Positions 1 to 64,000 of a stretch of DNA of 64,000 nucleotides are shown piece by piece; within the stretch, counting starts at the first letter, position 1, and each line of letters opens with the position of its first letter. A program made the position numbers and the translations under genes. The stretch is taken from positions 2,336,001 through 2,400,000 of the forward strand of contig CAVUAK010000001.1 of assembly GCA_963739455.1 (NCBI GenBank). The letters run 5' to 3'. The stretch comes from an uncultured Gemmatimonadales bacterium. Its GTDB lineage: Bacteria > Gemmatimonadota > Gemmatimonadetes > Gemmatimonadales > GWC2-71-9. The notes beneath the pieces are model-generated. The model saw nothing but the letters and a program-made list of their open reading frames with translations, was not told where the DNA came from and did no database searches.

Positions 1-1212
1 CAGCGGCACGACCTCGCGGCGCTGATCCACGAGAAGCCGTTTGCGGGGATCAACGGCTCGGGCAAGCACAACAACTGGTCGATGTCGACGGACACGGGCG
101 TCAACCTGCTGGACCCGCAGGACGACACGCACACGCAACCTGCAGTTCCTGGTGTTCCTGGTGGCGGTCGTCCGGGCGGTGGACCTGCATGCCGACCTGC
201 TGCGGGCGTCGATCGCCTCGGCGGCCAACGATCACCGCCTGGGTGCCAACGAGGCCCCGCCGGCGATCATCTCGATCTTCATGGGCGACCATGCTGTCGG
301 ACATCCTGGCGCAGGTGGAGCAGGGGTTGCCCAAGCGCACGATCCGCGGCGGCACGCTGGACCTGGGGGCGCGGACACTGCCGCAGCTGCCGCGTCACTC
401 GGGCGACCGCAACCGGACCAGCCCGTTCGCGTTCACGGGGAACAAGTTCGAGTTCCGCGCGGTGGGCTCGAGTGCGAGCATCGCGTGGCCCAACACGGTG
501 CTGAACACGATCGTGGCGGAGTCGCTGGACTACATCGCGACGGAGCTGGAGAAGGCGGCGGGAACCAATCCCTCACCGGCCAAGCTGCAGGATGCGGTGC
601 TCAAGATCCTCAAGAAGGAGCTCAAGGAGCACAAGCGGGTCATCTTCGACGGCGACAACTACTCGAGCGACTGGCACAAGGAAGCGGCGAAGCGCGGGCT
701 GCCGATCATGGCCGACTCGGTGGCGGCGTTCCCGATCCTCAAGTCGAAGAAGACGGTCGACCTGTTCAAGGCGTACGGGGTGCTGAACAAGGCCGAGGTG
801 GACTCGCGGTTCCACATCTCGGTGGAGAAGTACGTGAAGCAGATGGGCATCGAGGCGGACACGGCGGTGAACATCGCCCGCACGATGGTCCTTCCTGCGG
901 CACTGCAGCACCAGGAGCTGCTGGCTGGGGCACTGAGCGGGCTGGAGGCGGCGGGGATGAAGTCGCCGGAGCAGAAGAAGGCTCTGGAAGAGTTCGCGGG
1001 CCTGGTCAGCTCACTCCGGAAGGCGACGGCGAAGCTGGAGAAGGCGGCGGGCCACCACAGCGACGACCCGTACAAGCACGCGCAGCAGATCAAGAGCGAC
1101 GTCCGGCCTGCGATGGCGGAGTTGCGCGAGGCGGTGGATACGCTGGAGACGTGGGTGTCGTCGGAGTTGTGGCCGCTTGCCGACGTATCAGGACATGCTC
1201 TTTCTGGAGTAG
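1..1212 (+). CDS. glnA: Glutamine synthetase type III, C-terminal part (5' truncated, frameshifted)
   Basis: [58 protein letters not shown] and terminal [13 protein letters not shown] motifs spread over several frames. Confidence 0.92.
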
Positions 1213-1213
1213 T

Positions 1214-1256
1214 GAGGGCGGGGAAGACGGGGAGGGCGGGGAGGGCGGGGAAGGCG
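1214..1256 (+). repeat. 9-bp tandem array (GGGGAGGGC/GGGGAAGAC) right after the glnA stop
   Basis: gagggcggggaagacggggagggcggggagggcggggaaggcg; same family at 3186-3217, 7361-7403, 56486-56510, 59309-59350. Confidence 0.85.
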
Positions 1257-1317
1257 ATTGCCGGTCCCCCTCTTTCATTTCCTGAAACATTGGGTGCCGC
1301 ACGAGGTAGCTTACGCC

Positions 1318-3187
1318 ATGACCGATGGCCTGATGCGCCGCACCTGGGAGGACTTCCGCTTTCACTGGCGGCCGTCGCTCGGTTTTCACCTCGTCCTCCA
1401 GCTGCTCGGCGTCGCCATCCTGACCCCCCTGATCGCGGGGGTGGGACGGCTCCTCGTGCGGGCATCGGGCGGCCCGGTCATCAGCAACTACGACATGGTG
1501 GCATTCGGGCTCTCGCCCATCGGGATCGCCTTCATCGTGGTGGTCGCGGCGCTCACCATCACCCTCCTGCTCGCCGAATTCGCCGGACAGAACTGGATCG
1601 CGGGCCACGCCGTGGCGCGGCGGCCGGTGACGGTTTCCTCGACGATCGCCTTCCTGGTCCGGAAGCTTCCCTGGCTGATGGTGCTGTCGGCGCGGGTGTT
1701 CCTGCGAGCTGGTGCTGCTGGCGCTGCCGTTCCTGGCGGGTGCCGGGCTGGTGTGGTTCACGATGCTGCGCGGGCACGACATCAACTTCTACCTCGCCGA
1801 GCATCCACCGGAGTGGCAGCGCGCCAAGGTGCTGGCGGTGGTCCTGGGCGCCGGCTACGCGCTGGTGGCCGTGTGGCAACTGGCCCGGTGGCTCTTCGCG
1901 ATCCCGATCCTCACGTACAAGGGCGTGCAGGCCGGTGCAGGCGCTCCGGGACAGCGCGGAGATGACGCGCGGGCAGCTCCGCCAGATCGTGCCGCCGCTG
2001 GTGCTGTGGTGGCTGCTGGTGACGGCGGTGGCGCTGGCGATCACCTGGGCGGCCCGGCCGATCTCCGATGCGGGGCTCGAGTGGGCGGGCATCGATGTGC
2101 GCCGGGTGCTGCCGCTGGTGGCGCTGTACGTGATCATGGCGGGGGTGGGCAGCTTCCTGTACAGCGCGGTGCACCTCGCCGGCCAGCAGTTCCTGGTGAC
2201 GCGCATGTACGCGGAACAGGTGGATGCGGCGAAGTGGCGGGTACCGGCGACGCTCGAGATTGGTGAACAGCTCGCCCGGCCGATGGCGCGCCGCGTCATC
2301 CTCGCGTCGCTGGCGCTCCTGGCCGCTGTCGCTCACGGCGTCGCCTGGTTCGTGGCGTCGCGGCTCGACCTGGAGCGGGTCGTGGCGGTGACGGCGCACC
2401 GTGGCGCCAAGGTGACCAATCCCGAGAACACGCTGGCGGCATTCAAGGCAGCGATGGAGGCGGGGGCGAACTACATCGAGCTCGACGTGCAGCACACGAA
2501 GGATGGCGAGATCGTGGTGCTGCACGACGCCGACTTCATGCGGATGGGCGGCGATCCGCGGAAGATCGCCGCGCTGACCGGGGCCGAGGTTGCGACGATC
2601 GACATCGGGCGGAAGTACGACCCGAAGTTCACGGGAGAGCATGCGCCGACGCTCGAGGAGGTGATCGACCTGGTGCGGGGCCAGATGAAGATCAACATCG
2701 AGCTCAAGTACAACGTGCCGGACTCGACGCTGGCGCCGGCGGTGATCGAGCTGCTGCGGCGCAAGGACTTCCTGGACCAGGTGGTGATCACGTCGCTCGA
2801 CTACGGGGCGCTCAAGCAGGTGGAGCGCATCGAGCCGAGCATCAAGACCGGTCACATCGTGACGGCGGCGGTGGGCAACGTGGTCAAGACCGAGGCCGAC
2901 TTCCTGAGCCTCAATTCGGCGAAGGCGACGTCGTCACTGATCCGGCAGGCGCATGCGGCCGGGCAAGGAAGTTCACGTCTGGACGGTCAACAAGCCGGAC
3001 GTGATGATGCGCATGATCGAGCGCGGGGTGGACAACATCATCACCGACGACCCGGTGCTGCTCATGCGGGTCATGAAGGAGCGCGACGGCGCTGAGCCGG
3101 CCGGAACTGCTGGGACTCCGGCTGCGGGTCCTGTTCGACCGGCCGCCGCCGGAGGTGACGAATCCGGAGGCGGTGGAGGAGCTGTGA
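1318..3187 (+). CDS. Glycerophosphodiester phosphodiesterase with N-terminal multi-TM membrane domain (frameshifted)
   Basis: Hydrophobic N-half; AHRGA..PENTLAAF..GANYIELDV, NIELK, VHVWTVN..GVDNIITDDP motifs. Confidence 0.88.
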
Positions 3188-3217
3188 GGGCGGGGAGGAC
3201 GGGGAGGACGGGGAGGC
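3186..3217 (+). repeat. 9-bp tandem array after the GDPD stop
   Basis: gagggcggggaggacggggaggacggggaggcg. Confidence 0.8.
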
Positions 3218-3219
3218 GC

Positions 3220-3810
3220 CTACTCGCCGGCTGACAGCCAGCTCACGGTGAACGCGATGCCCCACGAGTTGTAGTAGCCCCACTTGTCGTCCCAGACGAC
3301 CGCACCGCCCACCTCCCAGTGCCGTCCCACATGCCAGCCCACTTCTGCGCCAAGTCGGGTCAGGCCGATCGCCTCTCCGGAGGCGTATTCCACGCCCACA
3401 CCGCCGACGAGCGACAGGAGCGGGACGGGCTTGAAGAGCACGACCGGCACCACGGACAAGGGGTAGCTGCGCTCGAGTTGCTCGTCGTGGCCATGTTCGA
3501 TGACGAACTGTTCCAGGATCAGGTCGTTCTGCAGGCCGACCGCCCACCGATTCGCCAGCCAGTAGTCGTAGTTCAGCGACCACGACGCGGTGGCCAGCCA
3601 CTTCGTATCGCCTTCCACGAGACCCTGTGAGATGTGCGTATGGCCGAGACCCAGCGTGATCCGATGAGTACCTGCCATGCCGTGGCCGCTTCCGGCTTCA
3701 TGCCCGGATGCGACCGCGTGGTGTTGCGCCACGGCGGCCGTGTCCTGAGCCCGGGCGGGAGAGACGACGGCCAGCAGCGCAGCGGCCACGGCCGCGCCGC
3801 ATCGGCTCAC
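3220..3810 (-). CDS. Secreted/outer-membrane small beta-barrel-like hypothetical protein
   Basis: Signal peptide (..PARAQ), His-rich N-terminus, alternating aromatic beta-strands; start overlaps amidohydrolase stop. Confidence 0.65.
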   Translation of the reverse strand: MSRCGAAVAAALLAVVSPARAQDTAAVAQHHAVASGHEAGSGHGMAGTHRITLGLGHTHISQGLVEGDTKWLATASWSLNYDYWLANRWAVGLQNDLILEQFVIEHGHDEQLERSYPLSVVPVVLFKPVPLLSLVGGVGVEYASGEAIGLTRLGAEVGWHVGRHWEVGGAVVWDDKWGYYNSWGIAFTVSWLSAGE

Positions 3811-5531
3811 GGGGCCGGCGATGCGCTGCGGGAGTAAACGGTCTGCCCCTCCTTGATCGTCTCCATGACCTTGATGTCCTTGATGGTCATCGGGTCGATC
3901 TTCAGCGGATTCTCCGACAGCACCACCAGGTCCGCCAGCTTCCCGACCGTGAGCGATCCCTTCCGCTGTTCCTCGAAGTGCTGATGCGCCCCCCAGATGG
4001 TCATCGTCTGCAGCGCCTGGTATGGTGTGAGGCGCTCATCCGGACCGATGACGGTGCCACTACGCGACACCCGGTTCACCGTGGCCCACATGACGACCAT
4101 CAGGTTGGGGAGAGCCACCGGTGCATCGGTATGGCTGGTGGGCATCATGCCGCGCTTTACGGCTGAATTGATCGGGCTGATCCGCATGGCAGCGGAATCA
4201 CCGATGATCTTCCGGTACCAGTCGCCCCAGTAGAAGGTGTGCATGGGGAAGAGCGAAGGGATGACCTTCATGCGCTCCAGCGTGTCCAGCTGGTCCTCGC
4301 GGAGGAACTGCCCGTGAATGAGCACGTTCCGCCGGTCGTTGTTGCCGTACTTCTCGATGGCCGGCCGAAAGGCATTGATCAACTGGTCGATGGCGGCGTC
4401 GCCGTTGGCGTGCGTCAGCAACTGCCAGTTGTTGGCGAAGGCGGTGTCAACGATGGCCTGGACCTTCTTGCTGTCGGGGATAGCGGGATAGCCCTTGTAT
4501 CCCGCCTTCTGGCCGTCCGGCGGAATGAGGTAGGGAATCGTTCGCCAGGCGGTGCGGCCCTGGGGTGATCCGTCGAGGGTGAGCTTCAGCCCGCCGATGC
4601 GATAGTGGTCCTTGTAGTCGCGACTGTACCACGGCGTGCGCATGTACTTGTCGAACGGAGTAGTCGATGTAGCTCACAACGTCGATCTTCAGGCGACCTG
4701 ATTCAGCGTACTGCACCAGTTGCTCGTGGTTGGCCATTGCGCGGCCTTCCTGCGCGGTGGTGTAGCCGAACGACATCGGCGAGCGCCTGCCCCTTGTCCA
4801 GGAAGATAGTCCGCCTGCTTCGGGGTCTGGGGAGCGAACCGGACGAAGATGACGGGAATGGCGGCCATTTCCTCCAGCACGCCGTTCGGCACCTTCGACC
4901 CCGGCATTCGCCGGATGATGCCGCCGGCGGGATCGGGCGATGCCGCGGTGACCTTGCTCAGCTCGAGCGCCTTGCTGTTGAGGACGGCGAAGTGCCCCGA
5001 GATGTGCATGATGACGACCGGGACATCGGTCGAGACCTTGTCGAGGTCCTCCTTCGTCGGGTGCCGGCCCTCCTTGAGCACGGCGTCATCGTATCCCATG
5101 CCGAGGATCCAGCCGTTGGTCATGCTGGTGTCGGCGGTTGCCTGCCACTCCTTGAGGATCCGCACGATGTCATCGATGCTGTTGGCGTCGCCGTCGGGGG
5201 ACGCCAGGAGATTGGCCGCCACCGCCTGGGCGCCGAAGCCGGTGAAGTGGGCGTGCCCGTCGACGAGCCCGGGGATGAGGGTTCGACCCTTGAGGTCGTG
5301 CACGACGGTGGCGCGGCCCTTCAGCTTGTCTGCGTCGGCCTTGCTCCCGACGAACGAGATCTTGCCGCCGGTGACCGCCACGGCCTCCGCGTACGCGGCG
5401 GTGTCACCATCCATGGTGATGATGTCGCCGCCGGCATAGATGGCGTCGGCCGGCACGGCGGGTTCGGGCGCGCCGCACCCAGATGCCAGGATGATCGTCG
5501 CCAGCCCCACCCTCCCCAGGACCCAGTTCAT
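3807..5531 (-). CDS. Amidohydrolase_3 (YtcJ-like) lipoprotein, copy 1 (frameshifted ~4650-4800)
   Basis: Lipobox LASGC; PGLVDGHAH, GGLKLTLDGSPQGRTA, HANGDAAID, HTDAPV, GKLADLVVL. Confidence 0.9.
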
Positions 5532-5550
5532 TTTCCGCCCCCTCGCGCCG

Positions 5551-7258
5551 TCAGTGTGCCTGGTAAATCGTCTTCCCTTCCTTGATCGTTGCCACCACCT
5601 TGATGTCCTTGATGGCCATCGGATCCACCTTGAGCGGATCCTGGTCGAGGATCACCAGGTCCGCGAGCTTGCCGGGCTCGATGGAACCCTTCGAGTTCTC
5701 CTCGAAATACTGATACGCCGCATTGATGGTGATCGCCTTGAGCGCCTCGAGCGGCGTGATGCGCTGGTCGGGCCCGATGACGACGCCATTCCGTGACACC
5801 CGATTCACCGCGCTCCACACCACCACCATCTGGTCAATCGGCGCAACATTGAAGTCGGTGTGGTTGGTGGGGCGCAGGCCCTTGTCGATCGCGGTGCGCA
5901 TCGGGCTCAGGAAGAACGCGCGCTCCTCACCCAGTTGCCGCACGTGCGTGTCACCGAAGTAGAAGGTGTGCTCGGTGAAGAACGACGGGATGAACTTGTA
6001 CTGGACATACTTGTCGAGCTGGTCCAGCCGGACGAACTGGGAGTGGATGACGGTGGTGCGCCGATCCTTGTCGAGGCTGCCCGCAGCGGCAGACTCATGT
6101 GCCTTGAGCAGGACGTCGAGCGCGGCATCGCCGTTGCCATGCACGTAGAGCTGCAGCCCCAGGCCATACACTCGCTTGAACCACGCGTTGACAGTGTCCT
6201 GGGGAAAGGGGAGCTCGCCCCTCCAGTTCTTCTGGCCATTCGGCCCGTCGACAAGGTATGGCTTGGTGAAAAACGCCGTGCGGCCCTGTGGTGAGCCGTC
6301 GAGCGTGACCTTCACGCCGCCCAGCTTGAGGTGGTTCTTGTACACCCCAAAGGTGCTTGCGGGGTTGTCCTTGAGCACGGCATCGAGGTCGAGAATGAAT
6401 GGGTACGACACCACATCGATGATGGTGGCGCCGCCCGCCGCGGCGCGCTGCATGAGGGCGACATCAGACGCGTGGGTGGCCCCTTCCTGCGCCGTGGTCA
6501 CGCCAGCGGCAGCGTAGAGCATCTGTCCCGCCTTGCTCCACTCGACTTCCTGCTCGGGGGTGGGCTTGGGCAGCGACGCGAAGATCGGCAGCCAGGCCGT
6601 CTCCATGACGAGGCCCTCGGGCTCATTCGAACCCTTCTTCCGCACGATGATGCCTCCGGGCGGAGTCTTTGTCGCCGCCGAGATGCCGTACTTCCTGAAG
6701 GCCGCCGAGTTGAGGACCGCTCCGTGCAGCGAGGTATGCCCGACCATTACCGGGTTGTCGGGGAAGTCCTTGTCGAGGTCGTCCCGAGTCAGAGTGCGAC
6801 CACCCGGCATGCTGGTCTCGTCATAGCCATAGGCCATGATCGTCGCGCCTGCGGGGATCTTCCGCGCATCACGGAACTTCACCAGCTCGGCCACGATTGC
6901 GTCGACGTCCTTGCCTGGCCCTGCGGGCGGGGCGAAGACGTTGACCTGATTGGCCATCGTAAGCGAGTTGATGTAGTGGCTGTGCGGGTCGAGGAAACCG
7001 GGGAGCAGGGTCTTGCCCGCCGAGGTCGACCATTGTGGTCGCCTTGCCCATGTAGGAGCGCTCCAGGTCAATGCGGGTGCCGACTGCACGGATCTTTCCG
7101 TCCTTGACGGCGATGGCCTCGACGGTGGGCTGGTCGTCGTTGATGGTGACGATGTCTCCCCCGAAGTAGATGGTGTCGGCGGGTGACGCCGGCTCGGGCC
7201 TGGCGCACGCGGTGAGCGCCAAGCCAAGGGACAGCAGCATCCGGGGCACGGTCTTCAT
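5551..7258 (-). CDS. Amidohydrolase_3 (YtcJ-like) lipoprotein, copy 2 (frameshift ~7020)
   Basis: Lipobox LTAC; PGFLDPHSH, GGVKVTLDGSPQGRTA, HGNGDAALD, HTDFNV, GKLADLVIL. Confidence 0.9.
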
Positions 7259-7360
7259 GCAGCGTCTTTCAGGCAGTGAGGATCGGGGGGTATCAGGCCC
7301 TGGCCGGACCCGGGGTGCAGGCTAGGGTCCGGTAGTCCGGGGCGCAATTGAACCTTGGTT

Positions 7361-7403
7361 TGGGGAGGGCGGGGAGGGCGGGGAGGACGGGGAAGGCGGG
7401 GAA
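7361..7403 (+). repeat. 9-bp tandem array
   Basis: ggggagggcggggagggcggggaggacggggaaggcggggaa. Confidence 0.8.
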
Positions 7404-7430
7404 GTGAGAGAGGCGGGTGGGGGAAAGAGA

Positions 7431-7460
7431 GAAGGACGGAATCCGAGGATTCCGTCCTTC
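7431..7460 (-). terminator. Intrinsic terminator hairpin after ORF 7495-7962
   Basis: Perfect 13-bp stem GAAGGACGGAATC-cgag-GATTCCGTCCTTC, followed on the minus strand by TCTCTTT. Confidence 0.7.
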
Positions 7461-7494
7461 CCTACTGTTCTACTCAGTCTGTCACGCGATGGGC

Positions 7495-7962
7495 CTACGC
7501 GGGCCAAGTGGGTGGGCGTCGCCGAGTAAGAACGAAAAGTTCAGTGGGGCAGGATTCGGGGGTCAGTTCGCCGGCCATGGCGGCAAAGAGCGCGGCATCG
7601 GGGCCGGTGGCGCCGGGATCGAAATAGACGGCCAGGCTCCTCACCAGTGCGGCACGGTCGGGGCGGTCGATGGCCGCCCATTCGGCTGGCAGCTCGGCGG
7701 TGCTGCGGCACTCCAGGCGGACCCGGACGGCACCATCCAGCCAGCAGGACATGCGGCTCAGTTCGTCGAGGAGTTCGCTGGTGAGGACCAGGCTCTCGCC
7801 ACCCGAGGTGACGGCGCCGAAACGGATCCGGCCGCGCTCATTCCGACGGTGCAACACCACCCCCCACTTGAAGCTCGGGAGGTCGCGGCGATGCCACTCC
7901 ATGATGGTGGCCAGCTGCTCCTTGAACACGTCGACGACCATGGGTGATCTCATCGTAGTCAC
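7495..7962 (-). CDS. Hypothetical protein (~150 aa)
   Basis: Intact ORF with GC-rich third positions, AGGAG upstream, followed by terminator; no family recognised. Confidence 0.65.
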   Translation of the reverse strand: MTTMRSPMVVDVFKEQLATIMEWHRRDLPSFKWGVVLHRRNERGRIRFGAVTSGGESLVLTSELLDELSRMSCWLDGAVRVRLECRSTAELPAEWAAIDRPDRAALVRSLAVYFDPGATGPDAALFAAMAGELTPESCPTELFVLTRRRPPTWPA

Positions 7963-8035
7963 TCCTGAACGCCGTGCAGTCGCGGGTGGTGATTGGTTGA
8001 CGGGAGGTGATGAAGCAGGTTGCAGGCCAAACGCC

Positions 8036-8160
8036 GAATTGAGGCTGAATTACCATAGGTTGCAGCTAATATTGGACCTTAGAATACCGTATGTAAATGC
8101 TTTTATTGCATTAGTTAACTAATTAACAATACGTAATGAATGCTAATTGCTAGTTGTGAA
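8036..8160. promoter_or_regulatory. AT-rich regulatory segment with 14-bp palindrome ATTAGTTAACTAAT (8110-8123)
   Basis: 22 G+C in 80 nt at 8081-8160 in an otherwise very GC-rich window; lies upstream of the 7495-7962 gene. Confidence 0.55.
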
Positions 8161-8232
8161 GGTGACGACGCGGTGATCGAGCGGAAGCGCCGCCAATTCA
8201 GGGCTCGAGTTCGGACCTGCAAGACCTGTCAG

Positions 8233-9928
8233 TCAGCGCGTGATCGAATCGGCCGGCGCAGGAGCGATGGAATCGGTGGGGGGCGGGACCACCGGATCAA
8301 TCACCCGATGGAGCACGATGTCGGTGCTCGTGGCCCGGTCCTCCGACGTGGCTCGGAGGCTGGCGGGGGCGCTGACAACCTGCCAGCGGCCGGGGGCAAG
8401 GAACTCGCTGAACATGACCGTCACCTTGTAGTCCCGGGGGCGGCCGAGACGGATGAGGAACTGCCCCTCGGGGTTGGTGAAGGTGATGTTGCCGTCAAAG
8501 TCGATCGCGGCCCCGTCAACCGGCTGCCCCTGCTCGTCCACCACCCGCCCGGTGATCACGAACTTACCGATCTGGGGGGAGATGAGGTTGGGCTGCATGC
8601 CGCCGAACTGGCTCATATAGAGGAAGGTGGAGGCGGTGGCGAGGTAGTCGACCCGACCATCGGGCTGGATGACGGTGTTGACGCTGGTGGAATAGCGCCC
8701 CAGCTGGAGTCGCGCGGTGAGGCTCAGGACGCTCTTGAACGGGTTGAGTGGCTGGAAGGGCTGCTGGACGATCTGGTACGACACACTGAGGTCGCCGATC
8801 GACGTCATGAGGTCGCCGCCGAACTGGAACGTGGGCTTCCCGTTGTTGAACGAGATCATCTGCATGAGCGAGAGGCGACGGGAGAGGTGCTCGCGCAGGC
8901 TGATGATCGGGGTGCTGGTGTTGGGTCCCACCGAGGGACGGCTCTGCAGCAGGAAGAGCTCGGCGTCCACCCACTGGCCGAAGGAATAGCCCAGGGCGAG
9001 ATAGGTGCTGAGGTTGCTGATGCCCTCGGAGTGCGAGTCGTAGACGCCCGCCTGGGCCCGCACGCCGAAGCGAGTGATGCCGCCGTAGGCGGTGTTGCCG
9101 GTGGCGCTGATCGACTGGCGTGCTGTCGGTAGCGCCCTGAAGGAAGTTCTGTCGCGCCACGCCGAGGGAAACCTGGTTCCACGGCATCCAATCGACCTGG
9201 ATGTTTTCCTTGTACGCCTCGGTCTGCTCGGGATAGGGGAGGTCGGCGCGACGGAAGTTGTCTCCCATTCCAACGTAGGAGGTACGGACGGAGACGGTGC
9301 GGGTCTTGTACTCGAGGGCCACGGCGCCGTAGGGAGCATTGCTGCCGATACCGCCGCTGGCGGCGAGGCCGAGGTTGACCCTGGGGAAGTAGGCCACGCT
9401 GCCGATGGCGGTTTGCCGCGCGGCGATGACGCCATCAAAGCCGAGGTTCACCAGGCGGCTGGCCTGGTGCCGGGCGCTGAGGGCGCCGAAGGGTGCATCG
9501 AAGGAGTAGGCCTGGAAGAACTGCGAGCCGTAGGCGGCGGCGGCCGAGCCGGCGGCCGCCATGACAACAGTACGCTTCCGCACCCAGGTGTACCTGATGT
9601 CCTGGGTGAGGACGTTGATGCCGATGCTGAAGAGGTCGGTGGCGTAGCGCTGCAGCAGGACGCTGGAGCCGATGCGCAGCGAATCCTGGTGGAACGAGGT
9701 CTGGACGGCGGCGCCGAGCTTGAAGCCATCCTGGTAGCCGACGCCGAGCCAGCCGGTGTAGTTCGAGGTGTAGAAGTGCACCGAGCCGCCGTAGCTGTCG
9801 TAGAGCGACGTACCGCCCGCCTGCAGCTCGACCACCGTTTGTCCGACCGCTCGCGTCGCTCCTGCCGACAGTACCACCAGGAGGGCCGCGAGGGCTCGCG
9901 TGGCGCTAGCGCGTCGCGCTGGAATCAC
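8233..9928 (-). CDS. Usher-like outer-membrane beta-barrel protein with C-terminal carboxypeptidase-regulatory-like domain (frameshift ~9110)
   Basis: Signal peptide, many amphipathic beta-strands, C-terminal ITGRVVDEQGQPVDGAAI..TNPEGQF; last gene of pilin-chaperone operon. Confidence 0.6.
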
Positions 9929-10703
9929 GCGTCTCCGCCGGCTGTGCGGCGGCGGGCGGCGCCGAGTCAGCGGGGGCGGGTGGCGGGGCGGCGGTGGTGT
10001 CGACGACAATGTCGGTGCTGTTCAGGCGGAAGCCATCGAAGCGCACCTCGATTCGCTGCGGGGGCAGGGAATCGGCCCAGGGCATGCGCATGCGGCGGAT
10101 GCTCTCGGGGAATAGCGGGAAGCCGGCGGCTTCCTGGTTCCTCACCCGCTCGGCGCTGGCGACAACGCTCTGCACCCGGCCAAGCCGAGGGCTGCTGTTG
10201 GCGAACTCGACAATGACCTGCTTCTCGGCGGGGCGATAGCGCACCGAGCGAATGGTGATGTCGCCGGCGGTGAGCTTCTGCTTCTGGTAGAGGTAGACGA
10301 CGTGGGGCAGCTCGATCCGCAGGTTGATGCCGGACTCGGTCTTGGACCCGGTGATGCCGCTCCAGACATTGAACCAGTAGGGGACGGTGTCGGTCGAGGC
10401 CTCATAGAAAACGGTATAGGCCTGGCGTGGCTGCAGCCGGAAGCTCATGGCCGAGAGCCGGAGCTTCACGGCGTTCGTGTCGAGCGGCACGTCGTAGAGA
10501 TCGCCGTCCTCCGTGACCTTGAAGCCCTTGGGCTGCAGCACGACGGTCAGGGGGAAGAGCGTCTGGTTGGTGACGATGAAGGAGCCGCGCGCCTTCAATC
10601 CCCGGTACTCGGAGATGGGCGGGCTGATGGATTGCGCCGCGACCGGAGTGGGTGCGGCTGCGAGCAGCAGAAGGATCGGGATGGCCGAGACGAGTTGCTT
10701 CAC
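9906..10703 (-). CDS. PapD-like periplasmic pilus chaperone
   Basis: Signal peptide then QSISPPISEY..GSFIVTNQT..LSAMSFRLQPRQAYTV..INLRIELPHVVYLY..VEFANSSPRLGRV, a two-Ig chaperone pattern. Confidence 0.6.
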   Translation of the reverse strand: MKQLVSAIPILLLLAAAPTPVAAQSISPPISEYRGLKARGSFIVTNQTLFPLTVVLQPKGFKVTEDGDLYDVPLDTNAVKLRLSAMSFRLQPRQAYTVFYEASTDTVPYWFNVWSGITGSKTESGINLRIELPHVVYLYQKQKLTAGDITIRSVRYRPAEKQVIVEFANSSPRLGRVQSVVASAERVRNQEAAGFPLFPESIRRMRMPWADSLPPQRIEVRFDGFRLNSTDIVVDTTAAPPPAPADSAPPAAAQPAETRDSSATR

Positions 10704-10780
10704 CTGCGATGCTCTCCGGTCGATGACGCGGCAACGATAGCCCCGTCGTCGTACGCGGCGCCACCGTGCCGGGGCGGTGG

Positions 10781-11386
10781 CTAGTAAATCACCGCACGGA
10801 TGTTGAGGACGCCGGCATAGGTGCCGGCCGACGTGGGGTAGCCCACGAGGTTGAGGCGAAGGTCGAGCTGGTCGGTGCGATCACCCTGGCGACAGAAGAT
10901 GCCGAGACCGCAGAGGGCGTTCCACTCCCACAGCGCCTGAGTGCCGCCCGCCGTGCCGGTGCCTCCGACGGCATTGCCGTTGAAGGGGGTCCATGTCGTC
11001 AGCAGGGAAGGGTCGCTCCCCGAGGTACGTCCCTCGACCCGCGACGACGGAATGTTCGCACTGCCGGTGGTAAGGGCCTGGGTCGGGTTGCTGAAGTACG
11101 CCACCAGGGACAGCGTGCCACCGAAGAAGAAGGGGAGGTTCCACTCGGTGTAGATCTGCACCGGAGTGGGGAATTGGTTGATGGCGTTGGGCGTGAGGTT
11201 GAGAATCGTCTGGGTGGCGCCCGACATCACCACCACCACCAGCCGGTCGGCGGCAGTGGCGGCGAGGGTAATGGGGACCGGTGCGCCCAAGGTGCCGGTC
11301 TGGGCCACGGCGGGGCGGCCGAACGCACTTGCGAGCAGCAGGGCCAGGGCCATGCCGCTCGCGAGGTACGATCGACGGAACCGCAT
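10781..11386 (-). CDS. Pilin-like subunit 3 (minor/tip candidate)
   Basis: Signal peptide; paralog of upstream pilins; C-terminal AGTYAGVLNIRAVIY; extra CGLGIFC loop. Confidence 0.65.
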   Translation of the reverse strand: MRFRRSYLASGMALALLLASAFGRPAVAQTGTLGAPVPITLAATAADRLVVVVMSGATQTILNLTPNAINQFPTPVQIYTEWNLPFFFGGTLSLVAYFSNPTQALTTGSANIPSSRVEGRTSGSDPSLLTTWTPFNGNAVGGTGTAGGTQALWEWNALCGLGIFCRQGDRTDQLDLRLNLVGYPTSAGTYAGVLNIRAVIY

Positions 11387-11405
11387 GTCGACGATCCGCT
11401 ATCGC

Positions 11406-11951
11406 TTACTGAACGATGGCGCGGAGGTTGAGCGTGCCGGTGTAGACGCCGGCGTTGGGCGTCGGCTGGCCCGTGAAATCGAGCCCAAGGTCGAGGTTGG
11501 TGGTCGCGGTTCCATTGAGTGGGGTGGCGTTCACGCTCCAGAGCTGCAGCGACGCACCCGCGACACCCACACCGGCCACGGCGGCAGCAGTGAAGGGGGC
11601 GAAGGCCGCAACGCCGGTGCGACCTACCACCCGGGCGGAGGCAATGTTGTTGGCGCCGCTGGTGAGGGCGGTGGCCGGCGCCGCGAACCAGCCGACAAGG
11701 CGGATCGTGGTGCCAGCGGTGAGGTTCCACGTCGTGGTGACGTTCAGTCCTGGGAACTGCGTCAGGACGCCCGCGCCGATGGCCGGCATGGTGACCGACG
11801 CGGCGCTGGCGCTCAGCGTCAGCGTCGAGGCCTGGGTGGCATTGAGCACGACGGTCGCAGTGTTCGAGCCGAGACCGACCTGGGCCTGCGCTGTGCCGGC
11901 CACGAGGGCCAGCGCACCAACCATCAGGACCTGCTTGATCATCCGATTCAT
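11406..11951 (-). CDS. Pilin-like subunit 2
   Basis: Signal peptide AQA-Q; C-terminal NAGVYTGTLNLRAIVQ (chaperone-usher pilin terminal strand). Confidence 0.7.
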   Translation of the reverse strand: MNRMIKQVLMVGALALVAGTAQAQVGLGSNTATVVLNATQASTLTLSASAASVTMPAIGAGVLTQFPGLNVTTTWNLTAGTTIRLVGWFAAPATALTSGANNIASARVVGRTGVAAFAPFTAAAVAGVGVAGASLQLWSVNATPLNGTATTNLDLGLDFTGQPTPNAGVYTGTLNLRAIVQ

Positions 11952-11969
11952 TTCAATGGCTCCTGTTGG

Positions 11970-12518
11970 TTACTGAACGACAGCGCGAAGGTTGAGCGTG
12001 CCGGTGTAGGTGCCGGCATTGGGCGGAAGCTGGCTGGTGTAGTCGAGCCGGAGATCGAGGTTCGTGGTCGCGGTGCTGTTGAGCGGCGTCGCGGCGACGC
12101 TCCAGAGCTGGGCGGTACCGGAGGCCACGCCCTGGCCGGCGACAGCGTTGCCGGTGAACGGGACGTAGGCGGCGACGCCGGTGCGACCGAGCACCCGTGC
12201 GGAGGCGATGTTGCCGCCGGGACCGGTCAGCGCCGAAGCCGGCGTGGCGAACCAGCCGACGAGGACGATGTTGGCGCCTGCGGTCAGGTTCCACGCCGCG
12301 GTGACGTTGAGTGACGGGAAGTCGGTCGTGGTGCCGGCGTTGATGGCGGCGATCGTAGTCGAGCCGACGCTGGTGCTGAGCGTCAGAGTCGAGCTCTGGG
12401 TCGCGTTGAGCAGAACCGTACTCGGCGCGGCATTCGACAGGAGGCCGACCTGGGCCGACGCCGTATTGGCGGTCAGGGCAAGGGCGGCGAGGGCGAGCAG
12501 GCTGCGGGTGCTGCGCAT
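11970..12518 (-). CDS. Pilin-like subunit 1 (major candidate)
   Basis: AGGAG RBS; signal peptide ASA-Q; C-terminal NAGTYTGTLNLRAVVQ; close paralog of subunit 2. Confidence 0.7.
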   Translation of the reverse strand: MRSTRSLLALAALALTANTASAQVGLLSNAAPSTVLLNATQSSTLTLSTSVGSTTIAAINAGTTTDFPSLNVTAAWNLTAGANIVLVGWFATPASALTGPGGNIASARVLGRTGVAAYVPFTGNAVAGQGVASGTAQLWSVAATPLNSTATTNLDLRLDYTSQLPPNAGTYTGTLNLRAVVQ

Positions 12519-12600
12519 GGGGTCGATCTCCTAAAGGGTCGAGCGTGTGACGCGAAAGTGGACGGTTGCCGCTCGCGAAGGCGGCATTTGGGTCGAGGTA

Positions 12601-12618
12601 AGTCAATTGATGTGCCGA
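12601..12618 (-). promoter_or_regulatory. Possible sigma-54 (-24/-12) promoter for the pilus operon
   Basis: Minus strand tCGGCAC-ATCAA-TTGAct vs consensus TGGCAC-N5-TTGC. Confidence 0.35.
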
Positions 12619-12663
12619 TTGTGGGGTGGCGAGGTGTAGAGGAAGGGGACAGTGGCGAGAAAT

Positions 12664-12755
12664 GAGTCGGCAGTCGGCAGTCGGCAGTCGTCAGGGAGTG
12701 AGCAGTCATCAGCCGACGACTTTCTGCCGACTGCCGACAGACGACTGCCGACTGC
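12664..12755. repeat. Inverted pair of 7-bp arrays (CAGTCGG/CAGTCGT arm then CCGACTG arm)
   Basis: gagtcggcagtcggcagtcggcagtcgtcag...ccgactgccgacagacgactgccgactgc. Confidence 0.85.
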
Positions 12756-12812
12756 TTCTGTGCGTTGACTGGGGGGATGGGCGGGTCTAACTTCTTCCCC
12801 CGCAACAACCTT

Positions 12813-12901
12813 GGACAGGTGGCCGAGTGGCTCAAGGCGCACGCCTGGAAAGTGTGTATACGGCTCAAACCGTATCGAGGGTTCGAATCCCTCCCTGTCC
12901 G
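12813..12901 (+). tRNA. tRNA-Ser(GGA)
   Basis: Acceptor GGACAGG/CCTGTCC, anticodon arm CACGC-ctGGAaa-GTGTG, long variable arm, GGTTCGAATCC T-loop; CCA not encoded. Confidence 0.97.
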
Positions 12902-12907
12902 TGATGG

Positions 12908-12951
12908 AAGACGTGAAGGCGTGAGGACGTGAAGACCAAGGACGTGAGGAC
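12908..12951 (+). repeat. 8-bp tandem array (GACGTGAA/GACGTGAG) after the tRNA 3' end
   Basis: gaagacgtgaaggcgtgaggacgtgaagaccaaggacgtgaggac. Confidence 0.65.
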
Positions 12952-13761
12952 TTGAACGAAAAAATCCCGCGTCCTTATCCCTTGCCGTTGCTGGATGACG
13001 AAGGCGCTGATGCTCCGGAGTTACTGCACCTGGATGGTGTGGAGCATCCGGCGCTGGGTGGGGGACGCGACGTCATTGTGGCGCTGCCGCCGGCCGCGGT
13101 GCGGATCCCGGGGCGGCGTTTTCGTGTGCTCTATATGCACGATGGCCAGAACCTGTTCGACCCGGAGACGAGCTTCGCCGGGGACTGGCAGCTAGGGCCG
13201 ACGCTGGCGCACCATGCGCGACTCGGCCGGCACGCGATCGTCGTGGCGGTGCCGAACGGGCGGGAGCGGCGGGTCAACGAATACACGCCGTTCGAGGACA
13301 CGGTGCGGGGCGGCGGTGCCGCCGACGCGTACCTCACCTTCCTTGCCGATGTGCTCAAGCCGTTGATCGACTCCCATTTTCCCACGCTGCCGGGGCGGGA
13401 ATTCACGTCGATCGCGGGGAGCTCGCTGGGCGGACTGCTGAGCATCTACGCGCACTTCCGGCGCCCGGATATCTTCGGGGCGTCGGCGGTGCTGAGCCCC
13501 GCGCTCTGGTTCGCCGACGGGGCAATCCATCGGTACATTACCGACGCACCAGCGGTCGGTGGCCGGATTTATCTCGATGTCGGCATCGAGGAAGGCCCCG
13601 ACGAACTGGCGGATGTGCGCCGGCTCCGCGACCAGCTGGTCGCGCGTGGCTACCGTCTGGACGACACCCTGCGCTATGTCGAGGAAGAGGGCGCCGACCA
13701 CCATGAGTCACGGTGGGGCGGCCGCTTCCGCGATGCGCTTCCGTTCCTCCTGGGGACCTGA
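12952..13761 (+). CDS. Alpha/beta hydrolase (putative esterase, IroE/Fes-like)
   Basis: VLYMHDGQNLFD, GSSLGG nucleophile elbow, HHESRWGGRF. Confidence 0.88.
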   Translation: MNEKIPRPYPLPLLDDEGADAPELLHLDGVEHPALGGGRDVIVALPPAAVRIPGRRFRVLYMHDGQNLFDPETSFAGDWQLGPTLAHHARLGRHAIVVAVPNGRERRVNEYTPFEDTVRGGGAADAYLTFLADVLKPLIDSHFPTLPGREFTSIAGSSLGGLLSIYAHFRRPDIFGASAVLSPALWFADGAIHRYITDAPAVGGRIYLDVGIEEGPDELADVRRLRDQLVARGYRLDDTLRYVEEEGADHHESRWGGRFRDALPFLLGT

Positions 13762-13767
13762 CCTCAC

Positions 13768-14488
13768 GTGCTTCACGAGCATCACCACTGGCACAGCTCG
13801 CAGCTCGAACCGCGAGATGCACCTCGACGTGTGGGGCCACGCCGGCGCGCGGGTCATCGTGTTCCCCACGACGATGGGGACGTGGCGCGAGTGGCCCGAC
13901 CGGCGGATGCCGGAGGTGCTCTCGGAGCACCTCGAGAACGGCTGGATCCAGATGTACTTCCTGGACCAGGTGCACGACGAGAGCTGGTACGGAAAGCAGC
14001 TGCACCCGGGCGCCCGGGCGTGGCGCCACCTGCAGTACGACGCGTATGTGCACCAGGAAGTGCTGCCGTTCTCGCAGTCGCGGAACAGCAACCCATTCGT
14101 GATCGCGACCGGGGCGAGCTTCGGCGCATACCACGCGGCGACGTTCGCGTTCCGTCACCCGGAAGCGGTGAACCGGATGATCGGGATGAGCGGGCTCTAC
14201 GACGTGAAGCACATGACGGACGGGTACTCGGACGCGAACGTGTACGCGGCCAACCCGTTCGACTTCATCCGGCACGAATGGGAGGCCTCGCGGCTCGAGG
14301 CGCTCCGTCGCATGGACATCATCTTCGCGATCGGCCGGGGCGACCCATCCTACCAGAACAACGTCGATTTCTCCGCGATGCTGTGGGACAAGGGGATCGG
14401 GAATGCGCTCCGGGTGTGGGACGGTCATGCGCATGACTGGCCGTATTGGGAAAAGATGATCAAGACGTATATAGGCGGGAGCGACTAG
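13768..14488 (+). CDS. Esterase-family protein (frameshift ~13808)
   Basis: WHSSQL(N)REM..WGHAGARVIVFPT, GASFGAYHA, HDWPYW. Confidence 0.85.
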
Positions 14489-14490
14489 GC

Positions 14491-14576
14491 GCAGTCGGCA
14501 GTCGTCGACGTAAGTCGACAGTCGTGAGCTGATTCGCCGATGGCTGACGACTCCCTGACGACTGCCGACTGACGAC
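14491..14576. repeat. Inverted pair of 7-bp CAGTCGK arrays between esterase and ATP-grasp genes
   Basis: gcagtcggcagtcgtcgac..gtcgacagtcgtgag..ctgacgactccctgacgactgccgactgacgac. Confidence 0.85.
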
Positions 14577-14593
14577 CATTGGAGACATGAGCA

Positions 14594-15536
14594 ATGAGTG
14601 AACCGATCAAGGTCGGATTGATGGTAGGCCGCGAGTGGTCCTTCCCACCGGCATTCATCGCCGAAGTAGCAAAGCGCGATGCCGGCGTGGTGGTCGAGTA
14701 CGTCAAGCTCGGCGCGCCGAGGATGGACGGTCCGTGTCCGTGGCGGGTGATCATCGACCGGATCTCGCATGAAGTGCCGATGTACCGCTCGTTCCTGAAG
14801 CAGGCGGTGCTGCAGGGCACGACGGTGGTGAACAATCCCGTTCATGTGGACCGCGGACGACAAGTTCTTCGGTGCCGCGCTGGCGACGTCGCTCGGCATT
14901 GCGCACCCGAAGACGGTGGTGCTGCCGAACAAGGCGTACGTCGCGGGGATCAAGCACGACGAGAGCCTGCGCAACCTGGAGTATCCGCTCGACTGGGACG
15001 CGATCGTGAAGCACATCGGGCTGCCGTGCGTGCTCAAGGATGCGCATGGCGGCGGGTGGCGCGACGTGTACATCTGCAAGACCAAGGACGAGCTGATCCG
15101 CGACTACGACCAGTCGGGGCTCCTGAGCATGGTGCTGCAGGAGTTCGTGCACTGGGAGCAGTTCATCCGCTGCATGTGCCTGGGGCAGCAGGACATCCTG
15201 CCGATGAAGTACGACCCGCGGGAGCGGAAGTACATCGTGGAGGAGGGGCACCTGGCACCGGCGCTCCACGACCGGATCGTGAAGGACTCGCTGACGCTGG
15301 TGCAGGCGCTGGGCTACGACATGAACTCGATCGAATGGGCAGTGAAGGATGGGGTGCCGTACGCGATCGACTTCATGAACCCGGCGCCGGACATGGACAT
15401 CAACAGCCTCACGCCGGAGTACTTCCAGTGGGTGGTGACGCACATGGCGGACATGGTGATCCGCCTGGCGAAGGAGCCGCCGCGGGCGGCGCCGAAGCGC
15501 TGGAACCAGTTCCTCGGCGGGCGGGTAGCGCGCTGA
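14594..15536 (+). CDS. RimK-like ATP-grasp amidoligase (frameshift ~14843)
   Basis: IIDRISH, VVNNP..DDKFF, PKTVVLP, VLKDAHGGGWRDVY, LQEFV, IEWAVKDGVPYAIDFMNPAPD. Confidence 0.85.
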
Positions 15537-15552
15537 GCCGGAGCGCACGCAG

Positions 15553-16914
15553 GTGACGCCCGAGCTCGGGGACGCGATCGCGCGCTATCACGATGGCCTG
15601 ACGCCGGCACTCGCGGAAGAGTCGGAGGCGTGGCTGTCGGCGCGACTGGCCGACCGGAAGATGATGTTCGGGTCGCGCCCGCTCTGCACGGTGGTGCGCC
15701 CGCGCTTCCTGACGCGTGACGCCTACCGGCAGATCCAGCAGGCGGGTGCGGCCATCGGCCGGGCGTTCACGCGGGCGCACGAGGCGGCGATGGCGCGTCC
15801 CGACGTGCTGGCGCAGTTCCGGCTCACCGACTGGGAAAAGACGCTGCTGGGCGATGATGACGGCCTGCCGGTGCCGAGTCCGCTGGGCCGCTACGATGCG
15901 TTCTTCGCGGAAGACGGGGCGGGGCTCAAGTTCACCGAGAACAACGCGGAGACGCCGGCTGGCTCGGCGTATGGTGACGTGCTGAGCGAGTTGTTCCTGG
16001 CACTGCCGGGGCTCAAGCCGTTCCGCCGGCACTACGATGTGCGCTCCCTGCCGAGCCGGCCGTCGGTGCTGCAGACACTGCTGGAATGTTTCCATGCGGC
16101 GACGGGGCGGCGCGACCTGCCGGTGATCGGGATCATCGACTGGCACGAGGTACCGACGCAGAGCGAGTTCCAGGCATTCAAGGCGTGGTTCGAGTCGCTC
16201 GGCTTCACGTGCGTGATCGCCGACCCACGCGAGCTGGAGTACAGCGGCGGGAAGCTCCGGGCCGGCGGCACGGTGATCGACCTGATCTACAAGCGGGTGC
16301 TGATCCACGAGCTGGTGGGGCGCGAGGGGATGGATCACCCGATGGTGCGGGCGGTGCGGGAGCGGGCGGTGGTGATGGTGAACCCGTTCCGCTGCAAGGT
16401 GCTCCACAAGAAGGCGAGCCTGGCGGTGCTGAGCGACGAGCGGAACGCGGCGCTGTTCGATGCACCGATGCAGCAGGCGATCGCGGCGCACATTCCGTGG
16501 ACGCGGGTGGTGGAAGCGCGGACGACGACGTGGCGGGGCAAGGACGTGGACCTGCTGGACCATGTCGCGCGGCATCGCGCGCAGTTCGTGCTGAAGCCGA
16601 ACGACGACTACGGCGGCACGGGGATCGTGCTCGGCTGGGAAGTCGATGACGCGGTATGGGCGCGGGCGCTCGCGGCCGCGATCGAGGCGCCGTCGGTGGT
16701 GCAGGAGCGAATTCACCAGCCGAGCGAGGCTTTTGGGGCCTGGATCGATGGTGAACTAGTCGTCAGTGACAGGATCGTGGACACGGCACCGTACGTCTTT
16801 GGTGGTGCCTATGTTGATGGATGCCTTAGCAGGATCTCCACGGCTGCGTTGGTCAATGTCACCGCGGGCGGTGGGAGCACGATTCCTACTTTTGTCGTTG
16901 AGAGTCGGCAGTAG
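15553..16914 (+). CDS. Circularly permuted ATP-grasp (type 2 / Gsp-synthetase-like) ligase
   Basis: GRYDAF..KFTENNAETPAG, IDLIYKRVL, VLKPNDDYGGTGIVLG, VVQE, LVNVTAGGG. Confidence 0.85.
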   Translation: MTPELGDAIARYHDGLTPALAEESEAWLSARLADRKMMFGSRPLCTVVRPRFLTRDAYRQIQQAGAAIGRAFTRAHEAAMARPDVLAQFRLTDWEKTLLGDDDGLPVPSPLGRYDAFFAEDGAGLKFTENNAETPAGSAYGDVLSELFLALPGLKPFRRHYDVRSLPSRPSVLQTLLECFHAATGRRDLPVIGIIDWHEVPTQSEFQAFKAWFESLGFTCVIADPRELEYSGGKLRAGGTVIDLIYKRVLIHELVGREGMDHPMVRAVRERAVVMVNPFRCKVLHKKASLAVLSDERNAALFDAPMQQAIAAHIPWTRVVEARTTTWRGKDVDLLDHVARHRAQFVLKPNDDYGGTGIVLGWEVDDAVWARALAAAIEAPSVVQERIHQPSEAFGAWIDGELVVSDRIVDTAPYVFGGAYVDGCLSRISTAALVNVTAGGGSTIPTFVVESRQ

Positions 16915-16980
16915 GGTCGTCAGTCGGCAGAGGGTCGTCAGTCGTCAGTCGTCAGTCGTCAGTGAGTCGACAGTCGTCAG
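16902..16980 (+). repeat. 7-bp CAGTCGT/CAGTCGG array, left arm flanking the four-helix-bundle gene
   Basis: gagtcggcagtagggtcgtcagtcggcagagggtcgtcagtcgtcagtcgtcagtcgtcagtgagtcgacagtcgtcag. Confidence 0.9.
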
Positions 16981-17344
16981 CTGCCCGGTGAGAGTGATTG
17001 GTTCCGTGCGAGGGCGTGCAGCATCCGGCTGATTTCGTCGATCCGCTGGTCCATCAGTTGATGGTCAGATTGGCTGATGAGGTCGAGCTCTCGCGCAATG
17101 TAGCACTTGGGCACGGAGTTCGTGCAGCGAGCCTCGCGCAATGAGGATGAAGCGCTGGAATTCGGCCGGGGTGCCACGGCCGGAGCCCTCAGCGATATTT
17201 GAGACGACGGATACGGCGGCACGGCGGCACTGGGCGGTAAGACCAAACATCTCGCCTCGCGGGAAGCGTGCCAGTGACCCGATACAACTCCACGACCATT
17301 CGAGTCGAGAGTTGCCAGACCTTCAGGCGGCGGAAATCTCCCAT
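16977..17344 (-). CDS. Four-helix-bundle protein (23S rRNA IVS protein / bAvd-like family; two frameshifts)
   Basis: MGDFRRLKVWQ..LYRVT..P..EMFGLTAQCRRAAVSVVSNIAEGSGR..EFQRFILIARGSLHEL..QV..IARELDLI..EISRML, the family signature. Confidence 0.9.
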
Positions 17345-17410
17345 GGGGCACAGTAGCGAACGGAACGATCGCAGTGCACACCGGGGGGCCGCTATGCGGT
17401 GCCTTTTCTC

Positions 17411-17457
17411 GCGACTCACGACTCTCTCACGACTGACGACTGTCGACTGCCGACTCC
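17411..17457 (-). repeat. 7-bp array, right arm (reverse complement of the left arm)
   Basis: gcgactcacgactctctcacgactgacgactgtcgactgccgactcc. Confidence 0.9.
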
Positions 17458-17458
17458 C

Positions 17459-18579
17459 ATGAAACCACCATCGCTGACCATCGGCATCGAAGAGGAATAC
17501 CAGATCATCGATCCCGACACCCGGGAGCTCAAGAGCTACATCACGGAGATCCTGAAGGAAGACTCCATGGTGCTGGGCGAGGTGAAGCCGGAACTGCACC
17601 AGTCGATGGTGGAGGTGGGCACGAAGGTGTGCCACACGCCGGCCGAGGTGCGGGCGGAACTGGTCCGGCTCCGCGGCCTGGTGATGGGGCTCGCGGGGAA
17701 GAACGGCCTGCGTATCGCCGCGGCCGGGACGCACCCGTTCTCGTCGTGGATGACGCAGGAGATCACGCCGCTCGAGCGCTATGCCGGCGTGCAGGAGGAC
17801 ATGCAGGACCTGGCGCAGCAGCTGCTGATCTTCGGCACGCACGTCCACATCGGCATCGAGGACCGGGAGTTCCTGATCGACTGCATGAACGTGGTGCGCT
17901 ACATGCTGCCGCACGTGCTGGCGCTGTCGACGAGCTCGCCGTTCTGGCTGGGGCGGCAAACGGGGCTGAAGTCGTACCGGAGCGTCGTCTTCCGGAACTT
18001 CCCGCGCACCGGGCTTCCGCCCACGATGGAGTCGTGGAACGAGTTCTCCACGCTGGTGGACGGGATGGTCAGCACCAACTGCATCCCGAACGCGTCCAAG
18101 ATCTGGTGGGACGTGCGGCCGAGCTGGAGCTACCCGACGCTCGAGTTCCGCATCTGCGACGTGTGCACGCGGGTGGACGAGGCGGTGTGCATCGCGGCCA
18201 TCTTCCAGGCGATCATCGCCAAGCTGTGGAAGCTGCGGCGCGACAACATGACGTTCCGGCAGTACGGCGCCGGCGCTCATCGAGGAGAACAAGTGGCGCG
18301 CGGTGCGCTACGGCCTCGACGGCAAGCTGATCGACTTCGGGCAGCAGCGCGGAACTGCCGGCGCGCGACCTGATCCGCGAGCTGATCGAGTGGTTCATCG
18401 GCGACGTGGTGGACGAGCTGGGATCGCGGAAGGAAGTGGAGTACGCGTACAAGATCCTGGCGGAGGGGACGAGCGCCGACCGGCAGCTGCGGACGTTCCA
18501 GCAGACGGGGAACCTGCACTCGGTGGTGGACCAGCTGATCGCGGAGACGGAAGAAGGAGTCGTGAGTCGTCAGTCGTGA
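17459..18579 (+). CDS. ybdK: Carboxylate-amine ligase YbdK / GCS2 (glutamate--cysteine ligase-like; frameshifted at 3' end)
   Basis: [71 protein letters not shown]. Confidence 0.9.
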
Positions 18580-18604
18580 GTCGTGAGTCAGTCGTCAGTC
18601 GTCA
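18557..18604 (+). repeat. 7-bp GAGTCGT/CAGTCGT array overlapping the ybdK stop
   Basis: gagtcgtgagtcgtcagtcgtgagtcgtgagtcagtcgtcagtcgtcac. Confidence 0.85.
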
Positions 18605-18627
18605 CTGTGAGAGGGCACCGAGCATAC

Positions 18628-19412
18628 ATGAGTCATTCCAAGCCATTGATCGGTGTGACGACGCAGTCGCTGCAGGCGGTGGAGGGGATTCCTCCAACGA
18701 TGCCGCCGTCGTGGATCATGAACCGCATGTACCTCGACGCGCTGGTGCGGGCGGGGGCGGCACCGGTGCTGCTGCCGCTGCTGGCGGACCAGCCGGCGGT
18801 GCTGCGGGAACTCTATGAGCGACTGGATGGCCTGCTGCTGCCGGGCGGGGTGGACATCGAGCCCTCGACCTTTGGCGAGGAGCGGCATGCGTTGCTGCGC
18901 CGACACGGACCCGCCGCGCGACGTGGTGGAACTGCAGCTCGCGCGCTGGGCGCTGGCGGACGGGATGCCGGTGCTGGGTCTCTGTCGCGGGCTGCAGATC
19001 CTGAACATCGCCGCGGGCGGGACGCTGTTCCAGGATGTCGCGGCGCAGCGGTACGGGTCGCAGAAGCACGACTATCGAGCCGCCGGAGCATACGCGCGAC
19101 TTCCTGGCGCACGAGGTGGAGCTGGTGCCGGGCTCGCGGCTGCATGCGCTGGTGGGTGCGTCGTCGGCACCGGTGAACAGCATGCATCACCAGGGGATCC
19201 AGCGGCTGGGTTCCGGTCTCGCCGCCACGGCGCATGCGCCCGACGGGCTGATCGAGGCGATCGAGGGATCGGGCGAAGGCTTCGCGCTCGGGGTGCAGTG
19301 GCACCCGGAATCGCTGGAGCCACACGACGACACATCCCGGGCACTGTTCCGGGAGTTCGTGGCGGCAACCCTCGAACCGATGCGGGGTACGAGAAGGCCA
19401 ATCAGCGGGTAG
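18628..19412 (+). CDS. Peptidase C26 / gamma-glutamyl-gamma-aminobutyrate hydrolase-like (frameshifted)
   Basis: [46 protein letters not shown] (Cys-His-Glu triad). Confidence 0.88.
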
Positions 19413-19447
19413 TCCCCTTCATTCTCCACACCAACCCGAGGCTTCGC

Positions 19448-20803
19448 ATGCGCGCACTGGCTGTCCTACTCCTGGCGTCGCTCGCGATCGGGACACCGGC
19501 GACGGCGCAGGTCCTGACGTCCCCGCCCAAGGGCATCATCCTCCCCAACTACGACATGGTGCGAATCGGCCAGACTGAAGCGATCGAGTCGGGCGCCGTC
19601 GTCGCGCGCGCCACCGGTCCGCTGGCGAACGTCTACAACCCGGCCGGCCTTGCCGCCGCCGACAAGACGGCAATCAACGGCAGCTCCACCGGCTACCAGG
19701 CGGTAACCCTCGGTCTCGAGGGCGTGGGCAAGAATGTCGGGAGCAGCCGCATCTCGAACCTCGGCGGATTCCTGGGCGCCGTCATCGCCAACCCCGTGAT
19801 CAAGTCGAGCAAGTGGCGGCTGGGCTTCTCCATCTTCTCGCCGCTCGGCTGGGAGCCGGGCACGCTGTCAGGCGCCGTGGCGGCGCAAGTCTCCGGGCAG
19901 GACGCGACGCTGGATTACCGCACACAGGTGCGGCTGCGGGCGCAGATCCCGTCGGTGGCGGCCGGCATCAACGTTTCCAAGTCGTTTCGCCTTGGCGTTG
20001 GCTTCCAGGTTCCCATCGTGAGCATCCAGCAGGAGCAGCAGACGACCTTCCTGGCGAGTGATGCGAATGAGGCCTCGACGGTGACGCGAGCATTCGCCGT
20101 GGACGGAAGCACCTGGCTGGTGCGCGGCACGCTGGGCGCGCAGTGGGATGTGTCATCGAAGCTGTCGCTGGGCCTGATGGCCGAGACGGCTACGGCCCGC
20201 CTGTGGGGCAGCAGCTTCTATTCCGACCAGGTCACGACGGCATTTGGCACGGGATTCGAGGCACTGAACTTCCGCGACCCGAATGCCCGGCTGGAGTACA
20301 AGCTCCCGTTCCTGTTGTCGGGCGGGGCGGCGCTGAGGCTGGGCAAGGTGCAGCTGGAGGCGGACGCGCGCTGGTACGGCAAGGTGAACGAGTTCGACAT
20401 GTACACCAGCGACAGCACCGGGATCGGGTTGCGCCAGATGGATGGAGGAGTGCCGGAGCATTCGCCAGTACTGCTGGCACCGGTGACGATGACGTTCACG
20501 TCGGTGGTCAACCTGGCGATCGGTGCCAGCATTCCGGTGTCCAAGAGCTGGCAGCTGCACCTCGGTTTCAGCACCGACCAGTCGCCCCTGCCGGACACGG
20601 AGCAAATGTTCCGCAAGGTGAGCCTTATTGGTGCAACGGCGGGCGTGTCGTTCAAGGCGGCGCGGTTGTCGGGGGCCTTTGGCCTGGGATTGCAGACCGG
20701 CAAGTCGCCGACGACGGTGGTGGGCATCTCGCCCACAGAGGTCGACACCAAGCTGACGGTGAAGACGTTCCAGCTGCTGTACTCGATCGCGTATACGTTC
20801 TAG
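19448..20803 (+). CDS. FadL/OmpP1/TodX-like outer-membrane transporter, copy 1
   Basis: Signal peptide; hatch motif GAVVARA..ANVYNPAGLA; beta-strands; C-terminal YTF. Confidence 0.7.
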   Translation: MRALAVLLLASLAIGTPATAQVLTSPPKGIILPNYDMVRIGQTEAIESGAVVARATGPLANVYNPAGLAAADKTAINGSSTGYQAVTLGLEGVGKNVGSSRISNLGGFLGAVIANPVIKSSKWRLGFSIFSPLGWEPGTLSGAVAAQVSGQDATLDYRTQVRLRAQIPSVAAGINVSKSFRLGVGFQVPIVSIQQEQQTTFLASDANEASTVTRAFAVDGSTWLVRGTLGAQWDVSSKLSLGLMAETATARLWGSSFYSDQVTTAFGTGFEALNFRDPNARLEYKLPFLLSGGAALRLGKVQLEADARWYGKVNEFDMYTSDSTGIGLRQMDGGVPEHSPVLLAPVTMTFTSVVNLAIGASIPVSKSWQLHLGFSTDQSPLPDTEQMFRKVSLIGATAGVSFKAARLSGAFGLGLQTGKSPTTVVGISPTEVDTKLTVKTFQLLYSIAYTF

Positions 20804-20804
20804 G

Positions 20805-20858
20805 AACTGCGGGAACGGCACAGCGGGACAGGGAACAGGCAACAGGGAACAGGGAATT
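20805..20858 (+). repeat. AACTGC leader + 7-bp GGGAACA array
   Basis: tag-gaactgcgggaacggcacagcgggacagggaacaggcaacagggaacagggaa. Confidence 0.8.
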
Positions 20859-20949
20859 GACGCGCCGGGCCTGAACGCCCCACCTTCAGGGGTTCAGCAC
20901 CGCGGGTTCGATCCGCTCTTCCCCATTCCAATTGCCTGGACCCTTCCCC

Positions 20950-22305
20950 ATGCGCCTCCTGGCTGTGGCCCTGCTGGCGGTATGCTCGATCGCCTCGAGA
21001 CTCTCGGCGCAGATCCTGACCGCACCGCCTGAGGGGATCATCATCCCCAACTACGACCTCGTCCGCATCGGACAAACCGAGGCACTGGAGTCGGGTGCGG
21101 TGGTGGCGCGCGCGCGCGGGCCACTCGCCAACGTCTACAACCCCGCGGGTCTTGCCTCGGCAGTGAGTACGGAGATCAACGGCAGCTCGACGGGGTTCCA
21201 GCTGACCTCGCTCGGCCTCAAGGGTGTGGGTCCCGATGTCTCCAGCAGCCGCATCGTGAACCTGGGTGGCTTCCTTGGTGTAGTCATTGCCAACCCGGTC
21301 ATCAAGACGACGAAGTGGCGGCTCGGCTTCTCGGTGTTCTCACCACTGGGATGGGAGCCGGGGATTCTCTCCGGCGCGGAGGCCGGCGCCGTAGCAGGAC
21401 AGCAACTCGCGCTCGACTACCGGACGCAGGTCCGGCTGAGGGCACAGATCCCCTCCATCGCCGCCGGGCTCAACGTGTCGAAGCGTTTCCGGGTCGGCGC
21501 CGGGTTTCAGGTGCCGATCGTCAACGTCCTGCAGCAGCAGCAGAGCACGTCGCTGTCGTACGATGCCACCGAGGCGGCGACGATCACGCGCACGTTCGCG
21601 GCAGACGGCAACGTCTGGCTGGTCCGGCTGATCGGCGGGGTGCAGTGGGACCCGATCCCGGCGGTGTCGCTCGGGCTCACCGCAGAAACCGGCACGGCAC
21701 GGTTGTGGGGAAGCAGTTTCTACAGCGACCAGCTGAACACCGCGTCCGGGAATGGCTTCACGACACTGAGCTTCCGGGACCCGAGCGCGCGGATGGACTA
21801 CAAGCTTCCGTTCGCGCTCAAGGGTGGCGTGGCGGCGAGAATCGGCAAGGTGGAGGTCGAGGCCAACGTCCGCTGGTACTCGAGCATCGGCGCATTCGAC
21901 CTGTACCGCAGTGACAGCGTCGGGATCGCACTGTCGCAGCAGGCAGGCGGCACGCCGGAGACCGATGCCGTCGTCCTCCCGCCAGTGACGCAGGCGTTTC
22001 GCTCGGCGGTGAACCTTGCCTTCGGCATGCGCATTCCACTTACGCGAAGCTGGCAGCTGCACCTGGGTGTCAACAGCGACCAGTCGCCGCTGTCGGACCC
22101 GGACCAGTTGTTCCGCCAGGTGACGTTCGTCGGCGGGACGGCTGGGTTGTCGTTCACGGTGGGGAGCCTGTCCGGCGCAGTAGGGCTCGGGTTCCAGACG
22201 GGTGCATCCCCGACGACGCAGATCAGCATTCCTCCGGCGACGGTGGATGTCGGCCTCACCGTCCGGACGTTCCAGTTGCTGTATTCGATTGCGTACACGT
22301 TTTGA
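20950..22305 (+). CDS. FadL-like outer-membrane transporter, copy 2
   Basis: Colinear paralog of 19448-20803 (GIIIPNYDLVRIGQTEALESG..NVYNPAGLA..FQLLYSIAYTF). Confidence 0.7.
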   Translation: MRLLAVALLAVCSIASRLSAQILTAPPEGIIIPNYDLVRIGQTEALESGAVVARARGPLANVYNPAGLASAVSTEINGSSTGFQLTSLGLKGVGPDVSSSRIVNLGGFLGVVIANPVIKTTKWRLGFSVFSPLGWEPGILSGAEAGAVAGQQLALDYRTQVRLRAQIPSIAAGLNVSKRFRVGAGFQVPIVNVLQQQQSTSLSYDATEAATITRTFAADGNVWLVRLIGGVQWDPIPAVSLGLTAETGTARLWGSSFYSDQLNTASGNGFTTLSFRDPSARMDYKLPFALKGGVAARIGKVEVEANVRWYSSIGAFDLYRSDSVGIALSQQAGGTPETDAVVLPPVTQAFRSAVNLAFGMRIPLTRSWQLHLGVNSDQSPLSDPDQLFRQVTFVGGTAGLSFTVGSLSGAVGLGFQTGASPTTQISIPPATVDVGLTVRTFQLLYSIAYTF

Positions 22306-22308
22306 AGA

Positions 22309-22346
22309 CGGCGGGTAGGGCGGGTAAGGCGGGTAAGGCGGGTAGG
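22309..22346 (+). repeat. 9-bp GGCGGGTAA array
   Basis: acggcgggtagggcgggtaaggcgggtaaggcgggtagg. Confidence 0.8.
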
Positions 22347-22360
22347 CAACAGAGAGGCAC

Positions 22361-25300
22361 CTGAAGATTCCAGTTCGCGTCATCGCGCTCATTCTTGTCC
22401 TTGTCTCGTCGCGGGTGGCTGCGCAGATCGCAGCGCCACCGACGGGATTTTCCGTGTCGTCGTGGACCACGGCGGATGGGCTTCCGCAGAGTTCCATCGG
22501 GGGATTGGCGCGCGACCGGGAGGGCTACCTCTGGGTCGGCACCTCTGCGGGACTGGCGCGCTTCGACGGCGACAGTTTCGTGACGTACCCGCGCGAACCG
22601 ATGGCGGAGCCGTTCAAGATGGTGTCGGATATGACGACCGACGCGAGCGGGACGATCTGGGTGGCGGGGGCGGACTCGGGTGTCGCACGACTCGACCAGT
22701 ACGGCCGGCTCACGCCCACCACGCCGTCGCCGGTGCCGCGACCGTTGCACCTCGCGGTGGGCGGGGCGGACTCCGTGTGGATGGCCTATTTCGGACAGTT
22801 GTGGCTGCATGCGGAGAACCGCTGGCAACAACTTGCGTCGGTTCCCGACAACGTCATCGGTGAAATCGGGGCGCTGATGGTCGATGACACTGGTGCGCTG
22901 TGGATCGGCACGACCAACGGCCTGGCACGGCTCGGACCTGGCGGCCAGCGACTGCAACGAATCGCCGGGCTGTCATGCGTCAATGTCTGGTCGCTTGCGG
23001 CAGCGGGTGGGGGTGACGTCTGGGTTGGCACCTGCGGTGGCGTGGTCAGGGTGTCAGCACAGGGCGCGCTGGAGCGGATGGTATGGGATCGCCCGTCGCG
23101 CTCACGAGTGCGGAGCCTGCTGGCTGAAGGTGACAGCGTCCTGTGGTTCGGCGATCGTGATGGAGTGCACCGTCTCAGGGTGACGCGCGACAGCGGGTCC
23201 TCCTGGCGCGTGCACACAACGTTCACCGGGTCGCTGGACCTGGAAGGGGCAGAGCCCAACGTCATGCTCGCCGGGGCCAATGGCAGTATCTGGGTGGGCA
23301 GCAATGGGGCGGGACTACGACTCATCCGTCCACAGCTGGTGGGGCGCCTTACGCTGGCCGACGGACTTCCCGACCGCCCGGTGCATCACCTGATTCCCGA
23401 CGGACACGGGGGCCTGTGGCTGGGTGGTGGCTGCGGTGGCCTGGTGCAATGGCGTGAGGGAGAGGTGAAGGTCTATCGTCCTCCTTCACTCGGCCTCAGT
23501 TCGAATTGCGTGCGCGGGCTGCTGCGCGATCGCGCCGACAACCTGTGGATCGGCGAGGTGGGCCGCCTGATCAGGCTGGACACCGCCGGGCACTCGGTGG
23601 AAATGGCAGGGCAGCCTGGCGCGCCCGTGAACGAGTTCATCCCGATGCTCGAGGACCGGGAGGGCCGAGTCTGGTACGGGACCACCTTCGGCACCGTCGG
23701 ATACGTCTCGAGCGACGGTGCGACGACCATGCTGCCCGATACCACGCTCTCACCGCACAAAGTGTGGTCGATGATCGAGGACGAGACCGGGGTGTGGGTG
23801 GGACAGGTGGGCGAGCTGACGCATCTCGTGAACGGCCGGGTTGATGTGCGCCTGGGGAAGAAGGAGGGCATGCCGCCGGGCCTGATCCGGAGCCTCACGT
23901 ACGACCGCTCCGGGGACCTCTGGATCGCGAGCTATGGCGGCGGCCTGGCGCGACTGCGCGGAGGAACCGGCGGCCAGGTGCAGCGGCTTCGTCCGGGTGG
24001 CCGGCGATTCGAGCAGGCACTGTCGGCGATCGTGATCGACCGGGCGGACCGTTTCTGGTTCCTGGGCGATGGCGGCCTGACGATGATGGCGCCGGGCGAG
24101 TTGTCGGCAGCGGTTGACGAAGGGCGACCGGTTCGTGGGGCGGTGGAGCTGGGCCTCCCCGATGGAGTGCCGGAGGGCAACAACGGCTTCCCCAATGCGT
24201 GGATCGATCGCACCGTGGACCGGCTGTGGGTGGCCACAGTGGACGGTGTGGTAACGGTCGACCTGCCAAGATTTCCCCGCGGCGCCACGGGACCCCGGCT
24301 GCGGATCGATGACGTGCGGATCGACGGCGCGCGCACGGCGACGACGGACTCCGTCGTCGTGCCGGTTGGCGGGAACGCGCTGGAGATCCGGTTTACGGCG
24401 CCGACCTTCGGCGGGCCCGACGACCTGCGCTTCCGCTATCGCCTCCGGGGCCATGATCGCGACTGGATCGAGAGCGGCACCACGCGCGTGGCGCGCTACG
24501 CGAGCCTTGCCCCGGGGCGATACACCTTTGAGCTGATCGGCCGGAGCCGGGATGGCGTCGAGCGCAGCGCGCCGCTGGCACTGCCGGTGACGGTGGTACC
24601 GGCCTGGTGGCAGACGGCCCTCGCCCGCATCGTGTTCGTCCTGCTCGGGCTTGGCCTGATCTGGTTTGCGTTTCTGGCGCTGTCGCGGCGGCTCCGGGAG
24701 CGGGCGCGGGTACTGCAGCACGAGATCTCGGTGCGGGAGCAGGCGGAGGCGCAGGCGGCCGCCGCGGCGCGTGACCTGGCCCATGTCAGCCGGCTGGCGA
24801 CGGCGGGCGAACTGGCGACGTCAATCGCCCATGAACTGAACCAGCCGCTCACGGCAGTCGTCGGGAGTGCCCAGACCGCGCGTCACCTGCTGCATGGCGA
24901 GGGCCACGAGGCACTGCGCGAATTGCTCGACGCGATCGTGACCCAGAGCGACCGCGCGGCCGGCGTCATTCGAAGCCTCCGGGCGTTCGTGCTCAAGCAG
25001 CGATCGGCGGACGAACTCCTGTCTCCCGATGCCGTGGTTGCCGATACCCTCCAGCTCATGCGCCAGGAACTCGCGGTGCGGGGCGTCACGACCAGGGTGG
25101 TGAACGAACTCCGGCCCGGCGCGCGAGTGCGGGGCGACGCGGTGCAGCTGCAGCAGGTGGTGGTCAACCTGCTCCTCAATGCGGCGGACGCGATGAGCGG
25201 CCTGCCGGGATCGAAACGCCGAGTTACTGTACTGGTGCGCTCGGACGATGCGGAGACGGTGCGGATCTCGGTGTTTGATGCGGGAAAGGGGCTCGAGCCG

Positions 25301-25474
25301 GACGCGCTGGCGCGGGTCTTCGAGCCCTTCTTCACCACGAAGCCGGGAGGGCTTGGGCTTGGGCTGTCGCTGAGCCACTCCATCATCGAGGCGCACTCGG
25401 GCCGGCTGTGGGCGGAGTCGGCGCCGGGGAAGGGCAGTGCGTTCCACATCCACTTGCCGGTGAGCCAAACGTGA
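22361..25474 (+). CDS. Sensor histidine kinase with periplasmic beta-propeller (Reg_prop) and Y_Y_Y domains
   Basis: WTTADGLP, DREGYLWVGT repeats, FRYRLRGHDRDW..YASLAPGRYTF, TM helix, SIAHELNQPL H-box, N/G1/F/G2 boxes; probable CTG start at 22361 supplies the signal peptide. Confidence 0.9.
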   Translation: MKIPVRVIALILVLVSSRVAAQIAAPPTGFSVSSWTTADGLPQSSIGGLARDREGYLWVGTSAGLARFDGDSFVTYPREPMAEPFKMVSDMTTDASGTIWVAGADSGVARLDQYGRLTPTTPSPVPRPLHLAVGGADSVWMAYFGQLWLHAENRWQQLASVPDNVIGEIGALMVDDTGALWIGTTNGLARLGPGGQRLQRIAGLSCVNVWSLAAAGGGDVWVGTCGGVVRVSAQGALERMVWDRPSRSRVRSLLAEGDSVLWFGDRDGVHRLRVTRDSGSSWRVHTTFTGSLDLEGAEPNVMLAGANGSIWVGSNGAGLRLIRPQLVGRLTLADGLPDRPVHHLIPDGHGGLWLGGGCGGLVQWREGEVKVYRPPSLGLSSNCVRGLLRDRADNLWIGEVGRLIRLDTAGHSVEMAGQPGAPVNEFIPMLEDREGRVWYGTTFGTVGYVSSDGATTMLPDTTLSPHKVWSMIEDETGVWVGQVGELTHLVNGRVDVRLGKKEGMPPGLIRSLTYDRSGDLWIASYGGGLARLRGGTGGQVQRLRPGGRRFEQALSAIVIDRADRFWFLGDGGLTMMAPGELSAAVDEGRPVRGAVELGLPDGVPEGNNGFPNAWIDRTVDRLWVATVDGVVTVDLPRFPRGATGPRLRIDDVRIDGARTATTDSVVVPVGGNALEIRFTAPTFGGPDDLRFRYRLRGHDRDWIESGTTRVARYASLAPGRYTFELIGRSRDGVERSAPLALPVTVVPAWWQTALARIVFVLLGLGLIWFAFLALSRRLRERARVLQHEISVREQAEAQAAAAARDLAHVSRLATAGELATSIAHELNQPLTAVVGSAQTARHLLHGEGHEALRELLDAIVTQSDRAAGVIRSLRAFVLKQRSADELLSPDAVVADTLQLMRQELAVRGVTTRVVNELRPGARVRGDAVQLQQVVVNLLLNAADAMSGLPGSKRRVTVLVRSDDAETVRISVFDAGKGLEPDALARVFEPFFTTKPGGLGLGLSLSHSIIEAHSGRLWAESAPGKGSAFHIHLPVSQT

Positions 25475-26097
25475 GCACCGAACGAGTTGTGCACCTGGTG
25501 GACGACGACGAGGCGGTGCGCAATGCGCTGGGTGGCCTGCTGTCGGTGTGCGGGTTCGCCGTCCACCGCCATGCGTCGGGGCGCGCGCTGCTGGAGCGCC
25601 TCGAGTCGCTGCCATCGGGCGTGATCCTGCTGGACCTGCGCATGCCGGAGATGTCGGGTCTCGAGGTCCAGGCGGAACTGGAACGACGGGCGATCCCGCT
25701 CCCGATCATCTACCTGACGGCGCATGGGGACGTGCCCACCGGGGTGCTGGCGATGAAGCGGGGCGCGGTCGACTTCCTGGAGAAGCCGGTGCGCGAGGAG
25801 GGCCTGCTCGCGGCGCTCGAACAGGCATTCCGGGTGTTCGGGTCGCAGTCGGACGTGCGGGCCGCCGGCCGGGTGGCGCGGGGGCATGCTGCGCTCCTGA
25901 CGCCTCGGGAGCGGGAGGTGATCGAACTGGTGGTGCGCGGCTCCCGCAACCGGGATATTGCCACGATGCTGGGGATCAGCCTGCAGACGGTGAAAGTCCA
26001 TCGCATGCGTGGCATGACCAAGATGCACGTGACGACGATCCCGGACCTCACTCGGGCGTGGCAGGCCGCGGCCATGGCGGACAGCTCGGCAGACTAG
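25471..26097 (+). CDS. FixJ/LuxR-family response regulator
   Basis: VHLVDDD, LLDLRMPEMSG, GAVDFLEKP, LTPREREV..IATMLGISLQTVKVHR; GTGA overlap with kinase. Confidence 0.92.
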   Translation: MSTERVVHLVDDDEAVRNALGGLLSVCGFAVHRHASGRALLERLESLPSGVILLDLRMPEMSGLEVQAELERRAIPLPIIYLTAHGDVPTGVLAMKRGAVDFLEKPVREEGLLAALEQAFRVFGSQSDVRAAGRVARGHAALLTPREREVIELVVRGSRNRDIATMLGISLQTVKVHRMRGMTKMHVTTIPDLTRAWQAAAMADSSAD

Positions 26098-26194
26098 GTC
26101 CCCCGGCATCACCCCAAGGTTCAATGGTCCCACTCGCCTGACGGCACGAGTCTTCAGGGCGGCCACTTACGGCCATGTCGCCCTGGAGATGTGA

Positions 26195-26863
26195 ATGATC
26201 GCTGCCCGCGCGCTCCACCTGTCCCCGACCCCGCCACCACGACCAATGCCGCTGCCGGCGCTTCGCACCGCGTCGGAGCGGAGCATCCGTGAGGCGGCCG
26301 AGACGAACGAACTGGTGCGGCGGCACCTGTCAGGCGACCCGCTGGCGTTCGACGAGCTCGTCGGGCGCTACCATGGCCGAGTGCTTCGCTTCACCATTCG
26401 CATGATCGGCGACCGGGAGAGTGCGGAAGACCTGGTACAGGAGGCGTTCTTCCGGGTTTCGCGACACATCCATCGCTTCGACACCAGCCGCAAGTTCTCG
26501 ACCTGGCTGTACACCATCGTGTCGAACCTCAGCAAGAACGAGCTGCGCCGTCGCCGGCGGAGCCCGCTGGTGCTGTACCAGTCGAACGGCACGGAGGACG
26601 ACGATTCGGCCCCGATGCAGTTCGCCGATGCGCGCGGCCGTCCGGACGACGCCATGGCGTACCGGGACCTCACGAAGCTGGTGGATGCGACGCTGGCGCG
26701 TCTCCCGGCGCTGTATCGCGACGTGCTGGTGCTGCGTGAGCTCGAGGGTCGCAGCTACGACGAAATGGGCGAGATCCTCGGTTGCCGCCTCGGGGCGGTG
26801 AAGAGCCGGCTGCACCGCGCGCGCATGTCCTTCCTGGCATTGATCGCACCTCATCTCGACTGA
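26195..26863 (+). CDS. ECF sigma-70 factor
   Basis: AEDLVQEAF, FSTWLYTIVSN, LRELEGRSYDEM..GAVKSRLHRAR. Confidence 0.92.
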   Translation: MIAARALHLSPTPPPRPMPLPALRTASERSIREAAETNELVRRHLSGDPLAFDELVGRYHGRVLRFTIRMIGDRESAEDLVQEAFFRVSRHIHRFDTSRKFSTWLYTIVSNLSKNELRRRRRSPLVLYQSNGTEDDDSAPMQFADARGRPDDAMAYRDLTKLVDATLARLPALYRDVLVLRELEGRSYDEMGEILGCRLGAVKSRLHRARMSFLALIAPHLD

Positions 26864-26872
26864 AGAGGCATC

Positions 26873-28643
26873 ATGAACGTCGTCTCGCGTGCACCCATCG
26901 GGTTCATGATTGCCCTCCTCGCGACGAGCGTGGTGGCGGGCTGCAAGGGGAAGGCCGCTGATACCACTGCTGCACCGGCCGAAAGCGTGGCAGCGCCCGA
27001 CACGGCGCAGGCGCAGGTGGCCGAAGCGCCGCCGGCATCGGTGGATGAGCTGGTGGCCCCGATCGCGCTGTATCCCGACCAGTTGCTCGGCCAGATCCTG
27101 ACCATCTCGACCACGCCGCAGGAGGTGCTGGACGTCGGCAACTGGATCCTCGCGAACCAGAGCCTGGAGGGCGATGCGCTCTCGGGCGCCGCGAAGACGG
27201 CGGGCTTCACGCCGAGCGCGCAGTATCTCGTGAGCTTCCCGGCGGTGGTGGACAACATGTGCCAGGAGCTGGACTGGACGACGCAACTGGGCGAGGCGTT
27301 CACGTCCAACCAGCAGGGCGTGATGGACGCGGTGCAGCGGAAGCGGCAGCAGGCACAGCAGAGCGGAAACCTGGTGTCGAGCCCGCAGATGCAGGTGTCG
27401 ACGAAGCAGGCGTCGAATGGTGATGCCTACATCGAGATCGCGCCGGGCAACCCGAAGGTGGTCTACGTTCCCCAGTACGACCCGGTGACGGTGTACGTCA
27501 CCGCTCCGCCGGCTACCACGACGACGACCACGACGACGGTACAGAAGTCGGGGGTGAGCACCGGTGCCGCGGTCGGGATCGGCCTGCTGTCGTTCGGGGT
27601 GGGCATGGCGGTGGGTTCAGCGATCAACAACAACAACAACTACTACCCGTATCCGTCATGGGGCTATGGGAGCATGTACTATGGCGGGCGGCCGTACTAT
27701 CCGCCGCCGTACCGGCCGCCGGTGTATCCGGGCTACCGTCCGGTGTATGGGTACAATCCGCCGCCCAACTACCGGTATCACAACACGAACGTGACGATCA
27801 ACAACAACGACTACTACAACCGGTTCAACAACAACAACCGGCCGAACGGCAACAACAATCGTCCGAATGGCAACAACAACCGTCCGGGGAACAACAACAA
27901 CCGCCCGGGCAACAACGGCAACCTGGCGAACAACAACAATCGTCCGGCCGGGGAACGGAACGGCAACCGGCCCGGCAACGGCGAACGACAATCGTCCCGG
28001 CAACAACAACCGGCCCGGTGCCGGTGCGGCGCCCAACGGGACATACAATGGCGCCCGGCCCAAGACGGGTGACCAGCGCCCGGGCGCCGGGATGGCGAAC
28101 GCGAACCCGAACGGGCCTGCCGGGAAGGGGCCGGGGAACCAGATGGCGTCGCGCGACAACCCGCGTCCGACTCCAGGTGGCGCCGGAAACGCGGCACGAC
28201 CTGGTGGTGCGGCCGCGGCGGGTACGCGCGACATGAGCCGCCCGACGGGTGGTGGAAACCGGCCGACCACGGGAGCACAGCCGGTGGATCGGGGATATGG
28301 GGACGCCCGGCCCTCGACGGGTGCCGCGAATGCGAGCCGTCCGTCGCCAGGCGCGGCGAAGCCGACGCGGCCGTCAACGGGAGCCGCTACCGCCAGTCGG
28401 CCTGGGACAGCTGCTGCGCCGAGCCGTCCCGCGGCCAAGCCGCAGCCGGCGAGTCGTCCTGCGCCGCAGCCGCAGAGTCGTCCGGCGCCCCAGAAGCAGG
28501 GAGGCGGCGCCTATGGTGGCGGCGGGGGTGGCGGTGGGAACAGTGCGCGCGCGGCGAGCAGCCGCGGGAAGGCCAGCATGGGCGGAAGCAGTGGCGGTGG
28601 CGGTGGTGGTGCGAGTGCACGTGGCGCGGGGAGGGCTCGCTGA
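26873..28643 (+). CDS. DUF3300 family lipoprotein with Asn/Pro/Gly-rich tail, copy 1 (frameshift ~27985)
   Basis: Lipobox VAGC; LVAPIALYPDQLLGQIL, LDWTTQLGEAF, VVYVPQYDP. Confidence 0.85.
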
Positions 28644-29542
28644 TGTCACATACAACTGAACGGCGCGCGCGGGTGTCCGGTGCCGCGCTCCTGATGATGC
28701 TCTGCCTGGGCTGTGGGGACCGCACGCCGGCACCGGTTGCAACGGGCGCCGGATGAGGGTGCGCGGACCTATGCCACGACGGACGAGGCGGTGGCGGCGT
28801 TCATCAAGGCGTCGAGGGATGGCAGCGTCCCGGAATTGCTGGCGATCCTGGGGCCGGGGAGCGAGGACATCATTTCCTCGGGCGATACGATCGCGGACGC
28901 AAAGGAGCGCGCCTGGTTCGTGGCGCGGTTCGACTCGACCCATACGCTGGTCGAGTCGGCTCCCGACCAGCTGACGCTCGACGTGGGTGCGGACGACTGG
29001 CCGCTTGCCGATCCCGCTGACGCGGGTGGACGGCAAGTGGCACTGGGATGGAGCGGCGGGACGGCAGGAGATCGTCTTCCGCCGGATCGGGCACAACGAG
29101 CTGGGTGCAATCCAGGCGTGTCGTGGAGTGGTGGCGGCACAGCAGGACTACGCGGCCGTGCCACATGATCGCCAGAAGGCCGGCAGCTACGCCGCGCGGA
29201 TTGTGAGCCAGCCGGGCAAGCAGGATGGGTTGTACTGGGCGACGAACGATGGCGCAACGCCGAGTCCCCTGGGGCCGTTCATGGCGCAGGCGGGGGGCGA
29301 AGGGTACGACACGACGGGAGTACAGACGCCGTACCACGGCTACTACTACCGCATGCTGCCGAATCCGGATGGCTTCGGGCTCGTCGCATATCCCGGCCGA
29401 CTATCGCGCGAGCGGTGTGATGACGTTCCTCGTGGACCAGACGGGCGTGGTGTACCAGAAGGACCTGGGCGAGGAGACGGGCACGCTGGCGCAGGCGATG
29501 ACGGGGTTTGCGGTGGACTCGACGTGGACCGTGGTTGAGTAG
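28643..29542 (+). CDS. DUF2950 family protein, copy 1 (frameshifted)
   Basis: EAVAAF..ILGPG..SSGD.IAD..VGADDWPLPIPL..RRIGHNEL..QDGLYW..PYHGYYYR..YRASGVMTF..VYQKDLG. Confidence 0.85.
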
Positions 29543-29543
29543 G

Positions 29544-29572
29544 AACTGCGGGAACAGGGAACAGGGAACAGG
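29544..29572 (+). repeat. AACTGC leader + GGGAACA array
   Basis: tag-gaactgcgggaacagggaacagggaacagg. Confidence 0.8.
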
Positions 29573-29602
29573 AGGCCGGCCCGCAGAAATGCGGCCGGCC
29601 TC
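29572..29602. terminator. Hairpin between convergent genes
   Basis: GAGGCCGGCC(c)GCA-gaaa-TGCGGCCGGCCTC. Confidence 0.6.
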
Positions 29603-29613
29603 GTTCGCGCCCC

Positions 29614-30042
29614 TTACTTCATGCCGAAGACAGTGACGTCGGCCTTTCCCTTGAGGATGCCCTTGGTGTCATACCAGAAGTCGATGCGCCGGATGTGGCG
29701 GGTGCCGGAGCCCTTGAGGTCGATGACGCGGCTTTCGCCGCCCTCGGGAATGTTCTGGCGCACGTCGATGTTGTCGGGCTGGCCGTTGGCATAGGTGACG
29801 ACCATGCGCTGCATGTTGAGCGGCGCATCGGTGACCTTGAACTTGAGCTTGCGAAAGGTGTCGTACGGTCCCTTGACGACGATTGCGTCGTGGTCGGCGC
29901 CGTGATCGGCGTGGGTCTGGCCGATGAGGCGCCAGGTGCCTGGGGCGCCAGGGCGGGGCTGGGTGACCTGCTGTGCGGTGAGCGTGCCCGCGCCGAGCGT
30001 GATGGCGGCCATCGCTGCAATAAGGATCTTTGATTGCTTCAC
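29614..30042 (-). CDS. Small secreted beta-rich protein (DUF2541/YaaI-like)
   Basis: Signal peptide; WRLIG..DHDAI..FRKLKFKV..MVVTYANG..SRVIDL.G..RHIRRIDFWY. Confidence 0.65.
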   Translation of the reverse strand: MKQSKILIAAMAAITLGAGTLTAQQVTQPRPGAPGTWRLIGQTHADHGADHDAIVVKGPYDTFRKLKFKVTDAPLNMQRMVVTYANGQPDNIDVRQNIPEGGESRVIDLKGSGTRHIRRIDFWYDTKGILKGKADVTVFGMK

Positions 30043-30117
30043 GTCATCTCTCCGGGAATGTCCTGTGCGCAGGAAGCTACGGAGAGGCGGGGTGCGGGGT
30101 ATTGAACGATGGGAGTA

Positions 30118-30146
30118 CAGGGAACAGGGAATAGGAAACAGGGGAC
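30118..30146 (+). repeat. GGGAACA-family array
   Basis: cagggaacagggaataggaaacagggg. Confidence 0.65.
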
Positions 30147-30210
30147 TGTGACCTTGCGGGAACGCTGTAGCAGGAGCTAGAAAGAGACAGCAACAAACGG
30201 GAGCACTCCG

Positions 30211-31702
30211 ATGACATTTGTGACAGGCACCGGCCGCATGCGAGTCATGATGACAGGACTCGTGGCGGTGAGCGTGCTTTCGACGGGCACCTTGCGAGCG
30301 CAGGATGCGGCAGCACCGCAGGTGGCGGTGGCGGCTGCGACGCCAACAACACCGGTGACCCTCGCCGACCTGGTGGCGCCGATTGCGCTCTATCCCGACC
30401 AGCTGCTGGGCCAGGTGCTGATGATCTCGTCCACACCGCAGGAGGTGCTGGACCTGGGCAACTGGCTGATCGAGAACGACACGCTGACCGGCAGCAAGGC
30501 GCAGGATGCCGCGAAGGCAGCGGGCTTCTCCACCAGTGCGCAGTACCTGGCGCTGTTTCCCCAGGTGGTGGACAACATGGCCCAGCAGATCGACTGGACC
30601 ACGCAGCTGGGTGATGCCTTCACCGACAAGCCGAAGGACGTGATGGCGGCGATCCAGACGAAGCGGGAGGCGGCGGTGAAGGCGGGCAACCTCAAGACCA
30701 GCTCGCAGATGACGGTGGAGACAAAGAAGGCCGATAACGGCACCTCCTACATCTCGATCTCACCGACTGATCCGAAGGTGATCTACGTGCCGGTGTACAA
30801 CCCGGTCAACGTGTACGTCACCAACCCGACGCCGGCACCGGCCGCGGCACCGACGACCACGACGACGACCACCACGACAGCCAGCTCGGGGGTGAGCAGC
30901 GGTGCGGCCGTGGGCATTGGACTGCTGTCGTTCGGTGTGGGGATGGCGGTGGGAGCCTCGATCAACAACAACTACTACCCGTACCCGATGTGGGGCTATG
31001 GCGGGATGTACTACGGTGGGCGTCCCTACTATCCGCCGCCGTACCGCCCGCCGTACTACCCGGGATACCACCCGGCGTACGGGTACCATCCGCCGGCGAA
31101 CTATCACTGGAACCAGGTGAACCGGCAGACGAACATCACGGTGAACAACAACAACTATTACAACAAGGTCAACACCAACCCGCGGAAGCCGTCGGGGAAC
31201 AACAATCGTCCCGGGCAGATAGCTGGCGGCAACCGTCCGGGCGGCGGCGGGGGCGGTGAATACAAGGGTGCGCGTCCCAGCACCAACGATCGTCCGGGGG
31301 CCGGCAACAACCGGCCGGGCGGGAACGACCGTCCTGGCGCGGGGAATGACCGGCCCGGCGGGAATGATCGTCCGGGTGCGGGGAACAGCAGGCCGGGCGG
31401 GAACGATCGACCGGCCACGGCGAACGCGGGTGGCGCCGCTACCCGTCCGGGCGGTGGCGGTGGGCGGGTGATCGCGGCTACGGCGGTGGTGCGGGCGGGG
31501 CGCAAACCGTGCCGCGCCGGCGAAGGCAGCCGCACCGGCGAACCGCAGCGGTGGTGCGTTCGGTTCCTCGGGTGGCGGGAGCGGAAGCAGTGCGCGCGCT
31601 GCCAGCGATCGCGGGCGGGCAAGCGCCGGCCCGGCTCATGGTGGTGGTGGAGGGGGCGGTGGCAACCGCGGCGGTGGTGGTGGTGGCGGGAGGAAGCGGT
31701 GA
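30211..31702 (+). CDS. DUF3300 family protein, copy 2 (frameshift in Gly-rich tail)
   Basis: LVAPIALYPDQLLGQVL; GIGLLSFGVGMAVG; NDRPG repeats; TGATG overlap with next gene. Confidence 0.85.
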
Positions 31703-32577
31703 TGCGCACTCAATCCAGTAGTCTCGTGCTGCTCGGCGCACTCGGGCTGGTGCTCAGCGGCTGTGGCAAGATGGAGTCGTCGGGGGGACAGACGACGTTC
31801 AAGACGCCGGACGAGGCGGTGGCGGCGTTCGTGGCAGCAGCGCGCGCCAACGATACCAAGGCGCTCGATGCGATGCTCGGCGCTGATGGCGCCGATATCG
31901 TGACCTCGAGTGACACGATCGCCGACATGGCGGAGCGGGCGCGGTTCGTGGAGCGGTTCGACGAGAAGCACGACATCGTCGAGGACGGTGCCAATGAGGC
32001 GACGCTCACGGTGGGGGCCACGGACTGGCCGCTCCCGATCCCGCTGGTGAAGGTGGATGACAAGTGGCACTGGGACGGTGCAGCGGGGAAGGACGAAGTG
32101 TTCTACCGCCGCATCGGGCACTATGAACTGAAGGCGATCGCGGCCGTCAGGGGCGCGGTGTCGGCGGAGCAGGAGTACGCCGCGACGTCGCACGACGGGA
32201 AGCCGGCGGGGACCTTTGCCACGCGCATCATCAGCCAGCCGGGCACGCAGGACGGCCTGTACTGGGCGGCAAAGCAGGGCGAGCCGGAGAGTCCGCTGGG
32301 TCCTGGCATCGCAGCCGCCGGCGCAGAAGGGTACGACACGACGGGCGCGCGGACACCGTACCATGGCTACTTCTACCGGATCTTGCCGAACGGGTCGGGG
32401 TTCGGAATCGTGGCCTTTCCGGCGGACTATCGCGAGAGCGGCGTGATGACGTTCCAGTCGAGCGAGTCGGGAGTGGTGTTCCAGAAGGACCTGGGCGACA
32501 GCACGGCGGCGGTGGCGCAGGCAATGACGGCGTACGCGGTGGACTCGACGTGGACGGTGGTGAAGGACGACGAGTAG
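31702..32577 (+). CDS. DUF2950 family lipoprotein, copy 2
   Basis: Lipobox LSGC; FKTPDEAV..VGATDWPLPIPL..RRIGHYEL..QDGLYW..PYHGYFYR..VFQKDLG. Confidence 0.87.
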   Translation: MRTQSSSLVLLGALGLVLSGCGKMESSGGQTTFKTPDEAVAAFVAAARANDTKALDAMLGADGADIVTSSDTIADMAERARFVERFDEKHDIVEDGANEATLTVGATDWPLPIPLVKVDDKWHWDGAAGKDEVFYRRIGHYELKAIAAVRGAVSAEQEYAATSHDGKPAGTFATRIISQPGTQDGLYWAAKQGEPESPLGPGIAAAGAEGYDTTGARTPYHGYFYRILPNGSGFGIVAFPADYRESGVMTFQSSESGVVFQKDLGDSTAAVAQAMTAYAVDSTWTVVKDDE

Positions 32578-32598
32578 GGAGTCGGCAGTCGTCAGAGC

Positions 32599-32627
32599 AC
32601 AGGGGGGCCCCGAGCGGGCCCCTCTGT
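32599..32627. terminator. Terminator hairpin between convergent genes, preceded by a short CAGTCGK array (32579-32595)
   Basis: ACAGGGGGGCCC-cgagc-GGGCCCCTCTGT followed by CTTTGT. Confidence 0.65.
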
Positions 32628-32635
32628 CTTTGTAT

Positions 32636-35040
32636 TCACTCCAGCTTGACCTGAACGCCATGGATGCGGCCATTGAACCTGAATGGCCGCCGCTCGGCGT
32701 AGCTCGGCGATACCGGAGAGCCCAGGTCCACGCCAACGTCGAACGATTCACTAGGCGTGAAGGCTGCGGGGACGGTCCGCTTCACTGTCGTGCGCGCCAC
32801 CTCCGTGCCGTCAACGCTGAGTACGACCTCGGCGGGTGACAGCGGGGCCTTGCCGGCGAGCGTAGTGCGGACCTCGATGCGGTGGCGTCCCGCGGGAATA
32901 CGCATGGGGGAGCGGGCGGTATATCGCTCGATGATCATCATGTTGTACTCGTACACGAGCTGGCCGCGGTCCATGTACAGTGCCAGCCCGCCACTGGCAC
33001 CACCGAGCGCGTAGAGCACACCTGAGGCATTGGGGCCGAGATCAGCCTCGACCGTGACCAGGCTGTTCTGCCGGCCGAGCCCGGGCGCGGTGAACTCAGG
33101 CATGCGGGTTGTCGTCGTGTCGAATTGCCAGCTGGTGTACGGCGACTTGAGACGGTCCTCGGGGTGGATCCGGAGCCAGATGCCGGCGCCGATGGGGAAG
33201 ACCTTGTTGGCTTCGGCTTCCTCGAGGAAGAGCGCCTTCATCGCGGCGAGCTTTTCCGGGTTGGCGGCCGCCACGTCGTGAGACAGCGAGAAGTCTGTCG
33301 ACAGGTCGAAGAGCTCCCACACGTCGTTGCGCGAATCCCAGGTGGCGAGCCCCGGACTGACGTTGAGCCACGGCGAGAGCGGCCCGAAGGTGCTGGCGAA
33401 CCAGCCGTCATTGTAGACCCCACGACTCCCGTTGTTCTCGAAGTACTGCGTCTTCTTCCGCCCCGGTGCATTGGCGTCGGCGAAGGTGTAGGCGAACGAG
33501 GTCCCGTCGAGTGGATCCTGCGTGAACGCCATCCACCACTCGCGGCGGCGTGATGCCGATAATGTCGTACAGCGTCGGGACGATATCGTTGACGTGGTGG
33601 AACTGGGTCCGCGGCGTGGCGTCGGGCTTGATCCGCGCGGGCCAGGAGATGACCATCGGGTTCCGCGTGCCGCCGAAGTCGGATGCGACGAGCTTGGTGT
33701 AGCGGAACGGCGTGTCACCGGCCCAGGCCCAGCCGGCGTTGTACATGTTGTCGGTCTTCGGGCCGCCGAGCGCATCGAGGCCGCCCAGCTTCTTGAGCGC
33801 ATCGAGTTGCTGCTGCACGGTGTTCGGAATCTGGTTCTGGGCCAGCAGCTCGCTGATGGTGCCGTTCTGTCCCTCGGCGCTGGAGCCGTTGTCGCCCCAG
33901 ATGTAGATGATGATGGTGTTGTCGCGGATGCCGAGGCTGTCGAGCTCGGCGACCACGCGGCCGGCCTGGGTGTCGGCGTGCTCGACGAAGCCGGCGAACA
34001 CCTCCATGAGGCGGCGCTGGAAAGGGCGCTCCGACTCCGGGATGCTGTCCCATCCGAGCATGGTGGCGGGACGAGGGGTGAGCTGGGTCGAGTCGGGAAT
34101 CCACCCGATCTGCTTCTGCCGGGCGAAGATCTGCTCGCGCAGTACGTCCCAGCCGCCATCGAACTTGCCGCGGTACTTGTCGGCCCACTGCTTGAAGATG
34201 TGGTGCGGACCATGCCCGGCGCCGGGCGCCCAGTAGAGCAGGAAGGGTTGGTCGGGCGCAAACGCGCGATGGCGCTTCATCCAGGTGATGGCATGATCGG
34301 CGAGATCGGCGCTGAGGTGGTAGCGCGGATCGTTCGGGGGCTCGACCGGATTCAGGTTCTCGAAGAGCCGCGGTTCCCACTGCGACGTTTCGCCGGCGAG
34401 GAAGCCGTAGAAGTAGTCGAACCCGACGCCAACGCCGGTGGGCCAGAGATCGAAGGGCCCCATCGCCGTGGTCTGGTCGGCGGGGGTGTTGTGCCACTTC
34501 CCGATGGCGGCAGTCTTGTAGCCGTAGTCGCCCAGCACCTTGGCCACGGTGGCCGACGTGCGGGGCATGACCCCGACGTAGCCATCCCAGTCGACCGCTC
34601 GTTCGGCGATGGTACCGGAGCCCACCCGCTGGTGATTGCGGCCGGTGAGCAGGGCGGCCCGCGTCGGGGAGCAGATGGAGGTCGTGTGGAAGTGGTTGTA
34701 GCTGATGCCGCGCTCCGCGAGCGCGCTCAGTGTGGGGGTGTGCACCGGGCCCCCGAACGTTTCCGGAAGGCCGAAACCGACGTCATCCATCAGGATGATG
34801 AGGATGTTGGGCGCTTCCGGGGGCAGATGGTTGGGCCGAGCCCGGCGGACCATCTTCGATTCCTGCAGGCTCTGGCCGGCCACGCTCGCCGAGGGCACTG
34901 GGGGGAACGGAAGCACGGAGCCATCGGTGGGTGTGCCCGCGGTGGTCCGCCGGCGCCTTTCCGCAGGCTGCGCAGAATGCCACCAGACAGACCGTCGCCA
35001 GGCGGGCAAGAGCGGACGGGGTCCGGTGGGGTGATGCCAT
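32636..35040 (-). CDS. Arylsulfatase (Cys-type formylglycine enzyme, probable lipoprotein; frameshifted)
   Basis: PNILIILMDDVG, CSPTRAALLTGR, GKWH, GDNG, HHVNDIVPT; N-terminal CAAC lipobox-like sequence. Confidence 0.92.
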
Positions 35041-35096
35041 TGATGCCTCCCTGAATTGCGCGGCGCCAGGAAGGCGCGCAGTGACAGTCGAAGATT

Positions 35097-35128
35097 GGAA
35101 GAGGGAAGAGGGAAGAGGGAAGAGGGGG
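35097..35128 (+). repeat. 7-bp GGAAGAG array between divergent sulfatase and pyrR
   Basis: ggaagagggaagagggaagagggaagagggg. Confidence 0.85.
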
Positions 35129-35171
35129 TACGTTGCCTACGCACCGGATGCCCCTGTAGCTTCCCGCCCCG

Positions 35172-35710
35172 ATGCCTACCCGCACTGCAGTCATGGACGA
35201 ACGGGCCATCGCGCGCTGTCTCGCGCGGATGGCGTCCGAAATCGTCGAACGGGCCCGGGGCACGGAACAGCTCGTCATCGTCGGCATCCAGCGCCGAGGG
35301 GTCGAACTGGCCGCCCGCCTCAAGCGGCTCATCGACGACGCAGAATCCTCCCATATCGCCTTCGGCAAGCTCGACATCACGCTCTACCGCGACGATCTCC
35401 AGGCGGTGGGACCCCGGCCCATGGTCGGGGAAACCACGCTGCCCCGAGCTCGACGACAAGACGGTGGTGATCGTGGACGACGTGCTCTACACCGGGCGGA
35501 CGGTGCGCGCGGCGCTGGACGAGTGCGCCGACTTCGGGCGGCCGCGGCGGATCCTGCTCTGCGTGCTGATCGACCGCGGCGGCCGGGAGCTGCCGATCCA
35601 GGCCGACATCATCGGGGTCAGCATCAGCACCGGCGGCTGCCGACCGGGTGGACGTGCTGGTCAAGGAACTCGACGGCGAGGATGCCGTCGCCGTGGTGCG
35701 GGGAAGCTGA
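35172..35710 (+). CDS. pyrR: Bifunctional pyr regulator / uracil phosphoribosyltransferase (frameshifted)
   Basis: [48 protein letters not shown]. Confidence 0.93.
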
Positions 35711-36650
35711 TGCCGACACCACTGGGCAAGGACCTGACGGCGCTCGAGTACCTCTCGGCCGACCAGATCCGCCTGATCCTCGACACCGCCGAGCCGTTCA
35801 AGGAAGTGAGCGAGCGGCAGATCAAGAAGGTGCCGGCGCTCCGGGGCAAGACGATCGTCAACCTGTTCTTCGAGGCGTCGACCCGCACGCGCATCTCGTT
35901 CGAGTTCGCGGAGAAGCGGCTGTCGGCCGATACGGTGAACGTGGCGAGCTCGGGCTCCTCGGTGAGCAAGGGCGAGACGCTGGTGGACACTGCGCGGAAC
36001 CTCGAGGCGATGCACATCGACATGGTGGTGATCCGTCACCATGCCTCGGGCTCGGCGGAATTCCTGGGGAAGCGGATTCGCTCGAGCGTGATCAACGCCG
36101 GCGACGGAAAGCACGAGCACCCGACGCAGGGCCTGCTCGACATCCTGACGCTGCGCGACAAGTTCGGGAAGATCGAGGGACTCAAGGTGGCCATCTGCGG
36201 CGACCTGCTGCACAGCCGGGTGGGCCGGAGCAACATCCACGGGCTGCTCAAGCTCGGCGCCGAGGTGGCGGTGTGCGGACCGGCGTCGCTGATGCCGCGC
36301 GACGTGGAGGATGATGGGCGTGACGTTCATCCCGCGGATCGAGGACGCGATCCAGTGGGCTGACGCGCTCAACATCCTGCGGCTGCAGCTGGAGCGGATG
36401 ACGGCGGGCTACATCCCGTCGCTGCGGGAATACAACCGGGTGTTCGGGCTGTCGACGGCGCGGCTGGACCGGGCGCCCAAGGACCTGGTGATCATGCACC
36501 CGGGCCCGATGAACCGCGGGGTCGAAATCGACAGTGAAGTGGCCGACGGTCCGCACAGCGTGATCCTGCCGCAGGTGACGAATGGAGTGGCGGTGCGCAT
36601 GGCGGTCCTCTATCTGCTTGCTGGTGGCGCGCCGAATTGGGCTGATGACG
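35710..36650 (+). CDS. pyrB: Aspartate carbamoyltransferase catalytic subunit (frameshift ~36312; 3' end approximate)
   Basis: [45 protein letters not shown]. Confidence 0.95.
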
Positions 36651-36700
36651 AGGCGGGGAGGCGGGGAGGGCGGGAAGGCGGGGGAAAGAGGAGCGAGGCT

Positions 36701-37993
36701 ATGAGCAGACCAATTCTCCTGCGGGGCGGACGGGTGATCGACCCTTCGCGGGGATCCGATGGCGTGGCCGACGTCCTTCTTCAGGGCGGGCGGATCGAGG
36801 CGGTGGGCCTCAACATCGGGAATCCCGATGAGGCGCTCGAGATCGACTGCGCCGGCAAGGTGGTGGCGCCGGGGCTGATCGACGTGCATGTGCACCTGCG
36901 CGAGCCGGGCCAGGAAGACCTGGAGACGGTGGCGACGGGTGCGATGGCGGCGGTGGCCGGCGGCTTCACCGGCATCTGCGCGATGCCGAACACCGATCCG
37001 GTGTGCGACAACCAGGGCGTGGTCGGGTTCGTGATCGCGCAGGCGCAGCGGGCGGCGAAGGCGCGGGTGTACCCGATCGGTGCCGTCTCGGTGGGGCAGA
37101 AGGGGCTGCAGCTCGCCGAGTTCGGTGAACTGGTCGGAGCAGGCGCGGTGGCGGTGAGCGACGACGGCAAGCCGGTGGCGTCGAGTCACCTGATGCGGAT
37201 GGCGCTGGAGTACGCGCAGACGTTCGGGATCCCGGTGGCGGACCACTGCGAGGACCCGACGCTGGCGGCAGGCGGCTCGATGCACGAGGGGATCATCTCG
37301 ACGCGGCTCGGGACTCAAGGGCATCCCGGCGGCGGCAGAAGAGATCATGGTGGCGCGGGACATTCTCCTCGCGGAGCTGACCGGGGGCCATGTGCACCTC
37401 TGTCACATGTCGACGCGCGGGATCGGTGGAGCTGATCCGCCGGGCGAAGGACATGGGTCTCAAGGTGACCGCCGAGGCGTGTCCCCATCATTTCGCGCTG
37501 ACGCACGAGAGCTGCCTGGGCTACAACACGAACGCGAAGATGAACCCGCCGCTCCGGGAAGACCTGGATCGCGAGGCGATCCGGCAGGGCCTCAAGGACG
37601 GCACGATCGACGTGATCGCGACGGACCATGCGCCGCATCACTACGATGCGAAGGAGCGTGAGTTCGACGATGCGCCGAACGGCATCATCGGGCTGGAGAC
37701 GGCGTTCGGCCTGGCGATGGCGGAGCTGGTGAACACGGGGCTCCTGTCGCTGCCCGACCTGCTGCTCCGGATGAGTACGACGCCGGCCCGCACGTTCAAC
37801 CTGCCGGGCGGCACGCTGGCGACGGGGGCACCGGCCGACGTGGTGGTGCTGGACCCGGATGTGCAGTGGGTGGTGAAGCCGGAGGCGTTCTATTCCAAGA
37901 GCCGGAACACGCCCGTTCGCGGGCCGGACCCTGACGGGCCGGGCGGACCTGACTATCGTCCGGGGCATGGTGGCGTACCAGCGGACGCCCTGA
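36701..37993 (+). CDS. pyrC: Dihydroorotase (frameshifted)
   Basis: [42 protein letters not shown]. Confidence 0.94.
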
Positions 37994-38076
37994 GACGGCG
38001 TTACATTCGAGGCGAGATGCACCGGATTGCGCGGTGGCATTAGCCTTTCTGCAACAACTCTGTGAGAGGGTACGCG

Positions 38077-38971
38077 ATGGCTGATACCGATTCCCCCCTG
38101 GCGCAGGTGGATCACCTGCTGCAGCAGCGGGAACAGTACGAGCAGTGGCTTGCCCGCCTCGATGGCAGCGGTTCCAAGGCGCCAGATGCAGTGCGACAGA
38201 AGGTCCGCACGGACTACCAGGCCCGTCTCGACACGGTGATGGTGGAGCTGCGGTCGCATGTGGCATCGGTCGGAGACGGCGCTCTCCGGTCACAATGAAT
38301 CGCTCGCCTCCCTCGAAGCACGCCAGACGGACATCCAGGAACGCCTCGCCGAGGCGGAGATTCGTCACACGGTCGGGGAATACACCGACGACGAGTGGGG
38401 TGCGGTGGGCGCCGAGGCGGAAGCGGCGCTGGACGAGATCGGTCGCCGGATCGGGGCGGAGCAGGGGGAGATCACGCGGTTGTCGGCGGTGCTGCACCTC
38501 GTCGCCAAGCCGGCGCCGGCACCCGCGCCGTGGCTGCGCCAGCCCCGACGCTCCGGGTGCCGACGCCGATGCCGGCGCCGGTGATCGAGCCGGAGCCGCC
38601 AGCGGCTCCCGCGTCGGGGCACCGAGGTTCGTGCCGAAGACGCCGGGCGCGATGCCGCGCGCGTCGCGCACCGCCGCACCAAGCCGGTGGCCCCGGTGGA
38701 CGAACTCGCGTTCCTCAAGTCGGTGACGGGGGAGCAGGCACCGCGGAAGGCGGCGCCCCGGAAGTCGGACAGCGGGCAGATGCGCGCGATCGACGTGGCG
38801 CAGGAGCCGCCGGCGGTTGCGGTGGACAGCGACGCTTCGGAGGCGGCACCAGCGGCGCGGCCGGGTTCGACGGCCAACGTGAAGACGCTCAAGTGCGGGG
38901 AGTGCGGGACGCTGAACCGGCCGACGGAGTGGTATTGTGAGCGGTGCGGCGCTGAGCTTGCCGCGCTATAG
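38077..38971 (+). CDS. Coiled-coil protein with C-terminal zinc ribbon (frameshifted)
   Basis: Helical N-half, Pro/Ala linker, DELAFLKSV, C-terminal CGECGTLNRPTEWYCERCG. Confidence 0.7.
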
Positions 38972-38979
38972 GAAGAGCT

Positions 38980-39102
38980 GTCAGTCGGACAGTCGACTGT
39001 CGACAGTGAGTCGTGAGCCAGCAATCACTGAGAAGCGGCCTCCGTCATCACGGGGCCCTCTGTTTTCTGTCGACTCTCTGCCGACTGCCGACTGCCGACT
39101 GC
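38980..39102. repeat. Inverted CAGTCGK arrays around a terminator-like hairpin (39038-39058) between convergent genes
   Basis: gtcagtcggacagtcgac..cagtgagtcgtgag..GGCCtCCGT-catc-ACGGGGCC..ctgccgactgccgactgccgactgc. Confidence 0.8.
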
Positions 39103-39107
39103 AGGCT

Positions 39108-39369
39108 CTACTTCTTCCCCCAACTTCGCGACGGCCTTGGCCAGGCGGCTCTTCTGCCGGGCGGCGGTGTTGCGATGGATGAGGTTCTTGCGACCGGCGC
39201 GGTCGAGGACCTTCTGGGCGGCTTCGAACGCCTTGGCGGCCTCATCGGCGGTGCCGGCAGCGCGGACCTTCTTGACCGCGTTACGGAGCTGGCTGCGCTG
39301 GGCGCGGTTGCGCTCAGTGCGCGTCTTCGTTTGCCGCATGGCCTTCTTGGCCGACTTGGTTCGTGGCAC
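39108..39369 (-). CDS. rpsT: 30S ribosomal protein S20
   Basis: (M)PRTKSAKKAMRQ..RNRAQRSQLRNAVKK..LDRAGRKNLIHRNTAARQKSRL. Confidence 0.96.
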
Positions 39370-39548
39370 TATCAACCCCGGGTTCAAAAGCGTTCAAGTG
39401 CTGATCAGAGGCGGGGATATATAGCCCCAGCCCCCATCCGGGTCAAGCGGAGGCGGTCGTTTCGGCTGGGCACCGGGGCCATTAGCTTACGCCCTTCGAA
39501 ACACGGCGTTTAGACCGCCCCGGACCTCCCACGAGCGGAACCACGACC

Positions 39549-40229
39549 CTGGACGCTTCAGCGCTCGCGACATTCGTCATCGCCTTTCCCGCCCTGATCT
39601 TTTCGCTGGTGGCGCACGAGTACGCCCATGCGGTGGCGGCGTACCGCCAGGGGGACGACACGGCGTACCTGCTGGGGCGGATCACGCTCAATCCGCTGCC
39701 GCACATCGACCCGATCATGAGCATCGCGTTCCCGGCGATCACGTTCCTGCTCTCGGGCGGGCAGTTCGTGTTCGGCGGGGCCAAGCCGGTGCCGGTCAAC
39801 CCGCGGAAGTACCGCAACTACAAGAAGGGCGACATCATCGTCTCGTCGGCGGGCGTGGCGACGAACTTCGTGCTCTCCTTCGTGTTTGCGCTGCTGTTCG
39901 TGCTGCTCGGCCTGCTGGCGCGGACCGCGCCCGACATGGTGAGCGTGTTCGACGCGGCGCAGCGGATGATGATGTGGGGCGTGTGGCTCAACCTGCTGCT
40001 CTGCTTCTTCAACCTGATCCCGATCCCGCCGCTGGACGGGTCGCACATCTTCTACTACCTGCTGCCGCCGGCGTGGGGCGCGAAGTACCGGGAACTGCAC
40101 CGGTTCGGGTTCATCCTGGTGCTGGTGCTGGTGTCGTTCCTGCGGCCGGTGCTCTCGCTGGTTCCTGACGCCGGCGTTCCTGCTGCTGAGCGCCATCATG
40201 CGCGCCATCGCCCCGTTCGCGGTGGGTGA
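39549..40229 (+). CDS. Site-2 protease (peptidase M50)
   Basis: HEYAH, GDDTA..GRITLNPLPHIDP, FNLIPIPPLDG; start approximate (possible CTG). Confidence 0.9.
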   Translation: MDASALATFVIAFPALIFSLVAHEYAHAVAAYRQGDDTAYLLGRITLNPLPHIDPIMSIAFPAITFLLSGGQFVFGGAKPVPVNPRKYRNYKKGDIIVSSAGVATNFVLSFVFALLFVLLGLLARTAPDMVSVFDAAQRMMMWGVWLNLLLCFFNLIPIPPLDGSHIFYYLLPPAWGAKYRELHRFGFILVLVLVSFLRPVLSLVPDAGVPAAERHHARHRPVRGG

Positions 40230-40247
40230 CGGGCTGCGGATCTTCGG

Positions 40248-40994
40248 ATGACGACGACCGACGCGCCCACCATCGCCCTCGGCGCCACGCCGGGGTTCGT
40301 GGTGCAGCTGGACCGCTTCAACGGTCCGCTCGACCTGCTGCTGCACCTGCTGCGCGAGCAGCAGATCGAGATCGCCGACATTCCGATTGCGCAGATCGCC
40401 GACCAGTTCCTGAGCGTGGTCCACGAGCTGGGCCTCAACCAGGCGGCCGACTACCTGGACATGGCGAGCCGGCTGGTGCGGCTCAAGGCGCAGATGCTGC
40501 TGCCGCGCCGCTCGGAAGAAGAGGGGTGGGAGGACCCGCGCGCGGAGCTGGTGCGGCGACTGCTCGAGTACCAGCAGATCAAGGAGATCGCGCTCTGGCT
40601 GCAGCGGCAGGCGGATCGTCGCGCGCTGCAGTTCGCGCGCGCCTTCCTGCCGATGCCGCCGGAGCTGCCGCCACCGCCGCTGGAGCTGGGCCTGGTGGAC
40701 CTGCTCGCCGCGGTGGACCGGGTGATCAACGGCATCCCGTCACCGGTGATGCACCGGGTGGTGGTGCGCCCGCTCAATGTGGAGGGCGCGACGCGCCGCA
40801 TCGAGGCACTGCTCCTCGAGTCGCCAGAGATTTCCTGGCGGGAGGCGCTCGGCGCCAGTCCCACGATCGTGGACGTGCTCTCCACGCTGCTCGCCCTGCT
40901 CGAACTCGCGCGACGCGGCCTGCTGCGCGTTGCCCAGGATGCTCCCTTTGCTGCCATGGTGATCCGCCGTGAATCCCCTCTCCCAGCTGATTGA
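40248..40994 (+). CDS. scpA: Segregation and condensation protein A
   Basis: FNGPLDLLLHLL..DIPIAQIADQF..LKAQMLLP..DPRAELVRRLLEY..LALLEL. Confidence 0.95.
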   Translation: MTTTDAPTIALGATPGFVVQLDRFNGPLDLLLHLLREQQIEIADIPIAQIADQFLSVVHELGLNQAADYLDMASRLVRLKAQMLLPRRSEEEGWEDPRAELVRRLLEYQQIKEIALWLQRQADRRALQFARAFLPMPPELPPPPLELGLVDLLAAVDRVINGIPSPVMHRVVVRPLNVEGATRRIEALLLESPEISWREALGASPTIVDVLSTLLALLELARRGLLRVAQDAPFAAMVIRRESPLPAD

Positions 40995-41553
40995 AGCGGC
41001 GCTGTTCAGCGCGCCGCGGCCCCTCACGGTCGAGGAGCTGGCCACGCTCGACGCCGACGCGACGCTCGCCGACGTGCGGACCGCGATCGACGAGCTCAAG
41101 GAGCTGCTCGATTTCGGCGGGCACGGGGTAGAACTGACCGAGATGGCGGGTGGCTGGCAGATCCTGACCCGGCCGGCACTCGCCGAGGCGATCGAGCGGG
41201 CACAGTTCGCGGTGCGGACGCCGCGGCTCACGGGTGCGGCGCTGGAGACACTGGCGATCATCTCGTACCGGCAGCCGGTGGGCCGGGCGGAGATCGAGGA
41301 GATCCGCGGCGTGTCGGCGGGCGGAGTGCTTCGTTCACTGCAGGAGCGGGGACTGATCGAGGTGGTGGGGCGGAGTGAGGCGCTGGGGCGTCCACTGCTG
41401 TACGGCACGACGCCGTCATTCCTCGAGCTGCTGGGCCTCAAGGACCTGGCGGACCTGCCGAGGGCGGATGAGTTGATGATCGCGCTGCATCCGCATGGCG
41501 CGTCGACGACGGGGCCGGATGATGCGGCGGCGTATGTGGAGGCGGAGAGTTAG
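40969..41553 (+). CDS. scpB: Segregation and condensation protein B
   Basis: IEAALF, AGGWQ, LTGAALETLAIISYRQPV.RAEIEEIRGV, GRPLLYGTT..FL. Confidence 0.96.
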   Translation: MNPLSQLIEAALFSAPRPLTVEELATLDADATLADVRTAIDELKELLDFGGHGVELTEMAGGWQILTRPALAEAIERAQFAVRTPRLTGAALETLAIISYRQPVGRAEIEEIRGVSAGGVLRSLQERGLIEVVGRSEALGRPLLYGTTPSFLELLGLKDLADLPRADELMIALHPHGASTTGPDDAAAYVEAES

Positions 41554-41628
41554 GAGTTCAGGGTTCAGGGTTGTGAGTTGAGGGTTCGGCGTTCAGGCCC
41601 CTCAACGCTTAACTCAGAACCCTCAACC
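41554..41628. repeat. Inverted 7-bp GAGTTCA/GGGTTCA-family arrays
   Basis: gagttcagggttcagggttgtgagttgagggtt..ctcaacgcttaactcagaaccctcaaccc. Confidence 0.7.
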
Positions 41629-41641
41629 CAGAGGAGGTTCA

Positions 41642-42523
41642 GTGGCGGGTGAGGGACGGAAGGACCAGGCGGGACGAGGGCGGGGGCCACGGCGACCGGC
41701 GAAGACCGGGATCGCCAAGGGACCGGCTGAGCCGTCACGCCCCAAGTCGGCAGGGCGGAAGCCACCGAAGCGGCTGGCGGAGAAGCCGGCCTCCGCGGAG
41801 ATGCGGGTGCAGCGGGCACTGGCGCAGGCGGGCGTTGCTTCCCGGCGTCAGGGCGAGGAGCTGATCAAGGCGGGGAAGGTGCGGATCGACGGGAAGGTCG
41901 CGGAACTTGGCAGCAAGGTGAATCCGTCGAAGCAGAAGATCACGGTGAACGGGCGGGTGGTGAAGGCGGTGGAGAAGCGGTGGCTGGCCTTCCACAAACC
42001 GCTGGGCGTGGTGACGACGGCAGATGACGAGCAGGGCCGTCAGACGGTATTCGACCTGATCCCGAATCATGCCGGGCTGACGTACGTAGGGCGTCTAGAC
42101 GTCATGACGACGGGGCTGCTGCTGCTCACGACCGATGGCGAAGCGGTGCACCGGCTGACGCACCCGAAGTATCATATTCAGAGGAAGTACACGGCACTGG
42201 TGCATGGGCGGTCCACCGCCGAGCTGACCGGTGCGTTGAAGGAGAACGTGGTGCTCGATGGCCGGCCGGTGATCCCGCGGGATGTGCGGGTACGCCCGGG
42301 GAAGGATGGCCGCAGCATCATCGACGTGACGTTCGAGGAAGGGCGAAACCGGCTGGTGCGGCGTTGGTGCGAGGAGCTGGGGCTCAAGGTGGAGCGACTG
42401 GCGCGGCTGAGCTACGGGCCGGTGCGGCTGGGGGACCTGCCGCCGGGGCGGTACCGGCCGTTGACGCCAGTTGAAGAGAAGGATTTGTACAGGGCGATAC
42501 ATCTAGATAGTGGGCAGTCGTGA
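41642..42523 (+). CDS. rluB: rRNA pseudouridine synthase (RluB/RsuA family, S4 domain)
   Basis: RVQRALAQAGVASRR, HKPLGV, VGRLD..TTGLLLLTTDG, EGRNRLVRR. Confidence 0.9.
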   Translation: MAGEGRKDQAGRGRGPRRPAKTGIAKGPAEPSRPKSAGRKPPKRLAEKPASAEMRVQRALAQAGVASRRQGEELIKAGKVRIDGKVAELGSKVNPSKQKITVNGRVVKAVEKRWLAFHKPLGVVTTADDEQGRQTVFDLIPNHAGLTYVGRLDVMTTGLLLLTTDGEAVHRLTHPKYHIQRKYTALVHGRSTAELTGALKENVVLDGRPVIPRDVRVRPGKDGRSIIDVTFEEGRNRLVRRWCEELGLKVERLARLSYGPVRLGDLPPGRYRPLTPVEEKDLYRAIHLDSGQS

Positions 42524-42660
42524 GTCGGCAGTCGACAGTGAGTCGTCAGTTGAGAGTCCAGAGTTGAGAGTTCAGAGTTCAGAGTTCAGAGTTCAGAGTT
42601 CAGAGTTCAGAGTTCAGAGTTCAGAGTTCAGAGTTGAGAGTTGAGAGTTCAGAGTTGAGA
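42515..42660 (+). repeat. CAGTCGK array followed by 15 tandem GAGTT(C/G)A heptamers (42554-42658)
   Basis: Nine consecutive perfect GAGTTCA units at 42568-42630; array runs into the moxR RBS. Confidence 0.95.
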
Positions 42661-42668
42661 GGAATTAC

Positions 42669-43691
42669 ATGACTGCACCGCAGCCGCAGCGTCTTCCTGC
42701 CGAGCCTGCCCGCCCTGCCGCGGCGCGGGCGGATCTTGCCGCCGAGAGCGCGAGACTGCGCCTGGCGCTGGAAGAGGTATCGAAGCGCATCGTCGGGCAG
42801 GACATGATGGTGGAGCGGCTGCTGATCGGCATGCTGACGGGCGGGCACATCCTGCTCGAGGGCGTTCCGGGTCTGGCCAAGACGCTGGCGGTGCGGACAC
42901 TGGCGGAGATCATCCACGCGAGCTTCTCGCGGATCCAGTTCACGCCCGACCTGCTGCCGGCCGACGTGATCGGCACGATGATCTACGACCAGAAGAACCA
43001 GGACTTCTACGTGAAGAAGGGTCCGCTCTTCGCGCAGATCGTGCTGGCCGATGAAATCAACCGCGCGCCGGCCAAGGTACAGGCGGCGCTGCTGGAAGCG
43101 ATGCAGGAGCGCCAGGTGACGATCGGCGGCACCTCGTTCAAGCTGGAGGAGCCGTTCCTGGTGCTGGCGACGCAGAACCCGATCGAGAACGAGGGCACGT
43201 ATCCGCTGCCCGAGGCGCAGCTCGACCGGTTCATGCTCAAGGTGCACGTCGGCTACCCGAGCCGCGACGAAGAGCGCGAGGTGCTGACGCGCATGGGGAC
43301 GGGGCACGACATCCCTGTCGCCCGGATCCTGGAGCCGGCCGAGATCCTCAAGTTCCGCTCGCAGATTTCCGACGTGTACATGGACCAGAAGCTGGTGGAC
43401 TACATCGTCGACCTGGTGCGCGCGACGCGGGAGCCCGGGTCGGTGGGACTGCAGGACCTGAAGCCGCTGGTCGCGTTCGGTGCGTCCCCCCGCGCCACGC
43501 TGTCACTGGCCTCCGCCGCGCGGGCGCACGCATTCCTGCGGGGCCGGGCGTACGTCATTCCCGAGGATGTGCGCGCGCTTGCGCCGGACGTGCTGCGGCA
43601 CCGGGTGGTGCTGACGTTCGAGGCGGAGGCGGAGGACACGACGAGTGATGACGTGATACAGCGAGTGTTGGGCGCGGTGAGAGCGCCTTAA
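42669..43691 (+). CDS. moxR: MoxR-family AAA+ ATPase
   Basis: GVPGLAKT, RIQFTPDLLPAD, LADEINRAPAKVQAALLE, ATQNPIE.EGTYPLPEAQLDRF. Confidence 0.96.
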   Translation: MTAPQPQRLPAEPARPAAARADLAAESARLRLALEEVSKRIVGQDMMVERLLIGMLTGGHILLEGVPGLAKTLAVRTLAEIIHASFSRIQFTPDLLPADVIGTMIYDQKNQDFYVKKGPLFAQIVLADEINRAPAKVQAALLEAMQERQVTIGGTSFKLEEPFLVLATQNPIENEGTYPLPEAQLDRFMLKVHVGYPSRDEEREVLTRMGTGHDIPVARILEPAEILKFRSQISDVYMDQKLVDYIVDLVRATREPGSVGLQDLKPLVAFGASPRATLSLASAARAHAFLRGRAYVIPEDVRALAPDVLRHRVVLTFEAEAEDTTSDDVIQRVLGAVRAP

Positions 43692-43788
43692 CCGCGTGAG
43701 GGGTGAGGGGTGAGGGGGGCGCTCCGACCAGCTTCGCCCCCGCTCAAGTTGCGCGACCTCTCTCACCCCTCTCCCCTTACCCTCACCA
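43690..43788. repeat. AACCGC leader + GTGAGGG array with inverted CCCTCAC arm
   Basis: taaccgcgtgaggggtgaggggtgagggg..ctctcacccctctccccttaccctcacc. Confidence 0.75.
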
Positions 43789-43795
43789 TCAATCC

Positions 43796-44683
43796 ATGAC
43801 CGCCGTCTCCCCAGAAATCCTCAAGCAGGTCAAGGGCATCGAGCTCCGCACGCGCGGGCTGGTGTCGGCCCTGTTCGCGGGCGAGTACCGCTCGGTGTTC
43901 CGGGGCCAGGGGATGGAGTTCGCCGAGGTGCGGGCGTACGAGCCGGGGGATGATTTCCGGAGCATCGACTGGAACGTCTCGGCGCGGCTCGCGAGCCCGT
44001 TCGTCAAGACGTACACCGAGGAGCGCGAGCTCACGCTGATGCTGGTGGTGGACCAGTCCGGATCCACGCGGGTAGGCGACCCGATCAGCAAGGTGGGTCT
44101 CGAGGTGGAAGTGGCGGCGGTGCTGGCGCTCGCCGCCGCATACCAGAACGACCGCGTGGGCGCGCTGCTCTTTGCGGAAGAGGTCGAGCATGTCGTTCCG
44201 CCCCGGAAGGGACGCCGGCACGCGCTGCGCTGCATCCGCGACCTGATCGCCTTTTCGCCCGCCTCGAAGAAGACCAACCTCGGCGCCAGCCTGACGTACA
44301 CCGGACGACTGCTGCGGCATCGCAGCATCGTGGTGGTGCTCTCCGACTTCCTCGCCAATGACTGGGAACGGCCGCTGCGCCGCCTCGCGGCGCGGCACGA
44401 GGTCGTGGCAGTGACGGTGGACGATCCGCGGGAGCGCACGCTGCCGGATGCGGGCGTACTGTGGCTGGAGGATGCCGAGAGCGGGCAGCTGGTGCAGGTG
44501 GACACGACGGCGGGGCGCACGCGTGATGCACTGGCGCGCCACACGGAGCGCCGGCGACTGGAGCGGGCGCGGATGATCACGTCGGCGGGGGTGGACCAGG
44601 TGGCGCTGGTGGCCGGCCAGGACTACGCGCCGATCCTGCGGCGAGCATTCGCGGCGCGGGCGCGCCGGCTGCACCGCGGATAA
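43796..44683 (+). CDS. DUF58 domain protein
   Basis: GEYRSVFRGQGMEFAEVRAYEPGDDFRSIDWNVSAR..EERE..VDQSGS. Confidence 0.94.
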   Translation: MTAVSPEILKQVKGIELRTRGLVSALFAGEYRSVFRGQGMEFAEVRAYEPGDDFRSIDWNVSARLASPFVKTYTEERELTLMLVVDQSGSTRVGDPISKVGLEVEVAAVLALAAAYQNDRVGALLFAEEVEHVVPPRKGRRHALRCIRDLIAFSPASKKTNLGASLTYTGRLLRHRSIVVVLSDFLANDWERPLRRLAARHEVVAVTVDDPRERTLPDAGVLWLEDAESGQLVQVDTTAGRTRDALARHTERRRLERARMITSAGVDQVALVAGQDYAPILRRAFAARARRLHRG

Positions 44684-45484
44684 TGCTGCTGCTCCTGGCC
44701 CTGCTGCAGCAGGGCGCGCCGACGGTGGGTGACACGATCTGGCTCGTGCGCACCGTCGCCGTACCGAGAGGAGGCGTCGCGCGCCCGGCGCCGTGGAACC
44801 CGACTGGTGCACTGGAGACGCTGGGTCCCCCGCGGGTCACGGTGCGAGGTGACTCGGTGGAGATCGCCTACCCGGTGGTGGGATGGCTTGCCGGATCGCA
44901 TTCGGTCGAGGTTCCGGGCCCGCTCCTGCTCCTTGCCGGCGGCGGGGTGGACTCGATTCCTGCCGAAAAGGTGTCGGTGACCGTCGCCAGTGTCCTCCCG
45001 GCCGGCGTCCCTGATTCCCTCCTGCAGATCCAGCCTGCGGCACAGGCGGTCGTGCGCGGTGAGCGGACGATCCGTTCACTGCTCGCCCTGCTGTTGCTCG
45101 CGGGACTGATACTCCTCCCGGTTCACCTGCTGTGGCGACGGCGTGGCAAGGCGCTGCCGCGCGCACCGGCACGCCCGGTGCCGGCGCTTGCCGCTGGAGC
45201 GCTGGGCCGATGCCGGTGAGGTGCGGGTCGTGCTTGCCGCGGCGACGGCGGCGTTGCGCGACGCGATTGCCCGCTCGGTGCCGGAGGCGACGCCGGCGGT
45301 AGACGTGCCCCAGGTGCTCGAGGCGGTGCGGGTCGCGCGCCCCGACTGGCCGCACGCGGAGATTGCCGACGTGCTCGGTGCGCTGGAGGAGGCGCGCTTC
45401 ACACCGGAAGCATTTCCCGATGCCGCCGGGCTGGCGACCTGGGCCCAGAACCTCGCGGGCCAGCTCACCAAGGCGGCGGCGTGA
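44683..45484 (+). CDS. Bat-operon-associated membrane protein (frameshift ~45190)
   Basis: TVGDTIWL beta domain, single TM helix, helical C-terminus; positional context. Confidence 0.65.
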
Positions 45485-46452
45485 GCTTCGCGCGTCCATT
45501 CCTGCTCCTTCTGCTGCTGCTGCTGCCGCTCTGGTGGTGGCAGCGCCGCAAGCGTCGCGTGACCGTCCCCTTCAGCGACGTGGGGATGGTCGCGGCCGAC
45601 GCGCGCCCGCCGTGGTGGACGCGCCTGCCACCGGTGCTGCGGTCGATTGCGCTGACTGCGTGGATCCTGGCGGCGGCGGGTCCGCAGGTGGGCGGGAGCA
45701 CGGTGGAAGAGAAGCGCGAGGGAATCGCGATCGCGATTGCGATCGACATCTCGAGCAGCATGCTCGCGGAAGACTTCGCGCCGTCGAACCGGATGGAAGT
45801 GGCGAAGCAGCAGGCGATCGAGTTCGTCCAGGGCCGGAAGGCGGACCGGATCGGCCTGGTGGCATTCGCGGGTGAGGCGCTGACTCAGGTACCCGTCACC
45901 CTCGACTATGCCGTGGTGGTGCAGGCGATCGAGGGACTCCGCATCGGGAGCCTGGAGGACGGCACGGCAATCGGCAGCGGGCTCGCCACGGCGGTGAACC
46001 GGCTGCGACGCGCGCCGGGCAAGTCGAAGGTGGTGCTGCTGCTGACCGACGGTGAGAACAACCGGGGACGGATCGACCCGCGCACGGCGGCGGCGACGGC
46101 GCAGGCGTACGGCATCAAGGTGTACACGATCGGTGTGGGTACCGATGGTGAGGCGCGCATCCCGACGGGGCGCGGTATCGGCGGGCTTCGCTATGAAGTG
46201 CTGCAGGTCAACATCGACGAGGACCTGCTGCGAGAGATCGCGAGCAAGACCGGTGGCAAGTACTTCCGGGCGCGTGACAGCGAGGCGTTGAGCCGGATCT
46301 TCCACCAGATCGATGCGCTGGAGAAGACCCCGGTGACGGTGACACGCTACGCCCGGTACGATGAAGTGATCCAGCCGTTCGTGATCGCAGGGCTCCTGGC
46401 CTTGCTGCTGGAGCTGGCGCTGTCGGCCACCGTCGCAGTGCGGGTGCCATGA
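45481..46452 (+). CDS. batA: BatA-like VWA domain protein
   Basis: SFARP TM start, DISSSM MIDAS, DRIGLVAFAG, GTAIG.GL, LLTDGENN. Confidence 0.9.
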   Translation: MSFARPFLLLLLLLLPLWWWQRRKRRVTVPFSDVGMVAADARPPWWTRLPPVLRSIALTAWILAAAGPQVGGSTVEEKREGIAIAIAIDISSSMLAEDFAPSNRMEVAKQQAIEFVQGRKADRIGLVAFAGEALTQVPVTLDYAVVVQAIEGLRIGSLEDGTAIGSGLATAVNRLRRAPGKSKVVLLLTDGENNRGRIDPRTAAATAQAYGIKVYTIGVGTDGEARIPTGRGIGGLRYEVLQVNIDEDLLREIASKTGGKYFRARDSEALSRIFHQIDALEKTPVTVTRYARYDEVIQPFVIAGLLALLLELALSATVAVRVP

Positions 46453-48062
46453 CCTTCGAGACCCCACTCCTGCTCGCTGCGGCACCGATCCTGGGCGGAT
46501 TGCTCCTCGCCGGGGCGTGGCTGGCGCGCCGGCGCCGGTTGCGCGCGGCCACCGCGTGGTCAGGCGCGCTCGGGGCGATCGCGAAGAAGCGGGCGCGCTG
46601 GACACCGGCAATCCTGGCGGTGGGTGGCGCGCTGGCGGCGGTGACCTTTGCGGGTCCGCGAGGGGGCCCCCGGAGTGTCGTGTCGGAGAGCAGGGCACTC
46701 GACCTGGTGATCGCGGTGGATGTGAGCCGCTCGATGCTGGCGGAGGATGTGTCGCCGAGCCGGTTGCAGCGATCGGTGCGCGAAGCCCGTCGCCTGGTGG
46801 AGGACCTGCCGGGCGACCGCCTGGGCCTGATCGCTTTCGCGGGGAAGAGCTACATCCTGTCGCCGCTCACGGTTGATGGTGGCGCGGTCGAGATGTACCT
46901 CGATGCACTCGACCCGGATATCGCCTCGGAGGGAGGAACGAACCTTTCGGCGGTGCTGCGCCAGGGGGCGGAGCTGCTCACCGCGACGCGGGACGGGGCG
47001 GACCGGGTGCTGGTGGTGTTCACCGATGGCGAGGCGCACGACTCGCTGGATGACGCGCTGGCCGCGGCGCGCGCGCTGGCGAAGCAGGGTATCACGCTGA
47101 TCCTCGTGGCCGAGGGCGGCACCGAACCGGTACGGATCCCGATCCGTGACCCGAACGGGGCGCTGCTGGAATACAAGCTGGACGAGAATGGGGAAGTGGT
47201 CCGCACGAGACGCAGTGACGAGAACCTCCGCGCCATTGCGGAAGCGGCGAAGGGATCGGTGGTGGCGTCGGAGCTGCCGGACCAGGCGGGGGCGACGCGC
47301 GAACTGGTGGCGACTTTGCGGCGCAGCGCGTCGCGCGAGAGTCGCACCGCCGACCTCGAACCACTCGCATGGATCCCGATGCTGATTGCAGTAGTGCTGC
47401 TGCTCATCGATACGTGGCGCCAGCGGGCGGGGGCGCTGGTGGGCCTGTTGCTGATGCTCTCGGCGCGCGAAGCCTCGGCGCAGCGCCCGTCACCCGGCGA
47501 GCGCAAGCTCGCCTCGGGGGAGCACTCCGCGGCTGCGTCGGCGTTCCTGAAGGAAGCCGGCCGAGCGGCAAGTGACACGGCGCTGTACGACGCCGGCACG
47601 GCGGCGCTGGCGGCGGGTGACATCGAGGCGGCGATGTCGGCGCTGTCGCTCGCGTCCAAGTCGGTCGATCCGGGACTCAGGTATCGCGCCCTCTACAACC
47701 TTGGCGTGGTGAACCTGATGACGGCGCGCGCGGACACGGCCAAGCGCGAGGCGATGACGCAGGAGGCGATCGACCACCTGCGCGAGGCACTGCTGCTGGC
47801 GCCCAGCTCGCCGCGGGCCAAGTGGAACCTCGAGCTGGCGGAGAGCATGCGTCCCCCGCCGACGGGTGGTGGTGGCGGTGGCCAGAGCGGCGGGCCAAGC
47901 AAGCCGCAGCCGCAGCAGGCGGCACCGACGCCGTCGAGCGGCGGGCTCAATAAGAGCCAGGCGGAGCAGATCCTGAGCTCGATGGAACGAGAAGAGCTGG
48001 GCACGCAGGAAGCGAGGCAGCGGAAGCTCCGCGCCTCCCCGCCTCCGGGGAAGGACTGGTAG
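46449..48062 (+). CDS. batB: BatB-like VWA protein fused to BatC-like TPR region
   Basis: DVSRSM..SPSRL, DRLGLIAFAG, FTDGE; ALYNLG, AKWNLELA, KDW terminus. Confidence 0.85.
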   Translation: MTFETPLLLAAAPILGGLLLAGAWLARRRRLRAATAWSGALGAIAKKRARWTPAILAVGGALAAVTFAGPRGGPRSVVSESRALDLVIAVDVSRSMLAEDVSPSRLQRSVREARRLVEDLPGDRLGLIAFAGKSYILSPLTVDGGAVEMYLDALDPDIASEGGTNLSAVLRQGAELLTATRDGADRVLVVFTDGEAHDSLDDALAAARALAKQGITLILVAEGGTEPVRIPIRDPNGALLEYKLDENGEVVRTRRSDENLRAIAEAAKGSVVASELPDQAGATRELVATLRRSASRESRTADLEPLAWIPMLIAVVLLLIDTWRQRAGALVGLLLMLSAREASAQRPSPGERKLASGEHSAAASAFLKEAGRAASDTALYDAGTAALAAGDIEAAMSALSLASKSVDPGLRYRALYNLGVVNLMTARADTAKREAMTQEAIDHLREALLLAPSSPRAKWNLELAESMRPPPTGGGGGGQSGGPSKPQPQQAAPTPSSGGLNKSQAEQILSSMEREELGTQEARQRKLRASPPPGKDW

Positions 48063-50371
48063 TGCTGGCGCTGCTGCTGCTCCTGCAACAGGGGCCGGGC
48101 CTCACGCTCACGGCCACGGTAGATCGTCCGCGCCTGAACGTGGGTGAGGAAGTGGTCCTCACCATCGTGGCGGGTGGCCGCACGGCGGACGCGGTGCAGT
48201 GGGACCTGCCGGCGTTCAGCGGATTCGCGCTGATGTCGCGGAGCGAGGCGAGTGAAGTGACGCTCGGCGTGGAGCGCGCGCGTATCAGCACGCTGGAATT
48301 GCGGCTTCGCGCGGTGCGAGCGGGGAGCTACGCGTTCGGGCCGATCAGGGCGCAGCAGGGGACAATCCAGGCGAGCATCGACGGCCCGGATGTGGAGGTG
48401 ACGGAGAACGCCGCAGCCGGCATGGTGGCGCTCAATCCCCGGGTGCGAGACCTCGTGGCGCGCGCGCCACCGCCCAAGGCAGGCTCCGGTGCCAGCGTGC
48501 AGGTGGTACTGTCGCGCGATACGGTCATGGTGGGCGAGCAGGTGGACGTGCTCACGGCGGCATGGTTCTCCCGCGAGCTGCGCGGGCGGCTCAGGCGCCA
48601 GCCGCGCTTCGAGCCACCGGTGCTCACGGGGGTGTGGGCGTTTCCCCAGACGGCACTGCCGGGCATCGCCGCGAGCAAGCGAGTCGCCGACCGCTGGTAC
48701 GACCTCTTCGTGCTGCACCAGGTGGTGTTCCCGCTCGCGCCGGGCGAGGTGACGATCCCGCCGGTGACGCTGACGTACGAAGTGCCGGTCGCGATGCAGT
48801 TCTTCAGCCAGGATGAGCGCTACACGGTGTCGAGCCCGCTGCGCACGCTGACGGTGCTGCCGCTCCCGACCGCGGGGCAGCCGCCGGGATTCGCCGGCGC
48901 CACCGGGGTCAACCTCAAGCTCGAGCGATCGATCACGCCGACCGCGGCGCGCGCGAACGAAGCGGTGAACGTGGAGATCGCCGTGCGGGGCGAGGGGAAC
49001 GTCGCGCTGTGGCCGTCACCGGACATCACGTGGCCGGCGGGAACCAGGGCGTACGCGGAAGGCAGCAGCGAGGAGATGGAGCCGGTTGCGGGCCGCCTCG
49101 CGGGCGTGAAGCGATTCAAGTTCGTGGTGGTGCCGACGCAGGCCGGCGTGCTGTCGGTACCGGCGGTGAGCTACCCGTACTACGACTTCGGCCGGCGAGG
49201 CTACGTGGTGCCGACGCTGCCCGCGCTTGGGGTGGCCGTTGCGCCAGGGAATGAGGCGGCGGCCGCGCGCTCGATGCCGCCGCCATTGCTCGAGCGGCGC
49301 GGCGCGCCGCCCGCCGACCAGGTCAGCGAGGCGATGACGGAGTGGGGCTGGGCAGCGGTATTCCTGCTTCCACCGCTCGCCGTGCTGGGAATGTCATTGC
49401 GCCGACGGCGCCGGCCCAAGCCGGTGCCGACGCGCCGCAAGTCGGACGACCCGTCGCTTGCGCTCGACCGGGCGCTGATGCAGCTGCTGCCGAAGGAGGA
49501 TATCGCCACGCCGGAGCGGCTGGTGCCGGCGCTGCGCGCGGCAGGGTTCGATGCAGCAACGGCACAGGCAATCGCATCGGTGCGGGATGCAGTGCAGGGG
49601 CATCGCTACGGACCACCGGGCAGCGACATGGCGCCTGATTCGCAGGCGCTCGACCGGGCGCTGGCGTGGCTGCGCGACGCGATGGCGAGCCGTCCGGCCG
49701 GGGTCATCGCCATGCTGATGTTCTGCGTGGTGTCGCTGAGCCAGGCGCAGATGACGCCGGACAGCCTCTACGCGGCGGGTGCGCTGAGCCGGGCGGAGCA
49801 GGGCTTCCACGAAGAAATCGCGAAGTCGCCGCGCGACCCGGCGCTCTGGTACGGCCTGGGTGCAGCGCGCTACCGGCAGGGTGATGACGGTGGTGCTGCG
49901 GCGGCGTGGATCACGGCGCTCCGGCTGGCGCCGCGGGACGGCACGATCCGGCGCGCGCTGCTGCTGACACCGCCGCCGGACCAGGCGAGTGCGGCGAGAC
50001 GGAGCGTCCCGCCATTCACGGCGGCGGAACTACTGCTGGTGGCGGGGCTCTGCTGGCTGGCGGGATGGGCCCTTCTCCTCGCGTCGCAGCGGAAGGTGCG
50101 CCGCTTCGCACCGGTGCTGCTGGTGCTGGGCGTGGTGGTGGGGGCGAGCGCGGGTGCCACGTACTGGTGGGACCGTCGCCCGATTGCGCTCGCGGTGGAA
50201 GACACGCCGCTCCGTGCGTCGCCGCATGGTCGTGCCACCATGATCCGCATGCTGCCGTCAGGGTCGGCGGTCTTCGTCGAGCGGGAGCAGCCGGGCTGGG
50301 TGCTGGTGCAGGGTGCCGGCAAGGAGCTCGGCTGGCTGCCACGGAGCGCCATCGCCGCAGCGGGGGAGTAG
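48062..50371 (+). CDS. batD: BatD-like protein fused to BatE-like TPR/SH3 region
   Basis: LTATVDR..VGEEV, VGEQV, VRGEGNV, TM helix, LWYGLG TPR, C-terminal SH3-like GWLP. Confidence 0.8.
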   Translation: MLALLLLLQQGPGLTLTATVDRPRLNVGEEVVLTIVAGGRTADAVQWDLPAFSGFALMSRSEASEVTLGVERARISTLELRLRAVRAGSYAFGPIRAQQGTIQASIDGPDVEVTENAAAGMVALNPRVRDLVARAPPPKAGSGASVQVVLSRDTVMVGEQVDVLTAAWFSRELRGRLRRQPRFEPPVLTGVWAFPQTALPGIAASKRVADRWYDLFVLHQVVFPLAPGEVTIPPVTLTYEVPVAMQFFSQDERYTVSSPLRTLTVLPLPTAGQPPGFAGATGVNLKLERSITPTAARANEAVNVEIAVRGEGNVALWPSPDITWPAGTRAYAEGSSEEMEPVAGRLAGVKRFKFVVVPTQAGVLSVPAVSYPYYDFGRRGYVVPTLPALGVAVAPGNEAAAARSMPPPLLERRGAPPADQVSEAMTEWGWAAVFLLPPLAVLGMSLRRRRRPKPVPTRRKSDDPSLALDRALMQLLPKEDIATPERLVPALRAAGFDAATAQAIASVRDAVQGHRYGPPGSDMAPDSQALDRALAWLRDAMASRPAGVIAMLMFCVVSLSQAQMTPDSLYAAGALSRAEQGFHEEIAKSPRDPALWYGLGAARYRQGDDGGAAAAWITALRLAPRDGTIRRALLLTPPPDQASAARRSVPPFTAAELLLVAGLCWLAGWALLLASQRKVRRFAPVLLVLGVVVGASAGATYWWDRRPIALAVEDTPLRASPHGRATMIRMLPSGSAVFVEREQPGWVLVQGAGKELGWLPRSAIAAAGE

Positions 50372-50380
50372 ATTCTGCGC

Positions 50381-52139
50381 GTGACCCTTCCCACGACAAC
50401 AACGCGCCGAATTGCCATCCTGCCCGATGCGGTCGCAGACCAGATCGCGGCGGGCGAGGTGGTGGAGCGCCCAGCATCGGTGGTGAAGGAGCTGGTGGAG
50501 AACAGCATCGATGCCGGCGCGCGGCACGTGCGGGTGGAGATCGAGACCGGCGGGAAGACGCTGGTGAAGGTGAGTGACGACGGCAGCGGCATGGGCCGCG
50601 ATGACGCGGTGCTGGCGCTCGACCGTCATGCCACGAGCAAGATCACGAGTGCGGCGGAACTGGTGGGAATCGCGACCTTCGGTTTTCGCGGTGAGGCACT
50701 CCCCGCCATTGCATCGGTGTCCCGATTCTCGCTCTCCACCGCGGACCAGGATGGCGCGGGCGTCGAGGTGACGGTCAATGGCGGGCGCATGGAGCGGGTG
50801 GACCCCATCGCACGCCAGCGCGGCACGACCATCTCGGTGCGCACCCTCTTCTTCAATACGCCGGCACGGCGGAAGTTCCTGCGCTCCACCTCGAGCGAGA
50901 CGCGGGCGTGTCACGAGGCGGTGCTCACGCTGGCGCTGGCGCACCCGGGAGTCGGCTTCGAGTTCCATGCGGACCAGGTGAACCGGTTCCACGCGCCGGC
51001 GGGGCAGTCGCTCGCCGAGCGGCTGCGGACGACGTGGGGTCGCGAGCTGTCGGAGACGCTGATCCCGGTGGAGTTCGCGGCGGGCGGGTTCCGGGTGCAT
51101 GGATTCGCGCAGCGTCCCGCTGATGCGCGACCCACGGGGCGGCGCACACAGCTGTTCGTGAATGGCCGGCCGTTCCGGGACAACTTCCTGGTGCGCGCGG
51201 CGGAGGCGGGATATCGCTCGGCGATTCACCCGGGCGACCGTCCGTCGCTGTACCTGGACGTTCAGGTGCAGCCGGGTGACGTGGACGTGAACGTGCACCC
51301 GGCGAAGCTGGAGGTGCGGTTCCGGGACCGGATCGGGATCGAGCGGGTGGTGGAGGATGGGGTGAGGCATGCGTTGGGGTCGCTTGTCCGCGGCGGCTGG
51401 AAGTGCTGGAGGAGTCGGCAGTCGGCAGTCCACAGTCGACAGGGAGTCGGCAGTCAGTCGGCCAATCGGGGCTGTGGCCAGCTGTCGACTCACGACTCAC
51501 TGCCGACTCACGACTGACGACTGACGACTCGATCCGCCGACTCGCCGGACTCCCGGCCTTCATTCGCGAACATCCCCGTCACCCAGATGTTCGACACCTA
51601 CCTCGTGTACGCATCAGACACCGGCATTGTCATCGTGGACCAGCACTCGGCGCATGAGCGGGTGCTGTACGAGGAAGTGCTGAAGCAGCTCGCCGGGGAC
51701 CGGGGGAGCGCACAGCACCTGCTGATCCCGGTGACGATCGAGCTGACCGATGAAGAGCTGGACGCGGTGGAGTCGTACCGCGACGTGCTGGACCAGATCG
51801 GCTTCGAGGCGGTGCCGTTCGGCGGGCGCACGGTGGCGCTCAATGCGGTGCCGAACCCGCACCCGAAGTTCGATGCGGCGCGCTGCTTCCGGGAAATGGT
51901 GGCCGACCTGGCGCGAGGGCGTTTCGGTGGGTGGCACAACCGGCTGGAACGGTTCGCGGCGACGTATGCGTGTCGCGCGGCAGTGATGGCAGGGGACAAG
52001 CTGAGCGAGCGGGAGATCCGGGAGCTGCTGCTGCGACTGTTCGCGACGACAGTTGCCGCCGCACGATGTGCATGGACGGTCGACGATCGTGCAGCTGCCG
52101 GTGGAGGAGCTCGAACGGCGGTTCGGGAGGAGGAACTGA
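50381..52139 (+). CDS. mutL: DNA mismatch repair endonuclease MutL (frameshifted; repeat element in linker)
   Basis: IAAGEVVERPASVVKELVENSIDAG, RHATSKI, TFGFRGEAL, VDVNVHPAK; DQHSAHERVLYE, ACR, DVHGR. Confidence 0.95.
51412..51530. repeat. Inverted CAGTCGK/CGACTGA heptamer element inside mutL
   Basis: gagtcggcagtcggcagtccacagtcgacagggagtcggcagtc..ctgtcgactcacgactcactgccgactcacgactgacgactgacgactc. Confidence 0.9.
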
Positions 52140-52211
52140 AACAGCGTGAGGAGGAACTGAAACAGCGTGAGGAACCAACCGCGTGAGGGGTGAGGGGTGA
52201 GGAGTGAGGAG
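52127..52211 (+). repeat. 21-bp direct repeat (GAGGAGGAACTGAAACAGCGT x2), then AACCGC + GTGAGGR heptamers
   Basis: gaggaggaactgaaacagcgtgaggaggaactgaaacagcgtgaggaaccaaccgcgtgaggggtgaggggtgaggagtgaggag. Confidence 0.85.
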
Positions 52212-53124
52212 AACCGACTCACTCCGGTGATTGTGGGGCCCACTGCGGTGGGGAAAACGGCTGTTGCCGTCGCACTCGCATCGTTGCTGCCGGTCGAGGT
52301 CATCTCAGCCGACTCTCGGCAGGTGTACCGGAACCTCGACATCGGGACGGCGAAACCGACGAAGAAGGAACGCGCAGGGGTACCACACCATGGGCTGGAC
52401 CTGATCCTGCCCGGGCGAGCGGTACAGTGCGGGGCGGTTTGCGCGGGCGGCGGCGGACTGGATCGACGATGTGCGATCGCGGGGGAAGCTGCCGATCGTG
52501 GTGGGCGGCACGGGGCTCTATGTGCGGGCGCTCGCGGAGGGACTGTTCGAGCAGCCGGCGATGGATGTGGAGCGGCGGCGCGGGATCGAAGCGTGGGCGT
52601 CGGGGCTGGATCCGCTGGAGCTGGTGCGCTGGGCGGGGCGACTGGACGCCGGGTTTGCGGGCGGTGGCCGGCAGCGCGCGGTGCGGGCGATCGAGGTGGC
52701 GCTGCTGACGGGGCAGTCGCTCTCGACGTGGCAGCGCGAGGCGAAGAGTGCCGGGGCCATCGTGCCGTGGTACGTGCGACTGACGGTGCCGCGCGCGGTG
52801 CTGCACACGCGGATCAGGCACCGGGCGACGCAGATGATCCAGGCGGGTATGATCGAGGAAGTGGCGGCGGTGCTGGCGGACGGCGCCGTGGCGGGATCGC
52901 CGGGACTGGACGGGGTGGGACTTCGGGAAGCGGTGGCGTACCTGACGTGCGGCGGGGACCGGACGGCGGTGGCGGAGGCGATCACGATCAGCACGCGGCA
53001 GTATGCGAAGCGGCAGGAGACGTGGTTTCGGCATCAGCTGCCCGCCGAGGCGGTGACGATTGATGCGACGCGGCCGGCGGCGGTTGTCGCCGCGGAGATC
53101 AGGGAGCTTTGGGAAAAGCGTTAG
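52197..53124 (+). CDS. miaA: tRNA dimethylallyltransferase (frameshift ~52415)
   Basis: [45 protein letters not shown]. Confidence 0.95.
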
Positions 53125-53130
53125 GTGGGG

Positions 53131-53188
53131 AACCGCGACTGACGTGAGGAGGAACGGCAACAGTGGTAACAGGGAACAGGGAACAGGA
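53131..53188 (+). repeat. AACCGC/AACGGC leaders + GGGAACA array ending in the bshA RBS
   Basis: aaccgcgactgacgtgaggaggaacggcaacagtggtaacagggaacagggaacagga. Confidence 0.7.
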
Positions 53189-53194
53189 GTTCGG

Positions 53195-54322
53195 ATGAAG
53201 ATCGGGATTACTTGTTATCCAACGTATGGCGGATCTGGTGCGCTTGCCACAGAGCTCGGTCTCGAGCTCGCTCGGCGGGGGCACGAGGTGCACTTCATCA
53301 CCTATGCCTCACCGTTCCGGCTCCGGGGTTACGCCGAGCGGGTCTACTTCCATGAAGTAGAAACGACGATGGGGCGGTATCCGCTGTTCGAGCACTATCC
53401 GTACACGCTGGCACTGGCGTCGAAGCAGCATGAGGTGGCGCTGCGGGAGAAGCTGGACCTGCTGCACGTACACTATGCCATTCCACATGCGACGACGGCG
53501 TGGCTGGCGCGGGCGATGCTGCAGGGCGAGGGGCAGAAGCTCAAGGTGATCACGACGCTGCATGGCACCGACATCACGCTCGTGGGGCAGGAGGCGAGCT
53601 TCTACGCCATCACCAAGTTCTCCATCGAGCAGTCGGACATGGTCACGGCGGTGTCGGCGTACCTGCGGGACGAGACGTATCGCGCGTTCGGGTGCGTGAG
53701 CTGTGACGTGAAGGTCATCCCCAATTTCGTGAACCTCGCGGAGTATCACCCGGACCCGGCGCGACACTGGGAGGGGCTGGCACCGGCGGAGCACCGGCGG
53801 ATCATGCATGTCTCCAACTTCCGCGAAGTGAAGCGGGTGAAGGATGTCATCCGGGTCTTTGCGCGGATCCGGCGGGCGATGCCGGCGACGCTGGCGATGG
53901 TGGGCGATGGTCCGGAGCGGCCAGACGCGGAGTCGGAGGCGAAGGAGCTGGGGGTGGCGGAGGACGTGAAGTTCACCGGGCGGCTCGACTCGGTGGCGAC
54001 GCTGCTGCAGGGATGCGAGCTCTTCCTGCTGCCGTCCACTACCGAGAGCTTCGGGCTCGCGGCGCTGGAAGCGATGGCGTGCGGTGCCGTGGTGGTGGCG
54101 ACGCGTGTGGGCGGCCTGCCCGAGGTCATCGATGACGGAGTGAACGGCATCCTCGAGCCGGTGGGCTCGGTGGAAGCGATGGGTCGCCGATCGGTGGACC
54201 TGCTGCGTGAACCGGGAAGCCTCGCGGTGATGCGTGCTGCCGCGATTGCGCGGGCGCGGGAGTTCTCGGCGGACCGGATCGTGCCGATGTACGAGGCGCT
54301 CTACGCCGAAGTGGTCAAGTGA
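53195..54322 (+). CDS. bshA: N-acetyl-alpha-D-glucosaminyl L-malate synthase (GT4)
   Basis: MKIGITCYPTYGGSG, LHVHYAIPHA, TTLHGTDITLVG, HVSNFREVKR, ESFGLAALEAM. Confidence 0.92.
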   Translation: MKIGITCYPTYGGSGALATELGLELARRGHEVHFITYASPFRLRGYAERVYFHEVETTMGRYPLFEHYPYTLALASKQHEVALREKLDLLHVHYAIPHATTAWLARAMLQGEGQKLKVITTLHGTDITLVGQEASFYAITKFSIEQSDMVTAVSAYLRDETYRAFGCVSCDVKVIPNFVNLAEYHPDPARHWEGLAPAEHRRIMHVSNFREVKRVKDVIRVFARIRRAMPATLAMVGDGPERPDAESEAKELGVAEDVKFTGRLDSVATLLQGCELFLLPSTTESFGLAALEAMACGAVVVATRVGGLPEVIDDGVNGILEPVGSVEAMGRRSVDLLREPGSLAVMRAAAIARAREFSADRIVPMYEALYAEVVK

Positions 54323-55137
54323 CGGGACTGGCCGGGGTCAGTGACATCGTCGCGGCGGGGATCCTGGGGCTGGTGGAGGGCGTCACCGAGTTCATCCCGG
54401 TGTCGTCCACCGGTCACCTGATCCTGGCAGGAGAGTGGCTGGGGCGCACGGGCGAGACGTGGAAGACGTTCGAGGTGGTGATCCAGCTCGGCGCCATCCT
54501 CGCCGTGGTGTGGATGTACCGCGAACTGTTCCTGAGCGTGGCGCGCGGACTCGGGCGGACGGCGGCGAGCCGCAAGTTCGTGCTCAACCTGCTTGCCGGA
54601 TTCCTGCCGGCTGCGGTAGTGGGCCTGGCGGCGCGGGACTTCATCAAGGCACACCTGTTCACCGGCAGCAGCGTGGCGTGGGGGTTGATACTCGGCGCGA
54701 TCTACATCCTGGTCATCGAGCGGGTGCATCCGCCGACGACGGTAGAGAGCGCCGAGGCGATTCCGCTGCGGACGGCGTTCGGGGTGGGCCTGTTCCAGAT
54801 ACTGGCACTCTTTCCCGGCTTTTCGCGGAGCGGTGCGACGATCATGGGCGCGTACCTGCTCGGCTGCTCGCGGAAGGCGGCGGCGGAGTTCTCGTTCTTC
54901 CTCGCGGTGCCGGTCATGTTCGCGGCGACGGGGCTCGACCTCTACAAGAGCCGTCACCTGCTGACGACGGCGGACCTGCCGATCTTCACCGTCGGCATGG
55001 TGGTGGCCTTCATCAGTGCGCTGCTGGTGCTCAGGGCATTCATCAAGTTTGTCTCCCACCGCAGTTTCGTGCCGTTCGCGCGGTACCGGCTGGCACTGGG
55101 CGCGGTCATCCTGTTCCTCGCGTCGCGCGCGGCGTGA
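54319..55137 (+). CDS. uppP: Undecaprenyl-diphosphatase
   Basis: GLVEGVTEFIPVSSTGHL, IQLGAILA, PGFSRSGATI, AAEFSFFLA. Confidence 0.95.
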   Translation: MTGLAGVSDIVAAGILGLVEGVTEFIPVSSTGHLILAGEWLGRTGETWKTFEVVIQLGAILAVVWMYRELFLSVARGLGRTAASRKFVLNLLAGFLPAAVVGLAARDFIKAHLFTGSSVAWGLILGAIYILVIERVHPPTTVESAEAIPLRTAFGVGLFQILALFPGFSRSGATIMGAYLLGCSRKAAAEFSFFLAVPVMFAATGLDLYKSRHLLTTADLPIFTVGMVVAFISALLVLRAFIKFVSHRSFVPFARYRLALGAVILFLASRAA

Positions 55138-55826
55138 CGCCGGCGCTGGTGCGGCTCCGCGACTCGGCGTCGACGCAGGATGAGCTGCATCGACTGGCTG
55201 AAGAGGGAGCACCGGCGGGCACGGCGGTGGTAGCGGAGACTCAACATGCGGGCCGAGGCAGTCGCGGGCGCGGATGGGTGTCAGCGCGGGGCGGACTGTG
55301 GCTGAGCGTGCTGTGGCGGGGGCAGCCCGATGTGGCGCAGCTGCTGAGCATTCGCGCCGGGCTCGCGGTGGCAGCACTGCTCGATTCGCTGGGCGGGTTG
55401 CCGCCGGCGCGGCTCAAGTGGCCCAACGACGTCATCGTGGATGACGCGAAGGTGGGCGGCATTCTCTGTGAGGGGCGATGGGGCGGCACGAACGGCTGGG
55501 TCGCGGTAGGGCTTGGCCTCAACGTGACCAACCCGGTGCCGTCGGATGCGAGGTTCCCGCCGGCGTCGCTGTCGCAGTGGAGGCCGGACCTGGATGCGGC
55601 GTCGCTGGCGGCACCGGTGGTGGCGGCGCTGAGCCGTCTCCCGGCAGACCCTGTGCTTTCGGCGGAAGAACTGGAAATGTGGAAGGCGCGCGACTGGCTT
55701 GCGGGGCGAAGGCTGCGCGCGCCGGTGACAGGTGTGATCGGGGGAATGAATGCCACAGGACGTCTCCTTGTTGATACCGACGCTGGCCGCCTCGAACTCG
55801 TGGCGAGCGATGGTATCGAGGTATAG
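55134..55826 (+). CDS. birA: Biotin--[acetyl-CoA-carboxylase] ligase (no HTH)
   Basis: STQD, AETQHAGRGSRGRGW, LKWPNDV..KVGGILCE. Confidence 0.92.
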   Translation: MTPALVRLRDSASTQDELHRLAEEGAPAGTAVVAETQHAGRGSRGRGWVSARGGLWLSVLWRGQPDVAQLLSIRAGLAVAALLDSLGGLPPARLKWPNDVIVDDAKVGGILCEGRWGGTNGWVAVGLGLNVTNPVPSDARFPPASLSQWRPDLDAASLAAPVVAALSRLPADPVLSAEELEMWKARDWLAGRRLRAPVTGVIGGMNATGRLLVDTDAGRLELVASDGIEV

Positions 55827-55835
55827 CTTCTCGCC

Positions 55836-56648
55836 ATGCTCCTAGTCCTCGACATCGGCAATACTGAGATCACGGTCGGCCTGTACCGGGGCGACGACCT
55901 CATGTCGCATTGGCGACTGACGACGACGCCGGATCGCACGCCGGATGAGTGGAGTGCCGACCTGGGATCGTTCCTGATGCAGCGGGGCCACTCGCCGAGC
56001 GAGGTGAAGGCGGCGTGCCTGGCCTCGGTGGTGCCGCCAGTGACACGCAGCGTGGCCGATGGGGTGGAGAGTGCGACGGGACAGCGCCCGCATTCGATCA
56101 ACGCGCGCACGCCGCTGCCGCTGACGCTGGACGTGGACGAGCCGTTCGCGGTGGGTGCCGACCGGATCGTGAATATCCTGGGCGCGCTCGACCGGTATCC
56201 GGGCGACAGCATCGTGGTGGACTTCGGCACGGCGACGACGTTCGACTGCGTCACGGCCGACCGGCGGTTCATCGGCGGGTCGATCATGCCGGGGCTTCGC
56301 ACGTCGGCGGATCAGCTGGTACGGAAGGCCGCGAAGCTGACGGCGACAGAGCTCCGGCCGCCGGCGCGAGCGATCGGGCGGACGACGGAGGAGCACATCC
56401 AGGGCGGAGTGTTGTTCGGCGCGGCGGACTCGGTGGATGGGATGGTGCGGAGACTGCGGGCGGAATGGCCGGGAACTACAGACGCGGCGGGGAAGGCGGG
56501 GAGGGCGGGGACTGAAGTCCGCGTAGTCGCGACCGGTGGATTGTCCGTCGTGGTGGCGCCGTTGTGTACGACCGTCGATGTGGTGGACAACGACCTGACG
56601 CTGCACGGCCTCAAGCTCGCCGCCCGGCACGTGGGACTTCGCTGGTGA
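55836..56648 (+). CDS. coaX: Type III pantothenate kinase
   Basis: LDIGNT, ASVVP, VGADR, VVDFGTATTFD, VATGG. Confidence 0.94.
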   Translation: MLLVLDIGNTEITVGLYRGDDLMSHWRLTTTPDRTPDEWSADLGSFLMQRGHSPSEVKAACLASVVPPVTRSVADGVESATGQRPHSINARTPLPLTLDVDEPFAVGADRIVNILGALDRYPGDSIVVDFGTATTFDCVTADRRFIGGSIMPGLRTSADQLVRKAAKLTATELRPPARAIGRTTEEHIQGGVLFGAADSVDGMVRRLRAEWPGTTDAAGKAGRAGTEVRVVATGGLSVVVAPLCTTVDVVDNDLTLHGLKLAARHVGLRW

Positions 56649-57571
56649 GCGCAGGGGATCCTTCCGCGCGGGCGCTGGGATACAAGCTGCTGGGCTCCCG
56701 TTTCGATTACATCCTGCATCTCCGTCCCGCCGAGTGGCCGATCATGGCTGGGCATACGCTGCTGGGCGCGCTGCTGGCGCTGGGGCTGGCGCGTGCGGCA
56801 TCGGGTGAACAGATGGGTGCGGTGCTGCTGGGGCTGGTGCTGTGGGTGGTGGCGCTCAACGGCGGGACGCTCGCGATCAACAGTGCGTTCGACAAGGACG
56901 AGGGAGACGTCGCGTATCTCAGGCGTCCGCCGGAGCCGCCCAGGGGACTGTTCGCATTCGGGCTGGGGCTCATGGTGGTGGGGCTTTTCGTCTCCCTGTT
57001 GCTGCCCCGGATGTACACCTGGCTCTATGTGACGTGCCTGGCGATGTCGGTGCTGTATTCGGTTCCACCGATGCGGCTCAAGGCGGTGGCGGGTGCGGAC
57101 TGGCTGATCAACCTGCTTGGGTTCGGCACGCTGACACCGCTGGCGGGGTGGGCGAGCACGGGTGAGGCGCTGACGGTGTGGGGCTGGTTCATCGTGTGGG
57201 GATTCGGGGCGCTATTTGCGGGGTTCTATCCGCTGACGCAGCTCTATCAGTTCGATGAGGATGAACGGCGCGGGGACCGGACGTTTGCGCTGCTGCTGGG
57301 AAAGCGGCGGAGCATGGCGGTGGCGATCGGGTGCGTGGTGGTGGCGTTCGGGCTGTTCGTGGCGGCGGCGAGCTCGGCGGGGTGGACGCCGGGAGATGTG
57401 TGGAGGTGGTCGGCGCTGGCGGTTGCGTTTGTGGTGTGGATGGCGCTGCTGGTGCCTTGGTACAGGGCGGCGCGGGAGTGGGAAGCGGCGCAGCACCAGC
57501 GGGGGATGTATCTCGCGCTGGGGGCGTGGGCCCTGACGGACGTTGTGATCTTGTTTGGATGGGCGAGGTGA
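56645..57571 (+). CDS. UbiA-family prenyltransferase
   Basis: Multi-TM; INSAFDKDEGD, YSVPPMRLK, QLYQFDEDERRGDRT. Confidence 0.85.
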   Translation: MSAGDPSARALGYKLLGSRFDYILHLRPAEWPIMAGHTLLGALLALGLARAASGEQMGAVLLGLVLWVVALNGGTLAINSAFDKDEGDVAYLRRPPEPPRGLFAFGLGLMVVGLFVSLLLPRMYTWLYVTCLAMSVLYSVPPMRLKAVAGADWLINLLGFGTLTPLAGWASTGEALTVWGWFIVWGFGALFAGFYPLTQLYQFDEDERRGDRTFALLLGKRRSMAVAIGCVVVAFGLFVAAASSAGWTPGDVWRWSALAVAFVVWMALLVPWYRAAREWEAAQHQRGMYLALGAWALTDVVILFGWAR

Positions 57572-58326
57572 CGAGTCCGAGAATCGCGGTGCTGGGCGCG
57601 GCGCGGAACATCGAGCCGTATGTCGAACCGGTGATGCAGAACTTCCGCGCCATTCGCTCCCGGTTTCCGGAGAGCGAATTCTTCATTGTGGAGAGCGACA
57701 GCAGCGACCGCTGCCTCAAGATGCTGCGCAACCACGCGAAGACGTTCCCGGGGCTGCATATCCACAGCCTCGGTCACCTTCGGTGGCGAGTGTGGGGTGG
57801 GCGCATGGCCCGGCTGGCGGTCGCCCGGAACCATGCGTATTCACTGGTGCGGGGGAAGCCGTTCGACTTCATCGTGTGGATGGACATGGACGACGTGGTC
57901 GAGTCGCCGCTGGACCCTGCGATCCTGGATGCTCGGCTGACGGCCCCGGAAGGCTGGGCGATGCTGACCGCGACCAAGAAGGGCCGGTACTACGACATCT
58001 GGGCGCTCCGTCACCCGACCATCTGCCAGTTCGACTGCATCAGGGAGCTCTCGAAGTTCCCTCCGGGAGACGAGGCGGCACGGGAGCGCTTCATCCTGGC
58101 CCCGGAGCGGCAGGTGCTGGCGGCGCTGGAGACGTCGCGGTTCCTGGAGGTGGAGTCGGCGTTCGGGGGGCTGGCCATCGTGCGGAACGACCTGGACCTG
58201 GGCCCGAAGCCGTTTGTCGGGCTCGACGCGGACCGGAAGCAGATCATCGAGTGGACGTCGTGGTGCGGCCGGCTCAGGGCCCTGGGCGGGCGGGTGTTCA
58301 TCGACCGGGAATTGCGGATCGGGTGA
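57568..58326 (+). CDS. GT-A glycosyltransferase, CAP59/CMT1 (GT69)-like
   Basis: IVESDSSD, RLAVARN, WMDMDD (DxD), YYDIWALR, VESAFGGLAI. Confidence 0.6.
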   Translation: MTSPRIAVLGAARNIEPYVEPVMQNFRAIRSRFPESEFFIVESDSSDRCLKMLRNHAKTFPGLHIHSLGHLRWRVWGGRMARLAVARNHAYSLVRGKPFDFIVWMDMDDVVESPLDPAILDARLTAPEGWAMLTATKKGRYYDIWALRHPTICQFDCIRELSKFPPGDEAARERFILAPERQVLAALETSRFLEVESAFGGLAIVRNDLDLGPKPFVGLDADRKQIIEWTSWCGRLRALGGRVFIDRELRIG

Positions 58327-58401
58327 GGTCCCGGGGGCGCTTGGCGGCGGGTGGCGGAGCGGGCTAAGTTCATGGAGCTAAACCCCTACCATGGAGTCGG
58401 C

Positions 58402-59028
58402 ATGAGTTCGGCTGTCGAGCTGGAGCGCGACATCGATCGGACGGATCTCCCCTGGGTGGTGCGCGGGGCGGTCAAGATCGGGCTGGTCACGGCCATCGCG
58501 GTGCTGCTGTACTCGCTCGTCTCCCGCTTCGCGAACGGCGTGGTGGAGAGCGTCCTCAAGGTGCTCATCATCGCGGCGGGGACGTACCTGGTGACGTTCC
58601 TGCCGGGGCTGTGGACCAAGGCGCGGACGATCGAGGGGATCGCGGGGGCGGCTGGGATCGGCCTCGCGGCGACGGTGGTGTTCCTGCTCATCGACGTGAC
58701 GCTGCTGCAGACGATCGGGACGTACACCAACCGGTGGCGGCAGATCGGCGGCGGGTCCAACTGGTGGTATCACCCGATATGGTGGATGGTGGGCACGTTC
58801 CTGCCGTGGATGGGCGCGTTCATGATCGCGAACCAGGCGGCGCGGGGTGCGGTGTCGGTGACCAAGGCCGCCGGGCTGGTGACGGTGGCGACGCTGGTGC
58901 TGGGCGCGCTGGCCGTGGTGCTGCATGTGCCGTACGCGGAGTGGAGCGTGCCGACGTTCGGGGTGGCGATCATTCCCGCCCTGGCCGTGGCGACCGCCAT
59001 TACAGGGCTGGGTCAGCGCCGCGCCTGA
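58402..59028 (+). CDS. Integral membrane hypothetical protein
   Basis: About six hydrophobic helices; YTNRWRQIGGGSNWWYHPIWWM loop. Confidence 0.75.
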   Translation: MSSAVELERDIDRTDLPWVVRGAVKIGLVTAIAVLLYSLVSRFANGVVESVLKVLIIAAGTYLVTFLPGLWTKARTIEGIAGAAGIGLAATVVFLLIDVTLLQTIGTYTNRWRQIGGGSNWWYHPIWWMVGTFLPWMGAFMIANQAARGAVSVTKAAGLVTVATLVLGALAVVLHVPYAEWSVPTFGVAIIPALAVATAITGLGQRRA

Positions 59029-59033
59029 GCGGC

Positions 59034-59389
59034 ATGAAGGTTCTCCGGTTCGTTGCACGTCTGTTCGGCTGGCTGCTGACGCCCATCGTGGCGTCAGCAG
59101 CTTCTTTTTTTGGTGCTGTGTGGGCGCGATGATCGCGCGATCGATCGAGGACCCGACGAAGGGGCTGATCGTGAGCGGGGTGTGCGCACTGGTGGCAGCG
59201 GTGGTGGTGACGTGGTTCTGGCTGCAGTGGCTCCGGCTCCGGCCGGAAGTGCGTCATGCGCTGGGCGTGGATGAGACGGGAGCACCGGAGGCGTTTATTC
59301 CGGAGCTGGAGGACGGGGAGGGCGGGGAGGACGGGGAAGGCGGGGAGGGCAAAGCGGGAACAGGGAACAGGGAACAGGGAACAGGATGA
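59034..59389 (+). CDS. Small two-TM hypothetical protein (frameshift at poly-T ~59105); C-terminus encoded by 9-mer and 7-mer repeats
   Basis: MKVLRFVARLFGWLLTPIVA..; tail [26 protein letters not shown]. Confidence 0.6.
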
Positions 59390-59766
59390 TCTGGGGCAAG
59401 GGCGGCTGGCTGTCGCTGGGGCTGCTGGTTGCCACAGGATGCGGCGACAAGGGCGTGGTGAAACCGGTGGGGGTTGTGGCGAGCGCCCCGGTGGCGGAAC
59501 TGGCGCTCAAGATATCCGACACCGTGGCGGTGTGGTTCACGAGGGCCAGGGCGGATACTTCCGCTGATGGCGCGGAGTGCCTGGAGCGGGTGATGGAGAT
59601 TCGTTCCGGAAGCGAAGTGGTGCCGATTCCGCTGTTGTACACGGGCGAGACTCCCACGATCACAAGTGATTCGACGATGCAGGTGCACATCTGGCGGCAC
59701 TGTGCGCCGACGGACTTGTATCGAGTCAACCTGAAAACCGGGCAGCCGACGAGGGCTGCCCCGTGA
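59386..59766 (+). CDS. Hypothetical lipoprotein
   Basis: Lipobox VATGC; ATGA/GTGA overlaps with neighbours. Confidence 0.65.
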   Translation: MIWGKGGWLSLGLLVATGCGDKGVVKPVGVVASAPVAELALKISDTVAVWFTRARADTSADGAECLERVMEIRSGSEVVPIPLLYTGETPTITSDSTMQVHIWRHCAPTDLYRVNLKTGQPTRAAP

Positions 59767-60299
59767 GGTTGTCGTTGTGGTATGTGCTGGCGCTCATTCC
59801 GGTGGTCGGCTGCAGCAGCAAGCCAGCATCTGTTGCTCCGGTGCCGGAACGGGCAACCGCGGACCAAGCCGCGGCGGAGAAGCAGAGTACGGACCTCCAG
59901 GAGGAAGGGGTGGTATCCGCGGCCCGGCTGGCGATGGGGAAACCCTACCTCTATGGCGGCACGGGGAAGGGTGACACCGGGTACGACTGCTCAGGGTTGA
60001 TCCAGTACGCCTATGCGCAGCAGGGGATCTCGCTGCCGCGCGTGAGCAGGGACCAGGCGATGCAGGGTGTCGCGGTGGAGAAGACTGTCGCTGCGTTGCA
60101 GCGCGGGGATATCCTGACGTTTGCGGGGCAGCCGGGCAGCAAGAAAGTGAGTCATGTCGGCATGTACCTGGGCCAGGGGCGGTTCGTGCATAGTTCGTCG
60201 TCCAAGGGCGTGGCGGAGAGTACGCTGAGCGGGACGGACCCGAACGGTCAGTGGTGGTACGTGCGGTGGGTGGGGGCGAGGAGAGTGATTGGGGAGTAG
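59763..60299 (+). CDS. NlpC/P60 (C40) cell-wall peptidase lipoprotein
   Basis: GKPYLYGG..DCSGL..PRVSRDQ..GD..HVGMYLG..FVH. Confidence 0.93.
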   Translation: MRLSLWYVLALIPVVGCSSKPASVAPVPERATADQAAAEKQSTDLQEEGVVSAARLAMGKPYLYGGTGKGDTGYDCSGLIQYAYAQQGISLPRVSRDQAMQGVAVEKTVAALQRGDILTFAGQPGSKKVSHVGMYLGQGRFVHSSSSKGVAESTLSGTDPNGQWWYVRWVGARRVIGE

Positions 60300-60352
60300 G
60301 CAGTTGAGTCTGCAGTCGGCAGTCGTCAGTCGTCAGTGAGTCGTCAGTCGTG
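60299..60352 (+). repeat. CAGTCGT array after the NlpC/P60 stop
   Basis: gcagttgagtctgcagtcggcagtcgtcagtcgtcagtgagtcgtcagtcgtg. Confidence 0.85.
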
Positions 60353-60365
60353 AAGGATCCCGTCG

Positions 60366-60878
60366 ATGACATTCTTTGCCATTTCTGAAGCGGTGCGGAG
60401 TGCGCTCCCCCCACAGGCGCGGGCGTTCGACTTCCTTCAGGGCGAGTGGACGATTCACCACCGGCGGCTCAAGGAGCGCCTCGTGGGGTCGACGGAGTGG
60501 GTCGAGTTCGAGACGCCGTTCGTGCTGGAGCAGATCCTGGGCGGGCTGGGCAACATTGATCAATGTCGCACGCTGCCGCCGGCGCCGTTCTACGAGGGTG
60601 TGTCGCTGCGCTTCTTCGACCGCACCGCCGAGAAGTGGAAGATCTACTGGGTGGACTCGAACACCGGCCAGCTCTGTCCGCCGGTGGAAGGCGTCTTCGA
60701 CGGTGATCGCGCCACGTTTCTCGGTGACGACTCGCATGCCGGTATTCCGGTGCGCGCGCGCTTCCTGTGGGACAAGAGCGATCCCGACGCCCCGACGTGG
60801 CAGCAGGCGTTCTCGGTAGATGGTGGTGAGACGTGGGAGACGAACTGGCACATGGCGTTCCGCCGAGCAGCGCCTTGA
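60366..60878 (+). CDS. DUF1579-like beta-barrel protein
   Basis: FDFLQGEWTIHHRRLKERL..WQQAFSVDGGETWETNWHMAF. Confidence 0.75.
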   Translation: MTFFAISEAVRSALPPQARAFDFLQGEWTIHHRRLKERLVGSTEWVEFETPFVLEQILGGLGNIDQCRTLPPAPFYEGVSLRFFDRTAEKWKIYWVDSNTGQLCPPVEGVFDGDRATFLGDDSHAGIPVRARFLWDKSDPDAPTWQQAFSVDGGETWETNWHMAFRRAAP

Positions 60879-62029
60879 GCCGTTCGCGCGTCGAGTCGGT
60901 CGACCTGGTGCGGGGCGTCATCATGATCCTGATGGCGCTCGATCATACGCGGGACTTCTTCGGCATTCCGGGGCAGAACCCCACTGACATGGCGACGACG
61001 ACACCGGCGCTCTTCTTCACCCGGTGGATCACCCATTTCTGTGCACCGGTGTTCTTCCTCCTGGCCGGTACCGGGGCGTACCTGTCGCTCCGTCGAAAGA
61101 CCAGGGCGGAACTGTCGCGGTTCCTACTGACGCGGGGACTTTGGCTGGTATTCCTCGAGCTCGTGCTGGTCCGCGGCCTGGGCTACCAGTTCAACTTCGA
61201 CTACCGCGTCACCATGCTGCTGGTGCTCTGGGCACTGGGCTGGTCGATGGTGGTGCTGTCGTTCCTGGTGTACCTGCCGACGTGGTTCGTCACCGCCCTC
61301 GGCGTGGTGATGATCGCGGGACACAATCTCCTCGACGGGGTGAAGAGCAGCAATCCGCTCTGGTCGATCCTGCATGCGCCGGGATTCGTGCTGAACACGC
61401 CGGAGCATGTGGTATTCACGGGTTATCCGCTCATTCCGTGGATAGGGGTCATGGCGGCGGGATACGGGCTGGGGCAGGTCTACGAATGGGACGCTGTTCG
61501 GCGGTGCCGTTTCCTGCTGCGCCTGGGGTTGGGGCTGATGCTGGCGTTCGTGGTGCTCCGGTGGCTCAATGTGTACGGCGATCCGTCACCATGGGTGCAG
61601 CAGCCGACCACGACCCAGACGGTATTGTCGTTCCTCAATACCACGAAGTATCCGCCGTCGCTGCTGTTCCTGCTGATGACGCTGGGCCCGGCGATGCTCT
61701 TCCTGCGGGCGGTAGATGGGGGCTTCCCCGCGGTGCTCCGGCCGGCGCTGGTGTTCGGGAAGGTTCCGCTCTTCTACTTCGTGCTGCACTTTGTCCTGAT
61801 CCACCTGCTGGCGGTGGCGACCTGCCTGGTGCGGTACGGCACGGCTCACTGGATGTTCGAGTCGCCCGACTTGGGGAACTACCCGTTCACGGCGCCGCCG
61901 GGGTGGGGGTACTCGCTGCCAGTGGTCTACCTGGTGTGGGCATTTGTAGTACTGGCGATGTATCCGCTCTGTCGCTGGTTCGCCGCGCTCAAGCAAAGAC
62001 GCAACGACGCCTGGCTCAGCTACCTGTAA
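60875..62029 (+). CDS. DUF1624 / heparan-alpha-glucosaminide N-acetyltransferase-domain membrane protein
   Basis: RVESVDLVRGVIMILMALDH, RWITHFCAPVF, KYPPSL, GKVPLFYFVLH. Confidence 0.88.
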   Translation: MSRSRVESVDLVRGVIMILMALDHTRDFFGIPGQNPTDMATTTPALFFTRWITHFCAPVFFLLAGTGAYLSLRRKTRAELSRFLLTRGLWLVFLELVLVRGLGYQFNFDYRVTMLLVLWALGWSMVVLSFLVYLPTWFVTALGVVMIAGHNLLDGVKSSNPLWSILHAPGFVLNTPEHVVFTGYPLIPWIGVMAAGYGLGQVYEWDAVRRCRFLLRLGLGLMLAFVVLRWLNVYGDPSPWVQQPTTTQTVLSFLNTTKYPPSLLFLLMTLGPAMLFLRAVDGGFPAVLRPALVFGKVPLFYFVLHFVLIHLLAVATCLVRYGTAHWMFESPDLGNYPFTAPPGWGYSLPVVYLVWAFVVLAMYPLCRWFAALKQRRNDAWLSYL

Positions 62030-62071
62030 GCGTCTTCAGGATCAACCTGACCCACGAAGAGGAAGCCTGGC

Positions 62072-63355
62072 ATGCCTACGCTCCGCCCTCTCGACGTCGT
62101 TGCGGTCATCATGGGGGGCGGTGCGGGCACACGCCTCTTCCCGCTCACCAAGGACCGCTCGAAGCCGGCGGTGCCGCTGGGCGGGAAATACCGGCTGGTG
62201 GACATCCCGATCAGCAACTGCATCAACTCCGAACTCCGCCGCATCTTCGTCCTGACCCAGTTCAACAGCAGCTCACTGCACCGGCACATCCAGGATGCGT
62301 ACCGGTTCGACGTCTTCGCGCCGGGGTTCGTGGAGATCCTTGCGGCGCAGCAAACGCCGGATCGGACTGACTGGTACCAGGGCACCGCCGATGCGGTGCG
62401 GCAGAACCTGCGGCAACTGAACAACTATCCGCACAAGCTGGTGCTGATCCTGTCGGGCGACCAGCTCTATCGCATGGATTTCCGGGCAGTGATGGAACAG
62501 CACCTGGAGACGGGCGCCGATGCCACGGTGGCGACGATCCCGGTGGCGCGATCGGAAGCGAGCGGGCTGGGGATCATGCAAGTGGCGAGTGACAAGCGGA
62601 TCACGCGATTCGTGGAGAAGCCGAAGGACGCTGCGAGCCTCGACTCGCTGCGGGTGGACTGGGATGCGCTGGGAGGATCGCTGACCGACGTGAACCCCGA
62701 CTCTCTGCTGGCGTCGATGGGCATCTACGTGTTCAATCGGGAGGTGCTGTCCGAGGCGCTGGCGGGACCGGAGGCGGACTTCGGGAAGCACATAATCCCG
62801 TCTCTCATCGGGTCGAAGAAGGTCTTCGCCTACCTGTACCAGGGTTACTGGGAGGATGTGGGAACGATCCGGTCGTTCTACGAGGCGAACCTCGACCTGT
62901 GCGAGCCGGTGCCCAAGTTCAACTTCTACGATGCGACGGCGCCGATCTTCACGCACGCGCGCTACCTGCCCGGCAGCAAGATCATCAAGTCACGGATCGA
63001 GCGGTCGGTCATTGCCGATGGCTGCGTCATCAATGACGCGGTGATCGAGCATTCACTGATCGGGGTACGGAGCCGAGTGCAGTCGGGGGCGGTGATCCGC
63101 GACTCGCTGCTGATGGGGCAGGACTACTATGACACGCCGGACCGGGACAGCCCGACCGGTGCCCCGCCGATGGGCATCGGGTACGGCAGCGTGATCGAGC
63201 GGACGATCGTGGACAAGAATGCGCGGATCGGGGATGGAGTGCGGATCTCGCCTGATGGGAAGCCGGCGCAGGTGGATGGGCCGAATTTTCACGTGCGGGA
63301 TGGGCTGGTGATCATCCCGAAGAATGCGATTGTACCGAGCGGGACGGTCATTTAA
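62072..63355 (+). CDS. glgC: Glucose-1-phosphate adenylyltransferase
   Basis: GGGAGTRLFPLT..RSKPAVP, WYQGTADAV, SGDQLYRMD, FVEKP, SMGIYVF, YWEDVGT. Confidence 0.97.
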   Translation: MPTLRPLDVVAVIMGGGAGTRLFPLTKDRSKPAVPLGGKYRLVDIPISNCINSELRRIFVLTQFNSSSLHRHIQDAYRFDVFAPGFVEILAAQQTPDRTDWYQGTADAVRQNLRQLNNYPHKLVLILSGDQLYRMDFRAVMEQHLETGADATVATIPVARSEASGLGIMQVASDKRITRFVEKPKDAASLDSLRVDWDALGGSLTDVNPDSLLASMGIYVFNREVLSEALAGPEADFGKHIIPSLIGSKKVFAYLYQGYWEDVGTIRSFYEANLDLCEPVPKFNFYDATAPIFTHARYLPGSKIIKSRIERSVIADGCVINDAVIEHSLIGVRSRVQSGAVIRDSLLMGQDYYDTPDRDSPTGAPPMGIGYGSVIERTIVDKNARIGDGVRISPDGKPAQVDGPNFHVRDGLVIIPKNAIVPSGTVI

Positions 63356-63377
63356 CTGCGGGAACAGGGAACAGGGA
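63354..63377 (+). repeat. AACTGC leader + GGGAACA array
   Basis: taactgcgggaacagggaacagggag. Confidence 0.75.
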
Positions 63378-63389
63378 GCCGCCTTCCCG

Positions 63390-63890
63390 ATGAACAGTCG
63401 ACGACAGGTCACCCTGTTCGTGCCGAGCGATGAGGCGCGCCTGCTCGAACCGATCAGGAAGCGTATGGACCCGGTTCAGCATCGGCTGATCGCGGCGCAC
63501 GTGACGCTCTGTCGCGACGAGGACCTCGCGCACCTGCCTGACGCGGAGCTCGAGAGTCGGCTGGCGCACGCGGGCCAATTGCCTCTGACGCTGCAGTTCG
63601 GGCGGCCCGAGGCGTTCGGGGGGCACGGGGTGCTCCTCCCGTGCGTTGCCGGCGAGGAGTCGTTTGACCGGTTGCGGGTGGCACTCCTCGGTGTCGAAGC
63701 GCGACCTCACGGCGCGCACATCACGCTCGCGCATCCGCGGAATCCGCGCGCGGCCGGGAACGTCGCCTCGACCTGGGCGTCACTGGCTTTCCCGCTCAGC
63801 ATCTCGTTCAGCGAGGTGAGCCTCATCGAGCAACGGGACGGTCAGCCGTGGGAAGTGCGAGAGACGCACCAGTTCCCTGCGGAGGGCTAG
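63390..63890 (+). CDS. 2H phosphoesterase (2'-5' RNA ligase family)
   Basis: Two HxT motifs: AHVTL and AHITL. Confidence 0.8.
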   Translation: MNSRRQVTLFVPSDEARLLEPIRKRMDPVQHRLIAAHVTLCRDEDLAHLPDAELESRLAHAGQLPLTLQFGRPEAFGGHGVLLPCVAGEESFDRLRVALLGVEARPHGAHITLAHPRNPRAAGNVASTWASLAFPLSISFSEVSLIEQRDGQPWEVRETHQFPAEG

Positions 63891-63892
63891 GG

Positions 63893-63922
63893 AACAGCGG
63901 GAAGAGGGAAGATGGAAGAGGG
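63893..63922 (+). repeat. AACAGC leader + GGAAGAG array
   Basis: tag-ggaacagcgggaagagggaagatggaagaggg. Confidence 0.75.
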
Positions 63923-63925
63923 ACG

Positions 63926-64000
63926 ATGACACCGCCTGGCGTCATATTCGAGGACCCGGTTGCTGCGATGGAAGAGGTCAAGAAGTTCCTTCCGCCCAGC
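63926..64000 (+). CDS. Start of a CDS running off the window
   Basis: ATG after GAGGG; open to the window end (MTPPGVIFEDPVAAMEEVKKFLPPS). Confidence 0.4.
   Translation, partial: MTPPGVIFEDPVAAMEEVKKFLPPS

Follow-up and report, generated by a model that had tools for sequence, protein, structure and literature searches.

Why should a small gene lie antisense between two co-oriented host genes, enclosed by repeat arrays that mirror each other? The question is raised by a locus in the genome of an uncultured Gemmatimonadales bacterium (G000), within a 64,000-nucleotide stretch of DNA that we call the window. Between an ATP-grasp-like gene and ybdK sits an antisense four-helix-bundle (FHB) gene of the PF05635/TIGR02436 family, with inverted arrays, or arms, of the heptamer AGTCG(G/T/A)(C/G) on either side. 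An earlier note on this DNA had described the antisense placement between co-oriented genes, the mirrored arms, the overlap of one arm with the upstream gene and the end of the other just before the ybdK start codon, and all of these features were confirmed. The cassette and its two neighbours are laid out as follows.

15553–16914, plus strand: ATP-grasp-like upstream host gene, from the open reading frame list; its last codons and TAG come from the left arm
16903–16983, plus strand: left arm, a G-rich AGTCG(G/T/A)(C/G) heptamer array with a 4-nucleotide insert
16977–17344, minus strand: FHB gene (PF05635/TIGR02436), about 121 codons, with two +1 indels near 17270 and 17105
17345–17409, minus strand: FHB leader, likely a leaderless promoter, with a −10-like hexamer at 17350–17355, 5 nucleotides before the ATG, and without a Shine-Dalgarno sequence
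17410–17457, minus strand: right arm, the reverse complement of the left; on the minus strand it reads as four units, AGAG and two units
17459–18579, plus strand: ybdK, carboxylate-amine ligase, with its end coordinate taken from sequence; a single arm overlaps its 3′ end

The left arm carries the host stop codon TAG (16912–16914) and, on the opposite strand, the FHB stop codon TGA in its last unit, and the right arm ends just ahead of the ybdK ATG at 17459. The repeat unit had been written as CAGTCGK; the array is real, but the unit is better given as AGTCG(G/T/A)(C/G), with the 4-nucleotide insert after the fourth unit. The right-arm layout is identical in G000 and in two relatives, G003 and G008. 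Arms of at least three such units occur 112 times in the genome, compared with 0 in the reversed and 0 in the complemented genome, which served as the chance control. Profile searches confirmed the identity of ybdK, which here carries extra bases near 18270 and 18345 that its relatives do not have. The label 'CP-ATP-grasp' for the upstream gene is backed only by a PF14403 match below threshold (20.2 bits; cut-off 32).

The arms had also been predicted to pair as an imperfect stem, and folding bears this out. The two arms alone give a 39-bp imperfect duplex in four helices (−71.9 kcal/mol), and the region 16895–17465 folds at −257.8 kcal/mol (z −3.38), with 0 of 100 shuffles as good. The cassette has no match in Rfam. 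The predicted gene of about 120 amino acids is found at about that length and intact in G003 and G008, but in this assembly it is split over three frames by the two +1 indels. One-base indels private to this assembly number 33 in 29.5 kb, which makes error a plausible source of these two. They are probably assembly errors, with real decay as the alternative.

Thirty relatives were compared at the orthologous locus, as the earlier note had proposed, and both filled and empty forms were found. The upstream gene could be matched in 11 relatives, among which G003 is filled, nine are empty and G013 does not have ybdK at that place. G008 is filled as well, its contig stopping inside the left arm, which brings the filled genomes to three. 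In four empty genomes (G001, G010, G015 and G025) the upstream gene and ybdK overlap at ATGA, and orthologues of the upstream gene generally finish in a GCATGA-type overlap or a short spacer. All more distant relatives examined are without the cassette. Comparison with the empty sites, in relatives that are only 80–90% identical, revealed neither a target-site duplication nor an exact cut site. At another cassette, a half-deleted copy at the orthologous site in G003, from which the promoter and first half are gone, shows one apparent route from the filled to the empty form.

A three-protein host tree joins filled G003 with empty G001 (SH-aLRT 98), and the site patterns in the DNA of the region are mosaic (608/582/385 overall; 8 versus 10 and 5 versus 9 beside the cassette). 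Homing with co-conversion is not supported, as the closeness of G003 to G000 upstream of the cassette is not backed by these site patterns, which show no local excess. The last 75 codons of the upstream gene have AT-rich third positions in both filled genomes. As a general trait, AT-rich gene ends were not significant, either beside arms (61 versus 854 genes) or at 36 cassettes (p 0.14).

Inverted arms prove to be the rule around FHB genes. All five PF05635 genes of this genome have them, each with a different unit of 7, 8 or 9 nucleotides, and a search with our own profile found no sixth FHB gene in the genome. Across the 30 relatives and an 80-locus scan spanning phyla, 153 FHB loci were gathered, of which 139 are distinct with full flanks. 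Inverted flanks scoring at least 20 are present at 117 of these 139 loci, compared with 44 of 1,500 swapped flanks and 7 of 139 loci in direct orientation, and inverted arms surround only 4 of 956 size-matched host genes (taken from codon-based calls). FHB genes are thus enriched between inverted arms; had they been no more often flanked than other genes, the earlier note's proposal would have fallen. Of the 117 armed loci, 102 have the G-richer arm in first place, 72 have a period of 7 and 36 one of 8, and arm length shows no bias between the 5′ and 3′ sides (46/39/32).

The gene had been cast as cargo of a repeat-bounded unit, a description that does not hold up well. In this genome no short gene other than FHB was found between arms, and the arm families tend each to have an FHB of their own, such that the gene looks like a partner of the repeats rather than cargo. 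In a tree of 95 FHB proteins, unit and unit length follow the clades; because kin share labels, this agreement does not prove co-evolution. When the genome sequence was scanned, blind to proteins, for GGGAATC arms spaced 440–470 nucleotides apart, FHB turned up in just two of seven stretches.

If the gene and its arms are partners, dispersed copies of a unit might be expected where the matching cassette is present. Counts of overlapping pattern matches in 31 genomes, which are non-independent in that kin share units and cassettes, give 137, 116 and 26 AGTCG(G/T/A)(C/G) matches in the three filled genomes. Two genomes with related-unit cassettes have 15 and 7, three genomes have 1 each and 21 have 0. 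Two incomplete genomes in which no matching cassette was found have 40 (G007) and 5. GTRAACR is matched 118, 114 and 97 times in its three carriers, 35 (G009) and 15 times in non-carriers and not at all in G000; the G007 and G009 assemblies are 60–64% complete. GACGTGAR gives 97, 19, 96 and 208 in four carriers, 14 and 1 in non-carriers and 0 in the other 25 genomes. In five Acidobacteriota, whichever of the 7-mer and 8-mer forms is dispersed tracks the genome's own cassette (22 versus 0; 17, 47, 61 and 4 versus 1, 2, 0 and 0). Four genomes have different units at window site 43696, and in each of them the unit is that of the genome's own pdxA-site cassette.

There are exceptions. GTGAGGG, with 47 matches in this genome, has 53 in G006 (97% complete), where none of the three cassettes matches, and 10 in G009, likewise without a match. 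No cassette was found for the GGGAACA family of this genome in the 84% assembly, and three complete chromosomes with a cassette have almost no dispersed copies under strict patterns. Abundant dispersed copies of a unit are nevertheless shown, by these pattern counts, to lie mostly in genomes with a matching cassette.

Dispersed arm sites in the window include the following seven. Those other than the facing pair at 38982–39102, whose unit varies between genomes, are of the AGTCG(G/T/A)(C/G) family.

12665–12755, unstranded: empty facing pair
14491–14576, unstranded: empty facing pair, present in G003 and absent from G001, where the genes overlap
18557–18604, plus strand: single arm at the 3′ end of ybdK
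38982–39102, unstranded: facing pair that encloses a retained terminator-like hairpin; its neighbours are convergent genes
42509–42661, plus strand: composite single arm, first AGTCG(G/T/A)(C/G) and then an AGTT(C/G)AG array
51413–51542, unstranded: empty facing pair
60307–60351, plus strand: single arm

Genome-wide, 247 arms in eight regex-defined families were mapped. A partner faces 71 of them, compared with 0 of 247 on the control side, which leaves 176 single arms. The gene-less arm pairs that the note had reported elsewhere are scattered through the genome. The outer arm end lies within 25 nucleotides of a sense stop codon in 92 arms and of an antisense start codon in 25. Among AGTCG(G/T/A)(C/G) arms the 4-nucleotide insert follows four units in 44 of 68 cases, three units in 17 and five units in none, and unit variants follow one another in orders about as varied as in shuffles (33 distinct strings of 38, versus 34.1). 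Units with two variant positions are nearly absent, and neighbouring units are mildly correlated (p 3e-5). Partner arms are no more complementary than non-partners (0.499 versus 0.500; in register in 7 of 41 pairs, versus 27.7% when permuted), no covariation between them was found, and G-U versus A-C combinations number 2 versus 3, a comparison of few cases. An outer end motif, AAC(A/T/C)GC, occurs in 11 of 25 and 13 of 39 arms of two families and in 2 of 133 arms of the AGTCG(G/T/A)(C/G) family. Because the layout is fixed, the variants are shuffled and partners do not covary, the arms are not clones of a master, nor is one a copy of another. We infer that they share a grammar, as binding sites do.

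The single arms also obey a strand rule. Their G-rich strand lies on the locally G-rich strand, as measured by skew at third codon positions, in 157 of 176 cases, and in 46 of 47 for the AGTCG(G/T/A)(C/G) family, whereas random 21-mers of equal G-C excess follow local skew in just 57–64%. The rule is independent of gene direction (35 of 42 and 55 of 67) and was repeated in sampled windows of G006 (36 of 45). Single-arm density rises with skew, towards the skew flips (17, 47 and 115 per Mb; rho 0.52 over 142 bins), and within pairs the skew-concordant arm is the longer in 20 cases versus 11, with 20 ties or cases of weak skew.

The skew of this genus has an unusual sawtooth form. On its main contig each of the two genomes shows four sharp flips, three of them at homologous places and none marked by a common gene. 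A paper on Gemmatimonadota describes a single terminus (PMC11237797). Standard two-replichore chromosomes have too few single arms for a test, such that the strand rule is known from this genome and G006. The rule is a DNA-level one whatever the sawtooth skew means, and the use of skew as a marker of fork direction is an assumption.

These observations bear on the suggestion that the cassette is an mRNA intervening sequence. According to this model, the arms pair in the host transcript and RNase III cuts the stem, which frees the FHB segment and splits the operon message, while empty pairs act as processing or stability hairpins. The predicted stem is indeed stable, the downstream neighbour of FHB is oriented towards it in 36 of the 38 clear cases (24 more are unclear) and dispersed copies in Acidobacteriota are mostly facing pairs. 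There is also a precedent in the intervening sequence of the Coxiella 23S rRNA, in which heptamers and a terminal stem of 28 bp accompany a gene of the same protein family, and which RNase III excises (PMC4990558). Against this model, most arms have no partner with which to pair, those with partners show no excess complementarity, single arms follow skew rather than transcription, and 15 of 38 cassettes sit between convergent genes, where one message with both arms is unlikely. The model also leaves the spread of the arms unexplained. Because the arms are mostly single, do not covary and follow skew, we favour a DNA-level selfish repeat and regard the RNase III model as quite unlikely.

Strand polarity and a density that climbs towards skew flips might alternatively indicate sites that serve the host. 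KOPS and Chi are polar chromosome signals of this kind, and arms could be kept for host benefit either as such signals or as sites of post-transcriptional control read by FHB. A post-transcriptional role has been proposed for the TAACTGA repeats (PMC4679880), FHB is under purifying selection (below) and junction occupancy is identical in G000 and G003 (10 occupied in both, 24 in neither, 0 discordant). However, about 5 of 14 sites shared by these two genomes carry different units as judged by eye, and equally close relatives share few sites (1 of 9, 2 of 10 and 1 of 8). At least five arm families occur side by side, with turnover between close relatives; FHB has no match in 7 of 31 genomes, and arms lie in frame within 15 of 27 kinase loops, each different. 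A host-serving role is on these grounds unlikely.

What happens at shared sites points to overwriting of arms at positions already occupied, because units differ between genomes, composite arms exist and the site at 38982–39102 carries four different units in five genomes (G010 has none). The single arm at 18557–18604 is replaced by one of another family in G003, is of the same family in G008 and gives way to an ATGA overlap in G001 and G006.

A further possibility is that FHB only rides along. Arrays would arise and homogenize by slippage and gene conversion, or be moved by an unrelated enzyme acting in trans, and strand-biased deletion or mutation would leave a pair with only one of its arms. 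This agrees with the existence of cassettes that have no dispersed family and of families for which no cassette was found, with the slippage-like correlation of adjacent units and with the greater length of skew-concordant arms. The same model fails to explain why no other short gene than FHB was found between arms, why the insert follows exactly four units, why double-variant units are nearly absent and why the switch from 7-mer to 8-mer is common to cassette and genome. Of the enzymes that might act in trans, two classes were searched in six genomes, and neither a reverse transcriptase (RVT_1, PF00078; 0 of 6) nor an HUH Y1 transposase (PF01797; 0 of 6, assemblies 84–99% complete) was found. 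A mere passenger role for FHB is thus doubtful, and the description of the element as transposase-less stands for the two families searched.

The protein itself offers clues to how it could act on its repeats. PF05635 matches the middle FHB piece of the window with an E value of 2.3e-19 (71.1 bits), and the intact G003 orthologue scores 122.7 bits with PF05635 (cut-off 33.8) and 112.8 bits with TIGR02436 (cut-off 24). The predicted structure of this orthologue has four long helices (pLDDT 93) and resembles Xcc0516 (2GSC; TM 0.92) and, less closely, Avd of diversity-generating retroelements (TM 0.76), a model-based match in fold. The deposited structures 2GSC and 2RLD each contain five chains, and by analogy the FHB protein may be a homopentameric ring. 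Avd is an RNA-binding pentamer (10.1101/2023.10.23.563531; PMC10053308) that contacts RNA through all five protomers, with bases held in inter-subunit crevices (10.1101/2023.10.23.563531). The FHB protein has no known catalytic site.

The gene appears to be maintained and may be independently expressed. Its dN/dS is 0.15 for the intact orthologues at the window site in two relatives and 0.04–0.31 across 10 FHB orthologue pairs, values that reflect purifying selection. A −10-like A..T pattern stands 4–7 nucleotides before the start of 55 of 64 Gemmatimonadales FHB genes, compared with 228 of 1,385 host genes, whereas Shine-Dalgarno-like words precede 3 of 64 FHB starts and 429 of 1,385 host starts. 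With FHB starts chosen by position, these figures hint at leaderless expression.

We propose that FHB heads a selfish repeat family without a transposase as its master gene and that its predicted ring binds the arms and helps them to spread, and give this reading a probability of roughly 0.5. Expression of FHB would start at a leaderless promoter of its own within the right arm. A pentameric ring like that of Xcc0516 would then bind the G-rich arm in single-stranded form, each subunit crevice taking up one unit, which would explain a fixed geometry with interchangeable unit variants. Where single-stranded gaps open during replication or repair, bound strands might be shielded or annealed, and enzymes of the host would write them into gene junctions by copying or conversion, in many cases on top of older arms. 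Surviving copies would be those in places of low harm, such as directly behind a stop codon, directly ahead of a start codon or within a protein loop that tolerates them.

Once transcribed into host mRNA, the arms would pair with each other and the antisense gene would be looped out, and for this reason the filled form may be tolerable inside an operon; the hairpin would be a by-product rather than the engine. The facing orientation of the downstream gene, which is linked to transcription, would be accounted for by selection alone. A broader version, which we advance tentatively as possible rather than probable, holds that PF05635 rings are the dedicated factor of a widespread class of enzyme-less selfish DNA. 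Each ring would read its own 7–9-nucleotide unit on single strands, and host replication or repair would write and overwrite the arms unit by unit with fork polarity.

Several known systems share features with this arrangement. The intervening sequences of 23S rRNA genes that encode S23p, in Coxiella burnetii and Leptospira, have the same protein family, an open reading frame looped out by complementary ends and tandem heptamers upstream (PMC4990558). They differ in that our cassette lies between protein genes and antisense to its host rather than in an rRNA gene, and in that it probably has its own promoter, is under purifying selection and belongs to a genome-wide arm family; the Coxiella frame is described as probably not expressed and decaying (PMC4990558). 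Dispersed heptamer arrays are known as the GGGAATC repeats of Xanthomonas and GGGGAYT repeats of Nostoc (PMC4692102), and as the TAACTGA repeats of Beggiatoaceae, for which a repeat-binding protein was raised as the mobile part (PMC4679880). Like the arms described here, the PMC4692102 repeats prefer four units, form convergent pairs and place their G-rich strand after stop codons or antisense before start codons. The main texts of these two papers do not link the repeats to FHB genes (no XCC0516; no helix bundle, S23 or intervening sequence). A G-quadruplex role considered for heptamers is inapplicable to AGTCG(G/T/A)(C/G), which has no G3 tract.

Resemblance to mobile elements is likewise partial, even though dispersed facing pairs of a repeat that flanks its partner gene, with exceptions, recall REP/REPIN-RAYT systems. 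In those systems one protein gene is flanked by its own repeat family, empty inverted pairs are scattered and several families may share a genome. Here, in contrast, no Y1 transposase was found, the FHB protein has no known catalytic site, and arms are tandem arrays of mixed variants rather than clonal palindromes. Diversity-generating retroelements differ in that the G003 FHB protein falls below the cut-offs of both Avd models (35.6 of 80 bits; 34.5 of 40) and that the six genomes have no reverse transcriptase. Insertion sequences and MITEs with terminal inverted repeats differ in that no target-site duplication was seen and the arms are not clonal. Integron cassettes are excluded by anatomy; attC sites are not inverted halves around an open reading frame. 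The cassette is not assigned to intervening sequences, REP-RAYT systems, diversity-generating retroelements or MITEs, whose defining features were tested and not found.

In a literature search that covered few subscription papers, no paper linking FHB genes to heptamer arrays was found; PMC8700078 only lists FHB genes. What is new is the link between two halves known separately, from the heptamers of the Coxiella intervening sequence and the heptamer arrays of Xanthomonas.

This link joins two unknowns, a large protein family without known function and the heptamer arrays of Xanthomonas, Nostoc and Beggiatoaceae, which have lacked a cause. Each FHB protein gains a predicted ligand, its own arm, and several such proteins in one genome provide natural specificity pairs. 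Arms rewrite gene ends, break translational overlaps and add peptides to kinase loops, and in this way shape both operons and proteins. If the enzyme-less PF05635 class is real, much of the excess of heptamers in bacteria would be explained, and the 23S rRNA intervening sequence would be one landing site among others.

Several host junctions carry cassettes, that is, four-helix-bundle (FHB; PF05635/TIGR02436) genes between inverted arms of short tandem units, whose units are different or drifted across genomes. This is seen at the mutM/purD junction (survey loci L001, L044 and L046), the coaE junction (L002, L042, L024, L028 and L038) and the pdxA junction (L005, L039, L091, L093, L095 and L182), with these host gene names assigned by eye from the cassette flanks. 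At coaE, the cassette of the related genome G001 is oriented opposite to the others. Furthermore, in one FHB clade the tandem units are replaced by long, nearly perfect, non-periodic inverted arms (L027, L029, L034, L064, L065, L068 and L187).

Repeat arms are also found within coding sequence. Specifically, 15 of the 27 Ser/Thr kinase genes at 91-305 kb of G000:C1, the main contig of the window's genome, carry in-frame inserts of 13-24 codons in the loop preceding L(F/Y)YVM, where the remaining kinase genes have 5 codons. These inserts are nearly all composed of repeat arms and are mostly unlike one another.

Beside the window cassette, third-position GC falls to 0.52-0.72 over the final 75 codons of the ATP-grasp-like upstream gene (window 16690-16900) in both genomes carrying the cassette at this junction. 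Comparison across cassettes indicates that such a drop is not a general feature. The window also includes:

12813-12901, tRNA-Ser, lying between an empty pair (facing arms without an FHB gene) and a GACGTGAR arm
27500-31450, Asn-rich coding repeats of 21 and 39 nt; the homologues of the genes that contain them are duplicated in both G001 and G008

Empty pairs of the GGGAATC family are nested or adjacent at L254, L256 and L257, where the outer arms enclose no gene.

On a larger scale, GC skew follows a sawtooth course, switching abruptly from plus to minus at four points both in G000:C1 (roughly 77 kb, 779 kb, 1.486 Mb and 2.459 Mb) and in contig C7 of the related genome G006 (roughly 0.98, 1.92, 2.70 and 3.41 Mb). 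These flips are spaced 0.7-1.0 Mb apart, three occupy homologous places in the two contigs, and dnaA lies about 100 kb from one flip. In shape, these profiles resemble those of fork direction with several fixed convergence points.
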